From the NCBI GenBank assembly GCA_965237415.1, contig CBDEFM010000002.1:2592001-2656000 (forward strand): a stretch of DNA of 64,000 nucleotides, read 5' to 3'. Positions 1-64,000 of this stretch are shown one piece after another. The notes beneath the pieces were generated by a model. That model made no database searches and was not told the origin of the DNA. It saw only the letters and a list, made by a program, of their open reading frames with translations. A program made the translations under genes and the position numbers. Positions within the stretch are counted from its first letter, which is position 1, and each line of letters starts with the position of its first letter. The DNA is from Alphaproteobacteria bacterium (GTDB lineage: Bacteria > Pseudomonadota > Alphaproteobacteria > UBA828).

Positions 1-667
1 CGATATGCCGCACGATAGAAAGGTCGTGGGTGATCAGCAGCATCGCCATGCCGAGGCGGCGTTGCAGCTCGCCGAGCAGCTTGAGGATTTGCGCCTGAAC
101 CGTCACGTCCAGCGCCGTGGTGGGCTCGTCGGCGATCAGCAGGTCGGGCTCGCAGGCGAGCGCCATGGCGATCATCACGCGCTGCCGCTGCCCGCCGGAA
201 AGCTCGTGAGGGAAGGCCTTGAGGCGCTTGGCGGTCTCTCCGAGCGCCACCATCTCCAGCAGCTCCTGCGCGCGGATGAGCGCGCTGCGCTTGGGGAGGC
301 CCCGGTGCAGCGTCAGCACCTCGGCAACCTGGCGGCCGATGGTGTGGAGCGGATTGAGGGAGGTCATCGGCTCCTGGAAGATCATCGAGACCCGGTCGCC
401 ACGAATCTGGCGCAGCCTGCGTGCAGAGGCGCCGATCACGTCGGTGCCGTCGACCTCGATGCTGCCGCTCGGGTGCGAGGCAACCGGATAGGGCAGGAGC
501 TGGAGGATCGAGAGCGCCGTTACCGACTTGCCCGAGCCGCTCTCGCCCACCAGCGCCATGGTCTCGCCCCGCTCGATGTCGAAGGAGACGCCGGAGACGG
601 CACGCACGGTCTCGACGGCGCTCGTGAAATCGACCGCGAGGTCGCGGATGCGGACCAGCGCGCTCAT
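1..667 (-). CDS. yejF: Peptide/microcin C ABC transporter ATP-binding subunit (runs off the left edge)
   Basis: Not in the ORF track. Manual translation from ATG at 667 gives [14 protein letters not shown]...GESGSGKS (Walker A) and later LSGGQRQR...[12 protein letters not shown]; it follows yejE. Confidence 0.9.
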
Positions 668-677
668 GCTCTTGCCA

Positions 678-1706
678 TCACCGGCCGACCAGCTTGCGCG
701 GGTCGAAGGCATCGCGCACGGCTTCCCCGATGAAGATGAGCAGACTCAGCATGAGGGCGAGCACCATGAAGCTCACGATGCCGAGCCACGGCGCCTGCAG
801 GTTGGCCTTGCCCTGGCGCAGGAGCTCGCCCAGCGAGGGCTCGCCCGGCGGCAGGCCGAAGCCCAGAAAATCGAGAGAGGTGAGCGACGTGATCGAGCCC
901 ACCAGGATGAAGGGCAGGAAGGTGACTGCGCTGACCATCGCATTGGGCAGCCCGTGGCGAAAGATAATCGCGAGGTTGCCGACGCCGAGCGCCCGCGCCG
1001 CGCGGATATAGTCGAAGTTGCGGACCCGCAGGAACTCGGCGCGCACCACGCCGACCAGCGCCATCCAGCTGAACAGCAGCAGGATCACCAGCAGGATCCA
1101 GAAGTTGGGCTCGATGATGCTCGACAGGATGATCAGGACGAAGAGCTGCGGCAGCCCCGACCAGACCTCGATGAAGCGTTGAAAGACGAGATCGATCCAG
1201 CCGCCGAAGAAGCCCTGCACCGCGGCGGCGGCGATGCCGATGACCGAGGCGAACACGGTGAGAATCAGGCCGAACAGGACGGAAAGGCGGAAGCCGTAGA
1301 TCACGCGGGCGAGGACGTCGCGTCCTTGGTCGTCGGAGCCGAGCCAGTTGTCGGCAGAGGGCGGCGCCGGCGCCGGCACCGGCAGGTCGTAGTTGATCGT
1401 GCGGTAGCTGTAGGGGATGAGCGGCCAGACCATCCATCCCTTCTCGTCGATCAACTCGGCGACGAAGGGGTCGCGATAGTCCGCCTCGGTCTCGAAATCG
1501 CCGCCGAACTCGGTCTCCGCATACGCGAAGAAGACGGGGAAGTAGAGCGCGCCGTCGTAGCGCATGACGAGGGGCTTGTCGTTGGCGATGAACTCCGCGA
1601 ACAGCGTGACGAGAAGCAGCGCCAGGAAAATCCAGAACGAGATGTAGCCCCGCCGGTTGGCGCGGAAATTGTAGAACCTGCGCCGGGTGATGGGGGAGAG
1701 CGCCAC
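678..1706 (-). CDS. yejE: Peptide ABC transporter permease
   Basis: Hydrophobic, with LGSDDQGRDV and the EAA-like loop YIRAARALG; operon context. Confidence 0.9.
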   Translation of the reverse strand: MALSPITRRRFYNFRANRRGYISFWIFLALLLVTLFAEFIANDKPLVMRYDGALYFPVFFAYAETEFGGDFETEADYRDPFVAELIDEKGWMVWPLIPYSYRTINYDLPVPAPAPPSADNWLGSDDQGRDVLARVIYGFRLSVLFGLILTVFASVIGIAAAAVQGFFGGWIDLVFQRFIEVWSGLPQLFVLIILSSIIEPNFWILLVILLLFSWMALVGVVRAEFLRVRNFDYIRAARALGVGNLAIIFRHGLPNAMVSAVTFLPFILVGSITSLTSLDFLGFGLPPGEPSLGELLRQGKANLQAPWLGIVSFMVLALMLSLLIFIGEAVRDAFDPRKLVGR

Positions 1707-1709
1707 CGC

Positions 1710-2819
1710 TCACACCTCGCGCGTCTCGAAGTCGATGCGGGGGTCGATGATGACGTACATGAGATCGCCGATCAGATTCACGACGAGGCCGAGCAGCGTG
1801 AAGAAGAAGAGCGTGCCGAAGATGATCGGATAGTCCCGCTTGAGCAGCGATTCGAATCCGAGCAGGCCGAGCCCGTCGAGCGAGAAGATGACCTCGATCA
1901 AAAGCACGCCGGTGAACAGGATGCCGATGAAGGCGCCGGGCAAACCGGCGATGATAATCAGCATCGCGTTCCGGAAGACGTGGCCATAGAGCACGCGGCG
2001 CTCGCTCAAGCCCTTGGCGCGCGCGGTGATGACGTAGTGCTGGCTGATCTGATCCAGGAAGGAGTTCTTGGTCAGCATCGTGGTGGTGGCGAAGCCGCTC
2101 ACCGCCATCGCCAGGATCGGCAGCGCAAGGTGCCAGAAATAGTCCTCGATTTGGCCGAGCAGAGAGAGCTCGGAGAAGTCGTTCGAGACCAGCCCACGTA
2201 GCGGGAACCAGTCGATATAGCTGCCGCCGGCGAAGAGCACGATCAAGAGGATTGCGAAGATGAAATTAGGGATCGCGTAGCCGACGATGATGACGCCGCT
2301 GGTCCAGACGTCGAAGCGCTGGCCATCGCGCACCGCCTTGGCGATGCCGAGCGGGATCGAGATCAGATAGGCGAGCAGCGTCGTCCAGAGCCCGAGCGAG
2401 ATCGAGACCGGCAGCTTGTCGAGGACCAGATCGACGACGCGATCGTCGCGGAAGAAGCTCAACCCGAAATCGAAGCGCACATACTGGCCCATCATGTGGA
2501 GGAAGCGCTCCAACGGCGGCTTGTCGAAGCCGTATTCCTTCTCCAGCCTCTCGATCAGTTCGGGGTCGAGGCCGCGGGCGCCGCGGTACTTGCTCGTGCC
2601 GGCCTGCTGGGAAACATCGAACTGACCCTCGGTGCCCACCTCGCCGGCGCCGGCGCCGGAAATGCGCGCCGTAGCGCCCACGGCGCTGCCGGTGAGCTCC
2701 GCGATCGCCTGCTCGACCGGCCCGCCGGGCGCGATCTGGATGATCGCGAAATTGATCACCATGATCGCGAAAAGCGTCGGGATGATCAGCAGCAGGCGGC
2801 GGACGATATAGGCGAACAT
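1710..2819 (-). CDS. yejB: Peptide ABC transporter permease
   Basis: [30 protein letters not shown] and the DPRIDFE end typical of YejB. Confidence 0.92.
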
Positions 2820-2924
2820 GGCTGTCGCGTCGCGTGCGGTGCTAGCTGGAGCCCTGACGCTCCATCAGCACTCCCTCTCCAACGGGATCGGCCCGGCATC
2901 GCAGCCGGAGGGCGCCCCCGCCCC

Positions 2925-4784
2925 TCACGACGCGCCTTCGCGGTAGGCCCTCAAGGCGTCGTCCTTCTCCCGATCGACCCACCAGGTATCGATGACCCCC
3001 CGGGCGTAGCGGGGCTTGAGAGCGGGCCGGCCGAACTTGTCCCAATAGACGAGGTGGTGCGCGCCCTTGTACCACTGGGGGATCATGTAGTGGCCCCAGA
3101 GCAGCACCCGGTCGAGCGCACGGGCGGCGGCCACGAGAGTGGCCCGGTCGGTGGCGCCGACAACCTCGGCAATCAACGCATCGACGACCGGATCCTTGAT
3201 CCCGGCGGCGTTGGACGAGCCCACCTGATCGGCGGTAGCGGTCGCGAAATTGGCGTTGAGTTCGGCGCCCGGCGAGAGGTTGAACACGAAGCGGAGCGTC
3301 GTGATCTCGAAGTCGTGCGACTTCATGCGCTCTTCGTAGCTCGCGGAATCGACGAGCCTGAGCGTGACGCCCACGCCGAGCCGCTCCAGGCTGCGGGCGA
3401 AGACCGCATAGATCCGCTCGAAGGTGGGCTCGAAATAGAGGAACTCGATCGTCATCGGTTCGCCGGTCGCCTCGTTGACGAGCGCGCCGTCTCGCGTGAT
3501 CCAGCCAGCTTCCCTGAGAAGCGCCTGCGCGGTCCGCAGGTTTTGCCGGTTGTTGCCCGAGCCATCGGTGCTCGGCGGCGCGAATTCGGTGGTAAAGACC
3601 TCCTCGGGCACGGCGCCGCGATAGGGCTCGAGGATGGCGAGCTCGGCTTCTGACGGCAGGCCGCGCGCAGCCAGGTCGGAGTTCTCGAAGTAGCTCGCCA
3701 TGCGATCGTAGATCCCGAAGAACTGGTTCTTGTTGAGCCACCCGAAGTCGAAGACGTAGGAGAGCGCCTCGCGTACGCGGCGGTACTGGAACTTGGGCAG
3801 TCGCGTGTTGATGAAGAAGGCCTGCACGCCCGAGGGCGTGTTGTCGGGCAGCACGTCCTTGACGAGCCATCCTTCCTCGACCGCCGGGATGTCGTATTGC
3901 GTCGCCCAGACCTTCGAGGTGAACTCCTCGTGAAAGTCGTACTCACCGGCCTTCAGCGCTTCCACCAACACCGTGCGGTCGCGGTAATAGTCGATGGCAA
4001 TCGTTTCGAAATTGTAGCGGCCGGTCATGACCGGCAGCGCGGTCCCCCAATAGTCCGCGACGCGCTCGAAGGAGATGGAGCGGCCTGCATCGACTTTCCC
4101 CACCCGGTAAGGCCCGCTGCCGAGCGGCGGTTCCAACGTCGTCTTGCCGAAGGACCGGCCCCGGAAATACGCCTCGGAGACGATCGGCATGCCCCCTACG
4201 ATGAGCGGCAGCTTGCGATTGTCGGGATCGACGAGGTGGAAGGCCACCTCACGATCCCCGACGGTCTCGACCCGGTCGACGCCGGCGAGCTGGGTGGCGA
4301 AGCTTGGCGCGCCCTCGGTCGTCAGAATCTCAAACGAGAACGCCACATCGGCGGCCGTGACCGGCGTGCCATCGTGCCAGCGCGCCTCCGGCCGCAGGAG
4401 GAAGCGCACAGACCGCCGGTCGGGGGCGAGCGCGACCTCGGCGGCGACCAGCCCGTATGCCGCGTCCGGCTCATCCGCCGCGCCTTCGAGCAGGCTCTCG
4501 AAGGGGAAGCCCGCGCCCGCCGCGCTCACACCCTTCAACGTGAAAGGATTGAGCGTGCTGAAGGTGCCGACCGTGGCCAAGTACAGCATACCGCCCTTCG
4601 GCGCATTCGGCTCGACATAGTCGAAGTGTGCAAAATCGGGGCCGTACTTCAGGTCTCCGAAGAGCGAGAGCCCATGGACCGTCTCTTGCGCCGCCGCGGG
4701 CCCGATCACGGGCGAGAATGATGCCATCGACGACGCGGCGGCGATGGCAGAGGCCTGAACGAAGCGTCTTCTACTGAGTCTCAC
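2925..4784 (-). CDS. yejA: Extracellular solute-binding protein, family 5, with Tat signal
   Basis: SRRRFV twin-arginine signal, HGLSLFGDLKY...FDYVEPNAPKGG and PPLGSGPY. GTG start at 4784 chosen because AGGAGGAG lies upstream. Confidence 0.9.
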   Translation of the reverse strand: MRLSRRRFVQASAIAAASSMASFSPVIGPAAAQETVHGLSLFGDLKYGPDFAHFDYVEPNAPKGGMLYLATVGTFSTLNPFTLKGVSAAGAGFPFESLLEGAADEPDAAYGLVAAEVALAPDRRSVRFLLRPEARWHDGTPVTAADVAFSFEILTTEGAPSFATQLAGVDRVETVGDREVAFHLVDPDNRKLPLIVGGMPIVSEAYFRGRSFGKTTLEPPLGSGPYRVGKVDAGRSISFERVADYWGTALPVMTGRYNFETIAIDYYRDRTVLVEALKAGEYDFHEEFTSKVWATQYDIPAVEEGWLVKDVLPDNTPSGVQAFFINTRLPKFQYRRVREALSYVFDFGWLNKNQFFGIYDRMASYFENSDLAARGLPSEAELAILEPYRGAVPEEVFTTEFAPPSTDGSGNNRQNLRTAQALLREAGWITRDGALVNEATGEPMTIEFLYFEPTFERIYAVFARSLERLGVGVTLRLVDSASYEERMKSHDFEITTLRFVFNLSPGAELNANFATATADQVGSSNAAGIKDPVVDALIAEVVGATDRATLVAAARALDRVLLWGHYMIPQWYKGAHHLVYWDKFGRPALKPRYARGVIDTWWVDREKDDALRAYREGAS

Positions 4785-5009
4785 CGGTCCATCTCCTCCT
4801 GACGTCGGCGGCGGGTCCCTGTGCCTTGCGCGCACTACCGGCGGGCATCGTCATGCCAGGCAAACAGGGCATAGCATGAGTCGCGGCTTCCGGTATCGGC
4901 CGATCACAACATCGTGTCGTTTGGTTGTCGGGCGGACGCGAGCCCTCGATTCCCCGGCCGGCTGCCGGACGGCTGGACTCGCGGCGAGCGCGCGCTTCAT
5001 ACTCGCGGC

Positions 5010-5576
5010 ATGGGGCGCTATCCGACCAGCGGCGGCCCGATCGCGCGCAGGGTGCCCGAGGGCGACGACAGGCCGCGCTTGGTCTGCGACGCGTGCGGCT
5101 TCATCTGTTACGAAAACCCGAAGATTGTCGTGGGCTCGGTCACGACGTGGGAGGGGCGCATCCTCCTCTGCCGCCGGGCAATCGAGCCGCAGGCAGGCTT
5201 TTGGACCCTGCCCGCGGGCTTCCTGGAGCTGCACGAAGATCCCGCGCACGGCGCCCGCCGGGAGGCGGAGGAGGAAGCCGGCGCCGAGATCGTGATCGAC
5301 GCGTTGCTCGCGGTCTACACGATTCCCCGAATCAGCCTGGTGCAGCTCTTCTACCGGGCGCACCTCGCGCAGCCCGAGATTGCACCGGGGGTCGAGAGCC
5401 TGGAGGTCGGGCTCTTCCGGCCGGATGAGATTCCTTGGGACTCGCTCGCGTTCCCGTCGGTGACATGGGCGCTTCGCCACAATGCCGAAGCGCCGGACGG
5501 CGGCGACTTCGCGCCCTTCACCAATCCCGTCGGCGACGTCGGCGACTATCGGCCGGGCATCCCCGCACGCCGCTGA
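5010..5576 (+). CDS. Nudix hydrolase with N-terminal zinc ribbon
   Basis: CDACGFICYENP followed by the Nudix box GFLELHEDPAHGARREAEEEAG. Confidence 0.88.
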   Translation: MGRYPTSGGPIARRVPEGDDRPRLVCDACGFICYENPKIVVGSVTTWEGRILLCRRAIEPQAGFWTLPAGFLELHEDPAHGARREAEEEAGAEIVIDALLAVYTIPRISLVQLFYRAHLAQPEIAPGVESLEVGLFRPDEIPWDSLAFPSVTWALRHNAEAPDGGDFAPFTNPVGDVGDYRPGIPARR

Positions 5577-5697
5577 ATTCAGCTTGAGCGAGACCGTCCT
5601 CGGCGGGCTCGCGACAGGCCGCGACCGCGGCCCGCCGCCCCTGCGGCGCCCTCGCGGAGGCGCCGGCTCCAGGCCGGACGCCGTAAGCGACAAATTT

Positions 5698-6639
5698 CTA
5701 TTCGTCGAGCCCCATCAGGGCGGTGGCGAAGGCGCGGGCCTCGAAGGGGCGCAGGTCGTCGATCCCTTCGCCGATGCCGAGTGCGATGACCGGCAGGCCG
5801 AAACGCTGTGCCAGCGCCACCAGAATGCCACCCTTCGCCGTGCCGTCGAGCTTCGTCATCACCAGGCCGTCGACGGCGATGGCCTCGCGAAAGACATCGA
5901 CCTGGTTGAGCGCGTTCTGGCCCGTGGTCGCGTCGAGCACGAGGAGCCGGCTGTGCGGCGCGCGCGGGTCGAGCTTCTTGAGCACGCGGTCGATCTTCTG
6001 CAGCTCGGCCATGAGGTGCGCCTTGTTCTGCAGCCGGCCGGCGGTGTCGATGAGGAGCACGTCGATCCCCTCTGCCCTGGCGCGTTCCAGCGCATCGAAG
6101 GCGAGACCGGCGGGGTCGCCGCCGTCCGGGCGCGCGACCACCGGCGCTCCGGCACGCTCGCCCCAGATCGTGAGCTGCTCCACGGCGGCTGCGCGGAAGG
6201 TATCGCCCGCGACCAGCATGACGCGCTTGCCTTCAGCGTTGAAGCGTTGGGCGAGCTTGCCGATGGTGGTGGTCTTGCCCGTGCCGTTGACGCCAGCCAC
6301 CAGGATCACGTGGGGCTTCGCGTCGTCGTCGATCGCGAGCGCGCCCTCGACCGGTGCGAGAAGATCGGCGATCTGATCGGCGAGTGCGCGCCGCACCTCG
6401 ATGGCGGTCACTTCCGCGCCGAAGCGCTGCTGAGCGAGTGCTGCCGTAAGCTCGGCTGCGGTCGCCGCGCCGAGATCGCCGGCGATAAGAAGCTCTTCCA
6501 GTTCCTCGAGCGCCGCTTCGTCCAGACGGCGGCCGGTGAAGATGGCCCCGATGCCGCTGGTGAGGCTGTTCGAGGTCCGCCGAAGCCCTGCCTTGAGACG
6601 CGCCAGCAGGCCACGCCCGCCGCCGCCTTCGCGTGCCAT
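5698..6639 (-). CDS. ftsY: SRP receptor GTPase FtsY
   Basis: GVNGTGKTTT, DTFRAAA, DTAGRLQ, TKLDGTAKGG. Confidence 0.96.
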   Translation of the reverse strand: MAREGGGGRGLLARLKAGLRRTSNSLTSGIGAIFTGRRLDEAALEELEELLIAGDLGAATAAELTAALAQQRFGAEVTAIEVRRALADQIADLLAPVEGALAIDDDAKPHVILVAGVNGTGKTTTIGKLAQRFNAEGKRVMLVAGDTFRAAAVEQLTIWGERAGAPVVARPDGGDPAGLAFDALERARAEGIDVLLIDTAGRLQNKAHLMAELQKIDRVLKKLDPRAPHSRLLVLDATTGQNALNQVDVFREAIAVDGLVMTKLDGTAKGGILVALAQRFGLPVIALGIGEGIDDLRPFEARAFATALMGLDE

Positions 6640-7886
6640 CAGGCGACAGTCCCGATCAGGCGGTCGCCTGTCGCTCCGGTAATCCGCGCGCGCACCAGTT
6701 CGCCCGGCGATCCCGCCGGACGGTCGAATGCGACTTCGGCAAAGCACTCGTCGCGCCCGCTCTCGGCCTTCTCCAGCAGCACCTGGCTCTCCCGGCCGAC
6801 GCGCCCTTCCAGGAAACGCCGGCGCGGGCCTTCCACGGCAGCGCGCAAGGCCGCCGCGCGGGTGCGGCGCTCAGCAACGGGTACCTGAGGCATGCGCGCC
6901 GCCGGCGTGCCCGGGCGGGGCGAATAGGGGAAGACGTGGAGCCAGATCAGCCCGGCCTCTTCGATCAGGCGGCGCGTGTTCTCGAACATCTCCTGGGTCT
7001 CGGTCGGAAAGCCCGCGATCAGGTCGGCGCCGAAGGCGATGCCCGGCCTGAGCGCGCGCAGCCGGTCACAGAGCGCCAGCACGTCGGCGCGGCTGTGGCG
7101 GCGCTTCATCCGCTTGAGCACCAGATCGTCGCCGGCCTGCACGCTCAGGTGCAGGTGCGGCATCAGCCGCGGCTCCTCGGCGAAGAGCTTCTCCAGTGCG
7201 GGGTCGATCTCCACCGGGTCGATGGAGGAGAGCCTGAGCCGCGGCAGCTCCGGCACCGCCTGGAGCAGGCGGCGCACCGCCTCGCCCAGCCGCGGCCGGC
7301 CCGGCAGGTCGGCGCCGTAATGGCCGAGATCCACACCGCTCAGCACCACCTCGCGGTGGCCGTTGGCAACCAAGGCCCGCACCTCGGCCGCGATGGCGCC
7401 GAGCGGTACGCTCCGGCTCGGACCCCGGGCGAAGGGAATGATGCAGAAGGTGCAGCGGTGATCGCAGCCGTTTTGGACCTGAACGAAGGCCCGCGCGCGG
7501 GCTTCGTAGCCTGCGATCAGATGGCCCGCGGTCTCACGCACCGCCATGATGTCGCCGACCGCGATGCGTTCGTCTGTGTCCGGCGCCAAACCCTCGAGGG
7601 TGAGCTTTTCGCGGTTGCCGATGACCCGGTCGACCTCCGGCATCGCGGCATAGCCCGCCGGGTCGAGCTGGGCGGCGCAACCGGTGGCGACGATTGTCGC
7701 ATTGGGGTTCCGCCGTCGTGCCCGCCGGATCGCCTGGCGCGCCTGGCGCTCGGCCTCGCCCGTGACCGCACAGGTGTTGACGATGACGCCCTCGGTGAGA
7801 CCCGCGGCGCGGGCGCGGGCGCGAATGACCTCCGACTCATAGGCGTTGAGCCGGCAGCCGAAGGTGATGACTTCGAGCCCGCTCAT
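6639..7886 (-). CDS. mtaB: tRNA t6A37 methylthiotransferase (radical SAM)
   Basis: TFGCRLNAYES, NTCAVT and the CxxxCxxC motif CDHRCTFC; conserved dapF-mtaB-ftsY order. Confidence 0.93.
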   Translation of the reverse strand: MSGLEVITFGCRLNAYESEVIRARARAAGLTEGVIVNTCAVTGEAERQARQAIRRARRRNPNATIVATGCAAQLDPAGYAAMPEVDRVIGNREKLTLEGLAPDTDERIAVGDIMAVRETAGHLIAGYEARARAFVQVQNGCDHRCTFCIIPFARGPSRSVPLGAIAAEVRALVANGHREVVLSGVDLGHYGADLPGRPRLGEAVRRLLQAVPELPRLRLSSIDPVEIDPALEKLFAEEPRLMPHLHLSVQAGDDLVLKRMKRRHSRADVLALCDRLRALRPGIAFGADLIAGFPTETQEMFENTRRLIEEAGLIWLHVFPYSPRPGTPAARMPQVPVAERRTRAAALRAAVEGPRRRFLEGRVGRESQVLLEKAESGRDECFAEVAFDRPAGSPGELVRARITGATGDRLIGTVA

Positions 7887-8704
7887 CCCGGCAGCACGCC
7901 CGTGAAGCTTGCAGCGGTGGGGCCGGTCATCTCGACATGGCCGTCCTCGCGCCAAAGGATCCCCAACTCGCCGCCGTCGAGGACGACCGTGACACTGCGT
8001 CCGGTGAGCCCTCGCCGCGCGCCGGCGACCGCCGCGGCGCAGGCGCCCGTGCCGCACGCTTGGGTGAGGCCCGCGCCGCGCTCCCACACCCGGAGACGCA
8101 GGCAGTCATCGGCGAGCCGCTGGGCAACGCCAATATTCGCGTGCTCGGGGAAGAGCGGATCGGTCTCGAGGCCGGGTCCGAGCGCCTCCAGGGGCACGGC
8201 GTCAACGTCGTCCACGAAGAACACCGCGTGCGGGTTGCCCATGTTGACCGCCACGGCGTCGCCGAGTGGCCCGGCGCCCACGGCGACATGGAGCGTGTCG
8301 GCTGCGCGGGCCAGGGGAATATCGCGCCAATCGAGCCGCGCCGGCCCCATATCGACGCGCACCTGCCCCCCGCCCGCCTCTTGGGCGGTGAGCCGGCCGG
8401 CGTCGGTCTCCAGAATCATGCTGGTCTGCTCGGTCTCGTCCAGCAGCAACCGGGCCGCGCAGCGGGTGCCGTTGCCGCAGGCTGCGACCTCGCCGCCGTC
8501 CTGGTTCCAGAATCTGAGATAGGCGTCCGTCCCGCCGTTGCGCGGCGGCTCCACGACGATCACCTGATCGCAGCCGACGCCGGTTCGCCTGTCGGCAATG
8601 GCGCGCACGCGCGCGCCATCAAGCGCGAGCGGCGCGCCGCGCGCATCGAACACGACGAAGTCGTTGCCGAGCCCATGCATCTTGGCGAAGGGAAGTCCCG
8701 TCAT
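7883..8704 (-). CDS. dapF: Diaminopimelate epimerase
   Basis: KMHGLGNDF, CGNGTRC, NMGNPH, ERGAGLTQACGTG. Confidence 0.96.
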   Translation of the reverse strand: MTGLPFAKMHGLGNDFVVFDARGAPLALDGARVRAIADRRTGVGCDQVIVVEPPRNGGTDAYLRFWNQDGGEVAACGNGTRCAARLLLDETEQTSMILETDAGRLTAQEAGGGQVRVDMGPARLDWRDIPLARAADTLHVAVGAGPLGDAVAVNMGNPHAVFFVDDVDAVPLEALGPGLETDPLFPEHANIGVAQRLADDCLRLRVWERGAGLTQACGTGACAAAVAGARRGLTGRSVTVVLDGGELGILWREDGHVEMTGPTAASFTGVLPG

Positions 8705-8884
8705 GGGCGGGGTTATAGCCCGGAATTCTCACCCGGGTCATGGTCTGCGCGGCGCTTTCCAATCGATTGGGCAAGAAAGCCATGCGGGCTCGCGGCCCTA
8801 GTCCCGATCAAACGTTTGTTTACTTTTCGGCGTCCGGTTAGGATCGCCGGCATCGGTAGGGGCTGTCGGCGAGGACGAGGAGCC

Positions 8885-9979
8885 ATGAGCGAGATCAAGT
8901 TCGGAACGGTCATTTCGGCGGTCGGCGAGCCCGACGCGACGGACGCGGAGCAATACGTCGAAGCGCTGGTGGACGCGGATCACGTCGCCCGGCTCGGCTA
9001 CGACGCGTTCTGGGTGATCGAACACCACTTCTCGGATTATTTTCCGACGCCGAGCCCGCTGGTGATGCTCTCCCATCTCGCCGGGCGCCATCCCGACATG
9101 GACCTCGGGACCTGCGTCTTGGTTCTACCCTGGTACAGCCCGCTCAGGCTCGCAGGCGAGATCGCGATGCTGAGCCAGCTCAGCCGGGGCACGCTCCACT
9201 TCGGCTTCGGGCGCGGCCTTGCGCGCCTCGAATACGATGCCTTCGGCGTTTCCATGACCGAGACCCGCGCGCGCTTCCGCGAGTGCCGCGAGGTTATCGG
9301 CAAGGCGCTCGCCGGCGGGACCTTCACCTATGCGGGCGAGTTCTTCAACATCGAGCGGCCCATCGAGCTCAGGCCGAAGGCCATGCAGGAGAGGGTGAAT
9401 TTGTACGGCGCGACCAGCAGCCCAGACAGCGCCGGCATCATGGCCGAGCTCGACCTCCCCATGATCCGGGTCTCGAACTTCCCGATGCACTTCCACAGCA
9501 ACGACTTCGCCCGCTGGAATGACGAGACTCTCCGGCGGGGCGGCTCCACCGACGTCACCCGGCCGATCCTGATCCACGCGGTGCTGGCGGATACCGACGA
9601 AGATGCGGATGCCCTCGCGAAGGTCCATCTGTCGCGCTACTTCGAGAAGGTGGTCGAGCACTACGAGGTCGACGCCGACCCCTGGAAGGAGCTGGAAGAA
9701 TTCAAGGCCTTCAGCAAGTTCATGGCCACCTCCAAGAAGCTGACCAACCCGGACAATCTGGGTCCGTGGCTCGACCTCCAGCTGGTCGGCCGTGCCGAAA
9801 CCGTGTGCGAGAAGCTCCAGGCCTATGTCGATCTCGGCTTCAACCACTTCATCCTGCAGAACGCGACCTACGGCATGCCACGCGCCTATCGTCACGAGAT
9901 GTGGGAGCGCTTTGCGCGCGACGTGGTCCCCCACTTCGCCGCCCAGCCCGCGCCTGCGCGGCTCGTGTCCGGCGGTTAG
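8885..9979 (+). CDS. Luciferase-like (LLM class) flavin-dependent monooxygenase
   Basis: GYDAFWVIEHHF, PSPLVML, PLRLAGEIAML, GFGRG. The true start is ATG 8885 after GAGGAG; the ORF-track extension is antisense to dapF. Confidence 0.88.
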   Translation: MSEIKFGTVISAVGEPDATDAEQYVEALVDADHVARLGYDAFWVIEHHFSDYFPTPSPLVMLSHLAGRHPDMDLGTCVLVLPWYSPLRLAGEIAMLSQLSRGTLHFGFGRGLARLEYDAFGVSMTETRARFRECREVIGKALAGGTFTYAGEFFNIERPIELRPKAMQERVNLYGATSSPDSAGIMAELDLPMIRVSNFPMHFHSNDFARWNDETLRRGGSTDVTRPILIHAVLADTDEDADALAKVHLSRYFEKVVEHYEVDADPWKELEEFKAFSKFMATSKKLTNPDNLGPWLDLQLVGRAETVCEKLQAYVDLGFNHFILQNATYGMPRAYRHEMWERFARDVVPHFAAQPAPARLVSGG

Positions 9980-10008
9980 AGCCTGATCCTGAGAGGCGGG
10001 ACGTTGCT

Positions 10009-10299
10009 CTAGATGTGTCGGGCAACGTCCATGCGCCGGTGCAGGATGCGCATGATCTCAAGCGTACCCGATCGCTCGCGGAAGTACATGACATGCGAGC
10101 CCACGCCGATCTTGCGGTATCCGGGACGGATATCTTCGGCCGATAGACCGACCAAGGTGCCGTCGCTCAGCGCTTCGCACGCCGCCTGAATGTCTCGCGT
10201 GTAGCGCTCGGCTTGAACCTCGCCCCAACGTCTGGCCGTGTAGTCCCAGATTTCCGCCAGATCAGCCTGAGCTGCCGGCGACAGCGCATAACCGGCCAT
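10009..10299 (-). CDS. parE: ParE/RelE-family type II toxin
   Basis: YALSPAAQADLAEIWDYTARRWGEVQAERY...GSHVMYF...RILHRRMD. Confidence 0.9.
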   Translation of the reverse strand: MAGYALSPAAQADLAEIWDYTARRWGEVQAERYTRDIQAACEALSDGTLVGLSAEDIRPGYRKIGVGSHVMYFRERSGTLEIMRILHRRMDVARHI

Positions 10300-10304
10300 G
10301 TCGC

Positions 10305-10541
10305 TCAGGTGGATTTTTTCCGCTCGATGAATGCGTCGAAATCGAACGGGATAGCAGAGCCGGATCGCTCGCCTTCGATCAGGGCTTCGCGCAGGGCCTC
10401 CACCCTGGCCTCATGCTCTTCGAGCAATCGTAATCCGGCCCGGATCACGTCGCTGGCCGAGTTGTAGCGGCCGGACGCAATGCTCTCGTCGATGAAACCC
10501 GCGAAGTGATCCCCGAGCAAGACCGAGGTATTGCGTGCCAT
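10305..10541 (-). CDS. parD: ParD-family ribbon-helix-helix antitoxin
   Basis: MARNTSVLLGDHF...SGRYNSASDVIRAGLRLLE...LIEGERSG; directly upstream of parE. Confidence 0.9.
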   Translation of the reverse strand: MARNTSVLLGDHFAGFIDESIASGRYNSASDVIRAGLRLLEEHEARVEALREALIEGERSGSAIPFDFDAFIERKKST

Positions 10542-10565
10542 GCTGATGCTCCCTTCTCGCCCAAT

Positions 10566-10582
10566 ATACCAACACTTGGTAT
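10566..10582. promoter_or_regulatory. Inverted repeat ATACCAA-N3-TTGGTAT, probable parDE autoregulatory operator
   Basis: Perfect 7-3-7 palindrome in an AT-rich patch about 25 bp upstream of the parD start. Confidence 0.55.
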
Positions 10583-10618
10583 TACCAGAACGATCCCGGG
10601 GCAAGCCCATCGCACGCA

Positions 10619-11431
10619 TCAAACCGGCCGCTCTTCCCTAAGCACGCCGCCAGTTCTGAGTACGCCGACATGGCGCGCGAGTCCGGTCTTGTCGTCGGTC
10701 TCGACCAAGACGGCGCAGAGGGTGGCGTCGCCCTCGGCGGGTGTGGCGCGAGGGCCAGGGCGTTTTCTCGTAAAGCGGGCGAGCGGCGCGTCCACGGCAA
10801 GACCGATGATCGATTCGTAGTTGCCGCACATGCCGACGTCCGAGATGTAGGCTGTGCCCTTGGGCAGAATGCGGTGGTCGGCCGTCGGCACGTGAGTATG
10901 GGTGCCCACCGCCAGCGACACGCGGCCGTCGGCCAGATAGGCGAGCGCCTGTTTCTCGCTCGTCGCTTCGCCATGGACGTCGAGAACGATCGCATCCACC
11001 GACTGCCCGAGCCGATGCTCCTGCAGCGTCTCCTCGACGCAGGCGAAGGGCTCGCCGATGGGGTCCATGAAAAGCTGGGTGAGCACCTGGAAAACGAAGA
11101 CCGAGCGGCCGTCCCGCGTATGCAGCAGCGCGCCTGCGCTCCCCGGCGTGCCCTTCGGGTAGTTGCGGGCGCGAACCAGCCGCCGGTCGGTCTCGATATA
11201 GCGTTCGGTGCCGCGCTGGTCCCAGGCGTGGTTGCCAAGGGTGATCACGTCGGCGCCGACCTGATAGAGGGCTTTGCATATTTCCGGCGTGATGCCGAAG
11301 CCGCCGGCAGCGTTCTCGCCGTTCACGATCACGAGATCGAGGGCGAGTTCCTCGCGCAGGTCCGGCAGGCGTTCCGACAGGATGTCGCGGCCGGGGCGGC
11401 CCACGACATCGCCGCAGAACAGGATGCGCAT
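10619..11431 (-). CDS. ymdB: YmdB/TIGR00282-family metallophosphoesterase
   Basis: MRILFCGDVVGRPGR, NGENAAGGFG, GNHAWD, HGEATSEK, GTHTHVPTAD. Confidence 0.92.
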   Translation of the reverse strand: MRILFCGDVVGRPGRDILSERLPDLREELALDLVIVNGENAAGGFGITPEICKALYQVGADVITLGNHAWDQRGTERYIETDRRLVRARNYPKGTPGSAGALLHTRDGRSVFVFQVLTQLFMDPIGEPFACVEETLQEHRLGQSVDAIVLDVHGEATSEKQALAYLADGRVSLAVGTHTHVPTADHRILPKGTAYISDVGMCGNYESIIGLAVDAPLARFTRKRPGPRATPAEGDATLCAVLVETDDKTGLARHVGVLRTGGVLREERPV

Positions 11432-11456
11432 CCTCAGGCTCTCCTTGTGCCTAGGA

Positions 11457-12056
11457 TCAGACCGCGTGCGGGGTGATCGGCATGGCGCCGCGCTCGGTGA
11501 CGATCCAGTCGAGCGGTTCGTCGTGCGGGGCCCGCGGCAGGCCGGGCATGAGCTGCCCGGTATAGGCCAGGCCCACCGCGACGATGGATCGCGTCTGCCG
11601 CAGCGCCTGCAGCGAACGGTCGTAATAGCCGCCGCCGTAACCCAAGCGGTATCCGTCACGGTCATAGGCGAGCAGCGGCACCAGGAGGTGGGTCGGCTGG
11701 GCCGGCGCGGCGTCCTCCGCGGGCTCAGGGATGCGGAACGGCCCCCGCGACAACTCAGCACCCGGCGTCCAGATCCGAAACTGCAGCGCCCGGCCCTTGC
11801 CCACCACCGCCGGCAGACAACAGACGAAGCTGGCGCCGACGAGCCGGGCCAGCAGGGGCATGGCATCGATCTCTTCCCTGATCGCCCAATAGCCGGAGAC
11901 GACCGCGCCTGCAGGCGTGGGAACCGCAGCCAGGTAGTGGTTGGCGGCCCGGACTCCCGCGCCCGGCCCCGCCGCCCGGCGCGCAGACCGACGCCGCGCC
12001 AGCGCGTACTCGCGCAGCGCCTGCTTGCGGTCGTGGATTGCGGCGCTGTGAGACAC
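11457..12056 (-). CDS. ygfA: 5-formyltetrahydrofolate cyclo-ligase
   Basis: KQALR, LLVPLLAYDRDGYRLGYGGGYYDR, PHDEPLDWIVTE; lies downstream of 6S RNA. Confidence 0.92.
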   Translation of the reverse strand: MSHSAAIHDRKQALREYALARRRSARRAAGPGAGVRAANHYLAAVPTPAGAVVSGYWAIREEIDAMPLLARLVGASFVCCLPAVVGKGRALQFRIWTPGAELSRGPFRIPEPAEDAAPAQPTHLLVPLLAYDRDGYRLGYGGGYYDRSLQALRQTRSIVAVGLAYTGQLMPGLPRAPHDEPLDWIVTERGAMPITPHAV

Positions 12057-12080
12057 GGTCGGTCTCCATAAGAGGAAAGA

Positions 12081-12242
12081 GGACGGCCCCGCCTGAACCG
12101 TCGCACCCAAAGCTTCCTCCAGGCCGATATGACCAGGTGGGCGCCGTATCGCCGAGACCGCAGCCCCGGCAGGGACAGCTCCCGAGAAGCGAAAATTGAC
12201 CGCGGGAAACAGTCGGTGCGACAAATCCGGCAGTAACCGTCC
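12081..12242 (-). ncRNA. ssrS: 6S RNA
   Basis: About 160 nt between zapA and ygfA (the canonical ssrS site), closed by a GGACGG/CCGTCC terminal stem, with alphaproteobacterial-type GGGAGCTGTCCCTG and GGCGCCCACCTG segments. Confidence 0.85.
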
Positions 12243-12252
12243 GAAAAGAATT

Positions 12253-12606
12253 CTAGTCTTTCTCCAGGGAGCCGGCAATGTTCTCGATCCGCTCGGCCAG
12301 TGCCTCGACGAGCGGCGCATACCTGCTGTCGAGCCCCGCCTCTGCGTCGACGCGGGCCCTTCTCTCAGCAAGCCTCGAGTGCGATTGCAGCCGGTCGAGC
12401 TCGTCATAGGCATCGGCAAGCTCGTCGGCGATCACGAGGCAGGCCATGAGCAGGAGGCGGACCTCGCCGACCCTGCCCACGGTCTCCGAAAGCTCCTGTG
12501 CACGCCGGTCGACATAGGCCGCGAGCTTGGCCACGTGCTCTTCCTGACCATCGTCGCAGGAGACCGGGTACCGCCGCCCCCCGATGGTGACCGCAACCTC
12601 GCCCAT
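12253..12606 (-). CDS. zapA: Cell division protein ZapA
   Basis: VAVTIGGRRYPVSCDDGQEEH...RLLLMACLVIADEL. Confidence 0.9.
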   Translation of the reverse strand: MGEVAVTIGGRRYPVSCDDGQEEHVAKLAAYVDRRAQELSETVGRVGEVRLLLMACLVIADELADAYDELDRLQSHSRLAERRARVDAEAGLDSRYAPLVEALAERIENIAGSLEKD

Positions 12607-12614
12607 TGCCCGTT

Positions 12615-12926
12615 CTAGACTCCCAAGATCACGCGCAGCGACCCGATCGCGTCATCGAGGCGTTCTGCGACCGCTTCGTTGGCCTGACGCGTGGCGGCCT
12701 GGTGTTGCCTGGCGTCGGCGAGCGCCCGCGCAAGCTGCGCCCGCTCCAACCTGAGCGCATCGAGGTCGGCGTGCAGCGAGTCCCGCTCGCGCTCGACAGC
12801 GGCGATTGTGCTCGCCAGCGCCGGCGTATGCGCGTCTCGCGCCGATGGTCGGCCATTTGCGAGCGCCTTGTCGAGCCGCTCGACAGCCCGCTCGAGCCGG
12901 TCGCTCGCCTTCTTCAGTTCGGACAT
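12615..12926 (-). CDS. Coiled-coil protein upstream of zapA (ZapB/ZauP-like)
   Basis: All-heptad 103-aa protein (RLERAVERLDKAL...RLDDAIGSLRVILG) in the usual position before zapA. Confidence 0.7.
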   Translation of the reverse strand: MSELKKASDRLERAVERLDKALANGRPSARDAHTPALASTIAAVERERDSLHADLDALRLERAQLARALADARQHQAATRQANEAVAERLDDAIGSLRVILGV

Positions 12927-13056
12927 GATGAAGTCGTTATTAGTCTTGTAGCGGGCTACAAATGTGATCTCCCCCCTGCCCGCGCCGAGACAGTAGAACG
13001 CCGGCGGGGCGAGCGTCAACACGCACGGGCGTGCCCCTACCGTGGCGCAGCTCGGC

Positions 13057-14544
13057 TCAGCCCAGGTAGCGCCGCTGCAGGTGGGCCTTGAAGACCTCGG
13101 TGCCGAGGGACTTACCGGTCGCGCGTTCGAGCAGCGCCGGGCCCTCGTAGCGGGAGGCGAGGCAGTGGACGTTGGCCCTGAGCCAGCCGAAGAGGGGCGC
13201 GAAGTCGCCGCGCTCGATGGCGGGCCACAGATCCGGCTCTTCTCGCGCGGCGGCGTCAAAGAACTGCGCCGCCATCAACGCGCCGATGGTGTAGCTCGGG
13301 AAATAGCCGAGCTCGCCGACCGACCAGTGGATGTCCTGCAGACAGCCTTGCGCGTCGTTTTCCGGCCTGAGCCCGAGCAGGGCCCCGTGAACCTCGGCCC
13401 AGGCGCCGGGAATCTCATCGACGGCGAGTTCGCCCACGATCAGGGCGCGCTCCAGCCGATAGCGGAGCATGATGTGGGCGGGGTAGGTCACCTCGTCGGC
13501 GTCCACCCTGATATAGCCCGGCTCGACGCGGATCGCCCGCCGGTAGAGTGCCTCCGCATCCGCAGAGTCCCCGCCGCTGCCATTGAGGTGTTGGCCGAGC
13601 AGCGGCGCGAGAAACCGCATGAAGGGCTGGCTGCGGCAAGCCTGCATCTCGATCAGCAGCGACTGGCTCTCGTGCAGGGCCATGCCGCCCGCCTGACCCA
13701 CCGGCTGGTACCGCCACGCCTCCGGCAGGCCCGCCTCATAGAGCGCGTGGCCGGTCTCGTGCAACACCCCCATCAGACCAGAGAGGGCGTCCGCCTCGTC
13801 GTAGCGGGTGGTGATGCGAATGTCGCCGGCACTTCCGCCGCAGAAAGGGTGGAGACTGACATCGAGGCGCCCATGGTCGAAGTCGAAACCCAGTGCCGTC
13901 ATCAAGCGCCTGGCGAGGGCCTGCTGCGCCTCCACAGGCGCGCTCACCGGCGGCGGCGTGCCATCACCCGCCTGCCGCTCTTGCACGCGGTCGAGAAATT
14001 CAGGGAGAAATTTCGCGAGCTCGTCGAAGAGCGGATCGATGGTCGCGGAGCGCAACCCCGGCTCGTATGAATCGATCAGCCCGTCGTAGGGCGCGCAGAC
14101 CAGGGCCTCGCCCAGCGCCGCGGCCTTCTCGCGGACGAGGGCCAGCAGCGGTGCGAAGGCACGCGCGAAGGTCGGAAAATCGCTCGCCGGCCGGGCCTCG
14201 CGCCACACCATCTCGCAATGCGACGAGGCTTCGCTCAGCGCCTGCACCAGGTCGGCCGGCAGGGCGGCGGCCTCGCGCCAGCGCCGCCGCATGCGTGCGA
14301 GATTGGCCCGCTGCCAATCGTCGAGGGTATCGGTGTCCGCCTCGGCCTTGTCCAGCAGGTCACGGACGCTGGGATCGGTCAGCGTCTCGTGGCGGATCAG
14401 CGCGAGCTCGGCGAGCTGGGCCGCGCGCGGCTCGGCGCCGCCGGGCGGCATCATCGTCGCCCAGTCCCAGTGCAGCATCGCGGCCGCGCCGCCGAGCAGG
14501 CCGAGGCGCCGGAAGCGGGCTTCCAACGCGCCGTAGGCGCTCAT
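13057..14544 (-). CDS. Carboxypeptidase Taq (M32 family)
   Basis: HPF, DIRITTRY, HETGH, HESQ, IRVDADE and GCLQDIHW motifs. Confidence 0.94.
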   Translation of the reverse strand: MSAYGALEARFRRLGLLGGAAAMLHWDWATMMPPGGAEPRAAQLAELALIRHETLTDPSVRDLLDKAEADTDTLDDWQRANLARMRRRWREAAALPADLVQALSEASSHCEMVWREARPASDFPTFARAFAPLLALVREKAAALGEALVCAPYDGLIDSYEPGLRSATIDPLFDELAKFLPEFLDRVQERQAGDGTPPPVSAPVEAQQALARRLMTALGFDFDHGRLDVSLHPFCGGSAGDIRITTRYDEADALSGLMGVLHETGHALYEAGLPEAWRYQPVGQAGGMALHESQSLLIEMQACRSQPFMRFLAPLLGQHLNGSGGDSADAEALYRRAIRVEPGYIRVDADEVTYPAHIMLRYRLERALIVGELAVDEIPGAWAEVHGALLGLRPENDAQGCLQDIHWSVGELGYFPSYTIGALMAAQFFDAAAREEPDLWPAIERGDFAPLFGWLRANVHCLASRYEGPALLERATGKSLGTEVFKAHLQRRYLG

Positions 14545-14562
14545 GCTGCTCTCACCGTGCCC

Positions 14563-15309
14563 TCACGCCTCGTTCTCGTCGGGTTGCCGGCCACGGCGCA
14601 TGAAGATCACATAGATCACGCCCAGGCTGATCGCGAGCGCATACCAGATCACGATGTACTGCATGTGCTCGCTGCGCAGCTCGACCTTGGTCTGCCCGCC
14701 GATGGGCAGACCGCCCGGGTTGGGGGTGGGGCCGGCGTCCACCAGAAACGACAGCGCGGGAACTCCTGCCTTGGCCGCGAGCGCTTCCGTATCGGTCCAG
14801 AACCAGATGTTGTTCTCGGGCTCGTTGTCGGGCGTGAACCAGCCGGCGCGCCCGCCGGGCACGACTGTGCCCTCAAGGCGGAACATTCCCTGCATCTGAC
14901 CTCCGAGCCGGGTCTCCGATTCCTTGCTCTCCAGCGGCACCCAGCCGCGGTTGACCAGCACGACCGGGCCGTCCGCGCGCTCGAACGGCGTGATGATTTG
15001 GTAGCCCACGCGGCGGTCGTGAGTGCGTGCGGCGAGAAACATCTCCGCCTCGTGGCGGAAGCGCCCCTCCAGCCAGACCCGGCGGTAGGCGAAGGAGTCG
15101 GAATCGGCCAGATCGGCGGGCAGCATCACCGCCTCCGCCTGATGGCTGGTGCGGCGCTCCTCGTTGAGCTCGGTCTTCCAGATCAGGCGATGCACCTGCC
15201 AGGAGCCGAGCGCGAGCAGGATCAGGATGCCGGGGATCGCGAACCAGGTCGCCTGCCGCCGCGCGCGCGCGCTCGTCACCCGCGGCCGGGCGGGGTCATC
15301 ACTCGCCAA
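14563..15309 (-). CDS. surf1: SURF1 family cytochrome oxidase assembly protein (start uncertain)
   Basis: LGSWQVHRLIWK, VLVNRGWVP, HMQYIVIWY. Confidence 0.9.
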   Translation of the reverse strand: MASDDPARPRVTSARARRQATWFAIPGILILLALGSWQVHRLIWKTELNEERRTSHQAEAVMLPADLADSDSFAYRRVWLEGRFRHEAEMFLAARTHDRRVGYQIITPFERADGPVVLVNRGWVPLESKESETRLGGQMQGMFRLEGTVVPGGRAGWFTPDNEPENNIWFWTDTEALAAKAGVPALSFLVDAGPTPNPGGLPIGGQTKVELRSEHMQYIVIWYALAISLGVIYVIFMRRGRQPDENEA

Positions 15310-15670
15310 AGCCGGCCGCCCTGTGCCTGTACTGGAGCGCGATCAGGAGCGCCTTGGCGGGCCGCAGAAGGACGAGACTCAACACGGTGATCGCAGGGAG
15401 CCAGAGGACCGCGTGGAGCCAGTAGGGCGGCGCGTGGGTAAACTCCAGCCAGAACGCGAGCGCGACGACGATGCCGCCCACGATGAACATGACGAAGACC
15501 GCCGGTCCGTCGGCGCTGTCATGCTGCCCCAGCTCGAACGAGCAGTTGCCGCAACGCGGGGCGACACGCAGGTAGCCGGCGAACAGCTTGCCGCGGCCGC
15601 AGCGGGGGCAGCGGGAAAGAAGACCGGCCTTCAGGACCGAGACCGGCGGATAGTAGCTGCCATCCGCCAT
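15299..15670 (-). CDS. DUF983-family membrane protein
   Basis: RCPRCGRGKLF...CGNC...DGPA followed by two TM helices. Confidence 0.85.
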   Translation of the reverse strand: MADGSYYPPVSVLKAGLLSRCPRCGRGKLFAGYLRVAPRCGNCSFELGQHDSADGPAVFVMFIVGGIVVALAFWLEFTHAPPYWLHAVLWLPAITVLSLVLLRPAKALLIALQYRHRAAGFGE

Positions 15671-15680
15671 GCCGTCTCTG

Positions 15681-16487
15681 TCAGCCCCCGCCCCACCAGT
15701 AGACCCAGATGAAGAGGAACAGCCAGACCACGTCGACGAAGTGCCAGTACCAGGCTGCGGCCTCGAAACCGATATGCTGGTCCGGCTTGAACTGCCGCTT
15801 CAGCGCCCGGTAGAGGCAGACCGAGAGGAAGATCGCGCCGACGGTGACGTGGAAGCCGTGGAAGCCCGTCGCCATGAAGAAGGTGGAGGGATAGATGCCA
15901 TCGCGGAAGCCGAAGGCCGCATGGGCGTACTCGTAGCCCTGGACGCCGATGAAGGCGATGCCGAGCATGACGGTGAGCGCAAGCCCCAAGACCAGTTGCT
16001 GGTGATTGCCGGCGCGCAGCGCATGGTGCGCCCAGGTCACGGTCGCGCCGGAGGTCAGCAGCAGCAGCGTATTGACGAAGGGAAGCCGCCAGGCGGGGAT
16101 CACCTCGACGCCGGGCGGTGGCCAGATATTGCTGATCGCGTCGGTCGGCATGATCGAGGCGTTGAAGAACGCCCAGAAGAACGCCGCGAAGAACATCACC
16201 TCGGACGCGATGAAGAGCACCATGCCGAAGCGGATCCCCCGCTGAACGACCTGGGTGTGCTCGTTCTCGACCAGCGCCTCGCGGATCACGTCGCGCCACC
16301 AGAAGTACATGGTGAGCAGAACGACGACCCCGCCGATGGTCATCAGCCAAATCTGGCCGGTGTGCATGAAGATGACCACGCCGCCGAGCCCCAGGCCGGC
16401 GCCGCCGAGGGCGCCGATAACCGGCCACGGGCTCGGCTTCACCATGTGGTAGTCGTGGTTCGCGGCCCCGTGTGCGCTATCCGCCAT
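15681..16487 (-). CDS. coxC: Cytochrome c oxidase subunit III
   Basis: HDYHMVKPSPWP, FIASEVMFF, TGFHGFHV, WYWHFVDVVW. Confidence 0.96.
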   Translation of the reverse strand: MADSAHGAANHDYHMVKPSPWPVIGALGGAGLGLGGVVIFMHTGQIWLMTIGGVVVLLTMYFWWRDVIREALVENEHTQVVQRGIRFGMVLFIASEVMFFAAFFWAFFNASIMPTDAISNIWPPPGVEVIPAWRLPFVNTLLLLTSGATVTWAHHALRAGNHQQLVLGLALTVMLGIAFIGVQGYEYAHAAFGFRDGIYPSTFFMATGFHGFHVTVGAIFLSVCLYRALKRQFKPDQHIGFEAAAWYWHFVDVVWLFLFIWVYWWGGG

Positions 16488-17133
16488 AACTAGACTCGCT
16501 CCCTGGTCTCGGGCCCGCCGCATCAGACGGTCCGCCGTCGGCCGCATCCTGCGTCAGTGCGGCCTCCGTCACGCCCTCTCCGCGTGCGAAGAACGTGTAG
16601 GACAGTGTGATCGTGTTCACGTCGTCGAGCCGGCGATCCTCGACGATGTCGGGATCGACGAAGAACGACACCGGAAAATCGGCTCGCTCTCCCGGCGCGA
16701 GCGTCTGCTCCTCGAAGCAGAAGCATTCGATCTTGTTGAAGTAGACGCCCGCCTTCACCGGCGTCACGTTGAAGGTCGAGCTGCCGACGAGCGCCCGGTC
16801 CGACTGGTTCACGGCGTTGTAGACGGCCATGGCCATCTCGCCCACGCGCACCGTCATCTCGCGCTGCTCGGGCTTGAAGTACCACGGCAGGTCGCGCGCG
16901 GTATCGGCGTTGAAGCGTATGGTGACCAGCCGCTCGCCGATCTCGGCAGGCGCTGCGTCCGCAACCTGGGTGGTGCCGCCGAAGCCGGTGACCTGGCAGA
17001 AGAGCGTGTAGAGCGGCACCGCGCCGAAGGCGAGGCCCACCATGCCGCACGCGACGACGCCCAGAATGAGCGCGGTCAGGGCACGCCGGCGGCGGCCGTC
17101 CTTTTCGGGTGTGCGGGGCACCTCGGCCGCCAT
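16477..17133 (-). CDS. ctaG: Cytochrome c oxidase copper chaperone CtaG/Cox11
   Basis: VPLYTLFCQVTGFGG and KIECFCFEEQ. Confidence 0.95.
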   Translation of the reverse strand: MAAEVPRTPEKDGRRRRALTALILGVVACGMVGLAFGAVPLYTLFCQVTGFGGTTQVADAAPAEIGERLVTIRFNADTARDLPWYFKPEQREMTVRVGEMAMAVYNAVNQSDRALVGSSTFNVTPVKAGVYFNKIECFCFEEQTLAPGERADFPVSFFVDPDIVEDRRLDDVNTITLSYTFFARGEGVTEAALTQDAADGGPSDAAGPRPGSESSYGG

Positions 17134-17134
17134 C

Positions 17135-17269
17135 CTACTCGCCCCCCATCCTGACGATGGTGATCAGGTAGAACAGGATCGCGAGCGCGAGCAGCGCGCC
17201 GCCGAGCACGAGGTTGCGGACCTTGCGCCGCCGCTCGCTGTCTCGGTCTTTCACGATTCCGTCCCTCAT
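17135..17269 (-). CDS. Small single-TM protein of the cox operon (CoxF-like)
   Basis: [30 protein letters not shown]; ATGA overlap with the ctaB stop, positioned between ctaB and ctaG. Confidence 0.7.
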
Positions 17270-18183
17270 GGCAGGAGCGGGACCGGCCATGCCCGGTCGA
17301 CGAGCAGAAGCACGAAGAGGGCGAAGAGATAGACGATCGAGGTGCCGAAGAGCCGTTTCGCCGCGGCCGGGCTGCGATCCACGAGGACGCGGAACGCGCC
17401 GCCCGCGAGCAGGAGGCTCGCCACCAGCGCACCGATGCCGTAGACCGCGCCCGCAGCACCGGTCGCGCACGGAGCCAGGCTCATGGGCAGGAGGAGCAAC
17501 GAGTAGGCCACGATCCAGCGCCGCGTGCTGCGATCGCCCGCGACCACCGGCAGCATCGGCACGTTGGCCGCCTCGTAGTCATCGGCGCGAACCAGCGCCA
17601 ACGCCCAGAAATGCGGTGGCGTCCAGAGGAAGATGATCCCGAACAGGGCGGCCGAGGTGAGGTCGATGCCGCCGGTCACCGCCGCCCAGCCGATCATCGG
17701 CGGGAACGCGCCGGCAGCACCGCCGATCACGATGTTCTGCGGCGTGCGCCGCTTCAGCCACATCGTGTAGATCACGACATAGAAGAAGATCGTGAAGGCG
17801 AGCAGGCCGGCCGCGACCCAGTTCACCGCAAGCCCCATCAGCGCGGTCGAGCCCGCTGACAGCACGATACCGAAACCGAGCGCGGTGCCCGGCTCGACCC
17901 GCCCGGCTGGGATCGGCCGCAGGCGGGTGCGTGTCATCACGGCGTCGATGTCGCGGTCGTACCACATGTTGATGGCCGCAGACCCGCCGGCGCCGACCGC
18001 GATGCAGAGCACCGCCACTACCGCAATCACCGGATGAATGGTGCCGGGCGCGATGACGAGGCCGACCGCGCCGGTGAAGACCACGAGCGACATGACCCGC
18101 GGCTTCAGGAGCGCGAACGCGTCGGCAAGCGCGACCGGCGCTGCGCCTTCCGCGACCGCTACCCTCGCCGCCGGCTCACTCAT
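17266..18183 (-). CDS. ctaB: Protoheme IX farnesyltransferase (heme o synthase)
   Basis: [36 protein letters not shown]. Confidence 0.95.
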
Positions 18184-18204
18184 CGCGCAGGACCCCGCTC
18201 CGGC

Positions 18205-19803
18205 CTAGCGGACCCGGGGCAGTTCCTCGTGGGTGTGGAACGGTGCCGGCGACGGCACCGTCCATTCGAGGGTACGCGCGCCCTCGCCCCAGGGGTTGGC
18301 GGCGCACTTCTTACCCCAGAAGAGCGTGTAGATGAGGATGTAGATGAACAGGATCAGCCCGGCGGCCGAGATGTAGGAGCCGATCGACGAGATCAGGTTC
18401 CAGCCGGCGTAGGCGTCCGGATAGTCGGGGATGCGGCGCGGCATGCCCGAGACGCCGGAGAAGTGCATCGGGAAGAACGTGAGGTTCACGCCGACGAAGG
18501 TGATCCAGAAGTGAATCTTACCCAGCGTCTCCGGATACTGGCGGCCGGACATCTTGCCGATCCAGTAGTAGAACGCGCCGAAGGCCATGAACACGGCACC
18601 GAGCGAGAGCACGTAGTGGAAGTGCCCGACCACGTAGTAGGTGTCGTGCAGCGCGTTATCGAGGCCCGCATTGGCGAGCACGACGCCGGTCACGCCGCCG
18701 ACGGTGAACAGGAAGATGAAGCCGAAGGCCCACAGCATGGGCGTCTTGAAGTCGATCGAGCCGCCCCACATGGTGGCGATCCAGCTGAAGATCTTGATGC
18801 CTGTCGGCACCGCGATGACCATCGTCGCACCGATGAAGTAGGCCCGCGTATCGACATCCATGCCCACCGTGAACATGTGGTGCGCCCACACGACGAAGCC
18901 GATGAAGCCGATGGCGACCATCGCATAGGCCATCCCGAGATAGCCGAACACCGGCTTGTTGGAGAACGTGGAGACGATGTGGCTCACGATCCCGAAGGCC
19001 GGCAGGATGAGGATGTAGACCTCCGGATGCCCGAAGAACCAGAAGAGATGCTGGTAGAGTATCGGGTCGCCACCGCCGGCAGCGTCGAAGAATGCGGTGC
19101 CGAAGTTGCGGTCCGTCAGCAGCATCGTGATGGCGCCCGCCAGCACCGGCAGCGAGAGCAGCAGCAGGAACGCGGTCACCAGCACCGACCAGACGAAGAG
19201 CGGCAGTTTGTGCATCGTCATGCCCGGTGCACGCATGTTGAGGATGGTGGTAATGAAATTAATGGCGCCGAGGATCGACGACGCACCCGCGAGATGCAGC
19301 GCGAAAATGCCGAGATCCATGGCCGGGCCCACGTGGCCCGAGGTCGATAACGGCGCATAGACCGTCCAGCCCGCGCCGACCCCCGGCCCGGGCCCCCCGT
19401 CCACGAACATCGACGTCACCAGAAGCGCGGCCGAGGGCACGAGCAGCCAGAAGCTGATGTTGTTCATGCGCGGGAACGCCATGTCGGGCGCCCCGATCAT
19501 CAACGGCACGAACCAGTTGCCGAAGCCGCCGATGAAGGCCGGCATGATCATGAAGAACACCATGATCAGCCCGTGGCCCGTCACGAAGACGTTGAAGGTG
19601 TGCGAATCGGCGAAGATCTGCATGCCCGGCTCGGCCAGCTCCATCCGCATGAAGATGGAAAGCACCGCACCCACGATGCCGAACACCAGCGCGAAGGCGA
19701 TGTACATCGTGCCGATGTCTTTGTGGTTGGTGGAGTAGAGCCACCGCGTGATGCCCCGCGGCATGTGGTCGTGCGCTACGTGGGCGTGGGCGTGGTCCGC
19801 CAT
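18205..19803 (-). CDS. coxA: Cytochrome c oxidase subunit I (aa3, A1 type)
   Basis: [27 protein letters not shown]. Confidence 0.98.
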
Positions 19804-19818
19804 GGCCTCTCTCCTTCC

Positions 19819-20670
19819 TCAGCGCGCCGCAGGCGCGCCCACGACGAGCGATGCAACCTCGGTCGGGGTATCGTCCGCCGACGCGTATTCTTCTTGCGCC
19901 ATTTCCACCCAGGCGTCGAAGCCCTCTTGCGACACCGCTTCGATCATGATTGGCATGAAGCCGTGCAACGTGCCGCAGAGCTCCGAGCACTGCCCGTAAT
20001 AGATGCCCTCGCGGTTGATCTGGAACCAGGTCTCGTTGACCCGGCCGGGCACGGAATCCATCTTGACGCCGAGCGCCGGGACGGCCCAGGAGTGGATCAC
20101 GTCGTCGGCCGTCGTCAGCAGCCTGATCTTGGCGCCCACGGGCAGCACCACCGCCGTGTCTGTCGCCAGCAGGCGGGGCTGCCCCTCCTCCAGCTCGTCG
20201 TCCTCCAGTATCAGGGCGTCGAAGGTGAAGTCGCCGTGGTCCGGATATTCGTAGGACCAGTACCACTGGTGGCCGATCGCCTTGAGCGTCATGTCGGCCT
20301 CCTCGACGCGATCGGTGTAGTAGAGGAGCCGGAACGAGGGCACCACGATGACGAGCAGGATGATCACCGGCACGACGGTCCACACCACTTCAAGCAGGGT
20401 GTTGTGGGTCGTCTTCGACGGCGTCGGGTTCCGCTTCTTGTTGTAGCGGATCACGATCCACGCCATCAGGCCGAACACGAAGGCCGTGATGATCACGATG
20501 ATGATCGTAACCATGAGGTTGAAGTCGACGATGCGCTCCATCGAGGGGGAGAGAGCGGTCTGAAAATCGACTTCCCAGTCGCTCGGCGCCTGTGCTGCTG
20601 CCGATCCAGCAGCGCCAAGTGCGCCGGCGAGACCGGCGACCAATGCGCCCAGTTTCGCGAGATGCCTCAC
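19819..20670 (-). CDS. coxB: Cytochrome c oxidase subunit II
   Basis: GHQWYWSYEY, DVIHSW and the CuA motif CSELCGTLHGFM; GTG start after GGAGGAG. Confidence 0.96.
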   Translation of the reverse strand: MRHLAKLGALVAGLAGALGAAGSAAAQAPSDWEVDFQTALSPSMERIVDFNLMVTIIIVIITAFVFGLMAWIVIRYNKKRNPTPSKTTHNTLLEVVWTVVPVIILLVIVVPSFRLLYYTDRVEEADMTLKAIGHQWYWSYEYPDHGDFTFDALILEDDELEEGQPRLLATDTAVVLPVGAKIRLLTTADDVIHSWAVPALGVKMDSVPGRVNETWFQINREGIYYGQCSELCGTLHGFMPIMIEAVSQEGFDAWVEMAQEEYASADDTPTEVASLVVGAPAAR

Positions 20671-20981
20671 TACACTCCTCCACTCGCTCGACAGAAAACG
20701 CCCGATCGCCGCCGTCGCCGTCGCCACGCCTGCGAATCGCAGGTCTGAACCTCAGGCGGCCCGGTCACTCCGCACGCGGACGCACGGCGCGGCCATCGGC
20801 GCGCCGCCCGCTGCACACGAGACGCGAGGGTCCTACCATGCACCCCGCCGTTTTTGAAGCCCCTCATTGACGGAGTGCCACGCAGTCGCCAATTCTTTGG
20901 TCTTGGCATGGCGCGCGTCCACGCGTCGGCTGCCTGCACGCCCCGCATACGGTGGCGCGCGACGAACGAAGGACCAGCCCG

Positions 20982-22415
20982 ATGAGCCGCGAAACAGTCA
21001 CCGACGAGATCTTCTTCAATCGCGCAGGCCTCGACCGGCCGCGCACGGAGGGGATCGTTGCGGACGCCCTCCACGGCGCCGACGACGGCGAGCTTTTCCT
21101 GGAATACCGCCAGAGCGAGAGCTTCTCCTTCGACGACGGGCGCCTCAAGAACGCGAGCTTCGATACACGCCAGGGGTTTGGGCTGCGCGCGGTCTCCGGC
21201 GAAACCACGGCGTATGCCCATGCCGGCGAACTCGGTGAGGAGGCACTGAAGCGCGCGTCGGCCACCGTCCGCGCGGTGCGCAGTGGCCATGGCGGGGCCA
21301 TGGCGGATGCGCCGTCGCGAACCAACCGCTCGCTCTACGTCGAGGGCAACCCGCTAGACGGCACGCCCTTCGACGACAAGGTCGCGCTTCTGGCCGAGAT
21401 CGATGCCTATGCCAGGGCGAAGGAGCCCAGAGTACGCCAGGTGATGGCCTCGCTTCTCGGCGAATGGCAGGTGGTGGAAATCATCCGCGCCGACGGCAGC
21501 CGCGCTTCGGACGTGCGCCCGCTCGTGCGCCTCAACGTCGCCGTCATGGTGGGCGAGGGGGAACGTCAGGAGACCGGCTCCCAGGGTGTCGGCGGGCGCG
21601 CCGCCTACGACGCCTTCCTCACGCCCGAGCGCTGGCAGGCGCAGGTGGACGAGGCGCTCCGCCAGGCGCTGGTCAATCTCGACTCGGTTGCGACGCCCGC
21701 CGGCGAGATGCCGGTCGTGCTCGGCCCCGGCTGGCCCGGCATCCTGCTTCACGAGGCGATTGGCCACGGCCTCGAAGGCGACTTCAACCGCAAGAAAACC
21801 AGCGCTTTTTCCGGCCTTCTCGGCAAGAGGGTCGCCTCACCGGGGGTGACGGTGGTGGACGATGGCACCATCGACGACCGCCGCGGCTCGCTCACGGTCG
21901 ATGACGAGGGCACGCCCACCGGCCGCACCGTGCTGATCGAGGACGGCATCCTGCGCGGCTACCTGCAGGACCGCATGAACGCGCGCCTGATGGGCATGGA
22001 GCCGACTGGCAACGGCCGGCGCGAGAGCTATGCCCACGCGCCCATGCCGCGCATGACCAACACCTTCATGCTCGACGGCGCCGACGAGCCCGAAGAGATC
22101 ATCGGCCGGGTGAAGAAAGGCATCTACGCCAAGAACTTCAGTGGCGGCCAGGTGGACATCACGTCGGGCAAGTTCGTGTTTTCGGCGGCCGAGGCCTACC
22201 TGATCGAGGACGGCAAGACGACGGCGCCGCTCAAGGGCGCAAGCCTGATCGGCAACGGCCCCGATGTGCTCACCCGGGTCGCGGCCATCGGCAACGACTT
22301 CGCGCTGGATACCGGGATTGGCACCTGCGGCAAGAATGGCCAGGGCGTGCCGGTCGGCGTCGGCCTGCCGACCCTGCTCATCGACCCGATCACCGTGGGC
22401 GGCACCGACGCCTGA
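20982..22415 (+). CDS. tldD: Metalloprotease TldD
   Basis: LLHEAIGHGLEGDFNRK, PRMTNT, GTCGKNGQ; divergent from coxB as in many alphaproteobacteria. Confidence 0.95.
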   Translation: MSRETVTDEIFFNRAGLDRPRTEGIVADALHGADDGELFLEYRQSESFSFDDGRLKNASFDTRQGFGLRAVSGETTAYAHAGELGEEALKRASATVRAVRSGHGGAMADAPSRTNRSLYVEGNPLDGTPFDDKVALLAEIDAYARAKEPRVRQVMASLLGEWQVVEIIRADGSRASDVRPLVRLNVAVMVGEGERQETGSQGVGGRAAYDAFLTPERWQAQVDEALRQALVNLDSVATPAGEMPVVLGPGWPGILLHEAIGHGLEGDFNRKKTSAFSGLLGKRVASPGVTVVDDGTIDDRRGSLTVDDEGTPTGRTVLIEDGILRGYLQDRMNARLMGMEPTGNGRRESYAHAPMPRMTNTFMLDGADEPEEIIGRVKKGIYAKNFSGGQVDITSGKFVFSAAEAYLIEDGKTTAPLKGASLIGNGPDVLTRVAAIGNDFALDTGIGTCGKNGQGVPVGVGLPTLLIDPITVGGTDA

Positions 22416-22452
22416 GCGCCGCGCAGATCATAACCCCGGCGAGAAGTTCTGG

Positions 22453-23592
22453 TTAGTCCTTCAGATCCTCCCAGAGCTCCTTCACCTTGGAGAAGAAGCC
22501 CTCCGCCTCGGGGCTCGTGGGGCGGGAGCCGCCCTGCTCGTCGAACTGCTTGAGCAGCTCCTTCTGGCGCTTGGTGAGGTTGACCGGCGTTTCGACCGCG
22601 ACCTCGATATACATGTCGCCGTGACCGGCGCCCCGCAGTGCCGGCATGCCCTTGCCGCGCAGGCGAAACTGATGCCCTGACCGGGTACCCGCCGGCACCG
22701 TGACCCGCGCGCGGCTGCCGCCGACGGTTGGTACCTCCACCGTGCCGCCGAGTGTCGCGGTCGTCATCGGGATCGGCACGCGGCAGTGAATGTGCATCGC
22801 GTCGCGCTGGAAGATGCGGTGTGGCGTGACCGAGAGGAAGATGTAGAGATCGCCCGGCGGAGCCCCGCGAGCGCCGGCCTCGCCCTCGCCGGCGAGGCGG
22901 ATGCGGGTGCCGTCCTCGACGCCGGTGGGGATGTTCACCGCGAGCGATTTCTCCTTCTGCACGCGGCCCGCGCCGCGGCAGTCGGGGCAGGGATCGGCGA
23001 TGACCTGGCCCGCACCCTGGCAGGTGGGGCAGGTCCGCTCGATGGTGAAGAACCCCTGCTGCGCCCTCACCTTGCCGGCGCCGCCGCAGGTCCCGCACGC
23101 CGACGGCCGCGTGCCGGCACGGGCGCCGGAGCCATTGCAGGGCTCGCAGTTCACGGTGCCGGGGACGCGGATCGTTGCCTGCTTGCCGCTGTAGGCTTCC
23201 TCCAGCGAAATTTCCATGTTGTAGCGGAGATCCGCACCGCGCGCGGGCTGCCGCCGGCCACCCCGCCGCTGACCGCCGCCCATGAACTCGCCGAACAGAT
23301 CGTCGAACACGTCGGCGAAGCTGGTGCCGAAGTCGAAACCGCTCCCGCCGGGGCCGCCGCTCGCGCCGTCGAACGCGGCGTGGCCGAAGCGGTCGTAGGC
23401 CGCCCGCTTCTCCTTGTCGGAGAGCACGTGGTACGCCTCTGATATCTCCTTGAACTTATACTCGGCGGCCTTATCGTCCGGATTGCGGTCCGGATGGTAT
23501 TTCATCGCGAGCTTGCGATAGGCCTTTTTGAGGTCGTCCTCGCTGGCTTCGCGCGAGGCGCCGAGAAGATCGTAATAGTCGGCCCTGGCCAT
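22453..23592 (-). CDS. dnaJ: Chaperone DnaJ
   Basis: J domain HPD, G/F-rich region, four CxxCxGxG repeats. Confidence 0.98.
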
Positions 23593-23675
23593 GGGTCAGC
23601 GGCCCGCTCGAACATTGCCCATAGCCGACCGGCCGCCGACAGCCTCCGCACCCATGGGAGCCGTCCGCCCCGGGC

Positions 23676-25607
<1,932 letters not shown>

Positions 25608-25721
25608 GTCTCGTCCCTATCGTCAGCAGGCCCGAACGACCACGTCATGCATCGCTTCGGGCCCCATGTCTCGTGCCCCCGTCGGATTCCTCGCGACGGG
25701 CAATGGCCGGACCAATGCTCA

Positions 25722-25749
25722 ATATGGGTGCAGATTCGCGCGCTGCAAG
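25722..25749 (-). promoter_or_regulatory. RpoH (sigma32)-type promoter for dnaK
   Basis: Minus strand reads CTTG-N17-CCCATAT about 115 bp upstream of dnaK, matching the alphaproteobacterial RpoH consensus. Confidence 0.7.
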
Positions 25750-25774
25750 TGCCAAGTGCAGCATTCGCGCGGGC

Positions 25775-26500
25775 TCACGAGGCGTTATCCGCAGGCGTAT
25801 CGGCGCCCGCCGACCCGGTTTCAGACTCGGCCTCGGCATCGCCGCCGTCTGCCGGCGCGGTGCCGCCCTTGGCCACGCCCACCATCGCCTCGCGCAGAAG
25901 CCGCTCGCCGATCCTGTAGCCAGTCTGCAGCACCTGAACGATGGTGCCGTCCGGCTGGTCCGTCTCCGCCGTCTCGAACAGCGCCTGGTGCAGGTTATAG
26001 TCGAACTTCTCGCCCAGCGGGTCGATCTTGGTGATACCGAAGCGCCCCAGGACCGCCTCGAACTCCCTCGCCGTCATCTCGATGCCGTCTGCGATCACCT
26101 TCACCGCGTCATCGCTTTCGCGCCGCTCTGCGGGAATGCTCTCCAGCGCGCGGCCCAGATTGTCGGCGACGCCCAGCAGGTCCTGGGCAAAGCGCGAGAT
26201 CGCGTAGGTCCGCGCCTCCTCGACGTCCTTTCTGGCCCTGCGCCGCGCGTTTTCGGCATCGGCAAGGGCGCGCAGGAGCTGATCTTTGAGCGCCGCCTCT
26301 CCGCCTTCCGCCTCGTCCTCATCGGCGTCGGCGGCCGCGTCAGCGTCTTGCCCCTCTGCGTCGTCCGTCTCTGGCGCGCAGGCGCTGTCCTTGTCAGCGT
26401 CGTCTGTCCCGGTCGATTGGCTGGCCGCGCCCGCGTCGCCCTGCTCCGCGGGCACGTTGGCTTCCGTCTCCGGCTCGGCCCGTTCCGTCTCGTCCTGCAT
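25775..26500 (-). CDS. grpE: Nucleotide exchange factor GrpE
   Basis: LRALADAENARRR, FDYNLHQA, GYRIGERLLREAMVGV; ATG 26500 preceded by GAAGGAG. Confidence 0.95.
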   Translation of the reverse strand: MQDETERAEPETEANVPAEQGDAGAASQSTGTDDADKDSACAPETDDAEGQDADAAADADEDEAEGGEAALKDQLLRALADAENARRRARKDVEEARTYAISRFAQDLLGVADNLGRALESIPAERRESDDAVKVIADGIEMTAREFEAVLGRFGITKIDPLGEKFDYNLHQALFETAETDQPDGTIVQVLQTGYRIGERLLREAMVGVAKGGTAPADGGDAEAESETGSAGADTPADNAS

Positions 26501-26562
26501 TGTCTCCTTCGTCCCTTCTGGCGCTCCCCAGCCCTGGCGCCCCGAGCGCGACATGGCCTCGC

Positions 26563-27600
26563 TCAACCCAGCACCCGGCCGATGATCGCAGCGGTGTGAT
26601 CGACCATCGGGATAATGCGGCCGTAGTTGATCCGGGTCGGGCCGATCACGCCGATTGCCCCGATAAAGCGTGCGTCGGAATCGCGGTAAGGCGCGACGAT
26701 CATCGAGCAGCCGGCGGAGGCAAAGAGGCTGCTTTCCGCACCGATGAAGATCTGGACCCCTTCCGCACCTTCGGTGCTCTCCAAAAGCCGGATGAAGTCG
26801 CTCCGCTCGTCGAGGGCATCGAACAGCTCCCTGATCCGTTCGAGGTCTGCCATCGCAGTGACATCGTCGATCAGGTTGGCCCGGCCGCGCACGATGAGGC
26901 TGCCGTGCTCGCGCTGCCCGTTCGCCCATTCGGCGATCCCGGCTTCGACGACGCGGGCTGTCAGGCTGTCGAGCTGGGCCCGGTGCTCCTCGATCTCCGT
27001 GCGGATCTCCTCGCTGAGCTCGGCGAGCGTGCGGCCGGCAAGCCGCGCGTTCAGGTAATTCGTTGCACGGCTCAAGTGCGACTGGTTCATGCCGGGCGGC
27101 ACGTCGATGACACGGTTTTCGACGAGCCCGGTCTCCGTCACCATGACCGCGAGCGCGCGGCCGCTGCTGAGGCTCACGAACTCCACCTGGCGGCAGGGCA
27201 CGTCGGCCTTGGGCGCGAGCACCAGCCCGGCGCAGCCCGAGAGGCCCGAGAGCGCCTCGGTGGTCTCGGTCAGCATCTCCTCGACCGTGCGGCCCGCCGC
27301 CCGGCACTTCCCCTCGATGCTGGCGCGCTCGTCCTCGGTAAGACGGCCCAACTCGAGCAGCCCATCCACATAGATCCGCAAGCCCATCTGGGTCGGCAGC
27401 CGACCCGCGGAGACGTGCGGCGCATAGAGCAGGCCGGCTTCTTCCAGGTCGGCCATGACGTTCCGCACCGTGGCTGGCGACACCGGGGTGGAGAGCCGGC
27501 GCGAGAGCGTGCGCGAGCCCACCGGCTGCCCGGTCTCCATGAATTCCTCGACCAGGCGGCGGAGCACCTCCCGCGAGCGATCCGTCAGTTCGCGCAGCAC
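26563..27600 (-). CDS. hrcA: Heat-inducible transcription repressor HrcA
   Basis: PVGSRTL...SPATVRNVMADLE...PHVSAGRLPT and GVIGPTRINY. Confidence 0.96.
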   Translation of the reverse strand: MLRELTDRSREVLRRLVEEFMETGQPVGSRTLSRRLSTPVSPATVRNVMADLEEAGLLYAPHVSAGRLPTQMGLRIYVDGLLELGRLTEDERASIEGKCRAAGRTVEEMLTETTEALSGLSGCAGLVLAPKADVPCRQVEFVSLSSGRALAVMVTETGLVENRVIDVPPGMNQSHLSRATNYLNARLAGRTLAELSEEIRTEIEEHRAQLDSLTARVVEAGIAEWANGQREHGSLIVRGRANLIDDVTAMADLERIRELFDALDERSDFIRLLESTEGAEGVQIFIGAESSLFASAGCSMIVAPYRDSDARFIGAIGVIGPTRINYGRIIPMVDHTAAIIGRVLG

Positions 27601-28110
27601 CGTGCGATCCCGTTCTGTGATGGGCGGCCTGAATGTAGTGAGCGCCCCGGTGAGCGTCAACGCCGGCACCTGCACTGAATTTCGCGGCTGCGGGCGTCGA
27701 TAGGGACCAGATGCATAACAGCAAAGGCATGGCGGAATGGACGCTCGGCATTGGGCGCGGCATTGTATTGGGCGGCCGAACGCTCTATGTTAGCGGTGCG
27801 AAACTGCTAATGGACGGGCCGCGCCGAATCGCTCGCATAGCGAATGCGAGGACGGCGGTCCCCGGCACAAACGCCGGGTGGCAGCGGATGCGTCCAGTGA
27901 TTCCGCACCTCGAAACCATGGAACGAGTCCGATGCGGCAGCCGCCTACCATCGAACCGACCGGCCCCGCCGTGAAGCGGTCCGTCGCAAGACGAGACCGG
28001 CACGCGCTGGCCGGCGGACCCTGTTCGGCGCGGCGCCGCATCGCGTTCCCGCGGATGCGCTCAGCGGGGGCAGAGACCCCCGCGCGCTCCCGGACGGAGA
28101 AAATACAAGA

Positions 28111-30756
28111 ATGGCCAAACGTATGCTCATCGATGCCAGCCACGCGGAAGAAACCCGCGTGGTCGTGGCGGACGGAACGCGACTAGAAGAGTTCGACTTC
28201 GAATCGGCTGCACGGAAGCAGCTCAAGGGAAATGTCTACCTAGCCAAGGTCATGCGCGTGGAGCCCTCGCTCCAGGCGGCATTCGTCGACTATGGCGGCA
28301 ATCGCCACGGCTTCCTGCCCTTCAACGAAATCCACCCCGACTACTACCAAATCCCGGTTGAAGACCGGGAGGCGCTTTACGCCGAGACGGCGGAAGCGGT
28401 CGACGACACCGACGAGACCGCCGCCGCTCAGCCGGCGGCCGCGGAGGACGACGAGACTGAAAGCGAGGCTGCGGCCGAAGACGAATCTCAGCCAGAGCCG
28501 ACGGACGCCATCGAGACTGCGGACGCGGCGGCCGAGGAAAACAGTGCGCCGGGGGACGTGGCGGCGGCCGCCGGCAACGACGGCAGCACCGGCGACGGAG
28601 CCACCGGGGGCAACCGCACCGGCAATGGCGACGGCAGCGATGTCGAGGTCATGGGCGGCGATGACATGGACGACCTGGAGCGCCGCCGGCTCCAGGCCAG
28701 CCGCTCCCTGCTGAGCCGCCGTTATCACATCCAGGAGGTGATCAAGAAGCGCCAGATCCTGTTGGTGCAGGTGGTCAAGGAGGAACGCGGCAACAAGGGC
28801 GCCGCGCTCACCACCTACCTCTCGCTCGCCGGGCGCTACATCGTGCTCATGCCCAATGCGATCCGGGGCGGAGGCATCTCGCGCAAGATCGTCAACGCCG
28901 ACGACCGCCGGCGCCTCAAGAAGATCATGAACGACCTCGATATCCCGGCGCGCATGGCGGTCATCGTGCGGACCGCCGGCCTTTCGCGCTCGAAGACCGA
29001 GATCAAGCGCGATCTGGAATACCTGCTGCGCCGCTGGCAGAACATCCGCGATCTCACGATGGAATCGACGGCACCCTGCGTGATCAACGAGGAGGCAAAC
29101 CTGATCCGCCGTTCGATCCGCGACCTCTACACGCGCGATATCGAGCAGATCCTGATCGAGGGAGACGAGGGCTACAAGACCGCCAAGACGTTCATGAAGA
29201 CCATGATCCCGAGCCACGCCGCGCGGGTAAAACCCTATCGGGACCGGATTCCGCTCTTCGTCCGCTATCAGATCGAGAGCCAGCTCGATGCCATGTACGG
29301 ACCGGAGCTCCAGCTCAAATCAGGCGGATACCTGGTCATCGACCCGACCGAGGCGCTGGTGGCCATCGACGTGAATTCGGGGCGGGCCACCAAGGAGCGC
29401 ACGATCGAGGAGACCGCGCTCAGGACCAATCTGGAAGCGGCGGAGGAGATCGCGCGCCAGCTCCGGCTGCGCGACCTCGCCGGGCTGATCGTCATCGACT
29501 TCATCGACATGGACGAGAACCGCAACCAGCGGGCGGTGGAACGCAAGCTCAAGGAGGCGATGCGGATTGACCGCGCGCGCATCCGCATGGGCCGGATCAG
29601 CCCCTTCGGGTTGATGGAACTCTCGCGCCAGCGGCTGCGCCCGAGCCTGGTGGAAGCGAGCATGGAACGCTGCGTGAGTTGCGGCGGCACAGGGGTCCGG
29701 CGCTCGGTGGAATCGTCTGCGGTCCATGCGCTCCGAGCCATCGAGGAAGAAGGGCTGCAAGGGCGGAGCGCCGAGATCCAGCTGCGTGTGCCGGCTGCCG
29801 TCGGCCTCTACATCCTCAACCGCAAGCGCCAGATGCTGGAGGAGATCGAGCAGCGCTACGATTTTGCCGTCAGCTTCGAGCAGGACGACAGTCTCGTGCC
29901 GCCGAGCTATGCAATCGAGCGGATCACGGCCCGGACAGCACCCATTGAACAGCCTGCCGAGGAGGAGACGAGCGAGGCGGACCAGCCCGACGGCGAGGCC
30001 AAGGCGGAAACTGCGGAGCCCGCCAAGCGGCGCCGGCGCCGGCGGCGCAAGCCACGTGGCGAGGCCACGGAGGGAACCGCCGCCGAGGCCGTAGCCACCG
30101 CAGCCACTGCAGAACCCGCTGAGTCGGCTCAAGCCGAAGGCGAGGCAGACGACAAGACGGAGGACACGGCCGTCGCAGCGGAAGGCAAGGCCGAGGATGC
30201 CCCCCGTGCCAAGCGCAGGCGTCGCGGCCGGCGAGGCGGGCGCAGCCGCACGGCGAAGCAGCAGGAGCAGCAGGACGCGCCAAGCGAAACCCCAAGCGAG
30301 GCCGCAGCCGAAGAGGCTGAAGCGCCGGCCCTCGCGGCAGAGGGAGACGCTGCGCCCGCGACGGCACCCGACAGCGAGCCGGTGGCGACGCCTCCAGGCC
30401 TCGCCACCGATGGCGCGACCGACCCGACGGATGGTGCGACCGGCGTCGCCGCAGACGAAGCGGAGTCGCCGCCCGCCCCGAAGCCTTCGCCCGAGCCGCC
30501 GGTTACGACTGAGCTACCGGCCGTCGAGGCCGCGCAGGCGAGCGTCGACGCTGCAGAGGCACCGAGCCAGGCCGGACCGGTAATAGCTGATCAACACGAG
30601 GCCTCCCCGGTCGACGACGGCGAAGATCAGGCCGACGCCGCCCCAATCGACGGGGACGAAGAAGCGCTTGCCGACGAGACAGCGCCGGCGCTCTTGCCGG
30701 ACGACCGGCCCCGGCGCCGCGGCTGGTGGCAGCGGATCGCTTCATCGTCGCGATAG
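28111..30756 (+). CDS. rne: Ribonuclease E
   Basis: MLIDASHAEETRV, S1 domain with acidic insert, IDVNSG, DFIDM, CxxCxG zinc link, long disordered C-terminus ending RRRGWWQR. Confidence 0.96.
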   Translation: MAKRMLIDASHAEETRVVVADGTRLEEFDFESAARKQLKGNVYLAKVMRVEPSLQAAFVDYGGNRHGFLPFNEIHPDYYQIPVEDREALYAETAEAVDDTDETAAAQPAAAEDDETESEAAAEDESQPEPTDAIETADAAAEENSAPGDVAAAAGNDGSTGDGATGGNRTGNGDGSDVEVMGGDDMDDLERRRLQASRSLLSRRYHIQEVIKKRQILLVQVVKEERGNKGAALTTYLSLAGRYIVLMPNAIRGGGISRKIVNADDRRRLKKIMNDLDIPARMAVIVRTAGLSRSKTEIKRDLEYLLRRWQNIRDLTMESTAPCVINEEANLIRRSIRDLYTRDIEQILIEGDEGYKTAKTFMKTMIPSHAARVKPYRDRIPLFVRYQIESQLDAMYGPELQLKSGGYLVIDPTEALVAIDVNSGRATKERTIEETALRTNLEAAEEIARQLRLRDLAGLIVIDFIDMDENRNQRAVERKLKEAMRIDRARIRMGRISPFGLMELSRQRLRPSLVEASMERCVSCGGTGVRRSVESSAVHALRAIEEEGLQGRSAEIQLRVPAAVGLYILNRKRQMLEEIEQRYDFAVSFEQDDSLVPPSYAIERITARTAPIEQPAEEETSEADQPDGEAKAETAEPAKRRRRRRRKPRGEATEGTAAEAVATAATAEPAESAQAEGEADDKTEDTAVAAEGKAEDAPRAKRRRRGRRGGRSRTAKQQEQQDAPSETPSEAAAEEAEAPALAAEGDAAPATAPDSEPVATPPGLATDGATDPTDGATGVAADEAESPPAPKPSPEPPVTTELPAVEAAQASVDAAEAPSQAGPVIADQHEASPVDDGEDQADAAPIDGDEEALADETAPALLPDDRPRRRGWWQRIASSSR

Positions 30757-30807
30757 CTGGCGCGGAAATTCCGCCCGGCCGCCGCCGAGCGGCTCGGGCG
30801 GCTCGGC

Positions 30808-31959
30808 TCAGCCGGTTGGCGTGAGCCAGCGCTCGAGGGCGGCGCAGGCGCCCTCCACCTCCTCCGTCGCACCGGCATAGGAGAAGCGGACGAAGGCCCG
30901 GCCGCGTTCAGTGTCGAAGTCGATGCCGGTGGTCGCCGCGACCCCGCACTCGGCCAACATGCGCTGGCAGAAGGCCTCGCTGTCGCAGGTCAGGCCCGAG
31001 ACGTCGGCATAGGCGTAGAAGGCCCCGTCGCAGGGTGCGAGCGCGCCGAAACCGGCGGCCGGAAGCGCCCGCTGGACGATGCCGCGGTTGCGGGCGTAAC
31101 GCGCCACGTTGGCCTCCAGCTCGTCCTGGCAGTCGAACGCGACGAGCGCGGCCCGCTGCGAAAGGGCCGGCGGCGAGATGAAGAGGTTTTGCGTCAGCCG
31201 CTCCACCGCCCGCGCGAGGTCGTCGGGCACGACCATCCAGCCGAGCCGCCAGCCGGTCATCGCGAAATATTTCGAGAAGCCGTTGATCACGACCGCGCTT
31301 TCGGAGAAGGCGGCGACGCTGGCCGCCGGCTCGCCATAGGTGATGCCGTGGTAGATTTCGTCCGAGACCACCCGGATTCCCCGGCCGTCGCAGAACGCCG
31401 CAACCGCTTCTAGCGTGCGCCTGGGCAGCATGGTCCCGGTCGGGTTCGATGGGCTCGCGACGATCAGGCCCTGGATCGGCTGCTCCAGCGCTTCCAGCAT
31501 CGCCACGGTGGGCTGAAAGCGGGTCTCCGCCGTGGTCGGGAGCAGCACCGGCTCAAGCCCGAGCGCCTTTAGCGTGTTGCGGTAGGCGGGATAGCCGGGA
31601 TTGGCGAGCGCCACCCGGTCGCCGACGTCGAAGGCGGCGAGGAAAGCGAGAATGAGCCCGGCTGAGGCGCCGGTCGTGACCACGATACGCTCAACCGGCG
31701 GGGCGAAGCCGTAGCGTTCTTCATAGTAGACGGCGATGCGCTCGCGCAGCGGCAGCACGCCATGGGCCTCGGTGTAGCCGATCTTTTCGGCGGCCAAGAC
31801 CGCCTGCGCCGCGTCGAGAACGGGCTTGGGCGCGCCCGAGCCCGGCTCCCCGGTCTCCATGTGGAAGACACGCGCGCCTTCCGCCGCGCGCGCTGTCGCG
31901 GCCTTGAGAATTTCCATCGCGAAGAAGGGCGCGACCGCCGCGCGCCGGGATGCCGCCAT
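30808..31959 (-). CDS. PLP-dependent aminotransferase, class I/II
   Basis: SPSNPTG, SDEIYHG, GFSKYFAMTGWRLGW. Confidence 0.92.
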   Translation of the reverse strand: MAASRRAAVAPFFAMEILKAATARAAEGARVFHMETGEPGSGAPKPVLDAAQAVLAAEKIGYTEAHGVLPLRERIAVYYEERYGFAPPVERIVVTTGASAGLILAFLAAFDVGDRVALANPGYPAYRNTLKALGLEPVLLPTTAETRFQPTVAMLEALEQPIQGLIVASPSNPTGTMLPRRTLEAVAAFCDGRGIRVVSDEIYHGITYGEPAASVAAFSESAVVINGFSKYFAMTGWRLGWMVVPDDLARAVERLTQNLFISPPALSQRAALVAFDCQDELEANVARYARNRGIVQRALPAAGFGALAPCDGAFYAYADVSGLTCDSEAFCQRMLAECGVAATTGIDFDTERGRAFVRFSYAGATEEVEGACAALERWLTPTG

Positions 31960-32074
31960 CGCCGTACCTTAGAGCGCCGCGAGCGGCACAAGCACCGCGA
32001 TGACGTGAAGGGTCGACCATTGACGGAGGCGCGCAAGCGGCATATCCAGACGCGAACCCCTCGGATTGTGAGCG

Positions 32075-33433
32075 TTGGCCATCCGCCTTGCACGCGCCGC
32101 TGCGTTCGCCTGCGTAACGCTCGCCTTGATCCTGGCGGCAGCGGCGCCGGCGAGGCCGCAGGGTATGTCGCTCATTCGCGACGCCGAGATCGAAGATACC
32201 ATCCGCGACTATGCCGCGCCACTGCTGGAGGCTGCGGGCCTCGGTGACGGCGCGGTCAAGCTGCATATCGTCAACGATCCCAACATCAACGCCTTCGTCG
32301 CCGGCGGCCCCAATCTCTTCCTGAGCAGCGGCATGCTGGCCGCCGCCGAGGACCCCGGCGAGATCATCGGTGTGCTCGCGCACGAGACCGGCCACATCGC
32401 CGGCGGCCACCTGGTGCGTACACGGGACGCATTGGAGAACGCGTCGGCCGAGATGATCCTTGCGACGGTCCTCGCAGCCGGCGCCATCATCGCCGGCGAG
32501 GGCGAGGTGGGAAGCGTGATCGTGAGCGGCGGCCAGGCGATGGCGCAGCAGTCGTTCCTTCGCTACAGCCGGGCGCAGGAGGAAAGTGCAGACCAGGCCG
32601 CCATCCGCCTCCTCGATAGCACCGGGCAGTCCGCCGCGGGCCTCCTGCGCATGTTCCAGAGGCTTGAGGAGCGCGAGCGGTTCTCTATCGGTGAGGTGAA
32701 CAGCTATGCGCGCACCCACCCGCTCACGCGCGAGCGAATCCGCTTCGTCCGCGACCGCGTGGCGGGGGAGAACCGGGTCGGGGACGCAACGCCGGACGGG
32801 GTACGGGTCGCCCACCGCCGGATGGTGGCGAAGCTCAAGGGATTCCTCGATCCGCCGGAGGAGACGTTCCGTGCCTATCCGGCCGAAGACGAATCGACCG
32901 AAGCGCGCTACGCCCGCGCGATCGCCTACTACCGCATCCCAGACCTGGAACGCGCGCTCGCAGCGCTCGATGCCCTGCTCGCGGACCACCCCGACGATCC
33001 CTGGTTCCACGAGCTCAAGGGGCAGATTCTCTTCGAGAACGGCCGTGTCAGGGAGGCGATCGCGCCCTACAGCCGCGCGGTGGCGCTAAAGGAAGACGCC
33101 GCGCTGCTGCGCCTCGGCCTTGCCCGCGCGCTGATCGAGACCGGCGATGCCGCGCTGATCGCACATGCCGTAGAGAACCTGGAGGCGGCGAGCCGGCTGG
33201 AGCCGAAGGAGCCCCAGCACTGGTATCAGCTGGGCATCGCCCGCGGCCATGCAGGCGAGCGCGCTGCCTCCTCCCTCGCGTTTGCCGAGGCCGCCTATCT
33301 GCGGGGCGACGCCGATAAGGCGCGATACCATGCGACCATCGCTGCGGAAGGCCTACCCCACGGCAGCGCGCGCTGGCTGAGGGCGGAGGATATTCGCAAC
33401 GCCGCCGAACAGGCCATGAAGGGGCGGCGGTAA
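32075..33433 (+). CDS. Exported M48 metalloprotease with TPR repeats (BepA/YfgC-like)
   Basis: Signal peptide, INAFV, LAHETGH (HExxH), YSRAQEESAD, THP and C-terminal TPR-like helices. Confidence 0.9.
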   Translation: MAIRLARAAAFACVTLALILAAAAPARPQGMSLIRDAEIEDTIRDYAAPLLEAAGLGDGAVKLHIVNDPNINAFVAGGPNLFLSSGMLAAAEDPGEIIGVLAHETGHIAGGHLVRTRDALENASAEMILATVLAAGAIIAGEGEVGSVIVSGGQAMAQQSFLRYSRAQEESADQAAIRLLDSTGQSAAGLLRMFQRLEERERFSIGEVNSYARTHPLTRERIRFVRDRVAGENRVGDATPDGVRVAHRRMVAKLKGFLDPPEETFRAYPAEDESTEARYARAIAYYRIPDLERALAALDALLADHPDDPWFHELKGQILFENGRVREAIAPYSRAVALKEDAALLRLGLARALIETGDAALIAHAVENLEAASRLEPKEPQHWYQLGIARGHAGERAASSLAFAEAAYLRGDADKARYHATIAAEGLPHGSARWLRAEDIRNAAEQAMKGRR

Positions 33434-33449
33434 ACGCCGGTAGCGTCCC

Positions 33450-34442
33450 TCAGATGAGTCCGCCGAGCGGCGACGACGGGTCGGCATAGCGCTTCTTGGC
33501 CATGCGGCCGGCGAGATAGGCGAGCCGGCCCGCCTCTACCGCATGGCGCATGGCGTGCGCCATTAGCACCGGGTCCCGGGCACCGGCGATGGCGGTGTTC
33601 ATCAGCACCCCGTCGCACCCCAGCTCCATCGCCACGGCGGCGTCGGAGGCCGTGCCGACACCGGCATCGACCAGCACGGGCACGCCAATGCGTTCGACGA
33701 TGATGCGGATGCCGACCGGGTTCTGCACGCCGAGCCCGGAGCCGATAGGCGCCGCCAGCGGCATGATGGCGGCGCAGCCCATATCCTCCAGCCGCTTGGC
33801 CATGATCGGGTCGTCGCTGCAGTAGACCATCACCTCGAAGCCGTCCTTGATCAGGATTTCGGCAGCGCGGAGGGTTTCAGGCATGTTGGGATAGAGCGTC
33901 TCCTGATCGCCGAGCACCTCGAGCTTGACCAGCGACCAGCCGCCGGCCTCGCGGGCGAGCCTCAGCGTGCGCACGGCGTCCTCGCCGGTGAAGCAGCCGG
34001 CGGTGTTGGGCAGATAGGTGTAGCGCTTGGGATCGACGTAATCGATCAGCATCGGCGTGCCCGGGTCGGCGACATTCACCCGGCGGACGGCGACCGTGAC
34101 GATCTCGGCACCGGAGGCCTCCAGCGCCGCGGCGGTCTGCTCGAAGTCACGATACTTGCCGGTCCCGACGATCAGCCGCGAGCGGAAGCGCCGGCCGGCG
34201 ACCTCCCAGGTGTCGTCGTCCGCGGCGGCCGGTGCAGGGTCGGCACCGCCGCCGATGAAGTGCACGATCTCGAGCCGGTCGCCGGCGGCGACGGCGGTGC
34301 GGTCGTAGGCGCTCCGGGGCACGATCTCGAGATTGTGCTCGACCGCGATCTTGCGCAGATCGAGGCCCAGCCCCGTCACGATGCTGTGGACCGACTGAGG
34401 CTCCTCGAACTCGCGGAGCTCGCCGTTAATCTGCACCTGCAT
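33450..34442 (-). CDS. thiG: Fused ThiS-ThiG thiazole synthase
   Basis: N-terminal ThiS (VQINGE...[10 protein letters not shown]) in frame with ThiG ([27 protein letters not shown]). Confidence 0.94.
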
Positions 34443-34619
34443 GGGTGGCATTCCGTGCGTGTTCCGCATTCTGCCGCTCTGCAGCGGCCTTACCTGGAGT
34501 ATTGGTGAGGCCGCTGGCGATTTCAACCGGGGACGGCGGCGTTGAACGCGCGGATTGAAGCGCGAGTCCCAGCCGTGTTAGACCCGGCGTGCGGGCGAGC
34601 ATCACGACTCGGTGCGGCC

Positions 34620-35063
34620 ATGACTTACAATATCTTGATTTTGAACGGCCCCAACCTCAATATGCTGGGGTTGCGAGAACCTGAGATCTACGGTCGCCAG
34701 ACCTTGGACGATATTTGCGCGCTGTGCGAGAGCCACGCGGAGAGCCACGGGCTTGCGGTCGATTTCAGGCAGAGCAACCACGAGGGCGAGCTGATCGACT
34801 GGATTCAGCAAGCGCTGAAGGCACATGCCGGCATCATCCTCAATCCTGGCGGCTACACCCACACGTCGGTCGCCATCATGGACGCGCTGCGCGCCGTGGA
34901 CCTGCCAGCCATCGAATTGCATCTCTCGAACATCCACCGGCGCGAGCCCTTCCGCCGGCGCTCCTACGTCGCGCAGGCAGTGCGAGGTTCCATCTGCGGG
35001 TTCGGCGCGCACGGCTACCTGCTCGCGCTCGACGGGATGCGCGCGCTCTTGACGGAGGACTGA
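34620..35063 (+). CDS. aroQ: Type II 3-dehydroquinate dehydratase
   Basis: LNGPNLNMLGLREPEIYG, QSNHEG, ELHLSNIHRRE. Confidence 0.96.
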   Translation: MTYNILILNGPNLNMLGLREPEIYGRQTLDDICALCESHAESHGLAVDFRQSNHEGELIDWIQQALKAHAGIILNPGGYTHTSVAIMDALRAVDLPAIELHLSNIHRREPFRRRSYVAQAVRGSICGFGAHGYLLALDGMRALLTED

Positions 35064-35067
35064 CGCG

Positions 35068-35574
35068 ATGGCGGTGAAGCCTGTGCTGGAAGCCCGGCCG
35101 GAGGAGCCGGAGCCCGTGTTCGGACCTGACATCGAGTTGATCCGCGCGCTTGCTGCGGTGCTCGACGAGGCCGGCCTCACCGAGATCGAGATCGGCGAAG
35201 GCGCAAGCCGCATCCGCATCGCGCGAACCGCCGGGCCGCTCGTGGCGCCGCCACCTGCGCCCGCCGCACACCCCTTGCAGGCGGCGCCCGCACCGGAGGA
35301 GGTCCCGCCGCCTGGGCCGGCCCAGGACGATGCCTCCCACCCGGGCGCGGTGATTTCCCCGCTTGTCGGCGTCGTCTACGTGGCGCCGGAGCCCGACGGG
35401 CGTCCCTTCGTCCTGGTCGGCGACGAGATCCGCGAGGGCGATACGCTCTTCATCGTCGAGGCGATGAAGACGATGAACCCGGTCCGCGCCCCGCGTGGCG
35501 GCCGCGTCACCCGAATTCTTGCCGAGAACGGCGCCCGGGTCGAGTATGGCGAGGTCCTGCTGATCCTCGAGTGA
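35068..35574 (+). CDS. accB: Acetyl-CoA carboxylase biotin carboxyl carrier protein
   Basis: Pro/Ala linker and the EAMKTMN biotinylation motif. Confidence 0.95.
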   Translation: MAVKPVLEARPEEPEPVFGPDIELIRALAAVLDEAGLTEIEIGEGASRIRIARTAGPLVAPPPAPAAHPLQAAPAPEEVPPPGPAQDDASHPGAVISPLVGVVYVAPEPDGRPFVLVGDEIREGDTLFIVEAMKTMNPVRAPRGGRVTRILAENGARVEYGEVLLILE

Positions 35575-35579
35575 GGACG

Positions 35580-36938
35580 ATGTTCGACAAGGTCCTAATC
35601 GCCAACCGGGGGGAAATCGCGGTCCGGATCATCCGCGCCTGCCGGGAATTCGGCATCAAGACCGTCGCCGTCCATTCCACGGCGGACGCCGAGGCGATGC
35701 ACGCCCGGCTCGCCGACGAATCGGTCTGCATTGGGCCGCCCGCGCCAAGGGAGAGCTACCTCAACATCCCGGCGATCATCGCCGCCGGCGAGATCACCAA
35801 CGCCAACGCGATCCACCCCGGTTACGGCTTCCTCTCCGAGAGTGCCGATTTCGCCACCATCGTGGAGGAGCACGGTTTCATCTTCATCGGCCCGAGTCCG
35901 TCGCACATCACGCTGATGGGCGACAAGATCCGCGCCAAGCAGACCGCCGCCGAGCTCGGCCTGCCGGTGATTCCGGGCTCCGCCGCGGCACTGGAAAACG
36001 CCGATTCCTTTGCCCGGGCCGCTGACGACATCGGTTATCCGGTCCTCATCAAGGCGGTCGCGGGCGGCGGCGGGCGCGGCATGAAGCGGGTCGACAGCCG
36101 CGAAGAGCTGGCCGCGGCGGTCGCCACGGCGCGCGCCGAGGCCGATGCCGCCTTCGGCAACGACGCGCTCTATCTGGAAAAACTGGTCGCGGCCCCACGC
36201 CATATCGAGGTGCAGGTGCTCGCCGACCAGTTCGGCAACGCGGTGCACTTGGGCGAGCGCGACTGCTCCTTGCAGCGCCGCCATCAGAAGGTGCTGGAGG
36301 AAGCGCCATCGCCGGCACTGGACCCACACCAGCGGGCGGAGATCGGCGCGCGCGTCAGCGCCGCGGTCCGCGAGCTCGGCTATCGCGGGGTGGGCACGCT
36401 GGAGTTCCTCTACGAGGACGGTGCCTTCTATTTCATGGAAATGAACACGCGTATCCAGGTGGAGCATCCCGTCACCGAGATGATCACCGGGATCGATCTC
36501 GTGCACGAGCAGATTCGGGTCGCAGCCGGCGAGCCCCTCGCCTTCAGCCAAGAGGATGTGCGCTTCGAGGGCCACGCCATCGAGTGCCGGATCACGGCCG
36601 AGGACCCCGATACGTTTCGTCCCTCGCCCGGCACCGTCAGCGGCTACCACACGCCGGGCGGGCCGGGCGTGCGCATCGATTCCGCGCTCTATGACGGCTA
36701 CCGGATCCCGCCCTACTACGACAGCCTCATCAGCAAGGTGATCGCTCAGGCGGGCAACCGCACGGCGTGCCTCATGCGTCTCAGGCGGGCGCTGGAGGAA
36801 TACGTCATCCAGGGCGTCTCGACCACGATCCCGCTGCACCTGCGCCTGCTGGCCAGCACGGCGTTCGCCGAGAGCGCATACGACATCCACTGGTTCGAGC
36901 GCTTCGTGGCGGAGACCGGCACCGGTCCCGCGCCGTAG
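35580..36938 (+). CDS. accC: Biotin carboxylase
   Basis: [33 protein letters not shown]. Confidence 0.97.
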
Positions 36939-36948
36939 CCCAAACGAC

Positions 36949-37620
36949 ATGACCACGGTCGAGCTCACGCCGGCTCTGATCCTGCGGGCCTACGGCTGCG
37001 GGCTCTTCCCCATGGCGGAGGGCAAGGCGGAGCGTGATGTCTTCTGGGTCGATCCCGAGACGCGCGGCGTCATCCCGCTCGACGGCTTTCACGTGCCCCG
37101 CCGGCTCGCGCGCACGGTACGCGCCGGGCGCTTCCGGATCACCGTGGACCGCGATTTCCCCCGCGTCGTGCGCGGCTGCGCGCGCCGCACCGGGCGCCGG
37201 CCCGAATCCTGGATCAACGGGCCCATCTTCGAGGCCTACTGCGCGCTGCACCGGCAGGGGCACGCCCACAGCGTGGAGGCCTGGCAAGACGATACGTTGG
37301 TCGGCGGCCTTTATGGCGTGGCGCTGGGTGCCGCGTTCTTCGGCGAGAGCATGTTCAGCGCCGAGCGGGATGCCAGCAAGGTCGCACTCGTGCATCTGGT
37401 CGCACGCCTGAGGGCGGGCGGCTTCACCCTGCTCGATACCCAGTTCGTCACCCCGCATCTCAGCCGCTTCGGCGCGATCGAGATGCTGCGGGCCCGCTAC
37501 CTTTCGCAGCTCGCCGATGCGCTCCCGCGCCCCGCGACCTTCTATCCGTCCGGCTTCTCCGACGCGGCGTTTTCCGGTGCCGGCGCAGCCGCGGTGCAGG
37601 CGAGCACCCAGATGTCGTAG
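36949..37620 (+). CDS. aat: Leucyl/phenylalanyl-tRNA--protein transferase
   Basis: [29 protein letters not shown]. Confidence 0.95.
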
Positions 37621-37970
37621 ACCGGGTGCTCGAGCGCCGCGAGACCCGGCGTGGACGAGAACATCCACCCCGTATAGAGGCGCACCGCGCGCTCATCGTG
37701 GTGTACCTCGTCGATCTCTAGGAAGGCCACGTTCTCCGGCGGCTCTTCGGGCGGCGCCGCGTGACAGGCACGCACAACGATGCGGAGCGTTCCAAAACGG
37801 ACGGGCCGGTCGAGGAGCACTTCCAGCCTGGAGGTCCGTGCCACCACCTTGTCCAGCGCCTGGAGCACGGCGACCCGGCGCTCAGCCGCGCCGACACCGG
37901 AGCCGACGCCATCGGCCACGGACGCAGCGAGCGTCGCGCCCGCTGCCAGGAAAAGAAGACCGAGCCTCAC
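37542..37970 (-). CDS. DUF2155-family exported protein
   Basis: LQALDKV...FGTL...[25 protein letters not shown]; usual convergent neighbour of aat. Confidence 0.85.
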
Positions 37971-38411
37971 CTACTCCGTGCCGAACGCGAACTTGCCGAT
38001 CAGCTCCTCAAGCAGGAGCGAGGATTGGGTGTACGCGATGCGACCGCCGTCGGCGATCAGAGTCTCCTCGGCGCCCGGCTGGAGGTCGATGAACTTGCCG
38101 CCAAGCAGGCCGTCGCTGACCACTGCCGCCGTGGAATCCAGCGGAAGCTCGACCGTCTCGTCGATGCTCATGCGGAGCACGGCGCGGTAGGTCTCGGGCT
38201 CGAGTGTGCGCTCGATCACGGTGCCGACCTTGATACCGCCGATGCGCACGTCGGACCCGTTGGCGATGCCGTCAACGCGGTTGAACGCGGCGCTCACCTC
38301 GTAGCCGCTCACCGTGGCGACGCCGCTACGGGTATAGGCGAAGACGACGAAGCCGATGGCCACCGCCAGCACCACTGCACCCAGCAGGGTCTCGACAAGG
38401 CTCCTCGACAT
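37971..38411 (-). CDS. mlaD: MCE-domain protein MlaD
   Basis: N-terminal TM, F..VDGI..GSDVRIGGIKVG, SDGLLGGKFI. Confidence 0.9.
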   Translation of the reverse strand: MSRSLVETLLGAVVLAVAIGFVVFAYTRSGVATVSGYEVSAAFNRVDGIANGSDVRIGGIKVGTVIERTLEPETYRAVLRMSIDETVELPLDSTAAVVSDGLLGGKFIDLQPGAEETLIADGGRIAYTQSSLLLEELIGKFAFGTE

Positions 38412-38544
38412 GGCGACCTCCTTCCGTGCTTCTACGCGGAGGATTGCTGCCTCGCCCCGCCTTGGCAAGGCCGCCTCGAGTCGCAGTTTGGCACAGCGCA
38501 CACAGTCTCGGATACCAACTCTGGATGAAAGCTAAGCGTCGTCG

Positions 38545-40557
38545 GACAAGCAAGGCGGATGGCTCGATTTCGCCCTCGGGCAACCGGCCCGCGATCGCGG
38601 GGCCATCGGAGACGAACTTGGGCTGCCAGGCGATGCGATGCTTGCTGTATGGCAGGTCGACCCGCCGCGGATTAGAGATGAAGGAGAAGTACTTCTCAAT
38701 GTGAAGGACGAGGTCTCCGGTCGCGCCGTCGTAGCAGCTGATGCTGCCAGATACCCATTCGCCGGTCGGTACCGAGTACTGGCCCTTGTCGTCGACTTCG
38801 TACCGGATATTGCCGGGATAGGTGACGTGGCAGGTCAGGCGCGGCACCGTGGGCGCGCGCAGGAATGTCACGCCCTCGGCCCGCCGGGGAATGGCGAAAA
38901 GATCGGCGCCGAGCATCAGGTCGTAGAGAAACGACTGCAACCCACCGTCGAGCAAGGCCGGGAAGGAGACGTAGCCCTCCTCCTGGCCGCTCTTCCACAG
39001 CCCTTCGTCCACTTCGACATCGAACAACAGATAATCGGTCGCGACATCGCGCCGCAGCCGCCGCATGTTGCGGAAGCAGGGGCCGTATTGGAAGGTTTCG
39101 CCGAGGACCGTCTCGAAGCGTTCGTAGAGCTCGTTGTCCGCCGCATAGGCCAGGGGCTCATAGCGCGAGGAGTCGATAGCCGTCAGATGTTCCGGCACGC
39201 TCGGCGCATGGTCGGCGCCGACGAGCCGCACGTGGCCGCGGCAGTGCAGCTCGCTCTTCGCGTCGACGTCGTAAGGCTGGGTCGAGATGGTGAGTGTGAA
39301 CTCATCCGGGGAATTTGAGACCGGCTGCAGGGCCGTCTGCAGCCGCACCGGCGTCCTGGGGATGGGGCAGGGCTGGGGGAATTCGAGCATCTCGATATGA
39401 ACGGGAGCACCTTCGAGAGCCTGCAGAACGAGTTCGATATAGCCGGCGGCCGGCATGATCGGTGCGTGGTGGACGCGGTGCTCCGCCAGCCACGGAAAGG
39501 CCCTTTCTGACAGGCGCGCTTCCAGAAGCAGGTGATCGCAGGGGACCCGGTGGCCTACCAGCGGTCCGTGCGAGTACTCGCTCCGCTTCTGCAGGAACTC
39601 GTCGTCCAACGTGTTGTCGACGCTCTTCTGCTCGTCGCGAGGGTGCCCCGGCAACAAGTGGACGATGGGCGTCGGCCGCGGATACTGGGCCGCGAAGTCC
39701 AGAGGCACGCCAGCCTTGAAGAGAGCGCCCAGGGCCGCGTTGACCGCGGTTGCCTCGATCACGGCGTAGATAGGGTCTCCGTCCCGTTCGGCGGCCGCCA
39801 GGGGCTTGATGGCGAAGACGAACGATCCTTCGGAACGCATGTAGCCGTTGGCCTCCGCATCGAAGGAATGGCAGATACCCTCCGGGCTGATGACGCCCAT
39901 GAGGTTGAAGCTGCTGCTCATCCTGCCGCTGCCCAGATAGGTGACGGCGCCGACGAGCGCCTGTTCGCAATCGCCGCACGCGAGCGCATTCATCGCCGCG
40001 TGCAGGGCACTCAGGCAGGCGGAGCAGCCCGTGCAGTAGGTCGCGGACGATCCCATGAGGTTGAAGTGGTACGAGACCCGATTGGCCAGCACGACAAGGC
40101 TGATGCCGGACACGGAATACTCCGTGACACCATGCTACGGCCGCCAGTTGGATACGGCGGGAACCTGCGCGCCGATAAAGACGCCGGTGGGGCTGTTGCG
40201 CAATGAAAGAAGGTCCCAGCCAACGTGTTCGATGGCCTCCCACGCGCAATTCAGCAGCATCCTTACTTGCGGTTCGGTCTGCTTCAATTGGTTGTGGGAC
40301 ATGCCGAAGAACGTCCGGTCGAATAGCAATTCGTCGTCGTCGCGAATCAGCCCCTCGTAAGGGCTTGCAAGACGCCCCGGACCCGAAAATTCCCCGGTGG
40401 GCAGGTGGCCTTTGCCATAACGGTCGCTTATTGGCTCCTGGACAACCTCCCGCTCGCTAAGGAGGCGTCAGAAATCCGAATCCGAGTGAATTCCACCGGG
40501 CATACGGTGGCTATACCCCACGATGGCAACGTCGTTCTCGGTCTTCGGTAACGTCAT
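38545..40557 (-). pseudogene. Degraded type I PKS/FAS (partial KS, post-AT linker, DH; left end approximate)
   Basis: One frame from ATG 40557: DVAIVGYSHRMPGG...DF*(TGA 40470-40468)...FDRTFFG...EPQVR...TGVFIG...*(TAG 40137-40135)...ANRVSYHFNLMGSS..CTGCSA...FDAEANGYMRSEG, then a DH domain (WLAEHRV..PIMPAAGY, YGPCF, LLDGGLQ). The KS C-terminal half, AT and everything after DH are missing. Confidence 0.88.
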
Positions 40558-40860
40558 GCTATCGCTCGAAGTCACGACACCACGGCAATCGCCACAGACC
40601 AGCCGTCCACATGCGCGCGCGCATTATGCCTCGGCACCACGGAAACAACTCAGTTGATTGGGTGTCGCGGTATTCTGTGGTCCGTTTCGGAACGTACGTT
40701 CGAAACGTAGCCCTATCCCGCCCCTTCGTCCACGAGGTCGTTCTCGCATATTGATTGCGAACGAGGGCTGCAGCACGCCGCAGATGTTACTTACCCGGTG
40801 TATTCTCTCCTCAGGGAAATAGCGGGGCGAGGAAGCGCCGCCGGCGCCATCGCCTGACGG

Positions 40861-41268
40861 CTAACCCACGATCTCGCCTTCCACCATCGCGACCGCCTCA
40901 ATCTCGATCTCGAGCTCCGGCAGCGCCAACCCCGTGATCTCGACGATCGTGTCGGCCGGGTAGGGCGGGGTGAAATACTTCTCGCGCAGCGCCACAATCT
41001 TGCCGAAGTTGCCCATGTCCTTCAGGTAAATGTTCACCTTGACGATCTTTGCGAGGCTGGAGCCCCCGGCCTCCAGTACCGCTGCCAGGTTCTTGAAGGT
41101 CTGCTCGGCCTGAGCGTCAAAGTTGCCGACGCCCACGATAGTGCCGTCGAGGTCGATCGCGGCCTGGCCGGAGACGAAGATCAGGTCGCCGACGCGGTAG
41201 GCCTGTGCCAGCCTGAAGGCCTCGTAGGGATCGGGATCCGTCTTGATGCGAATTGCGTTCTCGGCCAT
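40861..41268 (-). CDS. RidA/YjgF family protein
   Basis: LIFVSGQ, QAEQTFKNL, IVKVNIYL, IEIEAVA. Confidence 0.88.
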   Translation of the reverse strand: MAENAIRIKTDPDPYEAFRLAQAYRVGDLIFVSGQAAIDLDGTIVGVGNFDAQAEQTFKNLAAVLEAGGSSLAKIVKVNIYLKDMGNFGKIVALREKYFTPPYPADTIVEITGLALPELEIEIEAVAMVEGEIVG

Positions 41269-41378
41269 CGATCTTCTCCGTCGTAGGCGCCGCAAAACGG
41301 GGCGTCGCGATAAGCCAGTCTCGCCCACAGCGCCCCTTGATGCTAGGACGCGCCCTGCGGCAGCAGGAGGCACACGAC

Positions 41379-42176
41379 ATGAGCGACACCGTGCATATCG
41401 AGCGAGAGAATGGCATCGCCCGGGTGACCCTCAACCGGCCGGAGGTGCTGAATGCCCTTGATGCCGAGCTCTGCGAGGCGCTTCTGGCGGCCCTGGCCGC
41501 GCTGGAGCGCGATTCCGAGACCCGCGTGCTGGTGCTGCGCGGCGCGGGCGGGCACTTCATGGCGGGCGGCGACCTGCGCTCTTTCTACGAGCTGATCAAG
41601 CTCACGCCGGATGAACGCCGGCAGCACTTCGAGGGGTTCATCGATGTGGTCCACCGCATCATCCGGATCATGCGGCGGATGCCGCAGCCGGTCATCGCCA
41701 GCATCGGCGGCGCCACCGGCGGCTTCGGACTGAGCCTGGTTCTCGCCGCCGACCTCGCGGTCTGCGCCGCGGACAGCATCTTCACCATGGCCTATTGCCG
41801 CATCGGCACGAGCCCGGACGGCTCGTCGACCTGGTTTCTGCCGCGCACGGTGGGCGCCAAGAAAGCGATGGAGCTTGCGCTCCTCGGCGACCGCTTCGGC
41901 GCGCGCGAGGCCGAACGGCTCGGCATCGTGAACCGCGTCGTCTCGCCGCACCGGCTCGAGGAAGAGACCGAGGCGCTGGCCCACCGGCTTGACTCGGGCC
42001 CTGCCCGCGCCTACGCCAACACCAAGCGGCTGCTCGGCAATTCGGGCCATGCCTCCCTCGAACAGCAGCTCCAAGCGGAGGGCGAAATGTTCGCGGATTG
42101 CGCGGCGAGCGACGATTTCGCCGAAGGAGTCGCGGCCTTTGTCGAGAAGCGTAAGCCCACCTTCACCGGGCGCTGA
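41379..42176 (+). CDS. Crotonase-family enoyl-CoA hydratase/isomerase (PaaG-like)
   Basis: TLNRPEVLNA, FMAGGDL, IGTSPDGSSTWFLPR, AFVEKRKPTFTG. Confidence 0.88.
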   Translation: MSDTVHIERENGIARVTLNRPEVLNALDAELCEALLAALAALERDSETRVLVLRGAGGHFMAGGDLRSFYELIKLTPDERRQHFEGFIDVVHRIIRIMRRMPQPVIASIGGATGGFGLSLVLAADLAVCAADSIFTMAYCRIGTSPDGSSTWFLPRTVGAKKAMELALLGDRFGAREAERLGIVNRVVSPHRLEEETEALAHRLDSGPARAYANTKRLLGNSGHASLEQQLQAEGEMFADCAASDDFAEGVAAFVEKRKPTFTGR

Positions 42177-42179
42177 GCG

Positions 42180-42920
42180 ATGGCCGGGCGGCTCGCGGGA
42201 AAGACCGCGCTGATCACGGCAGCGGGGCAAGGGATCGGCCACGCGACCGCCGTCGCATTCCACAACGAAGGCGCGGTTCTCTGGGCGACCGATATTGAGG
42301 AGGCCAAACTCGCTGGCCTCGCCACACTGGAGGGCGTCACCTGCCGGGCGCTGGACGTCCGCGATGCCGGTGCCGTCGCAGCCGCGGCCGATGAGATCGG
42401 CGACCTCGATGTGCTCTTCAACTGCGCCGGCCGCGTGCCCCACGGCGCGATTCTCGATTGCGAGCCCGCGGTCTGGGAGGAGACGCTGAGCCTCAACGTG
42501 ACCGCGATGTACCGGATGATCCGCGCCTTTTTGCCAGCAATGCTGGCCCAGGGCGGCGGCTCGATCATCAACATGGCGTCGGTGGTCTCATCGGTGAAGG
42601 CCGCGCCCGACCGCTGCGCCTACGGCGCCAGCAAGGCCGCCGTCATCGGCCTCACCAAGTCGGTCGCGTTGGACTATGCGGCGCAAGGGATCCGCTGCAA
42701 CGCAGTCTGCCCCGGCGCGGTCGATACCCCTTCCCTCGAAGAGCGATTCAACGCCCGCCCGGACCCCGAGGTTGCGCGCGAGGCCTTCCTCGCGCGCCAC
42801 CCGGTGGGGCGGATGGCAGCGCCGTCGGAGATCGCGGCGCTCTGCGCCTATCTCGGCTCGGACGAGTCGGCGTTCGTGACCGGCCAGGCACTGGTCATCG
42901 ACGGTGCCTGGGGGCTGTGA
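42180..42920 (+). CDS. Short-chain dehydrogenase (BDH2-like subfamily)
   Basis: TAAGQGIG, LFNCAG, YGASKAAV (YxxxK), NAVCPG. Confidence 0.88.
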   Translation: MAGRLAGKTALITAAGQGIGHATAVAFHNEGAVLWATDIEEAKLAGLATLEGVTCRALDVRDAGAVAAAADEIGDLDVLFNCAGRVPHGAILDCEPAVWEETLSLNVTAMYRMIRAFLPAMLAQGGGSIINMASVVSSVKAAPDRCAYGASKAAVIGLTKSVALDYAAQGIRCNAVCPGAVDTPSLEERFNARPDPEVAREAFLARHPVGRMAAPSEIAALCAYLGSDESAFVTGQALVIDGAWGL

Positions 42921-42929
42921 CCGCCGGGC

Positions 42930-45116
42930 TCACTCTCCTGCCGCCGGGCCCCTATTTCCGGTAAGCGCGGCCACCATGTTGTCGATCAGCCGCATGCCGA
43001 TCCCCTCGTCGAGGGAGAGGATCGATTCCGGGTGGAACTGCACGGCGGCGATCGGCTTGGCGCGGTGCTCCAGCGCCATGACGATGCCGTCGTCGGTTTC
43101 GGCAGTGACGGCGAGGAGGTCGTCGGGGAGCGACACGCGCCGGGCGTAGAGCGAGTGGTAGCGGCCGACGCGGAAGCGCCCCGGCAACCCCTGGAAGAGC
43201 GCGCTGCCCTGCACCGTGACCTCCGAGGGCTTGCCGTGGACCGGTTCGTCGAGCTGGTCGAGCCGGCCGCCGAAATACTCGGCCACGGCCTGCAGCCCGA
43301 GGCAGACGCCGAACAGCGGCACGTCCTTCGCCAGCACGAGGGCGATGGTCTCGGCGGTGCCGAAATCCTCGGGCCGGCCGGGGCCGGGCGAGAGCACGAC
43401 GAGATCGGGCGCGCCCTCCCGCAACGCTTGGCGCGCGGGCTCGGGCCGGAGCGTCTCGACCTGGGCGCCGGTCTGGCGCAGATAGTTGGCGAGCGTATGG
43501 ACAAACGAATCCTCGTGATCGACCAGAAGCACGCGCCGCGCAGTCCCCGGCCGGGCCGAGGGCGCGTGCGCCGGCGCCGGTGCGGCCTCAGCCCGCACGG
43601 CCGCGAATAGCGCGGACGCCTTGAGCCGGCACTCGTCGTCCTCGGCTTGCGGCTCGCTGTCGTAGAGCAGCGTGGCGCCGGCCCTGATCTCGGCGATTCC
43701 GTCCTTCATGCGCACGGTGCGGAGCGTGAGTCCAGTGTTCATCGCCCCGTCGAAGCCGATGCGGCCGATGGCGCCGCCGTACCAGCGCCGCGCCGAGCGC
43801 TCGTTCGCCTCGATGAAGCGGATCGCCCAGTGCTTGGGCGCGCCGGTCACCGTCACCGCCCAGGTGTGGCTGAGGAAGGCGTCGAGCGCATCGAACTCAG
43901 GGCGCAGGATGCCCTCCACGTGATCCACCGTGTGGATCAGGCGCGAGTAGAGCTCCACCTGCCGGCGCCCGATCACCCGCACGGAGCCCGGCTCGCAGAT
44001 ACGCGACTTGTCGTTGCGATCGACGTCGGTGCACATGGTGAGCTCGGCCTCGTCCTTGGCCGAGTTGAGGAGCTTCGCGATCTGGGCGGCGTCCCCCAAC
44101 GCGTCCTTGCCACGCGCGATGGTGCCAGAGATCGGGCAGGTCTCGACGCGGCGGCCCTCCACCCGCACATACATCTCGGGCGAGGCGGCGACCAGGAACT
44201 CGCCGGCGCCCAGGTTCATCAGCGCGCAGTAGGGCGCGGGGTTGAGGGTGCGCAGGCGGTCGAACACCGCGGACGGCGCATCGGCGCAGGATTCGCTGAA
44301 CTGTTGGCTCAGCACCACCTCGAAGAGGTCGCCCCGGCGGAACGCATCCCTGGCGCGCTCCACAGCCGCCGGGTATTCGCCCGGCTGATGGTCGTTGGCA
44401 GGCGGGTTGTTGCCGGGAAGCGCAGGCGCGTAGGCGTCCTCCCGAGGCGCGCGAGCCATGTCGCGCGTGTCGCCGGCCTGGGTGACGAAATCGTAGCGGT
44501 GCCACATTGCCCGGTCCGACATGTGATCGACGACAAGGATCTCGTCCGGCACGAAGAGCACCAGGTCGCGCTGGTCGGCGGGTCGCTCGAGGCGCAACTC
44601 CACCGGCTCGAACTGGTGGGCGAGGTCGTAGCCGAAGGCGCCGTAGAGACCGAAGTGCTGGTCCTCGTCGTTGCTGAAGAGCTCGATGACCGCGCGCAGC
44701 AAACTGAAGATGGAGGGCTGCCGGCTGCGCTGCTCCTCGGGCACGATCTCCGTCGGCCGGCGGATGCGTCCTTGAAGGCGATCGGCCTCCGCCTCCAGCG
44801 AGGCGACGGCATCGAGCGGCTCGATCGCGGCGCGGATCGGCTCGATCAGGACCTGGCCTCTCGGCTCCAGCGCCGTGACCTCGAAATCGCGCCCGCGGCA
44901 GATAATGGCGAGCGGCGGGGCGGCAAAGCCTAAGTCCCAGCGCGTGTAGCGGCCGGGGAACTCAAAACACGACGACATGAAGACGCCGGGGTGGCGGTCC
45001 AGCCGCTCGACCAAGGCCGCGGCCGCAGGCTCGCCGTCCACCTCCAAATCGCGGCGGTGGACCGTGATGCCGCCGCGGGTGCGGTAACGGCGGTCGAGGG
45101 TCGCAGGTTCGCTCAT
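42930..45116 (-). CDS. trpE: Fused anthranilate synthase TrpE(G)
   Basis: Rhizobial-type fusion: FPGRYTRWD, CPISGT, TWAVTVTGAPK, then the GATase part DHEDSFVHTL, GVCLG, QFHPES. Confidence 0.95.
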   Translation of the reverse strand: MSEPATLDRRYRTRGGITVHRRDLEVDGEPAAAALVERLDRHPGVFMSSCFEFPGRYTRWDLGFAAPPLAIICRGRDFEVTALEPRGQVLIEPIRAAIEPLDAVASLEAEADRLQGRIRRPTEIVPEEQRSRQPSIFSLLRAVIELFSNDEDQHFGLYGAFGYDLAHQFEPVELRLERPADQRDLVLFVPDEILVVDHMSDRAMWHRYDFVTQAGDTRDMARAPREDAYAPALPGNNPPANDHQPGEYPAAVERARDAFRRGDLFEVVLSQQFSESCADAPSAVFDRLRTLNPAPYCALMNLGAGEFLVAASPEMYVRVEGRRVETCPISGTIARGKDALGDAAQIAKLLNSAKDEAELTMCTDVDRNDKSRICEPGSVRVIGRRQVELYSRLIHTVDHVEGILRPEFDALDAFLSHTWAVTVTGAPKHWAIRFIEANERSARRWYGGAIGRIGFDGAMNTGLTLRTVRMKDGIAEIRAGATLLYDSEPQAEDDECRLKASALFAAVRAEAAPAPAHAPSARPGTARRVLLVDHEDSFVHTLANYLRQTGAQVETLRPEPARQALREGAPDLVVLSPGPGRPEDFGTAETIALVLAKDVPLFGVCLGLQAVAEYFGGRLDQLDEPVHGKPSEVTVQGSALFQGLPGRFRVGRYHSLYARRVSLPDDLLAVTAETDDGIVMALEHRAKPIAAVQFHPESILSLDEGIGMRLIDNMVAALTGNRGPAAGE

Positions 45117-45129
45117 GGCGCCCTTATCC

Positions 45130-45266
45130 CACCTGCCGACGGGGCCAACAAGCCCAGACCAGTTGAAATACGAACAGGGAACGGCAACGCGAGACTGTCG
45201 GCCGAGAAGGATCGTTCATTACGCCATGACCCAGCACCTGCGAACCGGGGCCCGACAAGCCCAGAC
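45130..45266. repeat. Imperfect ~30-bp direct repeat pair (45130-45159 and 45235-45266)
   Basis: CACCTGCCGACGGGGCCAACAAGCCCAGAC versus CACCTGCGAACCGGGGCCCGACAAGCCCAGAC. Confidence 0.75.
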
Positions 45267-45383
45267 AGGCTTGCGCCTGCCATCCGAAGTTCTTACGTTA
45301 ACGATTGACAGCTTGGACACTTCGGCGATACGAAAGGATGGTGCCATGTCTCCTGAAGCTACCAAAGGTGCCGAGCGGAACTA

Positions 45384-46208
45384 GTGATGAGCGAGTACCT
45401 ACCATATTCGGGCACTCATTCGATCCAAGAAGCGGTCATTGCGATTCATTTCCGGGGCAGAGTATCCCCCGAAGAAGTAAGGTATGCTAGGGACACCGCT
45501 AAGGCCGAGCTAGATAGTGTTCTTCCGCGGCTAAACGAACATCATCAAGTGCAAGAAATTAAGATAGAGCAGGGGCAGCTTTCTCAATTGTCTGGAGAGC
45601 CTCGCCTCGTAGGCTTTGAGCTATCGAAAGTGCAGGCAGATGCCAAACCGGCTCGCGTTCTTCGCTTGTTTGAAAACATGATAACCGTTAATTTTTTGCA
45701 GTACAAGGACTGGGGAACGACCCTGACTGCTAGTCTCGGGTATACCAAACTATTGTTGCAGGCCGTCAAACTTCCTGCAAACCCAGTTCAGGCGTTCAGC
45801 TTGAGGTACATTGATCGGTACACGTATGACGGCTCGTTGAATGAACCTAACGCTGGACTCCTTCTTCGGAAAGGAAACGACTACATAGCGCCGTCTTGTT
45901 TCGGCGCAGGTCCATTGTGGCATTGCCATTCTGGTTGGTTTGAGGCACTCAACAGTGTCGATAAGATCCTTAACCAACTCAATGTTGGAAGTACGATTGT
46001 TGATCAAGTTTCGACAGTTACTATTGACCACAATGCGATCTGCCAATTAAGTTTACCTCGACAATCCATTGAGGCTCTCTTCGAACCCCCGTCAGGGAAG
46101 GACGCTGGGATTGAATACGCGCTAGACCGCCTTCATGACAAGAATGGAGATATATTGAGGAACATGCTTGTGCCCGAGATGCTGGATAGGATTGGACTTC
46201 AAGCATGA
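45384..46208 (+). CDS. TIGR04255-like protein of unknown function
   Basis: Recalled family pattern: IQEAVIAIHF near the N-terminus, central Y..W, SLRYIDR, C-terminal LDRLH; AT-rich codon usage. Confidence 0.7.
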   Translation: MMSEYLPYSGTHSIQEAVIAIHFRGRVSPEEVRYARDTAKAELDSVLPRLNEHHQVQEIKIEQGQLSQLSGEPRLVGFELSKVQADAKPARVLRLFENMITVNFLQYKDWGTTLTASLGYTKLLLQAVKLPANPVQAFSLRYIDRYTYDGSLNEPNAGLLLRKGNDYIAPSCFGAGPLWHCHSGWFEALNSVDKILNQLNVGSTIVDQVSTVTIDHNAICQLSLPRQSIEALFEPPSGKDAGIEYALDRLHDKNGDILRNMLVPEMLDRIGLQA

Positions 46209-46759
46209 CTGCGTCTAATTCGGAATTGAATTATCAGACCTCCATGCTTGGGGCAATATCGTACGACATGGGCGTAGAGGAAATTGGCCGTGTGGAATGG
46301 CCTCAAATAACAGATTTAGAAGATTGTTCGGTTAAATTGATCGGAGAAAAACTTGTCTTAATTACCGCGGTTGCGCCTTTCGAGAAGATGACGGTTGCGC
46401 CGCCGACGCTTTCAACGGTGCATAAACTGACAATGAAATTGAAATCTCTTCAGAATATGCCCGATAACGAAAAATGGCCTGGATCCACCTGGCCCAGCGC
46501 TCAAGCCTTTGAGGACGCACATCTGTTCATTCATCGCTCAACTTTAAGCTCGATTCCGACACCTGAGGTCAAATTAGCAAACGATGGCGAAATAAATTTC
46601 CTGTGGACGGGAAATGAGGTTCATGTTGATTTAGGATTCTATGGAACGGGCGCGTTTAGCTATTTTGCGCGCGGAAATGATGAACGAAGGCTCCACGGAG
46701 AATGTGTGCCGGCATCAAAAGGTTTGCCGCAGGAAATAGTGGCGCTGTTCGCGGCTTAG
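46205..46759 (+). CDS. Hypothetical protein (L..L....W....P...P.P....DGEINFLW domain)
   Basis: 184-aa ORF in AT-rich DNA, ATGA-coupled to the upstream gene, with a globular-looking C-terminal ~110 aa. Confidence 0.7.
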   Translation: MTASNSELNYQTSMLGAISYDMGVEEIGRVEWPQITDLEDCSVKLIGEKLVLITAVAPFEKMTVAPPTLSTVHKLTMKLKSLQNMPDNEKWPGSTWPSAQAFEDAHLFIHRSTLSSIPTPEVKLANDGEINFLWTGNEVHVDLGFYGTGAFSYFARGNDERRLHGECVPASKGLPQEIVALFAA

Positions 46760-46766
46760 TTCAACA

Positions 46767-47258
46767 TTGACAGGCTCTTCTCCCCACCTAGATGAATATA
46801 CTAGTGCCACACCGGATATTTCACCCGGAGTTGTCGAGGATTCTGAACTCCTACTTCGCGAGATGTTTAATCCCCATCACGTGAAGAATGGGAAACTTCT
46901 CGAAACAGCGATATCCCTAGACGATTTGCTATCAAGAGGGTTTTCTGTTCATCGAATTACGTACGTGAGTCGAGAACTCGTCAAAGGGTCAATGAAGGAA
47001 CGCTTTTCAAGACCGAGACGGGGACCAGCCTGGAAAGAAGAGGGAGTGGCGAGACTACAAACTGGCGCAGTTCGCCGCCTTCGAGTCGATGACCAACAGG
47101 CCCTAGTGGTGATCGATACGGCAGACGCAAGTAATCAGGGACACGCCAGCATATACGCTAAGGCGCCGGACATTGGCAAAGCGCATGCGCGGGAACTGCG
47201 GTCACTATTGCTGCCACTCTTGCAGGAAAGAATGTCCGTAGATCAAGCGTTTGAGTAG
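46767..47258 (+). CDS. Hypothetical protein, possible ADP-ribosyltransferase-like fold
   Basis: 163-aa ORF (TTG start) 7 bp after the previous stop; LLR...GFSVHR...GHASI pattern. The fold assignment is inference only. Confidence 0.6.
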   Translation: MTGSSPHLDEYTSATPDISPGVVEDSELLLREMFNPHHVKNGKLLETAISLDDLLSRGFSVHRITYVSRELVKGSMKERFSRPRRGPAWKEEGVARLQTGAVRRLRVDDQQALVVIDTADASNQGHASIYAKAPDIGKAHARELRSLLLPLLQERMSVDQAFE

Positions 47259-47286
47259 GTGCCCAGATGGGTTTTAGAGGCCGCCC

Positions 47287-48711
47287 TCACGCCCGCCGTA
47301 ACTCCACGATGGATTCGTAGAGTGTCCCACCATTCGCCTTGCCGGCACGAACACTTGACTCGACGATGCTGCTACCGACCCGGGTTTCGCGGGGAACGTG
47401 AATTTCTATCACCCGGAAGCCGCGCGATTCAGCGATGGCGGCGAGGAAGCGATCGGTCGGGATCGGCACCCCCTGCAAGATGGAGTTGCCGATGACGACC
47501 AGGGCGGTCGCCTTCGGACGCAAGCACCAGGCCGCACCGTCGAGGAAGCGGGCACAGTCGTTGAAATACTGAGCCGCGTAGTTGGCCCAGCCGTTGCCGC
47601 CGTAGACGCCCTTGTCGGGGTTCCGCTGCCGCACCGTGTCGATGGCCTCTCGAATCGCGCTGTCGTCGATGGAGGGGTCGAGGTCGATCCGCGCTTCGTC
47701 ACGGGCGTTCTGCCAGTAGGTGCCGAAGTTGAGCTCTTCCAGCCGCTTCATCTCGCGTGGTGCGGCGCAGAATCCCAGCCAGTAGAGGTGCGGGCGCGTG
47801 TTGCGGTTGTAGTGGTAGTTGTTGAGATAGGGCGGTGAGGTGACGAGCAGGTCCACGCTTTCCGCCGGGATCGCACTGTAGCCGTCGAAGAACGAGCGCT
47901 CGAAGACTCGCCCGTCCCCTCGCTCGGGGTTCTCGCGCGCGCCGCGATACCAGGCGGCATCGTCCGCCATCTGACGGAGCTTGGCCGCAATGGCACCTGC
48001 CACGTCGTCATCCACGACCTCCGGCCGCCCGACCGACGCCTTGCGACCGAGGCTCGGCTCGTAGGAATAGTTTGAGTAACCCACCATTGTCGCCGCAAAG
48101 GCGAGACGGAATAGGCTGGCGATCGGCGTCTCCAGCGGCGCCATGAAATCGAAGGCCAAGAGGACCTTGCGCTCGACCGCCGGGCTGTAGAACGGCGCCC
48201 GCGTGCGGAAGGCGGCGGGAGGCACCGCCTCGGGCGCGCAGCCTGCGTGCTCGCTATCCTCCATGAACGCAACGAATTCCGCGACGGAGGCCCTGAGCTG
48301 CGCGGGCTCCAGCCGATGGGCCCCTAACTTCGTCCGCGCGGCGAAAGCAGCGTAGGGATTGATTTCGAAGCCGATAGCCTCGTGGCCTGCGAGGTCGGCT
48401 TCGATCAGCGTCGTGCCGACGCCGGCGAAGGGATCGAGCACCACGCCCTGCTCCGGCCCCGACAAGTGACGGTCCAGCGCGTCCTGAACGAACTGCCGGG
48501 AAAAGCCCGCGATCCAGGGAACCCACCGGTGCACCGGCGTCTCCCGGTTGGCCATGAAGGCGGGGTCGCGGAATCCTCCGCGCTGGGGAGCCCGGCCGTC
48601 GGTGACTTCAGGCGGCCGGTCCCCCAAGGGCGAACCGCTATCTTCCCGTTCACGTCGTGCGCCGACGCGGTCTTCGAACTGAAACTCTGCCTGTCGCGGA
48701 TGCTGCGGCAT
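47287..48711 (-). CDS. Amino-DNA methyltransferase, probably m4C, alpha-type motif order
   Basis: HRWVPWIAGFS, motif I VLDPFAGVGT followed by GFEINP, later motif IV VTSPPY. Confidence 0.88.
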   Translation of the reverse strand: MPQHPRQAEFQFEDRVGARREREDSGSPLGDRPPEVTDGRAPQRGGFRDPAFMANRETPVHRWVPWIAGFSRQFVQDALDRHLSGPEQGVVLDPFAGVGTTLIEADLAGHEAIGFEINPYAAFAARTKLGAHRLEPAQLRASVAEFVAFMEDSEHAGCAPEAVPPAAFRTRAPFYSPAVERKVLLAFDFMAPLETPIASLFRLAFAATMVGYSNYSYEPSLGRKASVGRPEVVDDDVAGAIAAKLRQMADDAAWYRGARENPERGDGRVFERSFFDGYSAIPAESVDLLVTSPPYLNNYHYNRNTRPHLYWLGFCAAPREMKRLEELNFGTYWQNARDEARIDLDPSIDDSAIREAIDTVRQRNPDKGVYGGNGWANYAAQYFNDCARFLDGAAWCLRPKATALVVIGNSILQGVPIPTDRFLAAIAESRGFRVIEIHVPRETRVGSSIVESSVRAGKANGGTLYESIVELRRA

Positions 48712-48727
48712 GTCTCCCGACGGTCGG

Positions 48728-49705
48728 TCAGGGGGTCAGGATCGTCGAGCCCGTGGTCTTCCGGGCCTCCAGATCGCGATGCGCCTGAGCGGCCTCGGCC
48801 AGCGGGTAGGTCTGGTGAATCTCGATTCTGACGGCGCCCGAGCGCACGACGTCGAAGAGGGCGCCTGCGGATTCCTCAAGCTCGGGCCGGGTCGCGTTGT
48901 AACCGAAGAGGGTGGGCCGCGTGATGTAGGCACTCTTGGGCGCGAGTCTCGCCAGGTTGAAGTCGGTGATGGGGCCGGAGGCGTTGCCGAAGCTCGCCAG
49001 CGTCCCGAGCCGCGCGAGGCTCTTGAGCGAGCCTTCCAGCGTGTCAGCGCCGATGGAATCGTAGACCACGGGCACGCCCTGGCCGTCGGTGATTTCCATG
49101 ACGCGCTCGGCGAAATCCTCTGTCCGGTACATGACCGGGTGGTCGCAGCCGTGGGCGCGGGCGAGCGCGGCCTTCTCCTCCGAGCCCACGGTGCCGATCA
49201 CCGTGGCCCCCAGGTGCTTGAGCCACTGGCACTGGATCAGTCCGACTCCGCCGGCGGCGGCGTGCACCAGCACGGTCTCGCCGGCCTTCACCGGGTAGGT
49301 GCGGCGGATCAGATATTCGACCGTCATGCCCTGGAGCATCATCGCCGCGCCCTGCTCGAAGCTGATGTCGGCGGGCAGCTCCACCAGCGATCCCGCCGGC
49401 ATCACACGGGCCTCGGAATAGCCGCCGGGGGGCGGCGGGCTGGCGTAAGCGACGCGCATGCCGGCGGAGACCTCGGCGACGCCCTCGCCTACCGCCTCGA
49501 CCACACCCGCCCCCTCCATGCCGATGGGCCAGGGCAGCGAGGGCACCGGGTAGAGGCCGGTGCGGTGATAGACGTCGATATAGTTGAGGCCGATTGCCTC
49601 GTGGCGCACGAGCGCCTCGCCGGGGCCGGGATCGGGCAGGGTGACATCCTCGTAGTGCAGCACCTCGGGCCCGCCGGCTTCGTGCATCCGAACTGCCTTG
49701 ACCAT
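48728..49705 (-). CDS. qor: NADPH:quinone oxidoreductase (zeta-crystallin type)
   Basis: GGPEVL, GLNYIDVYHRTGLY, HAAAGGVG, FGNASG. Confidence 0.92.
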   Translation of the reverse strand: MVKAVRMHEAGGPEVLHYEDVTLPDPGPGEALVRHEAIGLNYIDVYHRTGLYPVPSLPWPIGMEGAGVVEAVGEGVAEVSAGMRVAYASPPPPGGYSEARVMPAGSLVELPADISFEQGAAMMLQGMTVEYLIRRTYPVKAGETVLVHAAAGGVGLIQCQWLKHLGATVIGTVGSEEKAALARAHGCDHPVMYRTEDFAERVMEITDGQGVPVVYDSIGADTLEGSLKSLARLGTLASFGNASGPITDFNLARLAPKSAYITRPTLFGYNATRPELEESAGALFDVVRSGAVRIEIHQTYPLAEAAQAHRDLEARKTTGSTILTP

Positions 49706-49750
49706 GAGTCGTCCTTTCTTGTCGGGGGCGCCCGCCCGGCTGCGCTCGGC

Positions 49751-50224
49751 TTAGACCGAAAGCGTCGGCGGAAGCGCGCGTTCGAGCGCAAGAAGTTGGC
49801 GCTTGGTATCACAGCCGGCGCCGCCGGAGAAGCCGCCGAGCGCGCCGCCCGCCCCAACGACCCGGTGGCACGGGATGACGAGGGGGATCGGATTGGCACC
49901 ACAGGCGCCGCCGATGGCGCGGGGCGCGCTGTCAAGCTCGCGGGCGAGGTCACCGTAGCTCCGGGTTTCGCCATAGGGAATGGCCTGCATCGCCGCCCAC
50001 ACCCGGCGGCGGAAGGGCGTCCCTTGGGGCGCGAGGGGCAGCGCGAATTCGCGGCGGTCGCCGGCGAAATATTCGGTGAGTTGGCCGGCGGCCTCTGTCA
50101 GCACGCCGGTGTTCGGGCCGGGTCCGCCGCCGCCACCGAAGTCGATCGCCGTGACTGCGCCGTCCTCGGCGGTGATCGTGAGCGGGCCGACGGGGCTTTC
50201 GATGGTGCAGCTGGTGGCTGTCAT
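49751..50224 (-). CDS. ogt: Methylated-DNA--protein-cysteine methyltransferase
   Basis: GTPFRRRVW, IPYGETRSYG, IPCHRV active site. Confidence 0.93.
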   Translation of the reverse strand: MTATSCTIESPVGPLTITAEDGAVTAIDFGGGGGPGPNTGVLTEAAGQLTEYFAGDRREFALPLAPQGTPFRRRVWAAMQAIPYGETRSYGDLARELDSAPRAIGGACGANPIPLVIPCHRVVGAGGALGGFSGGAGCDTKRQLLALERALPPTLSV

Positions 50225-50229
50225 AGGTC

Positions 50230-52269
50230 TCAGCCTTCGCCCGGTGCGCGTGCGGCCTCGTCGAGCGCGCCCTGGAGCGCGTGCGGTTCGGTCACCGGCA
50301 GTGAGCAGACCGGGCCCACGCAGACGTAGGCCGTGGCCCGCCCCTCGTGCTGCCCCTTGCCGGCGGCGGGATGGCCGATCGCAAGCGCATCCCCCGGCGC
50401 GAGCACGCTCAGCACACGGTTGGGCAAGCTCGTTGCGTAGATAGCGTCGATGAGGGCTCTCGTCCCCTCCTCCGCTGGCTCTCCGCAAACCACCACCTGC
50501 ACCGCGCGGCGCAGCACCTCGCTGTTGTTGGCGAGCGTCGACAAGGGAGAGAAGTTCCCCTCCAGCTCGCCGGAGAACGCCTTCACCAACGCCTCGGCGC
50601 GGTCGCGATAGCCCGCCTCGCCGGTGAGATAGTGGAGGCGCGCGAGCACGCCCACCATGGTGCCGTTGCCGGCGGGCGTTGCCGCGTCGTGGGCCGTCTT
50701 GGTGCGGCTGATGCTCGTCTCGCCGTCGTCCGGCGTATAGAAGTAGCCACCCTCCGCCTCGTCCCAGTAGTGGGCGTCGAGGACCGCGACCCAGCCCTGC
50801 GCACGGGCGAGGTAGGCACCGTCGCCGGTCGCCTCCGCCAGCATCAGGGCCGCCCGCGCCATCTCGGCATAGTCGTCGAGGAACTCCACGTCCTTGGAGC
50901 GGCCGTGGCGGGCCGAGTGGCGGAGGCGCTCGCCTGCCGCCATGGGTCCTGCCACATAGTCGAAGGCTTCCACCGCCGCGTCGAGCCACGACTGCTCGCC
51001 GAAGACACATCCGGCGGTGGCGAGGGCCGCGATCATCAGGCCGTTCCAGTCGGCGAGCACCTTATCGTCCCAACCTGGGCGCTCCCGGCTGGCACGACGC
51101 TCCAGCAGCACCGTGCGCAGCTTGGCAAGCCGGGCCTCGTCCGGCGTCTCGTCGGTGCCGGGTGGCAAGAGGCGGTTGAGGATCGTCTTCCCCTCCCAGT
51201 TGCCGCCTGGCGTCACGTCGTAGACGGCCTTGAAATAGGCCGCGTCCGCGCCGAGAAGCTCGTCGATCTCGGCCTCGTTCCAGACGTAGAACGTGCCTTC
51301 CTCGCCTTCCGAATCGGCATCCAGCGCGCTCGCGAACGCGCCCTCGCCGGTGCGCATCTCGCGCAGCACCCAGGCGACCGTTTCCGCCGCGCGGGCGGCG
51401 AAGAGCGGCTCGCCCGTCTCCTGCCAGACGTGACACAGCAGATCGAGAAGCTGGGCGTTGTCGTAGAGCATTTTCTCGAAATGGGGCGCGAGCCAGCGCT
51501 CGTCGGTGGAGTAGCGCGCGAAGCCGCCGCCCAGATGGTCGTAGATGCCGCCCTGGCACATGCGTTCCATGCTCAGTACGACGGCGGTCTTCATCAAGAG
51601 CGACCCGGTTCGCAAGTAGCTGCGCCAGAGAAGCTCCAGCATGGAACATTGCGGGAACTTTGGCGCACCGCCAATGCCACCGTGGCGTCCGTCGACCTCG
51701 CGCAGCAGAGTCCGCGCCATGTTCTCGGTTTGTACCTCGGTCACGGCCTCGCCGGGCTTACTACGGGCGAGTCCCTGCAACGCTTCGACGAGCGCTGTTC
51801 TGTTTTTGTCCACTTTGTCGCGGTCGCCGCGATAGGTCTGCTCGATCAGGCGCAGCACATCCTTGAAGCCGGGGCGGCCGAAGCGCGGCTCCAGCGGGAA
51901 GTAGGTGCCGCCCCAGAAGGGCTCGGCGTCGGGGGTGAGGAACATGGTGAGCGGCCAGCCCCCCTGCTGGCCCATGAGCGCCAACGCCCGCTGATAGATG
52001 GTGTCGAGGTCGGGGCGTTCTTCGCGGTCCACCTTGATGTTGACGAAGAGCCCGTTCATCAGCTGAGCCGTCTCATCGTCCTCGAAGCTCTCGTGGGCCA
52101 TGACATGGCACCAGTGGCAGGCGGAGTAGCCGACCGAGAGCAGGATCGCCTTGTCGGCCGCCTTCGCCTCGGCCAGCGCCTCCGGCCCCCACGGGCGCCA
52201 GTGCACCGGGTTGTCGCGGTGTTGCAGGAGATAGGGGCTGGATTCGGCGCCCAAAAGGTTCTCGCTCAT
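50230..52269 (-). CDS. YyaL/DUF255 thioredoxin-domain protein
   Basis: [40 protein letters not shown]. Confidence 0.93.
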
Positions 52270-52526
52270 GGCCCTTCCCGTCTGGTTCGGACCGCGCGCG
52301 CCAGCGGGGCGGCCTGGCGCCTGAGCATAGGGTGCCGCGCCCTCAGTCGCCAGCCCGGCACGCCGATCACCGTACTGGTGAACAACGCAACGCTCCCGCC
52401 AATGCAGCAGGCGCGGAGAATTGGATTGTCCGCGTTGGGCTGTGCTCGTTACAATATTTGAGCGTGAGGAAGGAGGCCGTTCGCACAGAGCTGCCTCGAG
52501 TAAACAGGCGGCGATGTGGGGTATTT

Positions 52527-53662
52527 ATGCATACGTCTTCGAAAAGGTTGACCTTCCTATTCCTTGCGGGATTCATGCTCGCCGGATGCACGGCAGCGAG
52601 CATCAGCCCAAATTCGGGGGTCGAAAAGAGAGTGGACCACGCGGCAACCATCGTGCCGCTGATCGACGTGGCCCAGCGCACCGCCGAACTTGCCACGATC
52701 CCGGAAAACGAGAGACACCGCTGGTGCCAGTCATCTGTGGTGCGTGTGTATCTAACTCGCAAAGCAAGAATCCGGGGCCGGATAACGCATCAACGATCAA
52801 ACGCACAGTCGGCCGGAAACGCGCTTTTCGCCAACGTTGAAGCCTATTATGCCGGAAAAATGACGCCGCCAGAGAAATTCGCAACGCTCTCGTAAAGGGA
52901 TCGCGGATCGATGCCTTCACAATTCTTGTTCCTTATAGACCGCGTGGGCTAATCGGCTACAACGTAATGAACGAGCCAGCCTTCCAGGTCGCCAACTTCA
53001 TGGTACCGCTGGCGCACGCCTACCTCATTCTTAGAAAAGAATATCCCGGAGAACAGGAGCTCATCGCGGATGTCAAACGTTGGGGCGATGAATTATTCGA
53101 GGTAACTCGTCGTGCAAACGACGACTTTATCGGGCAATGGAGAGGCATTGACCGCCGTGCTCACATCGCAGCCGGCTGGGCATCTTGGGGAAACGCGGCG
53201 AACAATCGCGCCGCGTTAGAATACGCCTATCGTTATTACTTCCATGCCCTTACCGGCACCGGCAAGGGCGGCGCCGATCTGGTCTGGATCGACGTGCCCT
53301 GGACGGGAGGAACCCGTCTCTCTCACGTGAACGCAACGCTTCAGTCGGCGCTGGTCGCGGCCCATGCACTCCATCGATCGGGCGTTGGCGACGTCTACAC
53401 GGTTGCTCCAGCCGGCGGAACCCTGGTCGAAGGTATAGCGTGGTTCTGGGATGCATACGACAGCGAGCGCCCTCTTAACCTGGGCCACGAGCGGCACACT
53501 GGATCCAAAGGAGTCGGTTGGGTCGAGTTGTTCCTGCACGAATTTCCAGAGCATCCATCGGCTGCGGAGATGGAGGCCTGGCTCGACAACAAACGGCCTC
53601 TCTACGTTAACATGGGCGGCGGACCCACCACGTGCCTCTATCGCCGCGTTCCGCAGCGGTAA
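52527..53662 (+). pseudogene. Frameshifted lipoprotein with PL5 alginate-lyase-like alpha/alpha barrel (or a sequencing indel)
   Basis: Signal peptide with LAGC lipobox from ATG 52527. Adding one A to the A5 run at 52856-52860 joins it to the 52967-53662 frame with no intervening stop (GKNDAAREIRNAL...), giving about 378 aa. Confidence 0.65.
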
Positions 53663-53780
53663 CGCCCACCGTTCGCGAATTGACGCTGAAGCGCTGACGA
53701 AGCCTGCTGACGTAGCCGGGTAATGGGGTATGATCGCGCCCGCCGTTCGGCTCAGATCGGTGCCGCTAGCGAGGTTCCCC

Positions 53781-54053
53781 ATGAAGGTCAAAATCGAGAT
53801 CGACTGCACGCCGGAGGAGGCGCGGGCCTTCTTCGGGATGCCGGACCTGTCGGCGGCCCACGCCGCCATGGCCAAGGGCCTGGAAGCGCGGATCGCGGAG
53901 GCGATCGGCACCATCGATCCGGAGGCGCTGTTGAAATCCTGGCTTCCCGGCGGGCTCAAGGGCTTCGAGGCCATGCAGAAGGCCTTCTGGGAAGGTTTTG
54001 GGCAAGCCGGCGGCGGCGCACCCAAGGGCGGAGGCGGAGGCGGCGCGGGATGA
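53781..54053 (+). CDS. DUF6489-like small protein
   Basis: MKVKIEIDCTPEEARAFFGMPD signature. Confidence 0.8.
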   Translation: MKVKIEIDCTPEEARAFFGMPDLSAAHAAMAKGLEARIAEAIGTIDPEALLKSWLPGGLKGFEAMQKAFWEGFGQAGGGAPKGGGGGGAG

Positions 54054-54439
54054 GCCAAGCGGACCCGCCGCTCTACTACCGGCGCCATGTCTTCTGCTGC
54101 GTCAACACCCGCGCGCCCGGCCACCCGCGCGGCTGCTGCAGCGCGAAGGACTCCGTGAAGCTGCGCGCCCACATGAAGGCGCGCGCCAAGCAGCGCGGGC
54201 TTTCCGACGTGCGCATCAACGCGAGCCAATGTCTCGATCGCTGCGAATTCGGGCCGACCATGGTGGTCTATCCCGAGGGCGTCTGGTATGCGGTCAAGAC
54301 GGTGGCGGATGTGGACGAGATCATCGAGACTCACCTCGTGGGCGGCGGCCGGGTCGAGCGGCTGATGCTGATGCCGGACCAGCCGTTCCCCGACGAGGCC
54401 GGAGACACCGGCCGGGTGGCGGCAACCGCCGCCTCCTGA
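54050..54439 (+). CDS. Thioredoxin-like [2Fe-2S] ferredoxin
   Basis: HVFCCVN...CC...CLDRCEFGP..VVYPEGVWY. Confidence 0.9.
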   Translation: MSQADPPLYYRRHVFCCVNTRAPGHPRGCCSAKDSVKLRAHMKARAKQRGLSDVRINASQCLDRCEFGPTMVVYPEGVWYAVKTVADVDEIIETHLVGGGRVERLMLMPDQPFPDEAGDTGRVAATAAS

Positions 54440-54477
54440 CCCGGTGCCGGCACGCGGGCGGGCCGGCCGTACGAGAG

Positions 54478-55812
54478 ATGACTGGCGACACCATCTTCGC
54501 GCTGTCGAGCGGCGGTGGGCGCGCCGCCATCGCGGTGGTCCGCGTCTCAGGCCCCGCGGCACGAATGGCGCTTGCGGGAATTGGCGGCGAGCCGCTGCCC
54601 GAGCCACGCCAGGCTACGCTCCGGCGCTTCCGCCAACCGGAAACAGGCGAGCCCTTTGACTGCGGCCTTGCCCTCTGGCTCCCGGCACCCGGCAGCGCCA
54701 CCGGCGAGGACATGGCGGAATTCCACGTCCACGGTGGCCCTGCCGTCCTCAGCGCGCTGTTGGAGGCGCTCGGGGCACTTCCCGGCCTTCGTCCTGCCGA
54801 GCCAGGCGAGTTCACCCGCCGCGCCTTCGAGGCAGGCCGCCTCGACCTCACCGAGGCGGAGGGGATCGCCGACCTGGTGGCGGCCGAGACCGAGGCCCAG
54901 CGCCGCCAGGCGCTCGCCCAGATGGAAGGGGGGCTGCATCGCCTCTACGAGGGCTGGCGCGACCGGCTGATGGCGTTGAGGGCGCATGTCGAAGCCGCCA
55001 TCGATTTCTCGGACCAGGACTTAGGCGAGGACCCCATGGCGGCGGCGGCGCCGGACCTTGCGGCGCTGGAAGCCGAAATCGCGGCCCACCTCGACGATTC
55101 CCGGCGAGGCGAGCGCCTGCGCGAAGGCTTCGCCATCGCCATCGTGGGCGCACCAAATGCCGGAAAATCCAGTCTTCTCAATCGCTTAGCGGGACGAGAC
55201 GCAGCCATCGTCTCGACCCGCGCGGGCACAACCCGCGACGTGGTTGAGGTTCGTCTCGACCTCGCAGGCTGGCCCATCACCCTCGCCGACACCGCCGGCT
55301 TGCGCGAGAGCAGCGACGAGATCGAGAGCGAAGGCGTGCGCCGCGCGCTCGACCGTGCAGCGAGCGCCGATCTCTCGCTGGTCGTCTTTGACGGCGCTCT
55401 CTGGCCGGACGCCGACGCAGCGAGCCTTGCGATGCTGGGCGACGACGCGCTGGCGGTTCTGAACAAGACCGACCTCCTCTCAAGCCCTGTACCCGATCGC
55501 ATTGATAGACACGCGGCGCTTGGAGTCTCGTGCCTCACCGGCGCCGGCATCGAGGCGCTGCTGGAGACGCTCGTGGCGGAAATCGCGCAACGATACCCGG
55601 CAGGCGGCGCGCCAGTGCTCACCCGCACCCGGCACCGGCACGCCGTCGTGGAGTGCCGCGACGCGCTGACGCGTGCCCTCGCGGGGCCGGCCGACGAGCG
55701 GCTTGCCGAGGAGCTCCGGCTCGCGGCGCATGCGCTCGGCCGCATCACCGGCCGCGTCGATGTCGAGGCCGTGCTCGACCTCGTCTTCCGCGACTTCTGC
55801 ATTGGAAAGTAG
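54478..55812 (+). CDS. mnmE: tRNA modification GTPase MnmE
   Basis: DTIFALSS, GAPNAGKSS, GTTRD, DTAG and the terminal FCIGK. Confidence 0.97.
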   Translation: MTGDTIFALSSGGGRAAIAVVRVSGPAARMALAGIGGEPLPEPRQATLRRFRQPETGEPFDCGLALWLPAPGSATGEDMAEFHVHGGPAVLSALLEALGALPGLRPAEPGEFTRRAFEAGRLDLTEAEGIADLVAAETEAQRRQALAQMEGGLHRLYEGWRDRLMALRAHVEAAIDFSDQDLGEDPMAAAAPDLAALEAEIAAHLDDSRRGERLREGFAIAIVGAPNAGKSSLLNRLAGRDAAIVSTRAGTTRDVVEVRLDLAGWPITLADTAGLRESSDEIESEGVRRALDRAASADLSLVVFDGALWPDADAASLAMLGDDALAVLNKTDLLSSPVPDRIDRHAALGVSCLTGAGIEALLETLVAEIAQRYPAGGAPVLTRTRHRHAVVECRDALTRALAGPADERLAEELRLAAHALGRITGRVDVEAVLDLVFRDFCIGK

Positions 55813-55916
55813 CAGCGCACACGCGTGCTTGGTGCTTTACGAGCGGAGGCGTCTGCCCTATAGGGAGCGCCGTCTGAATGAGCCAGGCCGCAGACCGGGC
55901 GGCCGGGAGGGCGGCC

Positions 55917-57818
55917 ATGGGCCGCGAGCGTTTCGATGTGATCGTGATCGGGGGCGGCCACGCGGGATGCGAGGCCGCGGCAGCGGCCGCGCGCGTCGGC
56001 GCAGCGACCCTGCTTCTCACCCAGAAGCGCGAAACCATCGGCGCGATGTCGTGCAATCCAGCGATCGGCGGCCTCGCTAAGGGCACGCTCGTGCGGGAGG
56101 TGGACGCACTCGACGGGCTGATGGGCCGTATCGCCGACGAGGCGGGCATTCAGTTCCGCGTGCTCAATCGCAGCAAGGGCCCGGCGGTGCGCGGGCCCCG
56201 GGCGCAGCAGGACCGCGCGCTCTACCGCGCGGCCATGCAGGCGGCGCTCGACGCCCAGCCCAACCTGACGATCCGGGAGGGCACGGTCGAGGACCTGGCG
56301 CTTGACGCGTCGGCGCAGGCGCGGCCCTCCGTGCGCGGCGTGCTGCTGGGAGACGGCGAGTCCATTCAGGCCCCACGGGTGGTTCTCACCACCGGCACAT
56401 TCCTGCGCGGCCTCATTCATATAGGTGAGCGGCAGATCCCGGCGGGCCGTGTCGGCGACGCGCCAGCCACGGGCCTCGCGCTCGCCCTTGAGCGGCTGGG
56501 CTTCCGCCTCGGCCGGCTGAAGACCGGCACGCCGCCCCGCCTCGACGGCCGAACCATCGACTGGGCCGCGCTGGAAGCGCAGGAGGGCGACGAGCCGCCC
56601 GAGCCCTTCTCCTTCCTCACCGCCGCGATCACGCGGGCGCAGGTGCCCTGTCACATCACCGCCACGGGGCCTGAGGGCCACGACCTCATTCGCCGCAACC
56701 TCGCGCGCTCGCCCATTTATTCCGGTGCGATCGAGAGCCGGGGCCCCCGCTACTGCCCCTCGATCGAGGACAAGGTGGTACGCTTCGCGGGCCGCTCCTC
56801 TCACCAGATTTTCCTTGAGCCGGAAGGACTTGACGACCATACGGTCTATCCCAACGGGATCTCGACCGCGCTGCCGGAGGACGTGCAGCGGGCGCTGGTG
56901 GCGACGATTCCGGGGCTGGAGCGGGCGGCGGTGCTCAGGCCCGGCTACGCCATCGAGTACGACCACGTGGACCCGCGCGAGCTAGGCCCGGCGCTGGAAA
57001 CGGCACGCATCGCAGGCCTCTATCTCGCCGGCCAGATCAACGGCACCACGGGCTACGAGGAGGCCGCAGCCCAAGGCATCGTCGCCGGCATCAACGCCGC
57101 GCGGGCGGCCGGTGGCGGCGGGCCGTTCACGCTCGACCGCGCCGATGGCTATATCGGCGTGCTGATCGACGATCTCATCACCCAAGGGGTGAGCGAGCCC
57201 TACCGAATGTTCTCTTCGCGCGCCGAGTACCGCTTGAGGCTCAGGCCCGACAATGCCGACCGGCGCCTCACGGCACGCGGCATCGAGGCGGGCTGCGTGG
57301 GGAGCGAGCGGTCGCGGCGCTTTGCCGTCAAGAGCGCGGCGCTGGAACAGGCCGAGCACCTGCTCGACTCGCTCGACGCCACGCCAGATGCGCTGCGCCG
57401 CCACGGCATCCCGGCGAACCGGGACGGGCGCAGGCGCTCTGCCCGCGATCTGATCGGCTATCCGTCCGTGACCCTGGAGCAACTCGCGGCGCTCTGGCCG
57501 GCGCTGGGAACGCGGGAGCCTGAGATCGTCGCCGCGCTGGAGAACGACGCCCACTACCGGGGATATGTGAAGCGGCAGGAGGCGGACATCGCGGCCTTCC
57601 GCCGGGACGAAGCGCTCAGACTGCCGGGGGATCTCCGCTTCGAGCTGGTGGGCGGCCTTTCCTACGAGATGCGCCAGCGTCTTTCAGCCGCGCGGCCTGC
57701 GACGCTCGGTGCGGCAGGGCGTGTACCGGGGGTGACACCGGCGGCGCTGACGGCGCTGCTCGCCCACGTGCGCAAGACCCATACCCGCGAGTCCGCGGCG
57801 GAGGCCGGGCGCGGCTAG
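55917..57818 (+). CDS. mnmG: tRNA uridine modification enzyme MnmG (GidA)
   Basis: [45 protein letters not shown]. Confidence 0.98.
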
Positions 57819-57823
57819 GTCGA

Positions 57824-58450
57824 ATGGAGCCGGGCGAGGCCTTCCGGCGCGATGTTTCACGTGAAACACGCGAACGGCTCGAAATCTACGAATCCCTCCT
57901 CCGGCGCCGGCAGCAGCATACGAACCTGGTCTCGGCCGCCTCGCTGCCCGCGCTCTGGACCCGCCACTTCCTCGATTCGGCGCAACTCGCCCCCCTGCTC
58001 GCCGACGACGCAACGGGCCACACCGTCGATGTCGGCAGCGGCGCGGGTTTTCCGGGCATGGTGCTAGCGATCATGGAGAGAGACCGCCACGTCACTCTGG
58101 TCGAGGCCAACGGCAAGCGCTGCGCCTTCCTGCGCGAGGTCGCAGATGCCACCGGCACCGCAGTCTCCGTCATCGAGGGCCGGCTCGAGGCGCCGGAGGT
58201 TCTGGCGGAACTCGCGCCGGTCGGCACGATTGTCGCCCGCGCCTGCGCGCCGTTGGTCGAATTGCTAGGTCTTGTTTTCCCTGTGTTAGCACCCCATACA
58301 TATTGTATATTCCCGAAGGGGCGCCGCTACCGAAGTGAGTTGGAGGAAGCTCGCCGCCGCTGGGATTTCCGGGCAGACATCGTCCCCAGCCGCACCGCGG
58401 CGGAGGCGCGCATATTGAGGATCAGCGATGTCGAACGCCACCGTTCTTAA
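57824..58450 (+). CDS. rsmG: 16S rRNA m7G527 methyltransferase RsmG (GidB)
   Basis: NLVS, RHFLDSAQL, DVGSGAGFPG, ARA, PKG. Confidence 0.95.
   Translation: MEPGEAFRRDVSRETRERLEIYESLLRRRQQHTNLVSAASLPALWTRHFLDSAQLAPLLADDATGHTVDVGSGAGFPGMVLAIMERDRHVTLVEANGKRCAFLREVADATGTAVSVIEGRLEAPEVLAELAPVGTIVARACAPLVELLGLVFPVLAPHTYCIFPKGRRYRSELEEARRRWDFRADIVPSRTAAEARILRISDVERHRS
57853..57868. promoter_or_regulatory. parS centromere site (ParB loading)
   Basis: Perfect 16-bp palindrome TGTTTCACGTGAAACA, the consensus parS, about 560 bp upstream of parA. Confidence 0.93.
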
Positions 58451-59306
58451 GTCCGGAGTGCCCAGCACGCCGGCCGCACAGGCTCCGCGCGCCGAGGCGG
58501 GGCGGCCTCGGATCATCGCGGTCGCGAACCAGAAGGGCGGCGTCGGCAAGACCACCACCGCCATCAATCTGGGCACGGCGCTCGCCGCTGCCGGGCGTCC
58601 GGTGCTGCTCCTCGACCTCGACCCGCAGGGGAACGCCAGCACCGGCCTCGGCATCCCGCAGGCGGAACGCGTGCCGGGCAGTTACGGGCTGCTTCAGGGC
58701 GCATCATTCGATGAAATTGTGCGCAAGACGCCCGTTCCGGGCTTGACCGTCCTGCCGGCGACCCGCGACCTCGCGGCTGCCGAGATCGAACTATCCCAGA
58801 GCCCACGCCCCCAGCACTGCCTCCAGGAGGCGCTAGCGCCGGCGCTCGCCCAAAGCGGAACGCTCGGCAGCGGGCTCGGCTATGTGCTGATCGACTGCCC
58901 GCCTTCGCTCGGCATGTTGACGATCAATGCCCTCGTCGCGGCCGACTCGGTTCTGGTGCCGCTCCAATGCGAGTTCCTGGCGCTGGAGGGGCTGAGCCAG
59001 GTGCTCAGCATCGTCGACCGCGTGCGCACCGCCTTCAATCCCGCGCTTCGCGTCCAGGGCATCGTGCTGACCATGTACGACAAGCGGAACAACCTCTCCG
59101 CCCAGGTGCGCGACGATGTGCGGACCCATCTGGGCGATGCGGTGTACGACACGATCATCCCGCGCAATGTGCGGGTCTCCGAGGCGCCGTCCTACGGCGT
59201 GCCCGTCCTACTCCACGATTTCCGCTGCCCCGGCGCCCAGGCCTACGCTCATCTCGCGGGCGAGATGCTCCGGCGCGAGCGAAGCATGAAGGAGAGCGCT
59301 GCATGA
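58428..59306 (+). CDS. parA: Chromosome partitioning ATPase ParA
   Basis: NQKGGVGKTTT, DLDPQGNA, IDCPPSLG, IPRNVRVSEAPS. Confidence 0.96.
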   Translation: MSNATVLKSGVPSTPAAQAPRAEAGRPRIIAVANQKGGVGKTTTAINLGTALAAAGRPVLLLDLDPQGNASTGLGIPQAERVPGSYGLLQGASFDEIVRKTPVPGLTVLPATRDLAAAEIELSQSPRPQHCLQEALAPALAQSGTLGSGLGYVLIDCPPSLGMLTINALVAADSVLVPLQCEFLALEGLSQVLSIVDRVRTAFNPALRVQGIVLTMYDKRNNLSAQVRDDVRTHLGDAVYDTIIPRNVRVSEAPSYGVPVLLHDFRCPGAQAYAHLAGEMLRRERSMKESAA

Positions 59307-60196
59307 CACCCGACGCGAGCGGTCAGCCGCGTCAGCGCGGCCTCGGCAAGGGCCTTGCCGCCCTCCTCGGCGAAACCATGGAGCCGGGGACGCTCGGCGG
59401 GCGGGAGGGGGCGCTGCTCTCAATCCCGATCGAGCACCTGGCGCCACATCCCAATCAACCGCGCCAACACTTCGACGAGGCCGAGATCGAGAGCCTGGCC
59501 GCCTCGATCCGCGAGAAGGGCATCGTCCAGCCTTTGGTGGTGCGGCCGGGCGACGACGGCGCGCCTTACCAAATCGTCGCCGGCGAACGTCGCTGGCGGG
59601 CGGCGCAGCGGGCAGGCCTCCACGAACTGCCGGCGGTGGTCCGCCACCTGAGCGAGGCCGAGAGTATCGAAATCGCGCTCGTCGAGAACCTTCAGCGCCG
59701 CGATCTGAACCCGCTGGAGGAAGCCAGTGCCTACCGGCGCCTTATTCGGGACTTCGACCACCGCCAGGAGGATGTCGCGACCGCGCTCGGCAAGTCGCGC
59801 AGCCATGTCGCCAACACGGTGCGCCTCCTCGATCTCCCCGAGAAGGTGAAGGCGCTCGTCGACGATGGCACGCTGAGCGCCGGCCACGGCCGGGCCTTGC
59901 TCGCAGCCGCCGATCCTGCAGCGCTTTCGGGCACGGTGGTGCGCTTAGGGCTTACCGTGCGTCAGACCGAGGCCCTGGTGCGCCGCGCCGGGGAGGGGCG
60001 CACCGGCCGGACGAGGCCCCCGACGTCCGACCCCAACCTCAAGGCGCTGCAGAACGACCTCAGCCGCGCGCTCGGACTCAAGGTGACCATCGACCCCGCT
60101 GCGCGCGGCGCCGGCGGTCGCATGACGATCGCCTACAAGGAGCCGGAGCAGCTCGACGCGCTCATCGGGCGTCTGCGGGCGCCCTCGGAGTCCTGA
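59303..60196 (+). CDS. parB: Chromosome partitioning CTPase ParB
   Basis: RGLGKGLAAL, QPR, AGERRWRA, ENLQR, HTH GKSRSHVAN. Confidence 0.96.
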   Translation: MTPDASGQPRQRGLGKGLAALLGETMEPGTLGGREGALLSIPIEHLAPHPNQPRQHFDEAEIESLAASIREKGIVQPLVVRPGDDGAPYQIVAGERRWRAAQRAGLHELPAVVRHLSEAESIEIALVENLQRRDLNPLEEASAYRRLIRDFDHRQEDVATALGKSRSHVANTVRLLDLPEKVKALVDDGTLSAGHGRALLAAADPAALSGTVVRLGLTVRQTEALVRRAGEGRTGRTRPPTSDPNLKALQNDLSRALGLKVTIDPAARGAGGRMTIAYKEPEQLDALIGRLRAPSES

Positions 60197-60631
60197 GTCG
60201 CGATAGGCTAGCGCCATGGATTGATTCCGCATTTATCCGTTTATGTCAGAGGCTTGTGCGCCTGCCCTCAAGACAGCATGTCTTGCTAACTATATTGGCA
60301 ATTCGCGGCCTGCGGCACGAGCATCGCGCCGGGATTTCTATTAGCATAGCATGTGTATTTGGGCGTCCGTCAGCCCGAAGCGCCGCGCATAACCCGTATT
60401 TCTTACCAGGGTCCCGGCCCCTCCCCTCCCGACTCACCGGACCATGGTGCGAAGCGGGGCGTGCGGCTTCTGCGCCAGGATCGGGCAATGTGCCGATCAT
60501 ATTCCCGCGCGCGTATCCGCGCGCCGCAGCGCGAGAGCAGGCGGGCCAAGGCAGACGGAGTGCGCGGGCGAGCGCGAACCTGTTTCGCGCCCGCGACCCT
60601 GCTGTGGCGCGTGCGCGACCTTGCCCCGCGG

Positions 60632-60666
60632 AATCCCACTTATCCCACTTAATCCCGGCGAATCCC
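60632..60666. repeat. Four phased (A/T)ATCCC direct repeats
   Basis: AATCCCACT-TATCCCACTT-AATCCCGGCG-AATCCC; the ATCCC cores start at 60633, 60642, 60652 and 60662. Confidence 0.65.
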
Positions 60667-60734
60667 GCTCGAAATTTAGATCCTGCCCGGAGCGGATGGC
60701 GGAACCCCACCGCGACCGTGGCGAGAAATACGGG

Positions 60735-61991
60735 TCAGGTATTCATCGAGGCAAAGAAATCCTCGTTGGTCTTGGTCGTCTTGAGCTTGTCGACCAGGAA
60801 CTCCATAGCGTCCACCGTGCCCATGGGCGAGAGGATGCGGCGCAGCACCCACATCTTGGCGAGCGTCGCCCGGTCGACCAGCAGTTCCTCCTTGCGGGTG
60901 CCGGAGCGCGCTATGTCCATGCTGGGCCAGGTCCGCTTGTCGGCAAGCTTGCGGTCCAGGATGATCTCGGAGTTGCCGGTGCCCTTGAACTCTTCGAAGA
61001 TCACCTCGTCCATGCGCGAGCCGGTGTCGATCAGCGCCGTCGCAATGATCGTAAGCGAGCCGCCGAACTCGATATTGCGGGCCGCGCCGAAAAAGCGCTT
61101 GGGCCGCTGCAGCGCGTTGGCATCCACGCCGCCGGTCAGCACCTTGCCGGACGACGGCACCACCGTGTTGTAGGCGCGCGCCAAGCGGGTGATCGAATCC
61201 AGCAGGATCACGACGTCCCGCTTGTGCTCCACCAGCCTCTTGGCCTTCTCGATCACCATCTCCGCCACCTGGACGTGGCGCGAGGCCGGCTCGTCGAAAG
61301 TCGAGCTCACCACCTCGCCCTTCACCGAGCGGTCCATGTCGGTGACCTCCTCGGGCCGCTCGTCCACCAGCAGCACGATGAGATAGGCCTCGGGGTGGTT
61401 CTCCTCAATCGAGTGCGCGATGTTCTGCAGCATCATGGTCTTGCCGGTGCGCGGCGGGGCCACGATCAGCGCACGCTGCCCCTTACCGAGCGGGGCCACG
61501 ATGTCGAGGATGCGGCTCGTGGTGTCCTTCCGCGCCGGGTCGGCGACTTCCATGCTGAAGCGCTGCTCGGGGTAGAGCGGCGTCAGATTGTCGAAATTGA
61601 CCTTGTGGCGGAGGTTCTCCGGCGGGTCGAAATTGATGTTGTTGAGCTTGAGCAGGGCGAAATAGCGCTCTCCATCCCGCGGCGAGCGAATCTGGCCCTC
61701 CAGCGTGTCGCCCGTGCGGAGGCCGAAGCGGCGGATCTGGCTGGGGCTGACATAAATATCGTCGGGGCCAGGCAGATAGTTGGATTCCGGCGAGCGCAGA
61801 AAGCCGAATCCGTCCTGCAGGGTTTCCAGCACGCCCGAGCCGAAGATCGCCTGATCGTTCTCGGCAAGTTGCCGCAGTATCGCAAACATCAGGTCTTGCC
61901 GGCGCATCGAGTTCGCGTTCTCGATCTCGAGCTCCTCGGCGTAATCGATCAGTTGAGTCGGGGTCTGGGTCTTGAGTTCTTGCAGATGCAT
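60735..61991 (-). CDS. rho: Transcription termination factor Rho
   Basis: [36 protein letters not shown]; 418 aa. Confidence 0.98.
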
Positions 61992-62201
61992 GGCGGGAGC
62001 TGCCGTTGTGGACGGGGAACCGCACCGCCGGACGGCGGCACGTGAAGGGCGCAAACCTGGTGAGGGCGGCGAGCGGCTATTTGCGAGAGAATGCGCCGAC
62101 GGCGGGCAGGAGCCCCGCCCGCTGCGGCGGACGCGTGTCTTACCCTATCGGGTGCCGTTCCGCCGTGTCAAACGAAGATTCCATGGCGGTATTCGCAGCA
62201 C

Positions 62202-63320
62202 TCATGGCCTCACGGCGGCGTCCGTCAGGGGTGGCTTGAACTGCTTGGCGAGCGCCAGCCCCTGGCGCTGGTAGGAGGAGCCGATACCGTGTCCGTAAAG
62301 CTCCGCCGGGCGTTCGGTCAACGGCTCGAAGAGAAGCCGGCCAATTGTCTGGCCGTCCTCGATCATGAACGGCACGTCGTGGGAGCGGACTTCGAGGACC
62401 GCCCGCGTGCCGCCGCCACCGGCTTCATCATGCCCGAAACCGGGATCGAAGAAGCCCGCGTAATGCGCGCGAAACTCGCCGACCAGTGTGTCGTACGCCA
62501 CCATCTCAGCGGCGTGGTCCGGGGGAATCCGAACCGACTCCTTCGAAGCCAGGATGTAGAAGTCGTCCGGATTCAGGATCACGCCGCCAACGCTCGGCCG
62601 CGCGATCGGCTCCCAGAAGTCGGCGGGTATGTAGCGGCCGACTTCGTCGAGGTCGATCAGGTCGGTGTGGCGCTTCGCCTTCCAGCCGACGAGGCCGCCG
62701 CCGCCGCCAGCAAGATCGACAGAGAGCGGCAGGCCACCGGCAAAGCCGCCGCGCGCAACCTCTCCCTCGATCAGGCGCCGTTCTGCGTGCAGGCGCTCGA
62801 GCGCACCTTCGGAATAGCCGGGCGCCCCACGCTTGAAGCGTATCTGATTGAGCCGGCTTCCCGCGCGCACCACGATGCTGAAGGTGCGGGGCGAGACCTC
62901 GGCGTAGAGCGGCCCCCGGAAGCCGGCTTGCGCCCGGTCGAACTCGTGCGCCTCGTCGGCGATGAGCCGGGTGAAGATGTCGAGCCGCCCGGTGGAGCTC
63001 TTGGGGTTGGCGTGCGCCGAGACGTCAGGCGCGAGCGCGAGGCTCTCCATCAGCGGGACGATGTAGACGCAGCCACGCTCCAGCACGGCGCCAGGCGCGA
63101 GGTCGACCTCGTGCATGCCTAAACGCTCGATCTTCGCGCGGACGCTCTCGCGGCCCGGCAGGAAGCTCGCACGTACCCTGTACGCGGTTGGCCCCAGCCT
63201 GAGATCGAGGCTCGCCGGCTGTATCTGGCCCGTCCCGATAGGCACCGCCGCGTCGACCCCGCCCTCAGCGATCAACACGGCGATCGCCGTGCTTGAGAGG
63301 ATCCCAGCTCGCTCAGCCAT
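62202..63320 (-). CDS. dcd: dCTP deaminase, long alphaproteobacterial form
   Basis: QIQPASLDLRLG, ANPKSSTGRLD, HYAGFFDPGFG. Confidence 0.9.
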   Translation of the reverse strand: MAERAGILSSTAIAVLIAEGGVDAAVPIGTGQIQPASLDLRLGPTAYRVRASFLPGRESVRAKIERLGMHEVDLAPGAVLERGCVYIVPLMESLALAPDVSAHANPKSSTGRLDIFTRLIADEAHEFDRAQAGFRGPLYAEVSPRTFSIVVRAGSRLNQIRFKRGAPGYSEGALERLHAERRLIEGEVARGGFAGGLPLSVDLAGGGGGLVGWKAKRHTDLIDLDEVGRYIPADFWEPIARPSVGGVILNPDDFYILASKESVRIPPDHAAEMVAYDTLVGEFRAHYAGFFDPGFGHDEAGGGGTRAVLEVRSHDVPFMIEDGQTIGRLLFEPLTERPAELYGHGIGSSYQRQGLALAKQFKPPLTDAAVRP

Positions 63321-63340
63321 TGTTCACGCTCCTCGCCGGC

Positions 63341-63784
63341 TCAGAACGGCTTGACGATAACCAGAACGACGATTCCGATCATGGCCAGCGTCGGCACCTC
63401 GTTCATCATGCGATAGAAGCGCGCACTGCGGCGGTTGCGGCCGGCTGCGAAATCCCGACGCCAGCGCGCTAGCAACCCGTGATGCGCGGCGAGCAACGCC
63501 ACCAGGGCGAGCTTGGGGTAGATCCAGATATCGCCAGACCAGTCGACCGCGCCAGGGTGCGCCAGCAGGGCGCCGCCGAAGCCGAAGGTCGCCACCATGC
63601 CCGGGTTGATGATCACCCGGAGCAAGCGGCGCTCCATGACCTTCAGGGTCTCCGAGAGCTCGGAGCCCGTCTCGGCGCGAGCGTGATAGACGTAGAGCCG
63701 GGGCAGGTAGAGCATTCCCGCCATCCAGGCGATCACCGCGATCACGTGCAGCGCCCTGAGCCACGTGTAGAGATCGTCGGCCAT
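63341..63784 (-). CDS. hemJ: Protoporphyrinogen oxidase HemJ
   Basis: ALHVIAVIAWMAGMLYLPRLYVYH, MERRL, NEVPT, IVKPF. Confidence 0.96.
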   Translation of the reverse strand: MADDLYTWLRALHVIAVIAWMAGMLYLPRLYVYHARAETGSELSETLKVMERRLLRVIINPGMVATFGFGGALLAHPGAVDWSGDIWIYPKLALVALLAAHHGLLARWRRDFAAGRNRRSARFYRMMNEVPTLAMIGIVVLVIVKPF

Positions 63785-64000
63785 CAGTGCGCAGCCAGTG
63801 GGCAGCAGCGGTGGACGCCGGGACAGAGCCGCCCGCCCTCGCCGGAATCCAGCCCAGAGACGCCACTCGCCGTGAAAGCTCCGCGCACGAGGTCAGCAAG
63901 AGCCGAAATAAACGAAGGATGGGTGCCGAGTGCCGGCACCCGGTGGTAGGCGGGCACACCCACCGCGTGCGCGTGGTCCCGATAGGTGACGTCGAGCTCC
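63784..64000 (-). CDS. hemH: Ferrochelatase, C-terminal fragment (runs off the right edge)
   Basis: Manual translation ELDVTYRD...YHRVPALGTHPSFISALADLV...CPGVHRCCP*; the stop overlaps the hemJ start and the Cys-rich tail resembles [2Fe-2S] ferrochelatases. Confidence 0.8.
   Translation of the reverse strand, partial: ELDVTYRDHAHAVGVPAYHRVPALGTHPSFISALADLVRGAFTASGVSGLDSGEGGRLCPGVHRCCPLAAH

Follow-up and report, generated by a model that had tools for sequence, protein, structure and literature searches.

An intact, horizontally acquired three-gene cassette led by a TIGR04255-family gene: a candidate toxin-antitoxin-type module with an ADP-ribosyltransferase-like third protein

PDC-M32, a unit of two proteins (M32A and M32B), is one of 145 in-silico candidates and is reported to have been nominated for being embedded within defence systems (Payne et al. 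2024, bioRxiv 10.1101/2024.01.29.577857). Our literature search returned no bench test of PDC-M32, and the sole mention that it did return concerns PADLOC matches in S. meliloti prophages (PMC12429752). Toxin-antitoxin-chaperone systems include CmdTAC (Vassallo et al. 2024, PMC11618068) and HigBAC (Mets et al. 2024, 10.1101/2024.02.24.581848). The family of the first gene of the cassette described here, TIGR04255, is characterized by NCBIfam as a 'sporadically distributed' family of unknown function, with its gene context unstated, and no mention of its accession was found in the literature searched.

The cassette lies in a 64,000-nt window (the whole stretch of DNA that was analysed) from an alphaproteobacterial contig, where it is flanked by the fused anthranilate synthase gene trpE(G) and a type II DNA methyltransferase gene (Table 1), as the first-pass annotation had claimed. 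The coordinates of its three co-directional ORFs were likewise confirmed, as were their intactness and tight coupling: read from the sequence, ORF1 and ORF2 overlap at ATGA, and a gap of 7 nt separates ORF2 from ORF3. In comparisons with the copy carried by a second species (G005), dN/dS is 0.12 for ORF1, 0.15 for ORF2 and 0.18 for ORF3, indicating purifying selection on all three; because of these values, we consider the three ORFs to be real genes.

Table 1. Features of the cassette and its immediate flanks, in window coordinates.
Feature	Coordinates	Strand	Remarks
Fused anthranilate synthase trpE(G)	42930..45116	-	Flank, outside the cassette
Left-hand junction with the 5' part of the insert	45117..45383	+	TTGACA; 19-nt direct repeat
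ORF1	45384..46208	+	274 aa from GTG at 45384; ATG at 45387; TIGR04255 family
ORF2	46205..46759	+	184 aa; putative antitoxin, from modelling
ORF3	46767..47258	+	163 aa; TTG start; putative toxin, from modelling
Type II DNA methyltransferase	47287..48711	-	Flank, outside the cassette; core gene of the genus

The island measures about 2.1 kb at ~47% GC, as against ~69% for the genome. Both 400-nt windows (GC of 0.455-0.53 over 45200-47199, versus 0.68-0.74 in trpE(G) and 0.65-0.74 past 47400) and third-codon positions (GC of 0.47-0.50 in ORF1-3, versus 0.90 in trpE(G) and 0.81 in the methyltransferase gene) bear out the sharp fall in GC reported earlier. The cassette is patchily distributed, being present in 4 of 41 relatives, and occupies a spacer that, from the start of trpE(G) to the stop of the methyltransferase gene, measures 53-125 bp in nine relatives. 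That this is an intact three-gene module acquired horizontally is supported, but the claim that it was recently acquired is not: because G005 has the cassette at the same site, with dS of 0.42-0.84, at or above the 0.36-0.39 of the flanking genes, it is no recent arrival. Nor can its position beside a methyltransferase gene be taken as a sign of defence, as had been proposed. The methyltransferase gene is present in 16 of 20 same-genus genomes at 76-92% identity, and because it belongs to the core genes of the genus, the adjacency is accidental. The cassette sits in a chromosomal spacer, and the defence-island reading was rejected. The G005 copy of the methyltransferase gene contains an in-frame TAA.

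At the left junction, ~38 bp adjoining the ATG of trpE(G) are common to relatives, and both copies of the 19-nt direct repeat (45141-45159 and 45248-45266) lie to the left of the genes. A site-specific mobile element was considered and rejected, there being no integrase, transposase or flanking repeats around the insert and the sole repeat pair being wholly left-sided. The TTGACA noted previously upstream of ORF1 is present at 45305-45310, and a promoter scan, which returned no acceptable -10 partner for it, does not support a full sigma-70 site; one RNA-library contig (run X2) begins at 45321, within the spacer that a promoter at TTGACA would need. Contigs from run X1 span 45347-47320. Such contigs say nothing about transcription, its starts or its levels, DNA carry-over is a further possibility, and stretches that no contig covers carry no weight either. 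RNA families were not found in an Rfam search of 44900-47500.

Examination of other genomes distinguishes a conserved core from an optional component. In 24 of 25 ORF3-anchored loci, spread over at least seven phylum-level groups, the gene immediately upstream of the ORF3 relative encodes a relative of ORF2; the single locus without one (L021) has a truncated ORF3. TIGR04255 occurs in 12 of the 25 loci, and the pair occurs without it in another 12, nine of them syntenic in one lineage. ORF2-ORF3 is the conserved core, and TIGR04255 is optional in these loci; the trio recurs in distant phyla, as a survey of gene neighbourhoods revealed, but with half of the ORF3 loci lacking TIGR04255 it is not an obligate unit.

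When loci were instead anchored on TIGR04255, the gene layout could be resolved in 24 of 27, each headed by TIGR04255 with one or two co-directional genes close behind, and a third gene was called in 21. TIGR04255 also leads gene pairs unrelated to ORF2 and ORF3. In a P2-like phage, such a variant cassette has the integrase on one side and, on the other, a toxin/antidote pair that adjoins the portal gene; another is on a conjugative plasmid beside a multiubiquitin/ThiF/DUF6527 operon and an IS110. TIGR04255-led cassettes were found in phage records, seven of Burkholderia phages and one of an uncultured phage, and the phage cassettes are of the variant kind, with genes 2 and 3 unrelated to ORF2 and ORF3; tblastn searches of phage and plasmid collections with ORF1 and ORF3 gave no match (for ORF3, 50,697 phage records). 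The flanks of 17 loci contain mobile and defence genes mixed with housekeeping genes, as counted without an enrichment baseline.

The assignment of ORF1 to TIGR04255 holds over the whole profile: the HMM search gives 42.5 bits (E 6.6e-11; residues 11-271 on profile positions 4-252 of 252), which passes the curated NCBIfam cutoff of 30 bits for the whole-protein score, and a genome-wide search with the same family gives ORF1 41.9 bits. It is a divergent, low-scoring member, the leaders of other cassette types reaching 83-153 bits. No Pfam, PADLOC, PHROG or PDB match to ORF1 was obtained, and its atlas placement yielded only unnamed TIGR04255-like clusters; TIGR04255 genes are present in about 7% of sampled genomes of the host class. 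ORF1 is an accessory component and may have a sensor- or chaperone-like role.

In ORF2, residues 1-59 form a disordered N-terminal tail and residues 70-184 a conserved C-terminal domain of alpha+beta type. The tail tracks the presence of TIGR04255: gene 2 encodes 170-362 aa in 12 of 12 trios versus 130-153 aa in 11 of 12 pairs, and at one locus (L015) an in-frame deletion took gene 1 together with the tail and left the gene 2-gene 3 pair. A weak D/N-Y-x-T-S-M motif is discernible near the N-terminus of the tails, in closer relatives only. No named family matched ORF2. Its sequence gave nothing meaningful against the PDB, its model had no Foldseek match there at E <= 0.001, and a VIA search of its fold returned weak, mixed matches (top Med17C, Z 6.9); Pfam detected an HTH in 1 of 24 second genes. 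Neither longer nor fused versions of this domain of ORF2 were found, an absence that the tool itself rates as weak evidence.

The description of ORF3 as ART-like finds support at the level of the fold only. In a VIA search with its predicted model (pLDDT 93.3), at least 30 of the 50 listed rows are ADP-ribosyltransferases (ARTs), NAD+ glycohydrolase toxins or Tpt1/KptA enzymes, all of which we take from their entry titles to be of the ART superfamily. The best rows are 9ld3_A (Z 6.0, rmsd 3.0, 93 aligned) and Tse2 (Z 5.3, rmsd 3.1, 104 aligned); because proteins without a true relative typically attain a best Z of 7-8, every match, at Z <= 6.0, is weak. Foldseek returned no match at E <= 0.001 from the PDB or BFVD. 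The atlas associates ORF3 with a Tse2 ART cluster (0.83), which is a lead only, and its suggestion of DUF6098 (0.90, with a low shared count) was not confirmed by Pfam hmmscan. At the sequence level, ORF3 has no Pfam or NCBIfam match and no PADLOC match at E <= 1; none of 21 third genes matched Pfam, a PHROGs search gave no match, and neither the ORF3 sequence nor profiles A6 and A1 retrieved anything meaningful from the PDB (phmmer/hmmsearch). Fold-level resemblance supports a predicted stand-alone, ART-superfamily-like fold, to which the individual structural matches are weak.

Where ORF3 departs from the ARTs is in its conserved residues. Across 44 third-gene proteins drawn from several subfamilies, R31 never varies, and both S60 and H126 show conservation of 90% or more; R-S-H recurs in 125 of another 128 representatives, these being the ones with coverage of all three columns. 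R31 is on the strand at 28-35, S60 on that at 59-63 and H126 on that at 126-131. The canonical ART triad is R-S-E or H-Y-E on three successive strands, but no conserved glutamate follows R31 and S60 in ORF3; judging from strand order rather than superposition, H126 may stand in for the catalytic glutamate. In the closer ORF3 family, E27, R63, R103 and D117 are also conserved, and R31, R63, R103 and H126 are near-invariant; R63 and R103 are unconserved across the wider third-gene superfamily. This superfamily numbers 4,248 50%-identity clusters at E <= 0.001, the best 150 of which are all stand-alone proteins of 72-230 aa, with no secretion-associated domain, fusion or secretion context among them.

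The role of ORF2 as an antitoxin-type partner, which had been suggested earlier, is favoured by multimer prediction. Models of ORF3 with ORF2(60-184) have ipSAE values of 0.89, 0.87 and 0.87, versus 0.01 for the best of three controls, and the ipSAE mark is reached by 58 of 80 solved complexes versus 2 of 110 mismatched pairs. The runs share at least 80% of contacts, with partner pLDDT of at least 86, and the interface takes in the invariant ORF2 residues W91/P92, A125-N131 and D142/L143. R31, S60 and H126 are not among the listed residues of this interface, so any occlusion of the active site by ORF2 would be hypothetical. ORF2 is a predicted direct binder of ORF3 and, from this, a putative antitoxin. 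Type II toxin-antitoxin pairs are small, adjacent, co-transcribed genes whose products bind, and in silico the ORF2-ORF3 pair has this form, with genes 7 nt apart here and the arrangement kept in 24 of 25 loci.

A possible explanation for these features is that the cassette is a mobile, tripartite toxin-antitoxin or abortive-infection-type module in which a sensor- or chaperone-like protein serves as accessory, a reading that we judge to have about an even chance of being correct. ORF3 would draw on NAD+ to modify an essential target or deplete it, leading to growth arrest, and because ORF3 has three further invariant arginines, this target would most likely be a nucleic acid or other phosphate-bearing substrate. 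ORF2 would neutralise ORF3 through binding, and ORF1 would be an optional accessory acting on the disordered N-terminal tail of ORF2, perhaps stabilising or releasing the antitoxin on a trigger such as phage infection; together, the three would reproduce toxin-antitoxin-chaperone logic from unrelated proteins. Relative to the scheme of the first-pass annotation (sensor or chaperone, antitoxin, enzymatic toxin), such a module retains the intactness, the mobility, the ORF3 fold and the modelled binding of ORF2, and sheds the recent origin and the link to the methyltransferase. A broader proposal, which we think rather unlikely to hold, is that TIGR04255 is a new infection sensor or adaptor for interchangeable two-gene toxin-antitoxin 'warheads' of at least two unrelated types, operating without a SecB-like protein, and that ORF3 is the founding member of a large and so far unnamed R-S-H branch of the ARTs, modifying a nucleic acid or phosphate-bearing target.

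If the cassette were a plain selfish addiction module, ORF2-ORF3 would be a type II pair stabilising its own DNA with no phage sensing, and TIGR04255 would be a dispensable regulator or passenger. The pair does persist without TIGR04255 in 12 of 25 loci (nine syntenic in one lineage) and in L015 outlived the deletion of gene 1; many loci are amid housekeeping genes, and the present one is in a chromosomal spacer with no defence island. Against such a module stand the purifying selection on TIGR04255 (dN/dS 0.12), the place of TIGR04255 at the head of the same layout in all 24 loci (of 27) whose layout could be resolved, the occurrence of the variant cassette in a phage accessory slot and at a plasmid site beside a ubiquitin-like operon, and the reported nomination of the related PDC-M32 on the grounds of embedding within defence systems; on balance, we regard simple addiction as unlikely.

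It is improbable that ORF3 is no toxin at all, and instead a Tpt1/KptA-like NAD+-dependent enzyme of nucleic-acid repair or modification, with ORF1 and ORF2 as its cofactors or regulators. Tpt1 accounts for 4 of the 13 best VIA rows, the top one (9ld3_A, Z 6.0) being an ADP-ribose-bound complex, and the near-invariant R31, R63, R103 and H126 of the closer family recall the catalytic set of Tpt1, Arg-His-Arg-Arg. But ORF3 is a single 163-aa domain whose matches are confined to the NAD+-binding lobe of Tpt1, the conservation of R63 and R103 does not extend to the wider superfamily, and the patchy horizontal spread of the cassette (4 of 41 relatives, ~47% vs. ~69% GC, a variant on phages and a plasmid) is better suited to a conflict gene. 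That the cassette benefits a phage or mobile element, for instance by anti-defence or host takeover, with ORF3 modifying a host factor and ORF2 acting as its chaperone, would fit the TIGR04255-led cassettes in the records of seven Burkholderia phages and an uncultured one, and the weak likeness of the ORF2 fold to the AvrPphF ORF1 chaperone (Z 3.6) and of ORF3 to the AvrPphF ORF2 effector (Z 4.9). Such a benefit is rendered highly improbable by the fact that the phage cassettes are variants with unrelated genes 2 and 3, by the lack of any tblastn match to ORF3 in 50,697 phage records, and by the fixed chromosomal site held in two species under purifying selection.

Were the tripartite module confirmed, a sizeable block of 'hypothetical' genes would gain a mechanism: the third-gene superfamily runs to 4,248 50%-identity clusters, neither it nor TIGR04255 has an assigned function or a structure, and genes 2 and 3 lack a Pfam name. 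The ART superfamily would gain a branch with a non-canonical triad, and accessory-controlled toxin-antitoxin immunity would have been invented a second time, independently. With a system of 2.1 kb, the pair and the trio are both directly testable in E. coli.

How far the cassette is undescribed depends on PDC-M32, the closest catalogued item: no named system matched, but this PADLOC candidate is a related two-gene form, a cousin of the cassette. It too is a small unit, of two genes, whose mechanism is unknown. In 8 of 24 cassettes, the ORF2-family domain is matched by the C-terminal ~100 positions of the PDC-M32A models (about 257-368 of 375), with a best E of 1.4e-11; the ORF2 of this window reaches only E 0.062 (10.4 bits; residues 74-146 on profile positions 257-329 of 375). 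PDC-M32A differs in being about twice the length of ORF2, with an N-terminal part that ORF2 does not have; PDC-M32B (123-131 positions) gives weak matches to small third genes, in 2 of 21 cases and at E 0.003-0.004, with ORF3 unmatched at E <= 1, and no PDC-M32 model matches TIGR04255.

Other likenesses are structural. DarT (Z 3.9, 3.8 and 3.2) and TreTu (Z 2.9) appear in the fold list of ORF3, and the ORF2 domain resembles TriTu, an immunity protein (Z 5.7, rmsd 2.6, 75 aligned). As in Tse2-Tsi2 and TreTu-TriTu, neutralisation by the small partner is predicted to work through binding and not through enzymatic reversal. The differences are that neither these two systems nor DarTG have sequence similarity to the ORFs (PDB phmmer, hmmsearch), that ORF2, unlike DarG, is without a macrodomain, and that the ORF3 family is without a secretion-associated domain, fusion or secretion context.

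PADLOC 2.0.0 includes models of CmdTAC, and searches with PADLOC and Pfam matched no CmdTAC component or other named system, in agreement with the earlier view that the cassette is not recognisably CmdTAC. In contrast to CmdTAC and HigBAC, no SecB-like domain was found in ORF1-3 (Pfam at E <= 1 gave one spurious HTH_NPRL3 only, and PADLOC no match for ORF1), the tail is at the N-terminus, the genes run in the order accessory-antitoxin-toxin, and ORF3 has R-S-H in place of the canonical triad and matches neither the CmdT nor the HigB family. On the proposed reading, the resemblance is one of logic and extends to three aspects of the design: a toxin of the ART type whose antitoxin is acted on by a third protein; the capacity of this third protein to be combined with different toxin-antitoxin units; and an extension of the antitoxin which, much like the ChAD element, is present here only where the third protein is present.

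The AT-rich cassette between trpE(G) and a DNA methyltransferase (MTase) gene is a real finding: it belongs to a widespread, uncharacterised family. It is most likely a three-part toxin-antitoxin or abortive-infection module, in which ORF3 would be a toxin resembling ADP-ribosyltransferases (ARTs), ORF2 an antitoxin that would neutralise it through binding, and the TIGR04255 protein encoded by ORF1 an optional accessory protein.

All three co-directional ORFs lie where the first-pass annotation had placed them, and the gene junctions that it described (see table) and a TTGACA at 45305-45310 are present in the sequence; a promoter scan yielded no acceptable -10 partner for this hexamer. The reported drop in GC content was borne out (0.455-0.53 in the cassette vs. 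0.68-0.74 in trpE(G) and 0.65-0.74 past 47400), and third-codon GC is 0.47-0.50 in the cassette genes, 0.90 in trpE(G) and 0.81 in the MTase gene. An HMM check likewise upheld the assignment of ORF1, which scored 42.5 bits against a cutoff of 30 and covered the entire TIGR04255 profile. For ORF2 and ORF3, no Pfam, NCBIfam or PHROG family was found, nor any PADLOC family except for a faint match of ORF2 to PDC-M32A (E = 0.062), and a sequence search of the PDB returned no relative of either. RNA-library contigs from one study (run X1) cover 45347-47320 with 1-7 mismatches, which is compatible with transcription of the cassette. An 89-aa ORF at 45115-45384 (+) spans the left junction, overlapping the trpE(G) start region and a repeat pair; it is without support and most likely spurious.

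Genes of the cassette
Gene	Coordinates	Strand	Remark
ORF1	45384-46208	+	TIGR04255 profile match
ORF2	46205-46759	+	overlaps ORF1 at ATGA
ORF3	46767-47258	+	7-nt gap after ORF2

Linkage of these genes is evident in silico well beyond the genus. A word-indexed search recovered 90 ORF3 relatives, none of them named and none with a Pfam domain, and a scan of species-representative genomes gave 25 ORF3-anchored loci, whose gene content was assigned with profile HMMs, from Alphaproteobacteria, Gammaproteobacteria, Thermodesulfobacteriota, Binatia, Nitrospinota, Spirochaetia and Dehalococcoidia. The trio of TIGR04255, ORF2-like and ORF3-like genes occurs at 12 of the 25, and the ORF2-like and ORF3-like pair without TIGR04255 at another 12 (a count that takes in L012, whose upstream DNA is too short for a call on TIGR04255, and in which nine loci are syntenic and of one lineage, leaving about four independent cases); at the remaining locus (L021), an ORF3-like gene stands alone and is truncated. 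The proposed tripartite module is thus recovered as a recurrent arrangement, but one in which TIGR04255 is optional. At one locus (L015, 5548-5976), gene 2 opens with about 21 residues matching the ORF1 N-terminus and continues into the ORF2 C-terminal domain; an in-frame deletion seems to have joined the start of gene 1 to gene 2, with loss of the rest of gene 1 and of the gene-2 tail but retention of the pair. Gene 2 is longer in trios (170-362 aa in 12/12) than in pairs (130-153 aa in 11/12, the exception being L010 with 187 aa); this makes the disordered ORF2 tail the leading candidate for a TIGR04255 target, and we infer that TIGR04255 might act there.

Viewed from TIGR04255, the modularity is again apparent in silico. 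Among 301 sampled genomes of the class, 22 encode the family, at 27 loci; none of 14 control genomes does. Three loci (L035, L052 and L055) were left out for ambiguous ORF calls in high-GC DNA; at all 24 others, one or two closely spaced genes of the same orientation come after TIGR04255, a third gene being callable in 21, and the cassettes are usually lower in GC than their flanks. When second and third genes were clustered by phmmer and hhalign, 19 of the 24 second genes fell into two ORF2-related clusters (15 and 4; 83% probability between the two) and 18 of the 21 third genes into four clusters related to ORF3 (65-85% probability), with all gene-2-vs-gene-3 controls below 0.5%; the third gene of L045 was matched by the ORF3 HMM at E = 9e-6. 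Two loci (L030 and L031) have a different downstream pair (clusters g2C and g3D), a variant also present in seven records of Burkholderia phages, in one of an uncultured phage and on six plasmids, of which five are conjugative. TIGR04255 is thus the invariant element of these cassettes and combines with interchangeable pairs of downstream genes; the ORF2-ORF3 pair also occurs on its own. In the P2-like Burkholderia phage vB_SBP21 (L063, locus 3980-7268), the variant (271, 175 and 236 aa) occupies the accessory region that extends from the integrase to the portal gene: the integrase is on one side, and on the other, directly adjacent, is an annotated toxin/antidote pair, next to which the portal gene lies. 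On the conjugative Rhizobium plasmid pCB3060_2 (L064, locus 1180-3477), it adjoins a multiubiquitin/ThiF/DUF6527 operon and an IS110, surroundings suggestive of a small defence-type island; ThiF is an adenylyltransferase, and a QueC-like gene is also near the cassette.

The AlphaFold model of ORF3 (pLDDT 93.3, pTM 0.88) gave no match at E <= 0.001 in Foldseek searches of the PDB and BFVD. An independent fold search placed at least 30 entries that we take, from their titles, to be ART-superfamily or NAD+-using among the 50 rows listed, including Tpt1/KptA, Tse2, AvrPphF ORF2, DarT, pertussis toxin S1, heat-labile enterotoxin, Scabin, NarE, TreX, TreTu, Tne2, SPN, SdeA, C3 and pierisin. Since each match is weak (the best has Z = 6.0, rmsd 3.0 and 93 aligned residues), the ART argument rests on the make-up of this list and on no single row, and the earlier label of ART-like finds support only at the level of the fold. 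Conservation singles out a computed triad: R31 is present in all of 44 third-gene proteins drawn from several subfamilies, among which S60 and H126 are conserved to at least 90%, and R-S-H recurs in 125 of the 128 representatives that cover all three columns (of 146 further cluster representatives), a closer set in which E27, G58, R63, R103 and D117 are near-invariant too. In the model, R31, S60 and H126 fall on consecutive strands (28-35, 59-63 and 126-131, respectively), in the same order as the ART triad, and H126 would occupy the position of the catalytic glutamate. We infer that ORF3 would be toxic, using NAD+ chemistry on its target. An exhaustive search assigned 4,248 clusters to the ORF3 family at E <= 0.001, of which 778 also pass E <= 1e-10 and 43 pass E <= 1e-30. 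Because the best 150 of the 4,248 are all stand-alone proteins of 72-230 aa, an intracellular TA-type toxin fits better than a secreted polymorphic-toxin domain.

ORF2 is predicted to be disordered over residues 1-59 and to form a confident alpha+beta domain over 70-184; nothing enzyme-like was seen in the protein. Fold comparison returned a heterogeneous set of weak hits, namely Med17C (Z = 6.9), TriTu, which is the immunity protein of an ART toxin (Z = 5.7), an immunity protein of a CDI system (Z = 4.2) and the chaperone of AvrPphF (Z = 3.6). Models of ORF3 with ORF2 residues 60-184 scored 0.89, 0.87 and 0.87 (best control, 0.01). Of 80 solved complexes, 58 attained that mark, as did 2 of 110 mismatched pairs. 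Any two runs share 80% or more of their contacts, and the partner is modelled with a pLDDT of 86 or higher. On the ORF2 side, the modelled interface draws on the invariant residues W91, P92, A125-N131, D142 and L143, and on the ORF3 side on residues 35-57, 79-86 and 137-146, a list from which R31, S60 and H126 are absent. These predictions support binding of ORF2 to ORF3.

The adjacent MTase had been read as a sign of defence. Of the 20 other genomes of the genus, 16 have an ortholog of it, at 76-92% identity, so that its position is uninformative, and it is not cargo. A high-identity ORF3 occurs in just one of those genomes (G005), and G004 has only a distant relative at a different genomic place. 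The G004 pair (L004, G004:C1:3651334-3654666, 729-1950) comprises ORF2-like and ORF3-like genes (HMM E = 9e-15 and 1e-19), with no TIGR04255 gene detected within 1.5 kb upstream. The stretch from the MTase stop codon to the beginning of trpE(G) was examined in 12 genus genomes (loci compared with the window include L059, L061, L062 and L065-L072). It varies, so the cassette is an insertion of about 2.1 kb (about 45150-47286) into a variable spacer. This spacer is 53-125 bp in nine of the 12 (G017, G009, G011, G006, G008, G003, G018, G002 and G019), holds unrelated inserts of host-like GC in G004 (1,557 bp) and G020 (1,455 bp), and is occupied by the cassette in the window (at 45117-47286) and in G005. 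In G020 the insert contains a 298-aa ORF whose N-terminus is lipoprotein-like. A search around the cassette for an integrase, a transposase or bounding repeats came back negative, the only repeat pair lying on the left side. This 19-nt direct repeat (89% identical; 45141-45159 and 45248-45266), one copy of which is within the conserved stretch directly upstream of the trpE(G) start, may be a piece of the original spacer duplicated during insertion. The 'core' MTase itself may be decaying in several lineages: its ortholog has an in-frame TAA in G005 (L060, G005:C3:1178789-1180114) and an in-frame TAG in G001, and is split into two pieces in G013 and G014.

The first-pass annotation also regarded the cassette as recently acquired, which the comparison with G005 does not support. 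There, the cassette has the same site and the same low GC (L005, 4621-6489), and its dS to the window copy (0.74 for ORF1, 0.84 for ORF2 and 0.42 for ORF3) compares with 0.39 for the flanking trpE(G) and 0.36 for an oxidoreductase, so the arrival of the cassette was not very recent. The corresponding dN/dS values of 0.12, 0.15 and 0.18 imply that all three proteins are maintained. TrpE(G) of G005 is no closer to that of the window (88.7% identity) than are those of empty-site genomes (89-92%). Independent acquisitions in the two genomes are possible, as is exchange of the cassette by recombination through its flanks. In both species, cassette GC3 has stayed near 0.47 against 0.8-0.9 in the native genes; amelioration is thus lacking despite a dS of 0.42-0.84 between the copies. 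Across 17 non-redundant loci (131 flanking ORFs), we recorded transposases (rve, IS1595, DDE_Tnp_1, Mutator and IstB), defence-type genes (Septu PtuA in two, Cas1, AIPR, PIN in two, and MTases) and numerous housekeeping genes; these are raw counts, from which no enrichment is claimed.

Among known systems, models of the PADLOC phage defence candidate PDC-M32 come nearest in part: PDC-M32A matches gene 2 in 8 of 24 cassettes, over the C-terminal third of the models only, weak matches to PDC-M32B are seen for 2 of 21 third genes, and no PADLOC model matches TIGR04255. PDC systems are introduced as in-silico 'guilt-by-embedding' candidates in an account that describes bench tests on HEC systems (10.1101/2024.01.29.577857), and in the literature searched PDC-M32 is named in a single paper (PMC12429752), in a list of PADLOC matches, and the accession TIGR04255 in none. 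In CmdTAC, as outlined in PMC11618068, sensing of capsid protein by a chaperone is followed by degradation of the antitoxin, which frees an ART toxin to modify mRNA; chaperones and toxin-antitoxin units are described as recombinable (10.1101/2024.02.24.581848). ORF1-3 are not members of those families by Pfam and PADLOC, and the original comparison stands: the cassette is not recognisably CmdTAC, and its proposed logic is similar to that of toxin-antitoxin-chaperone systems of this kind.
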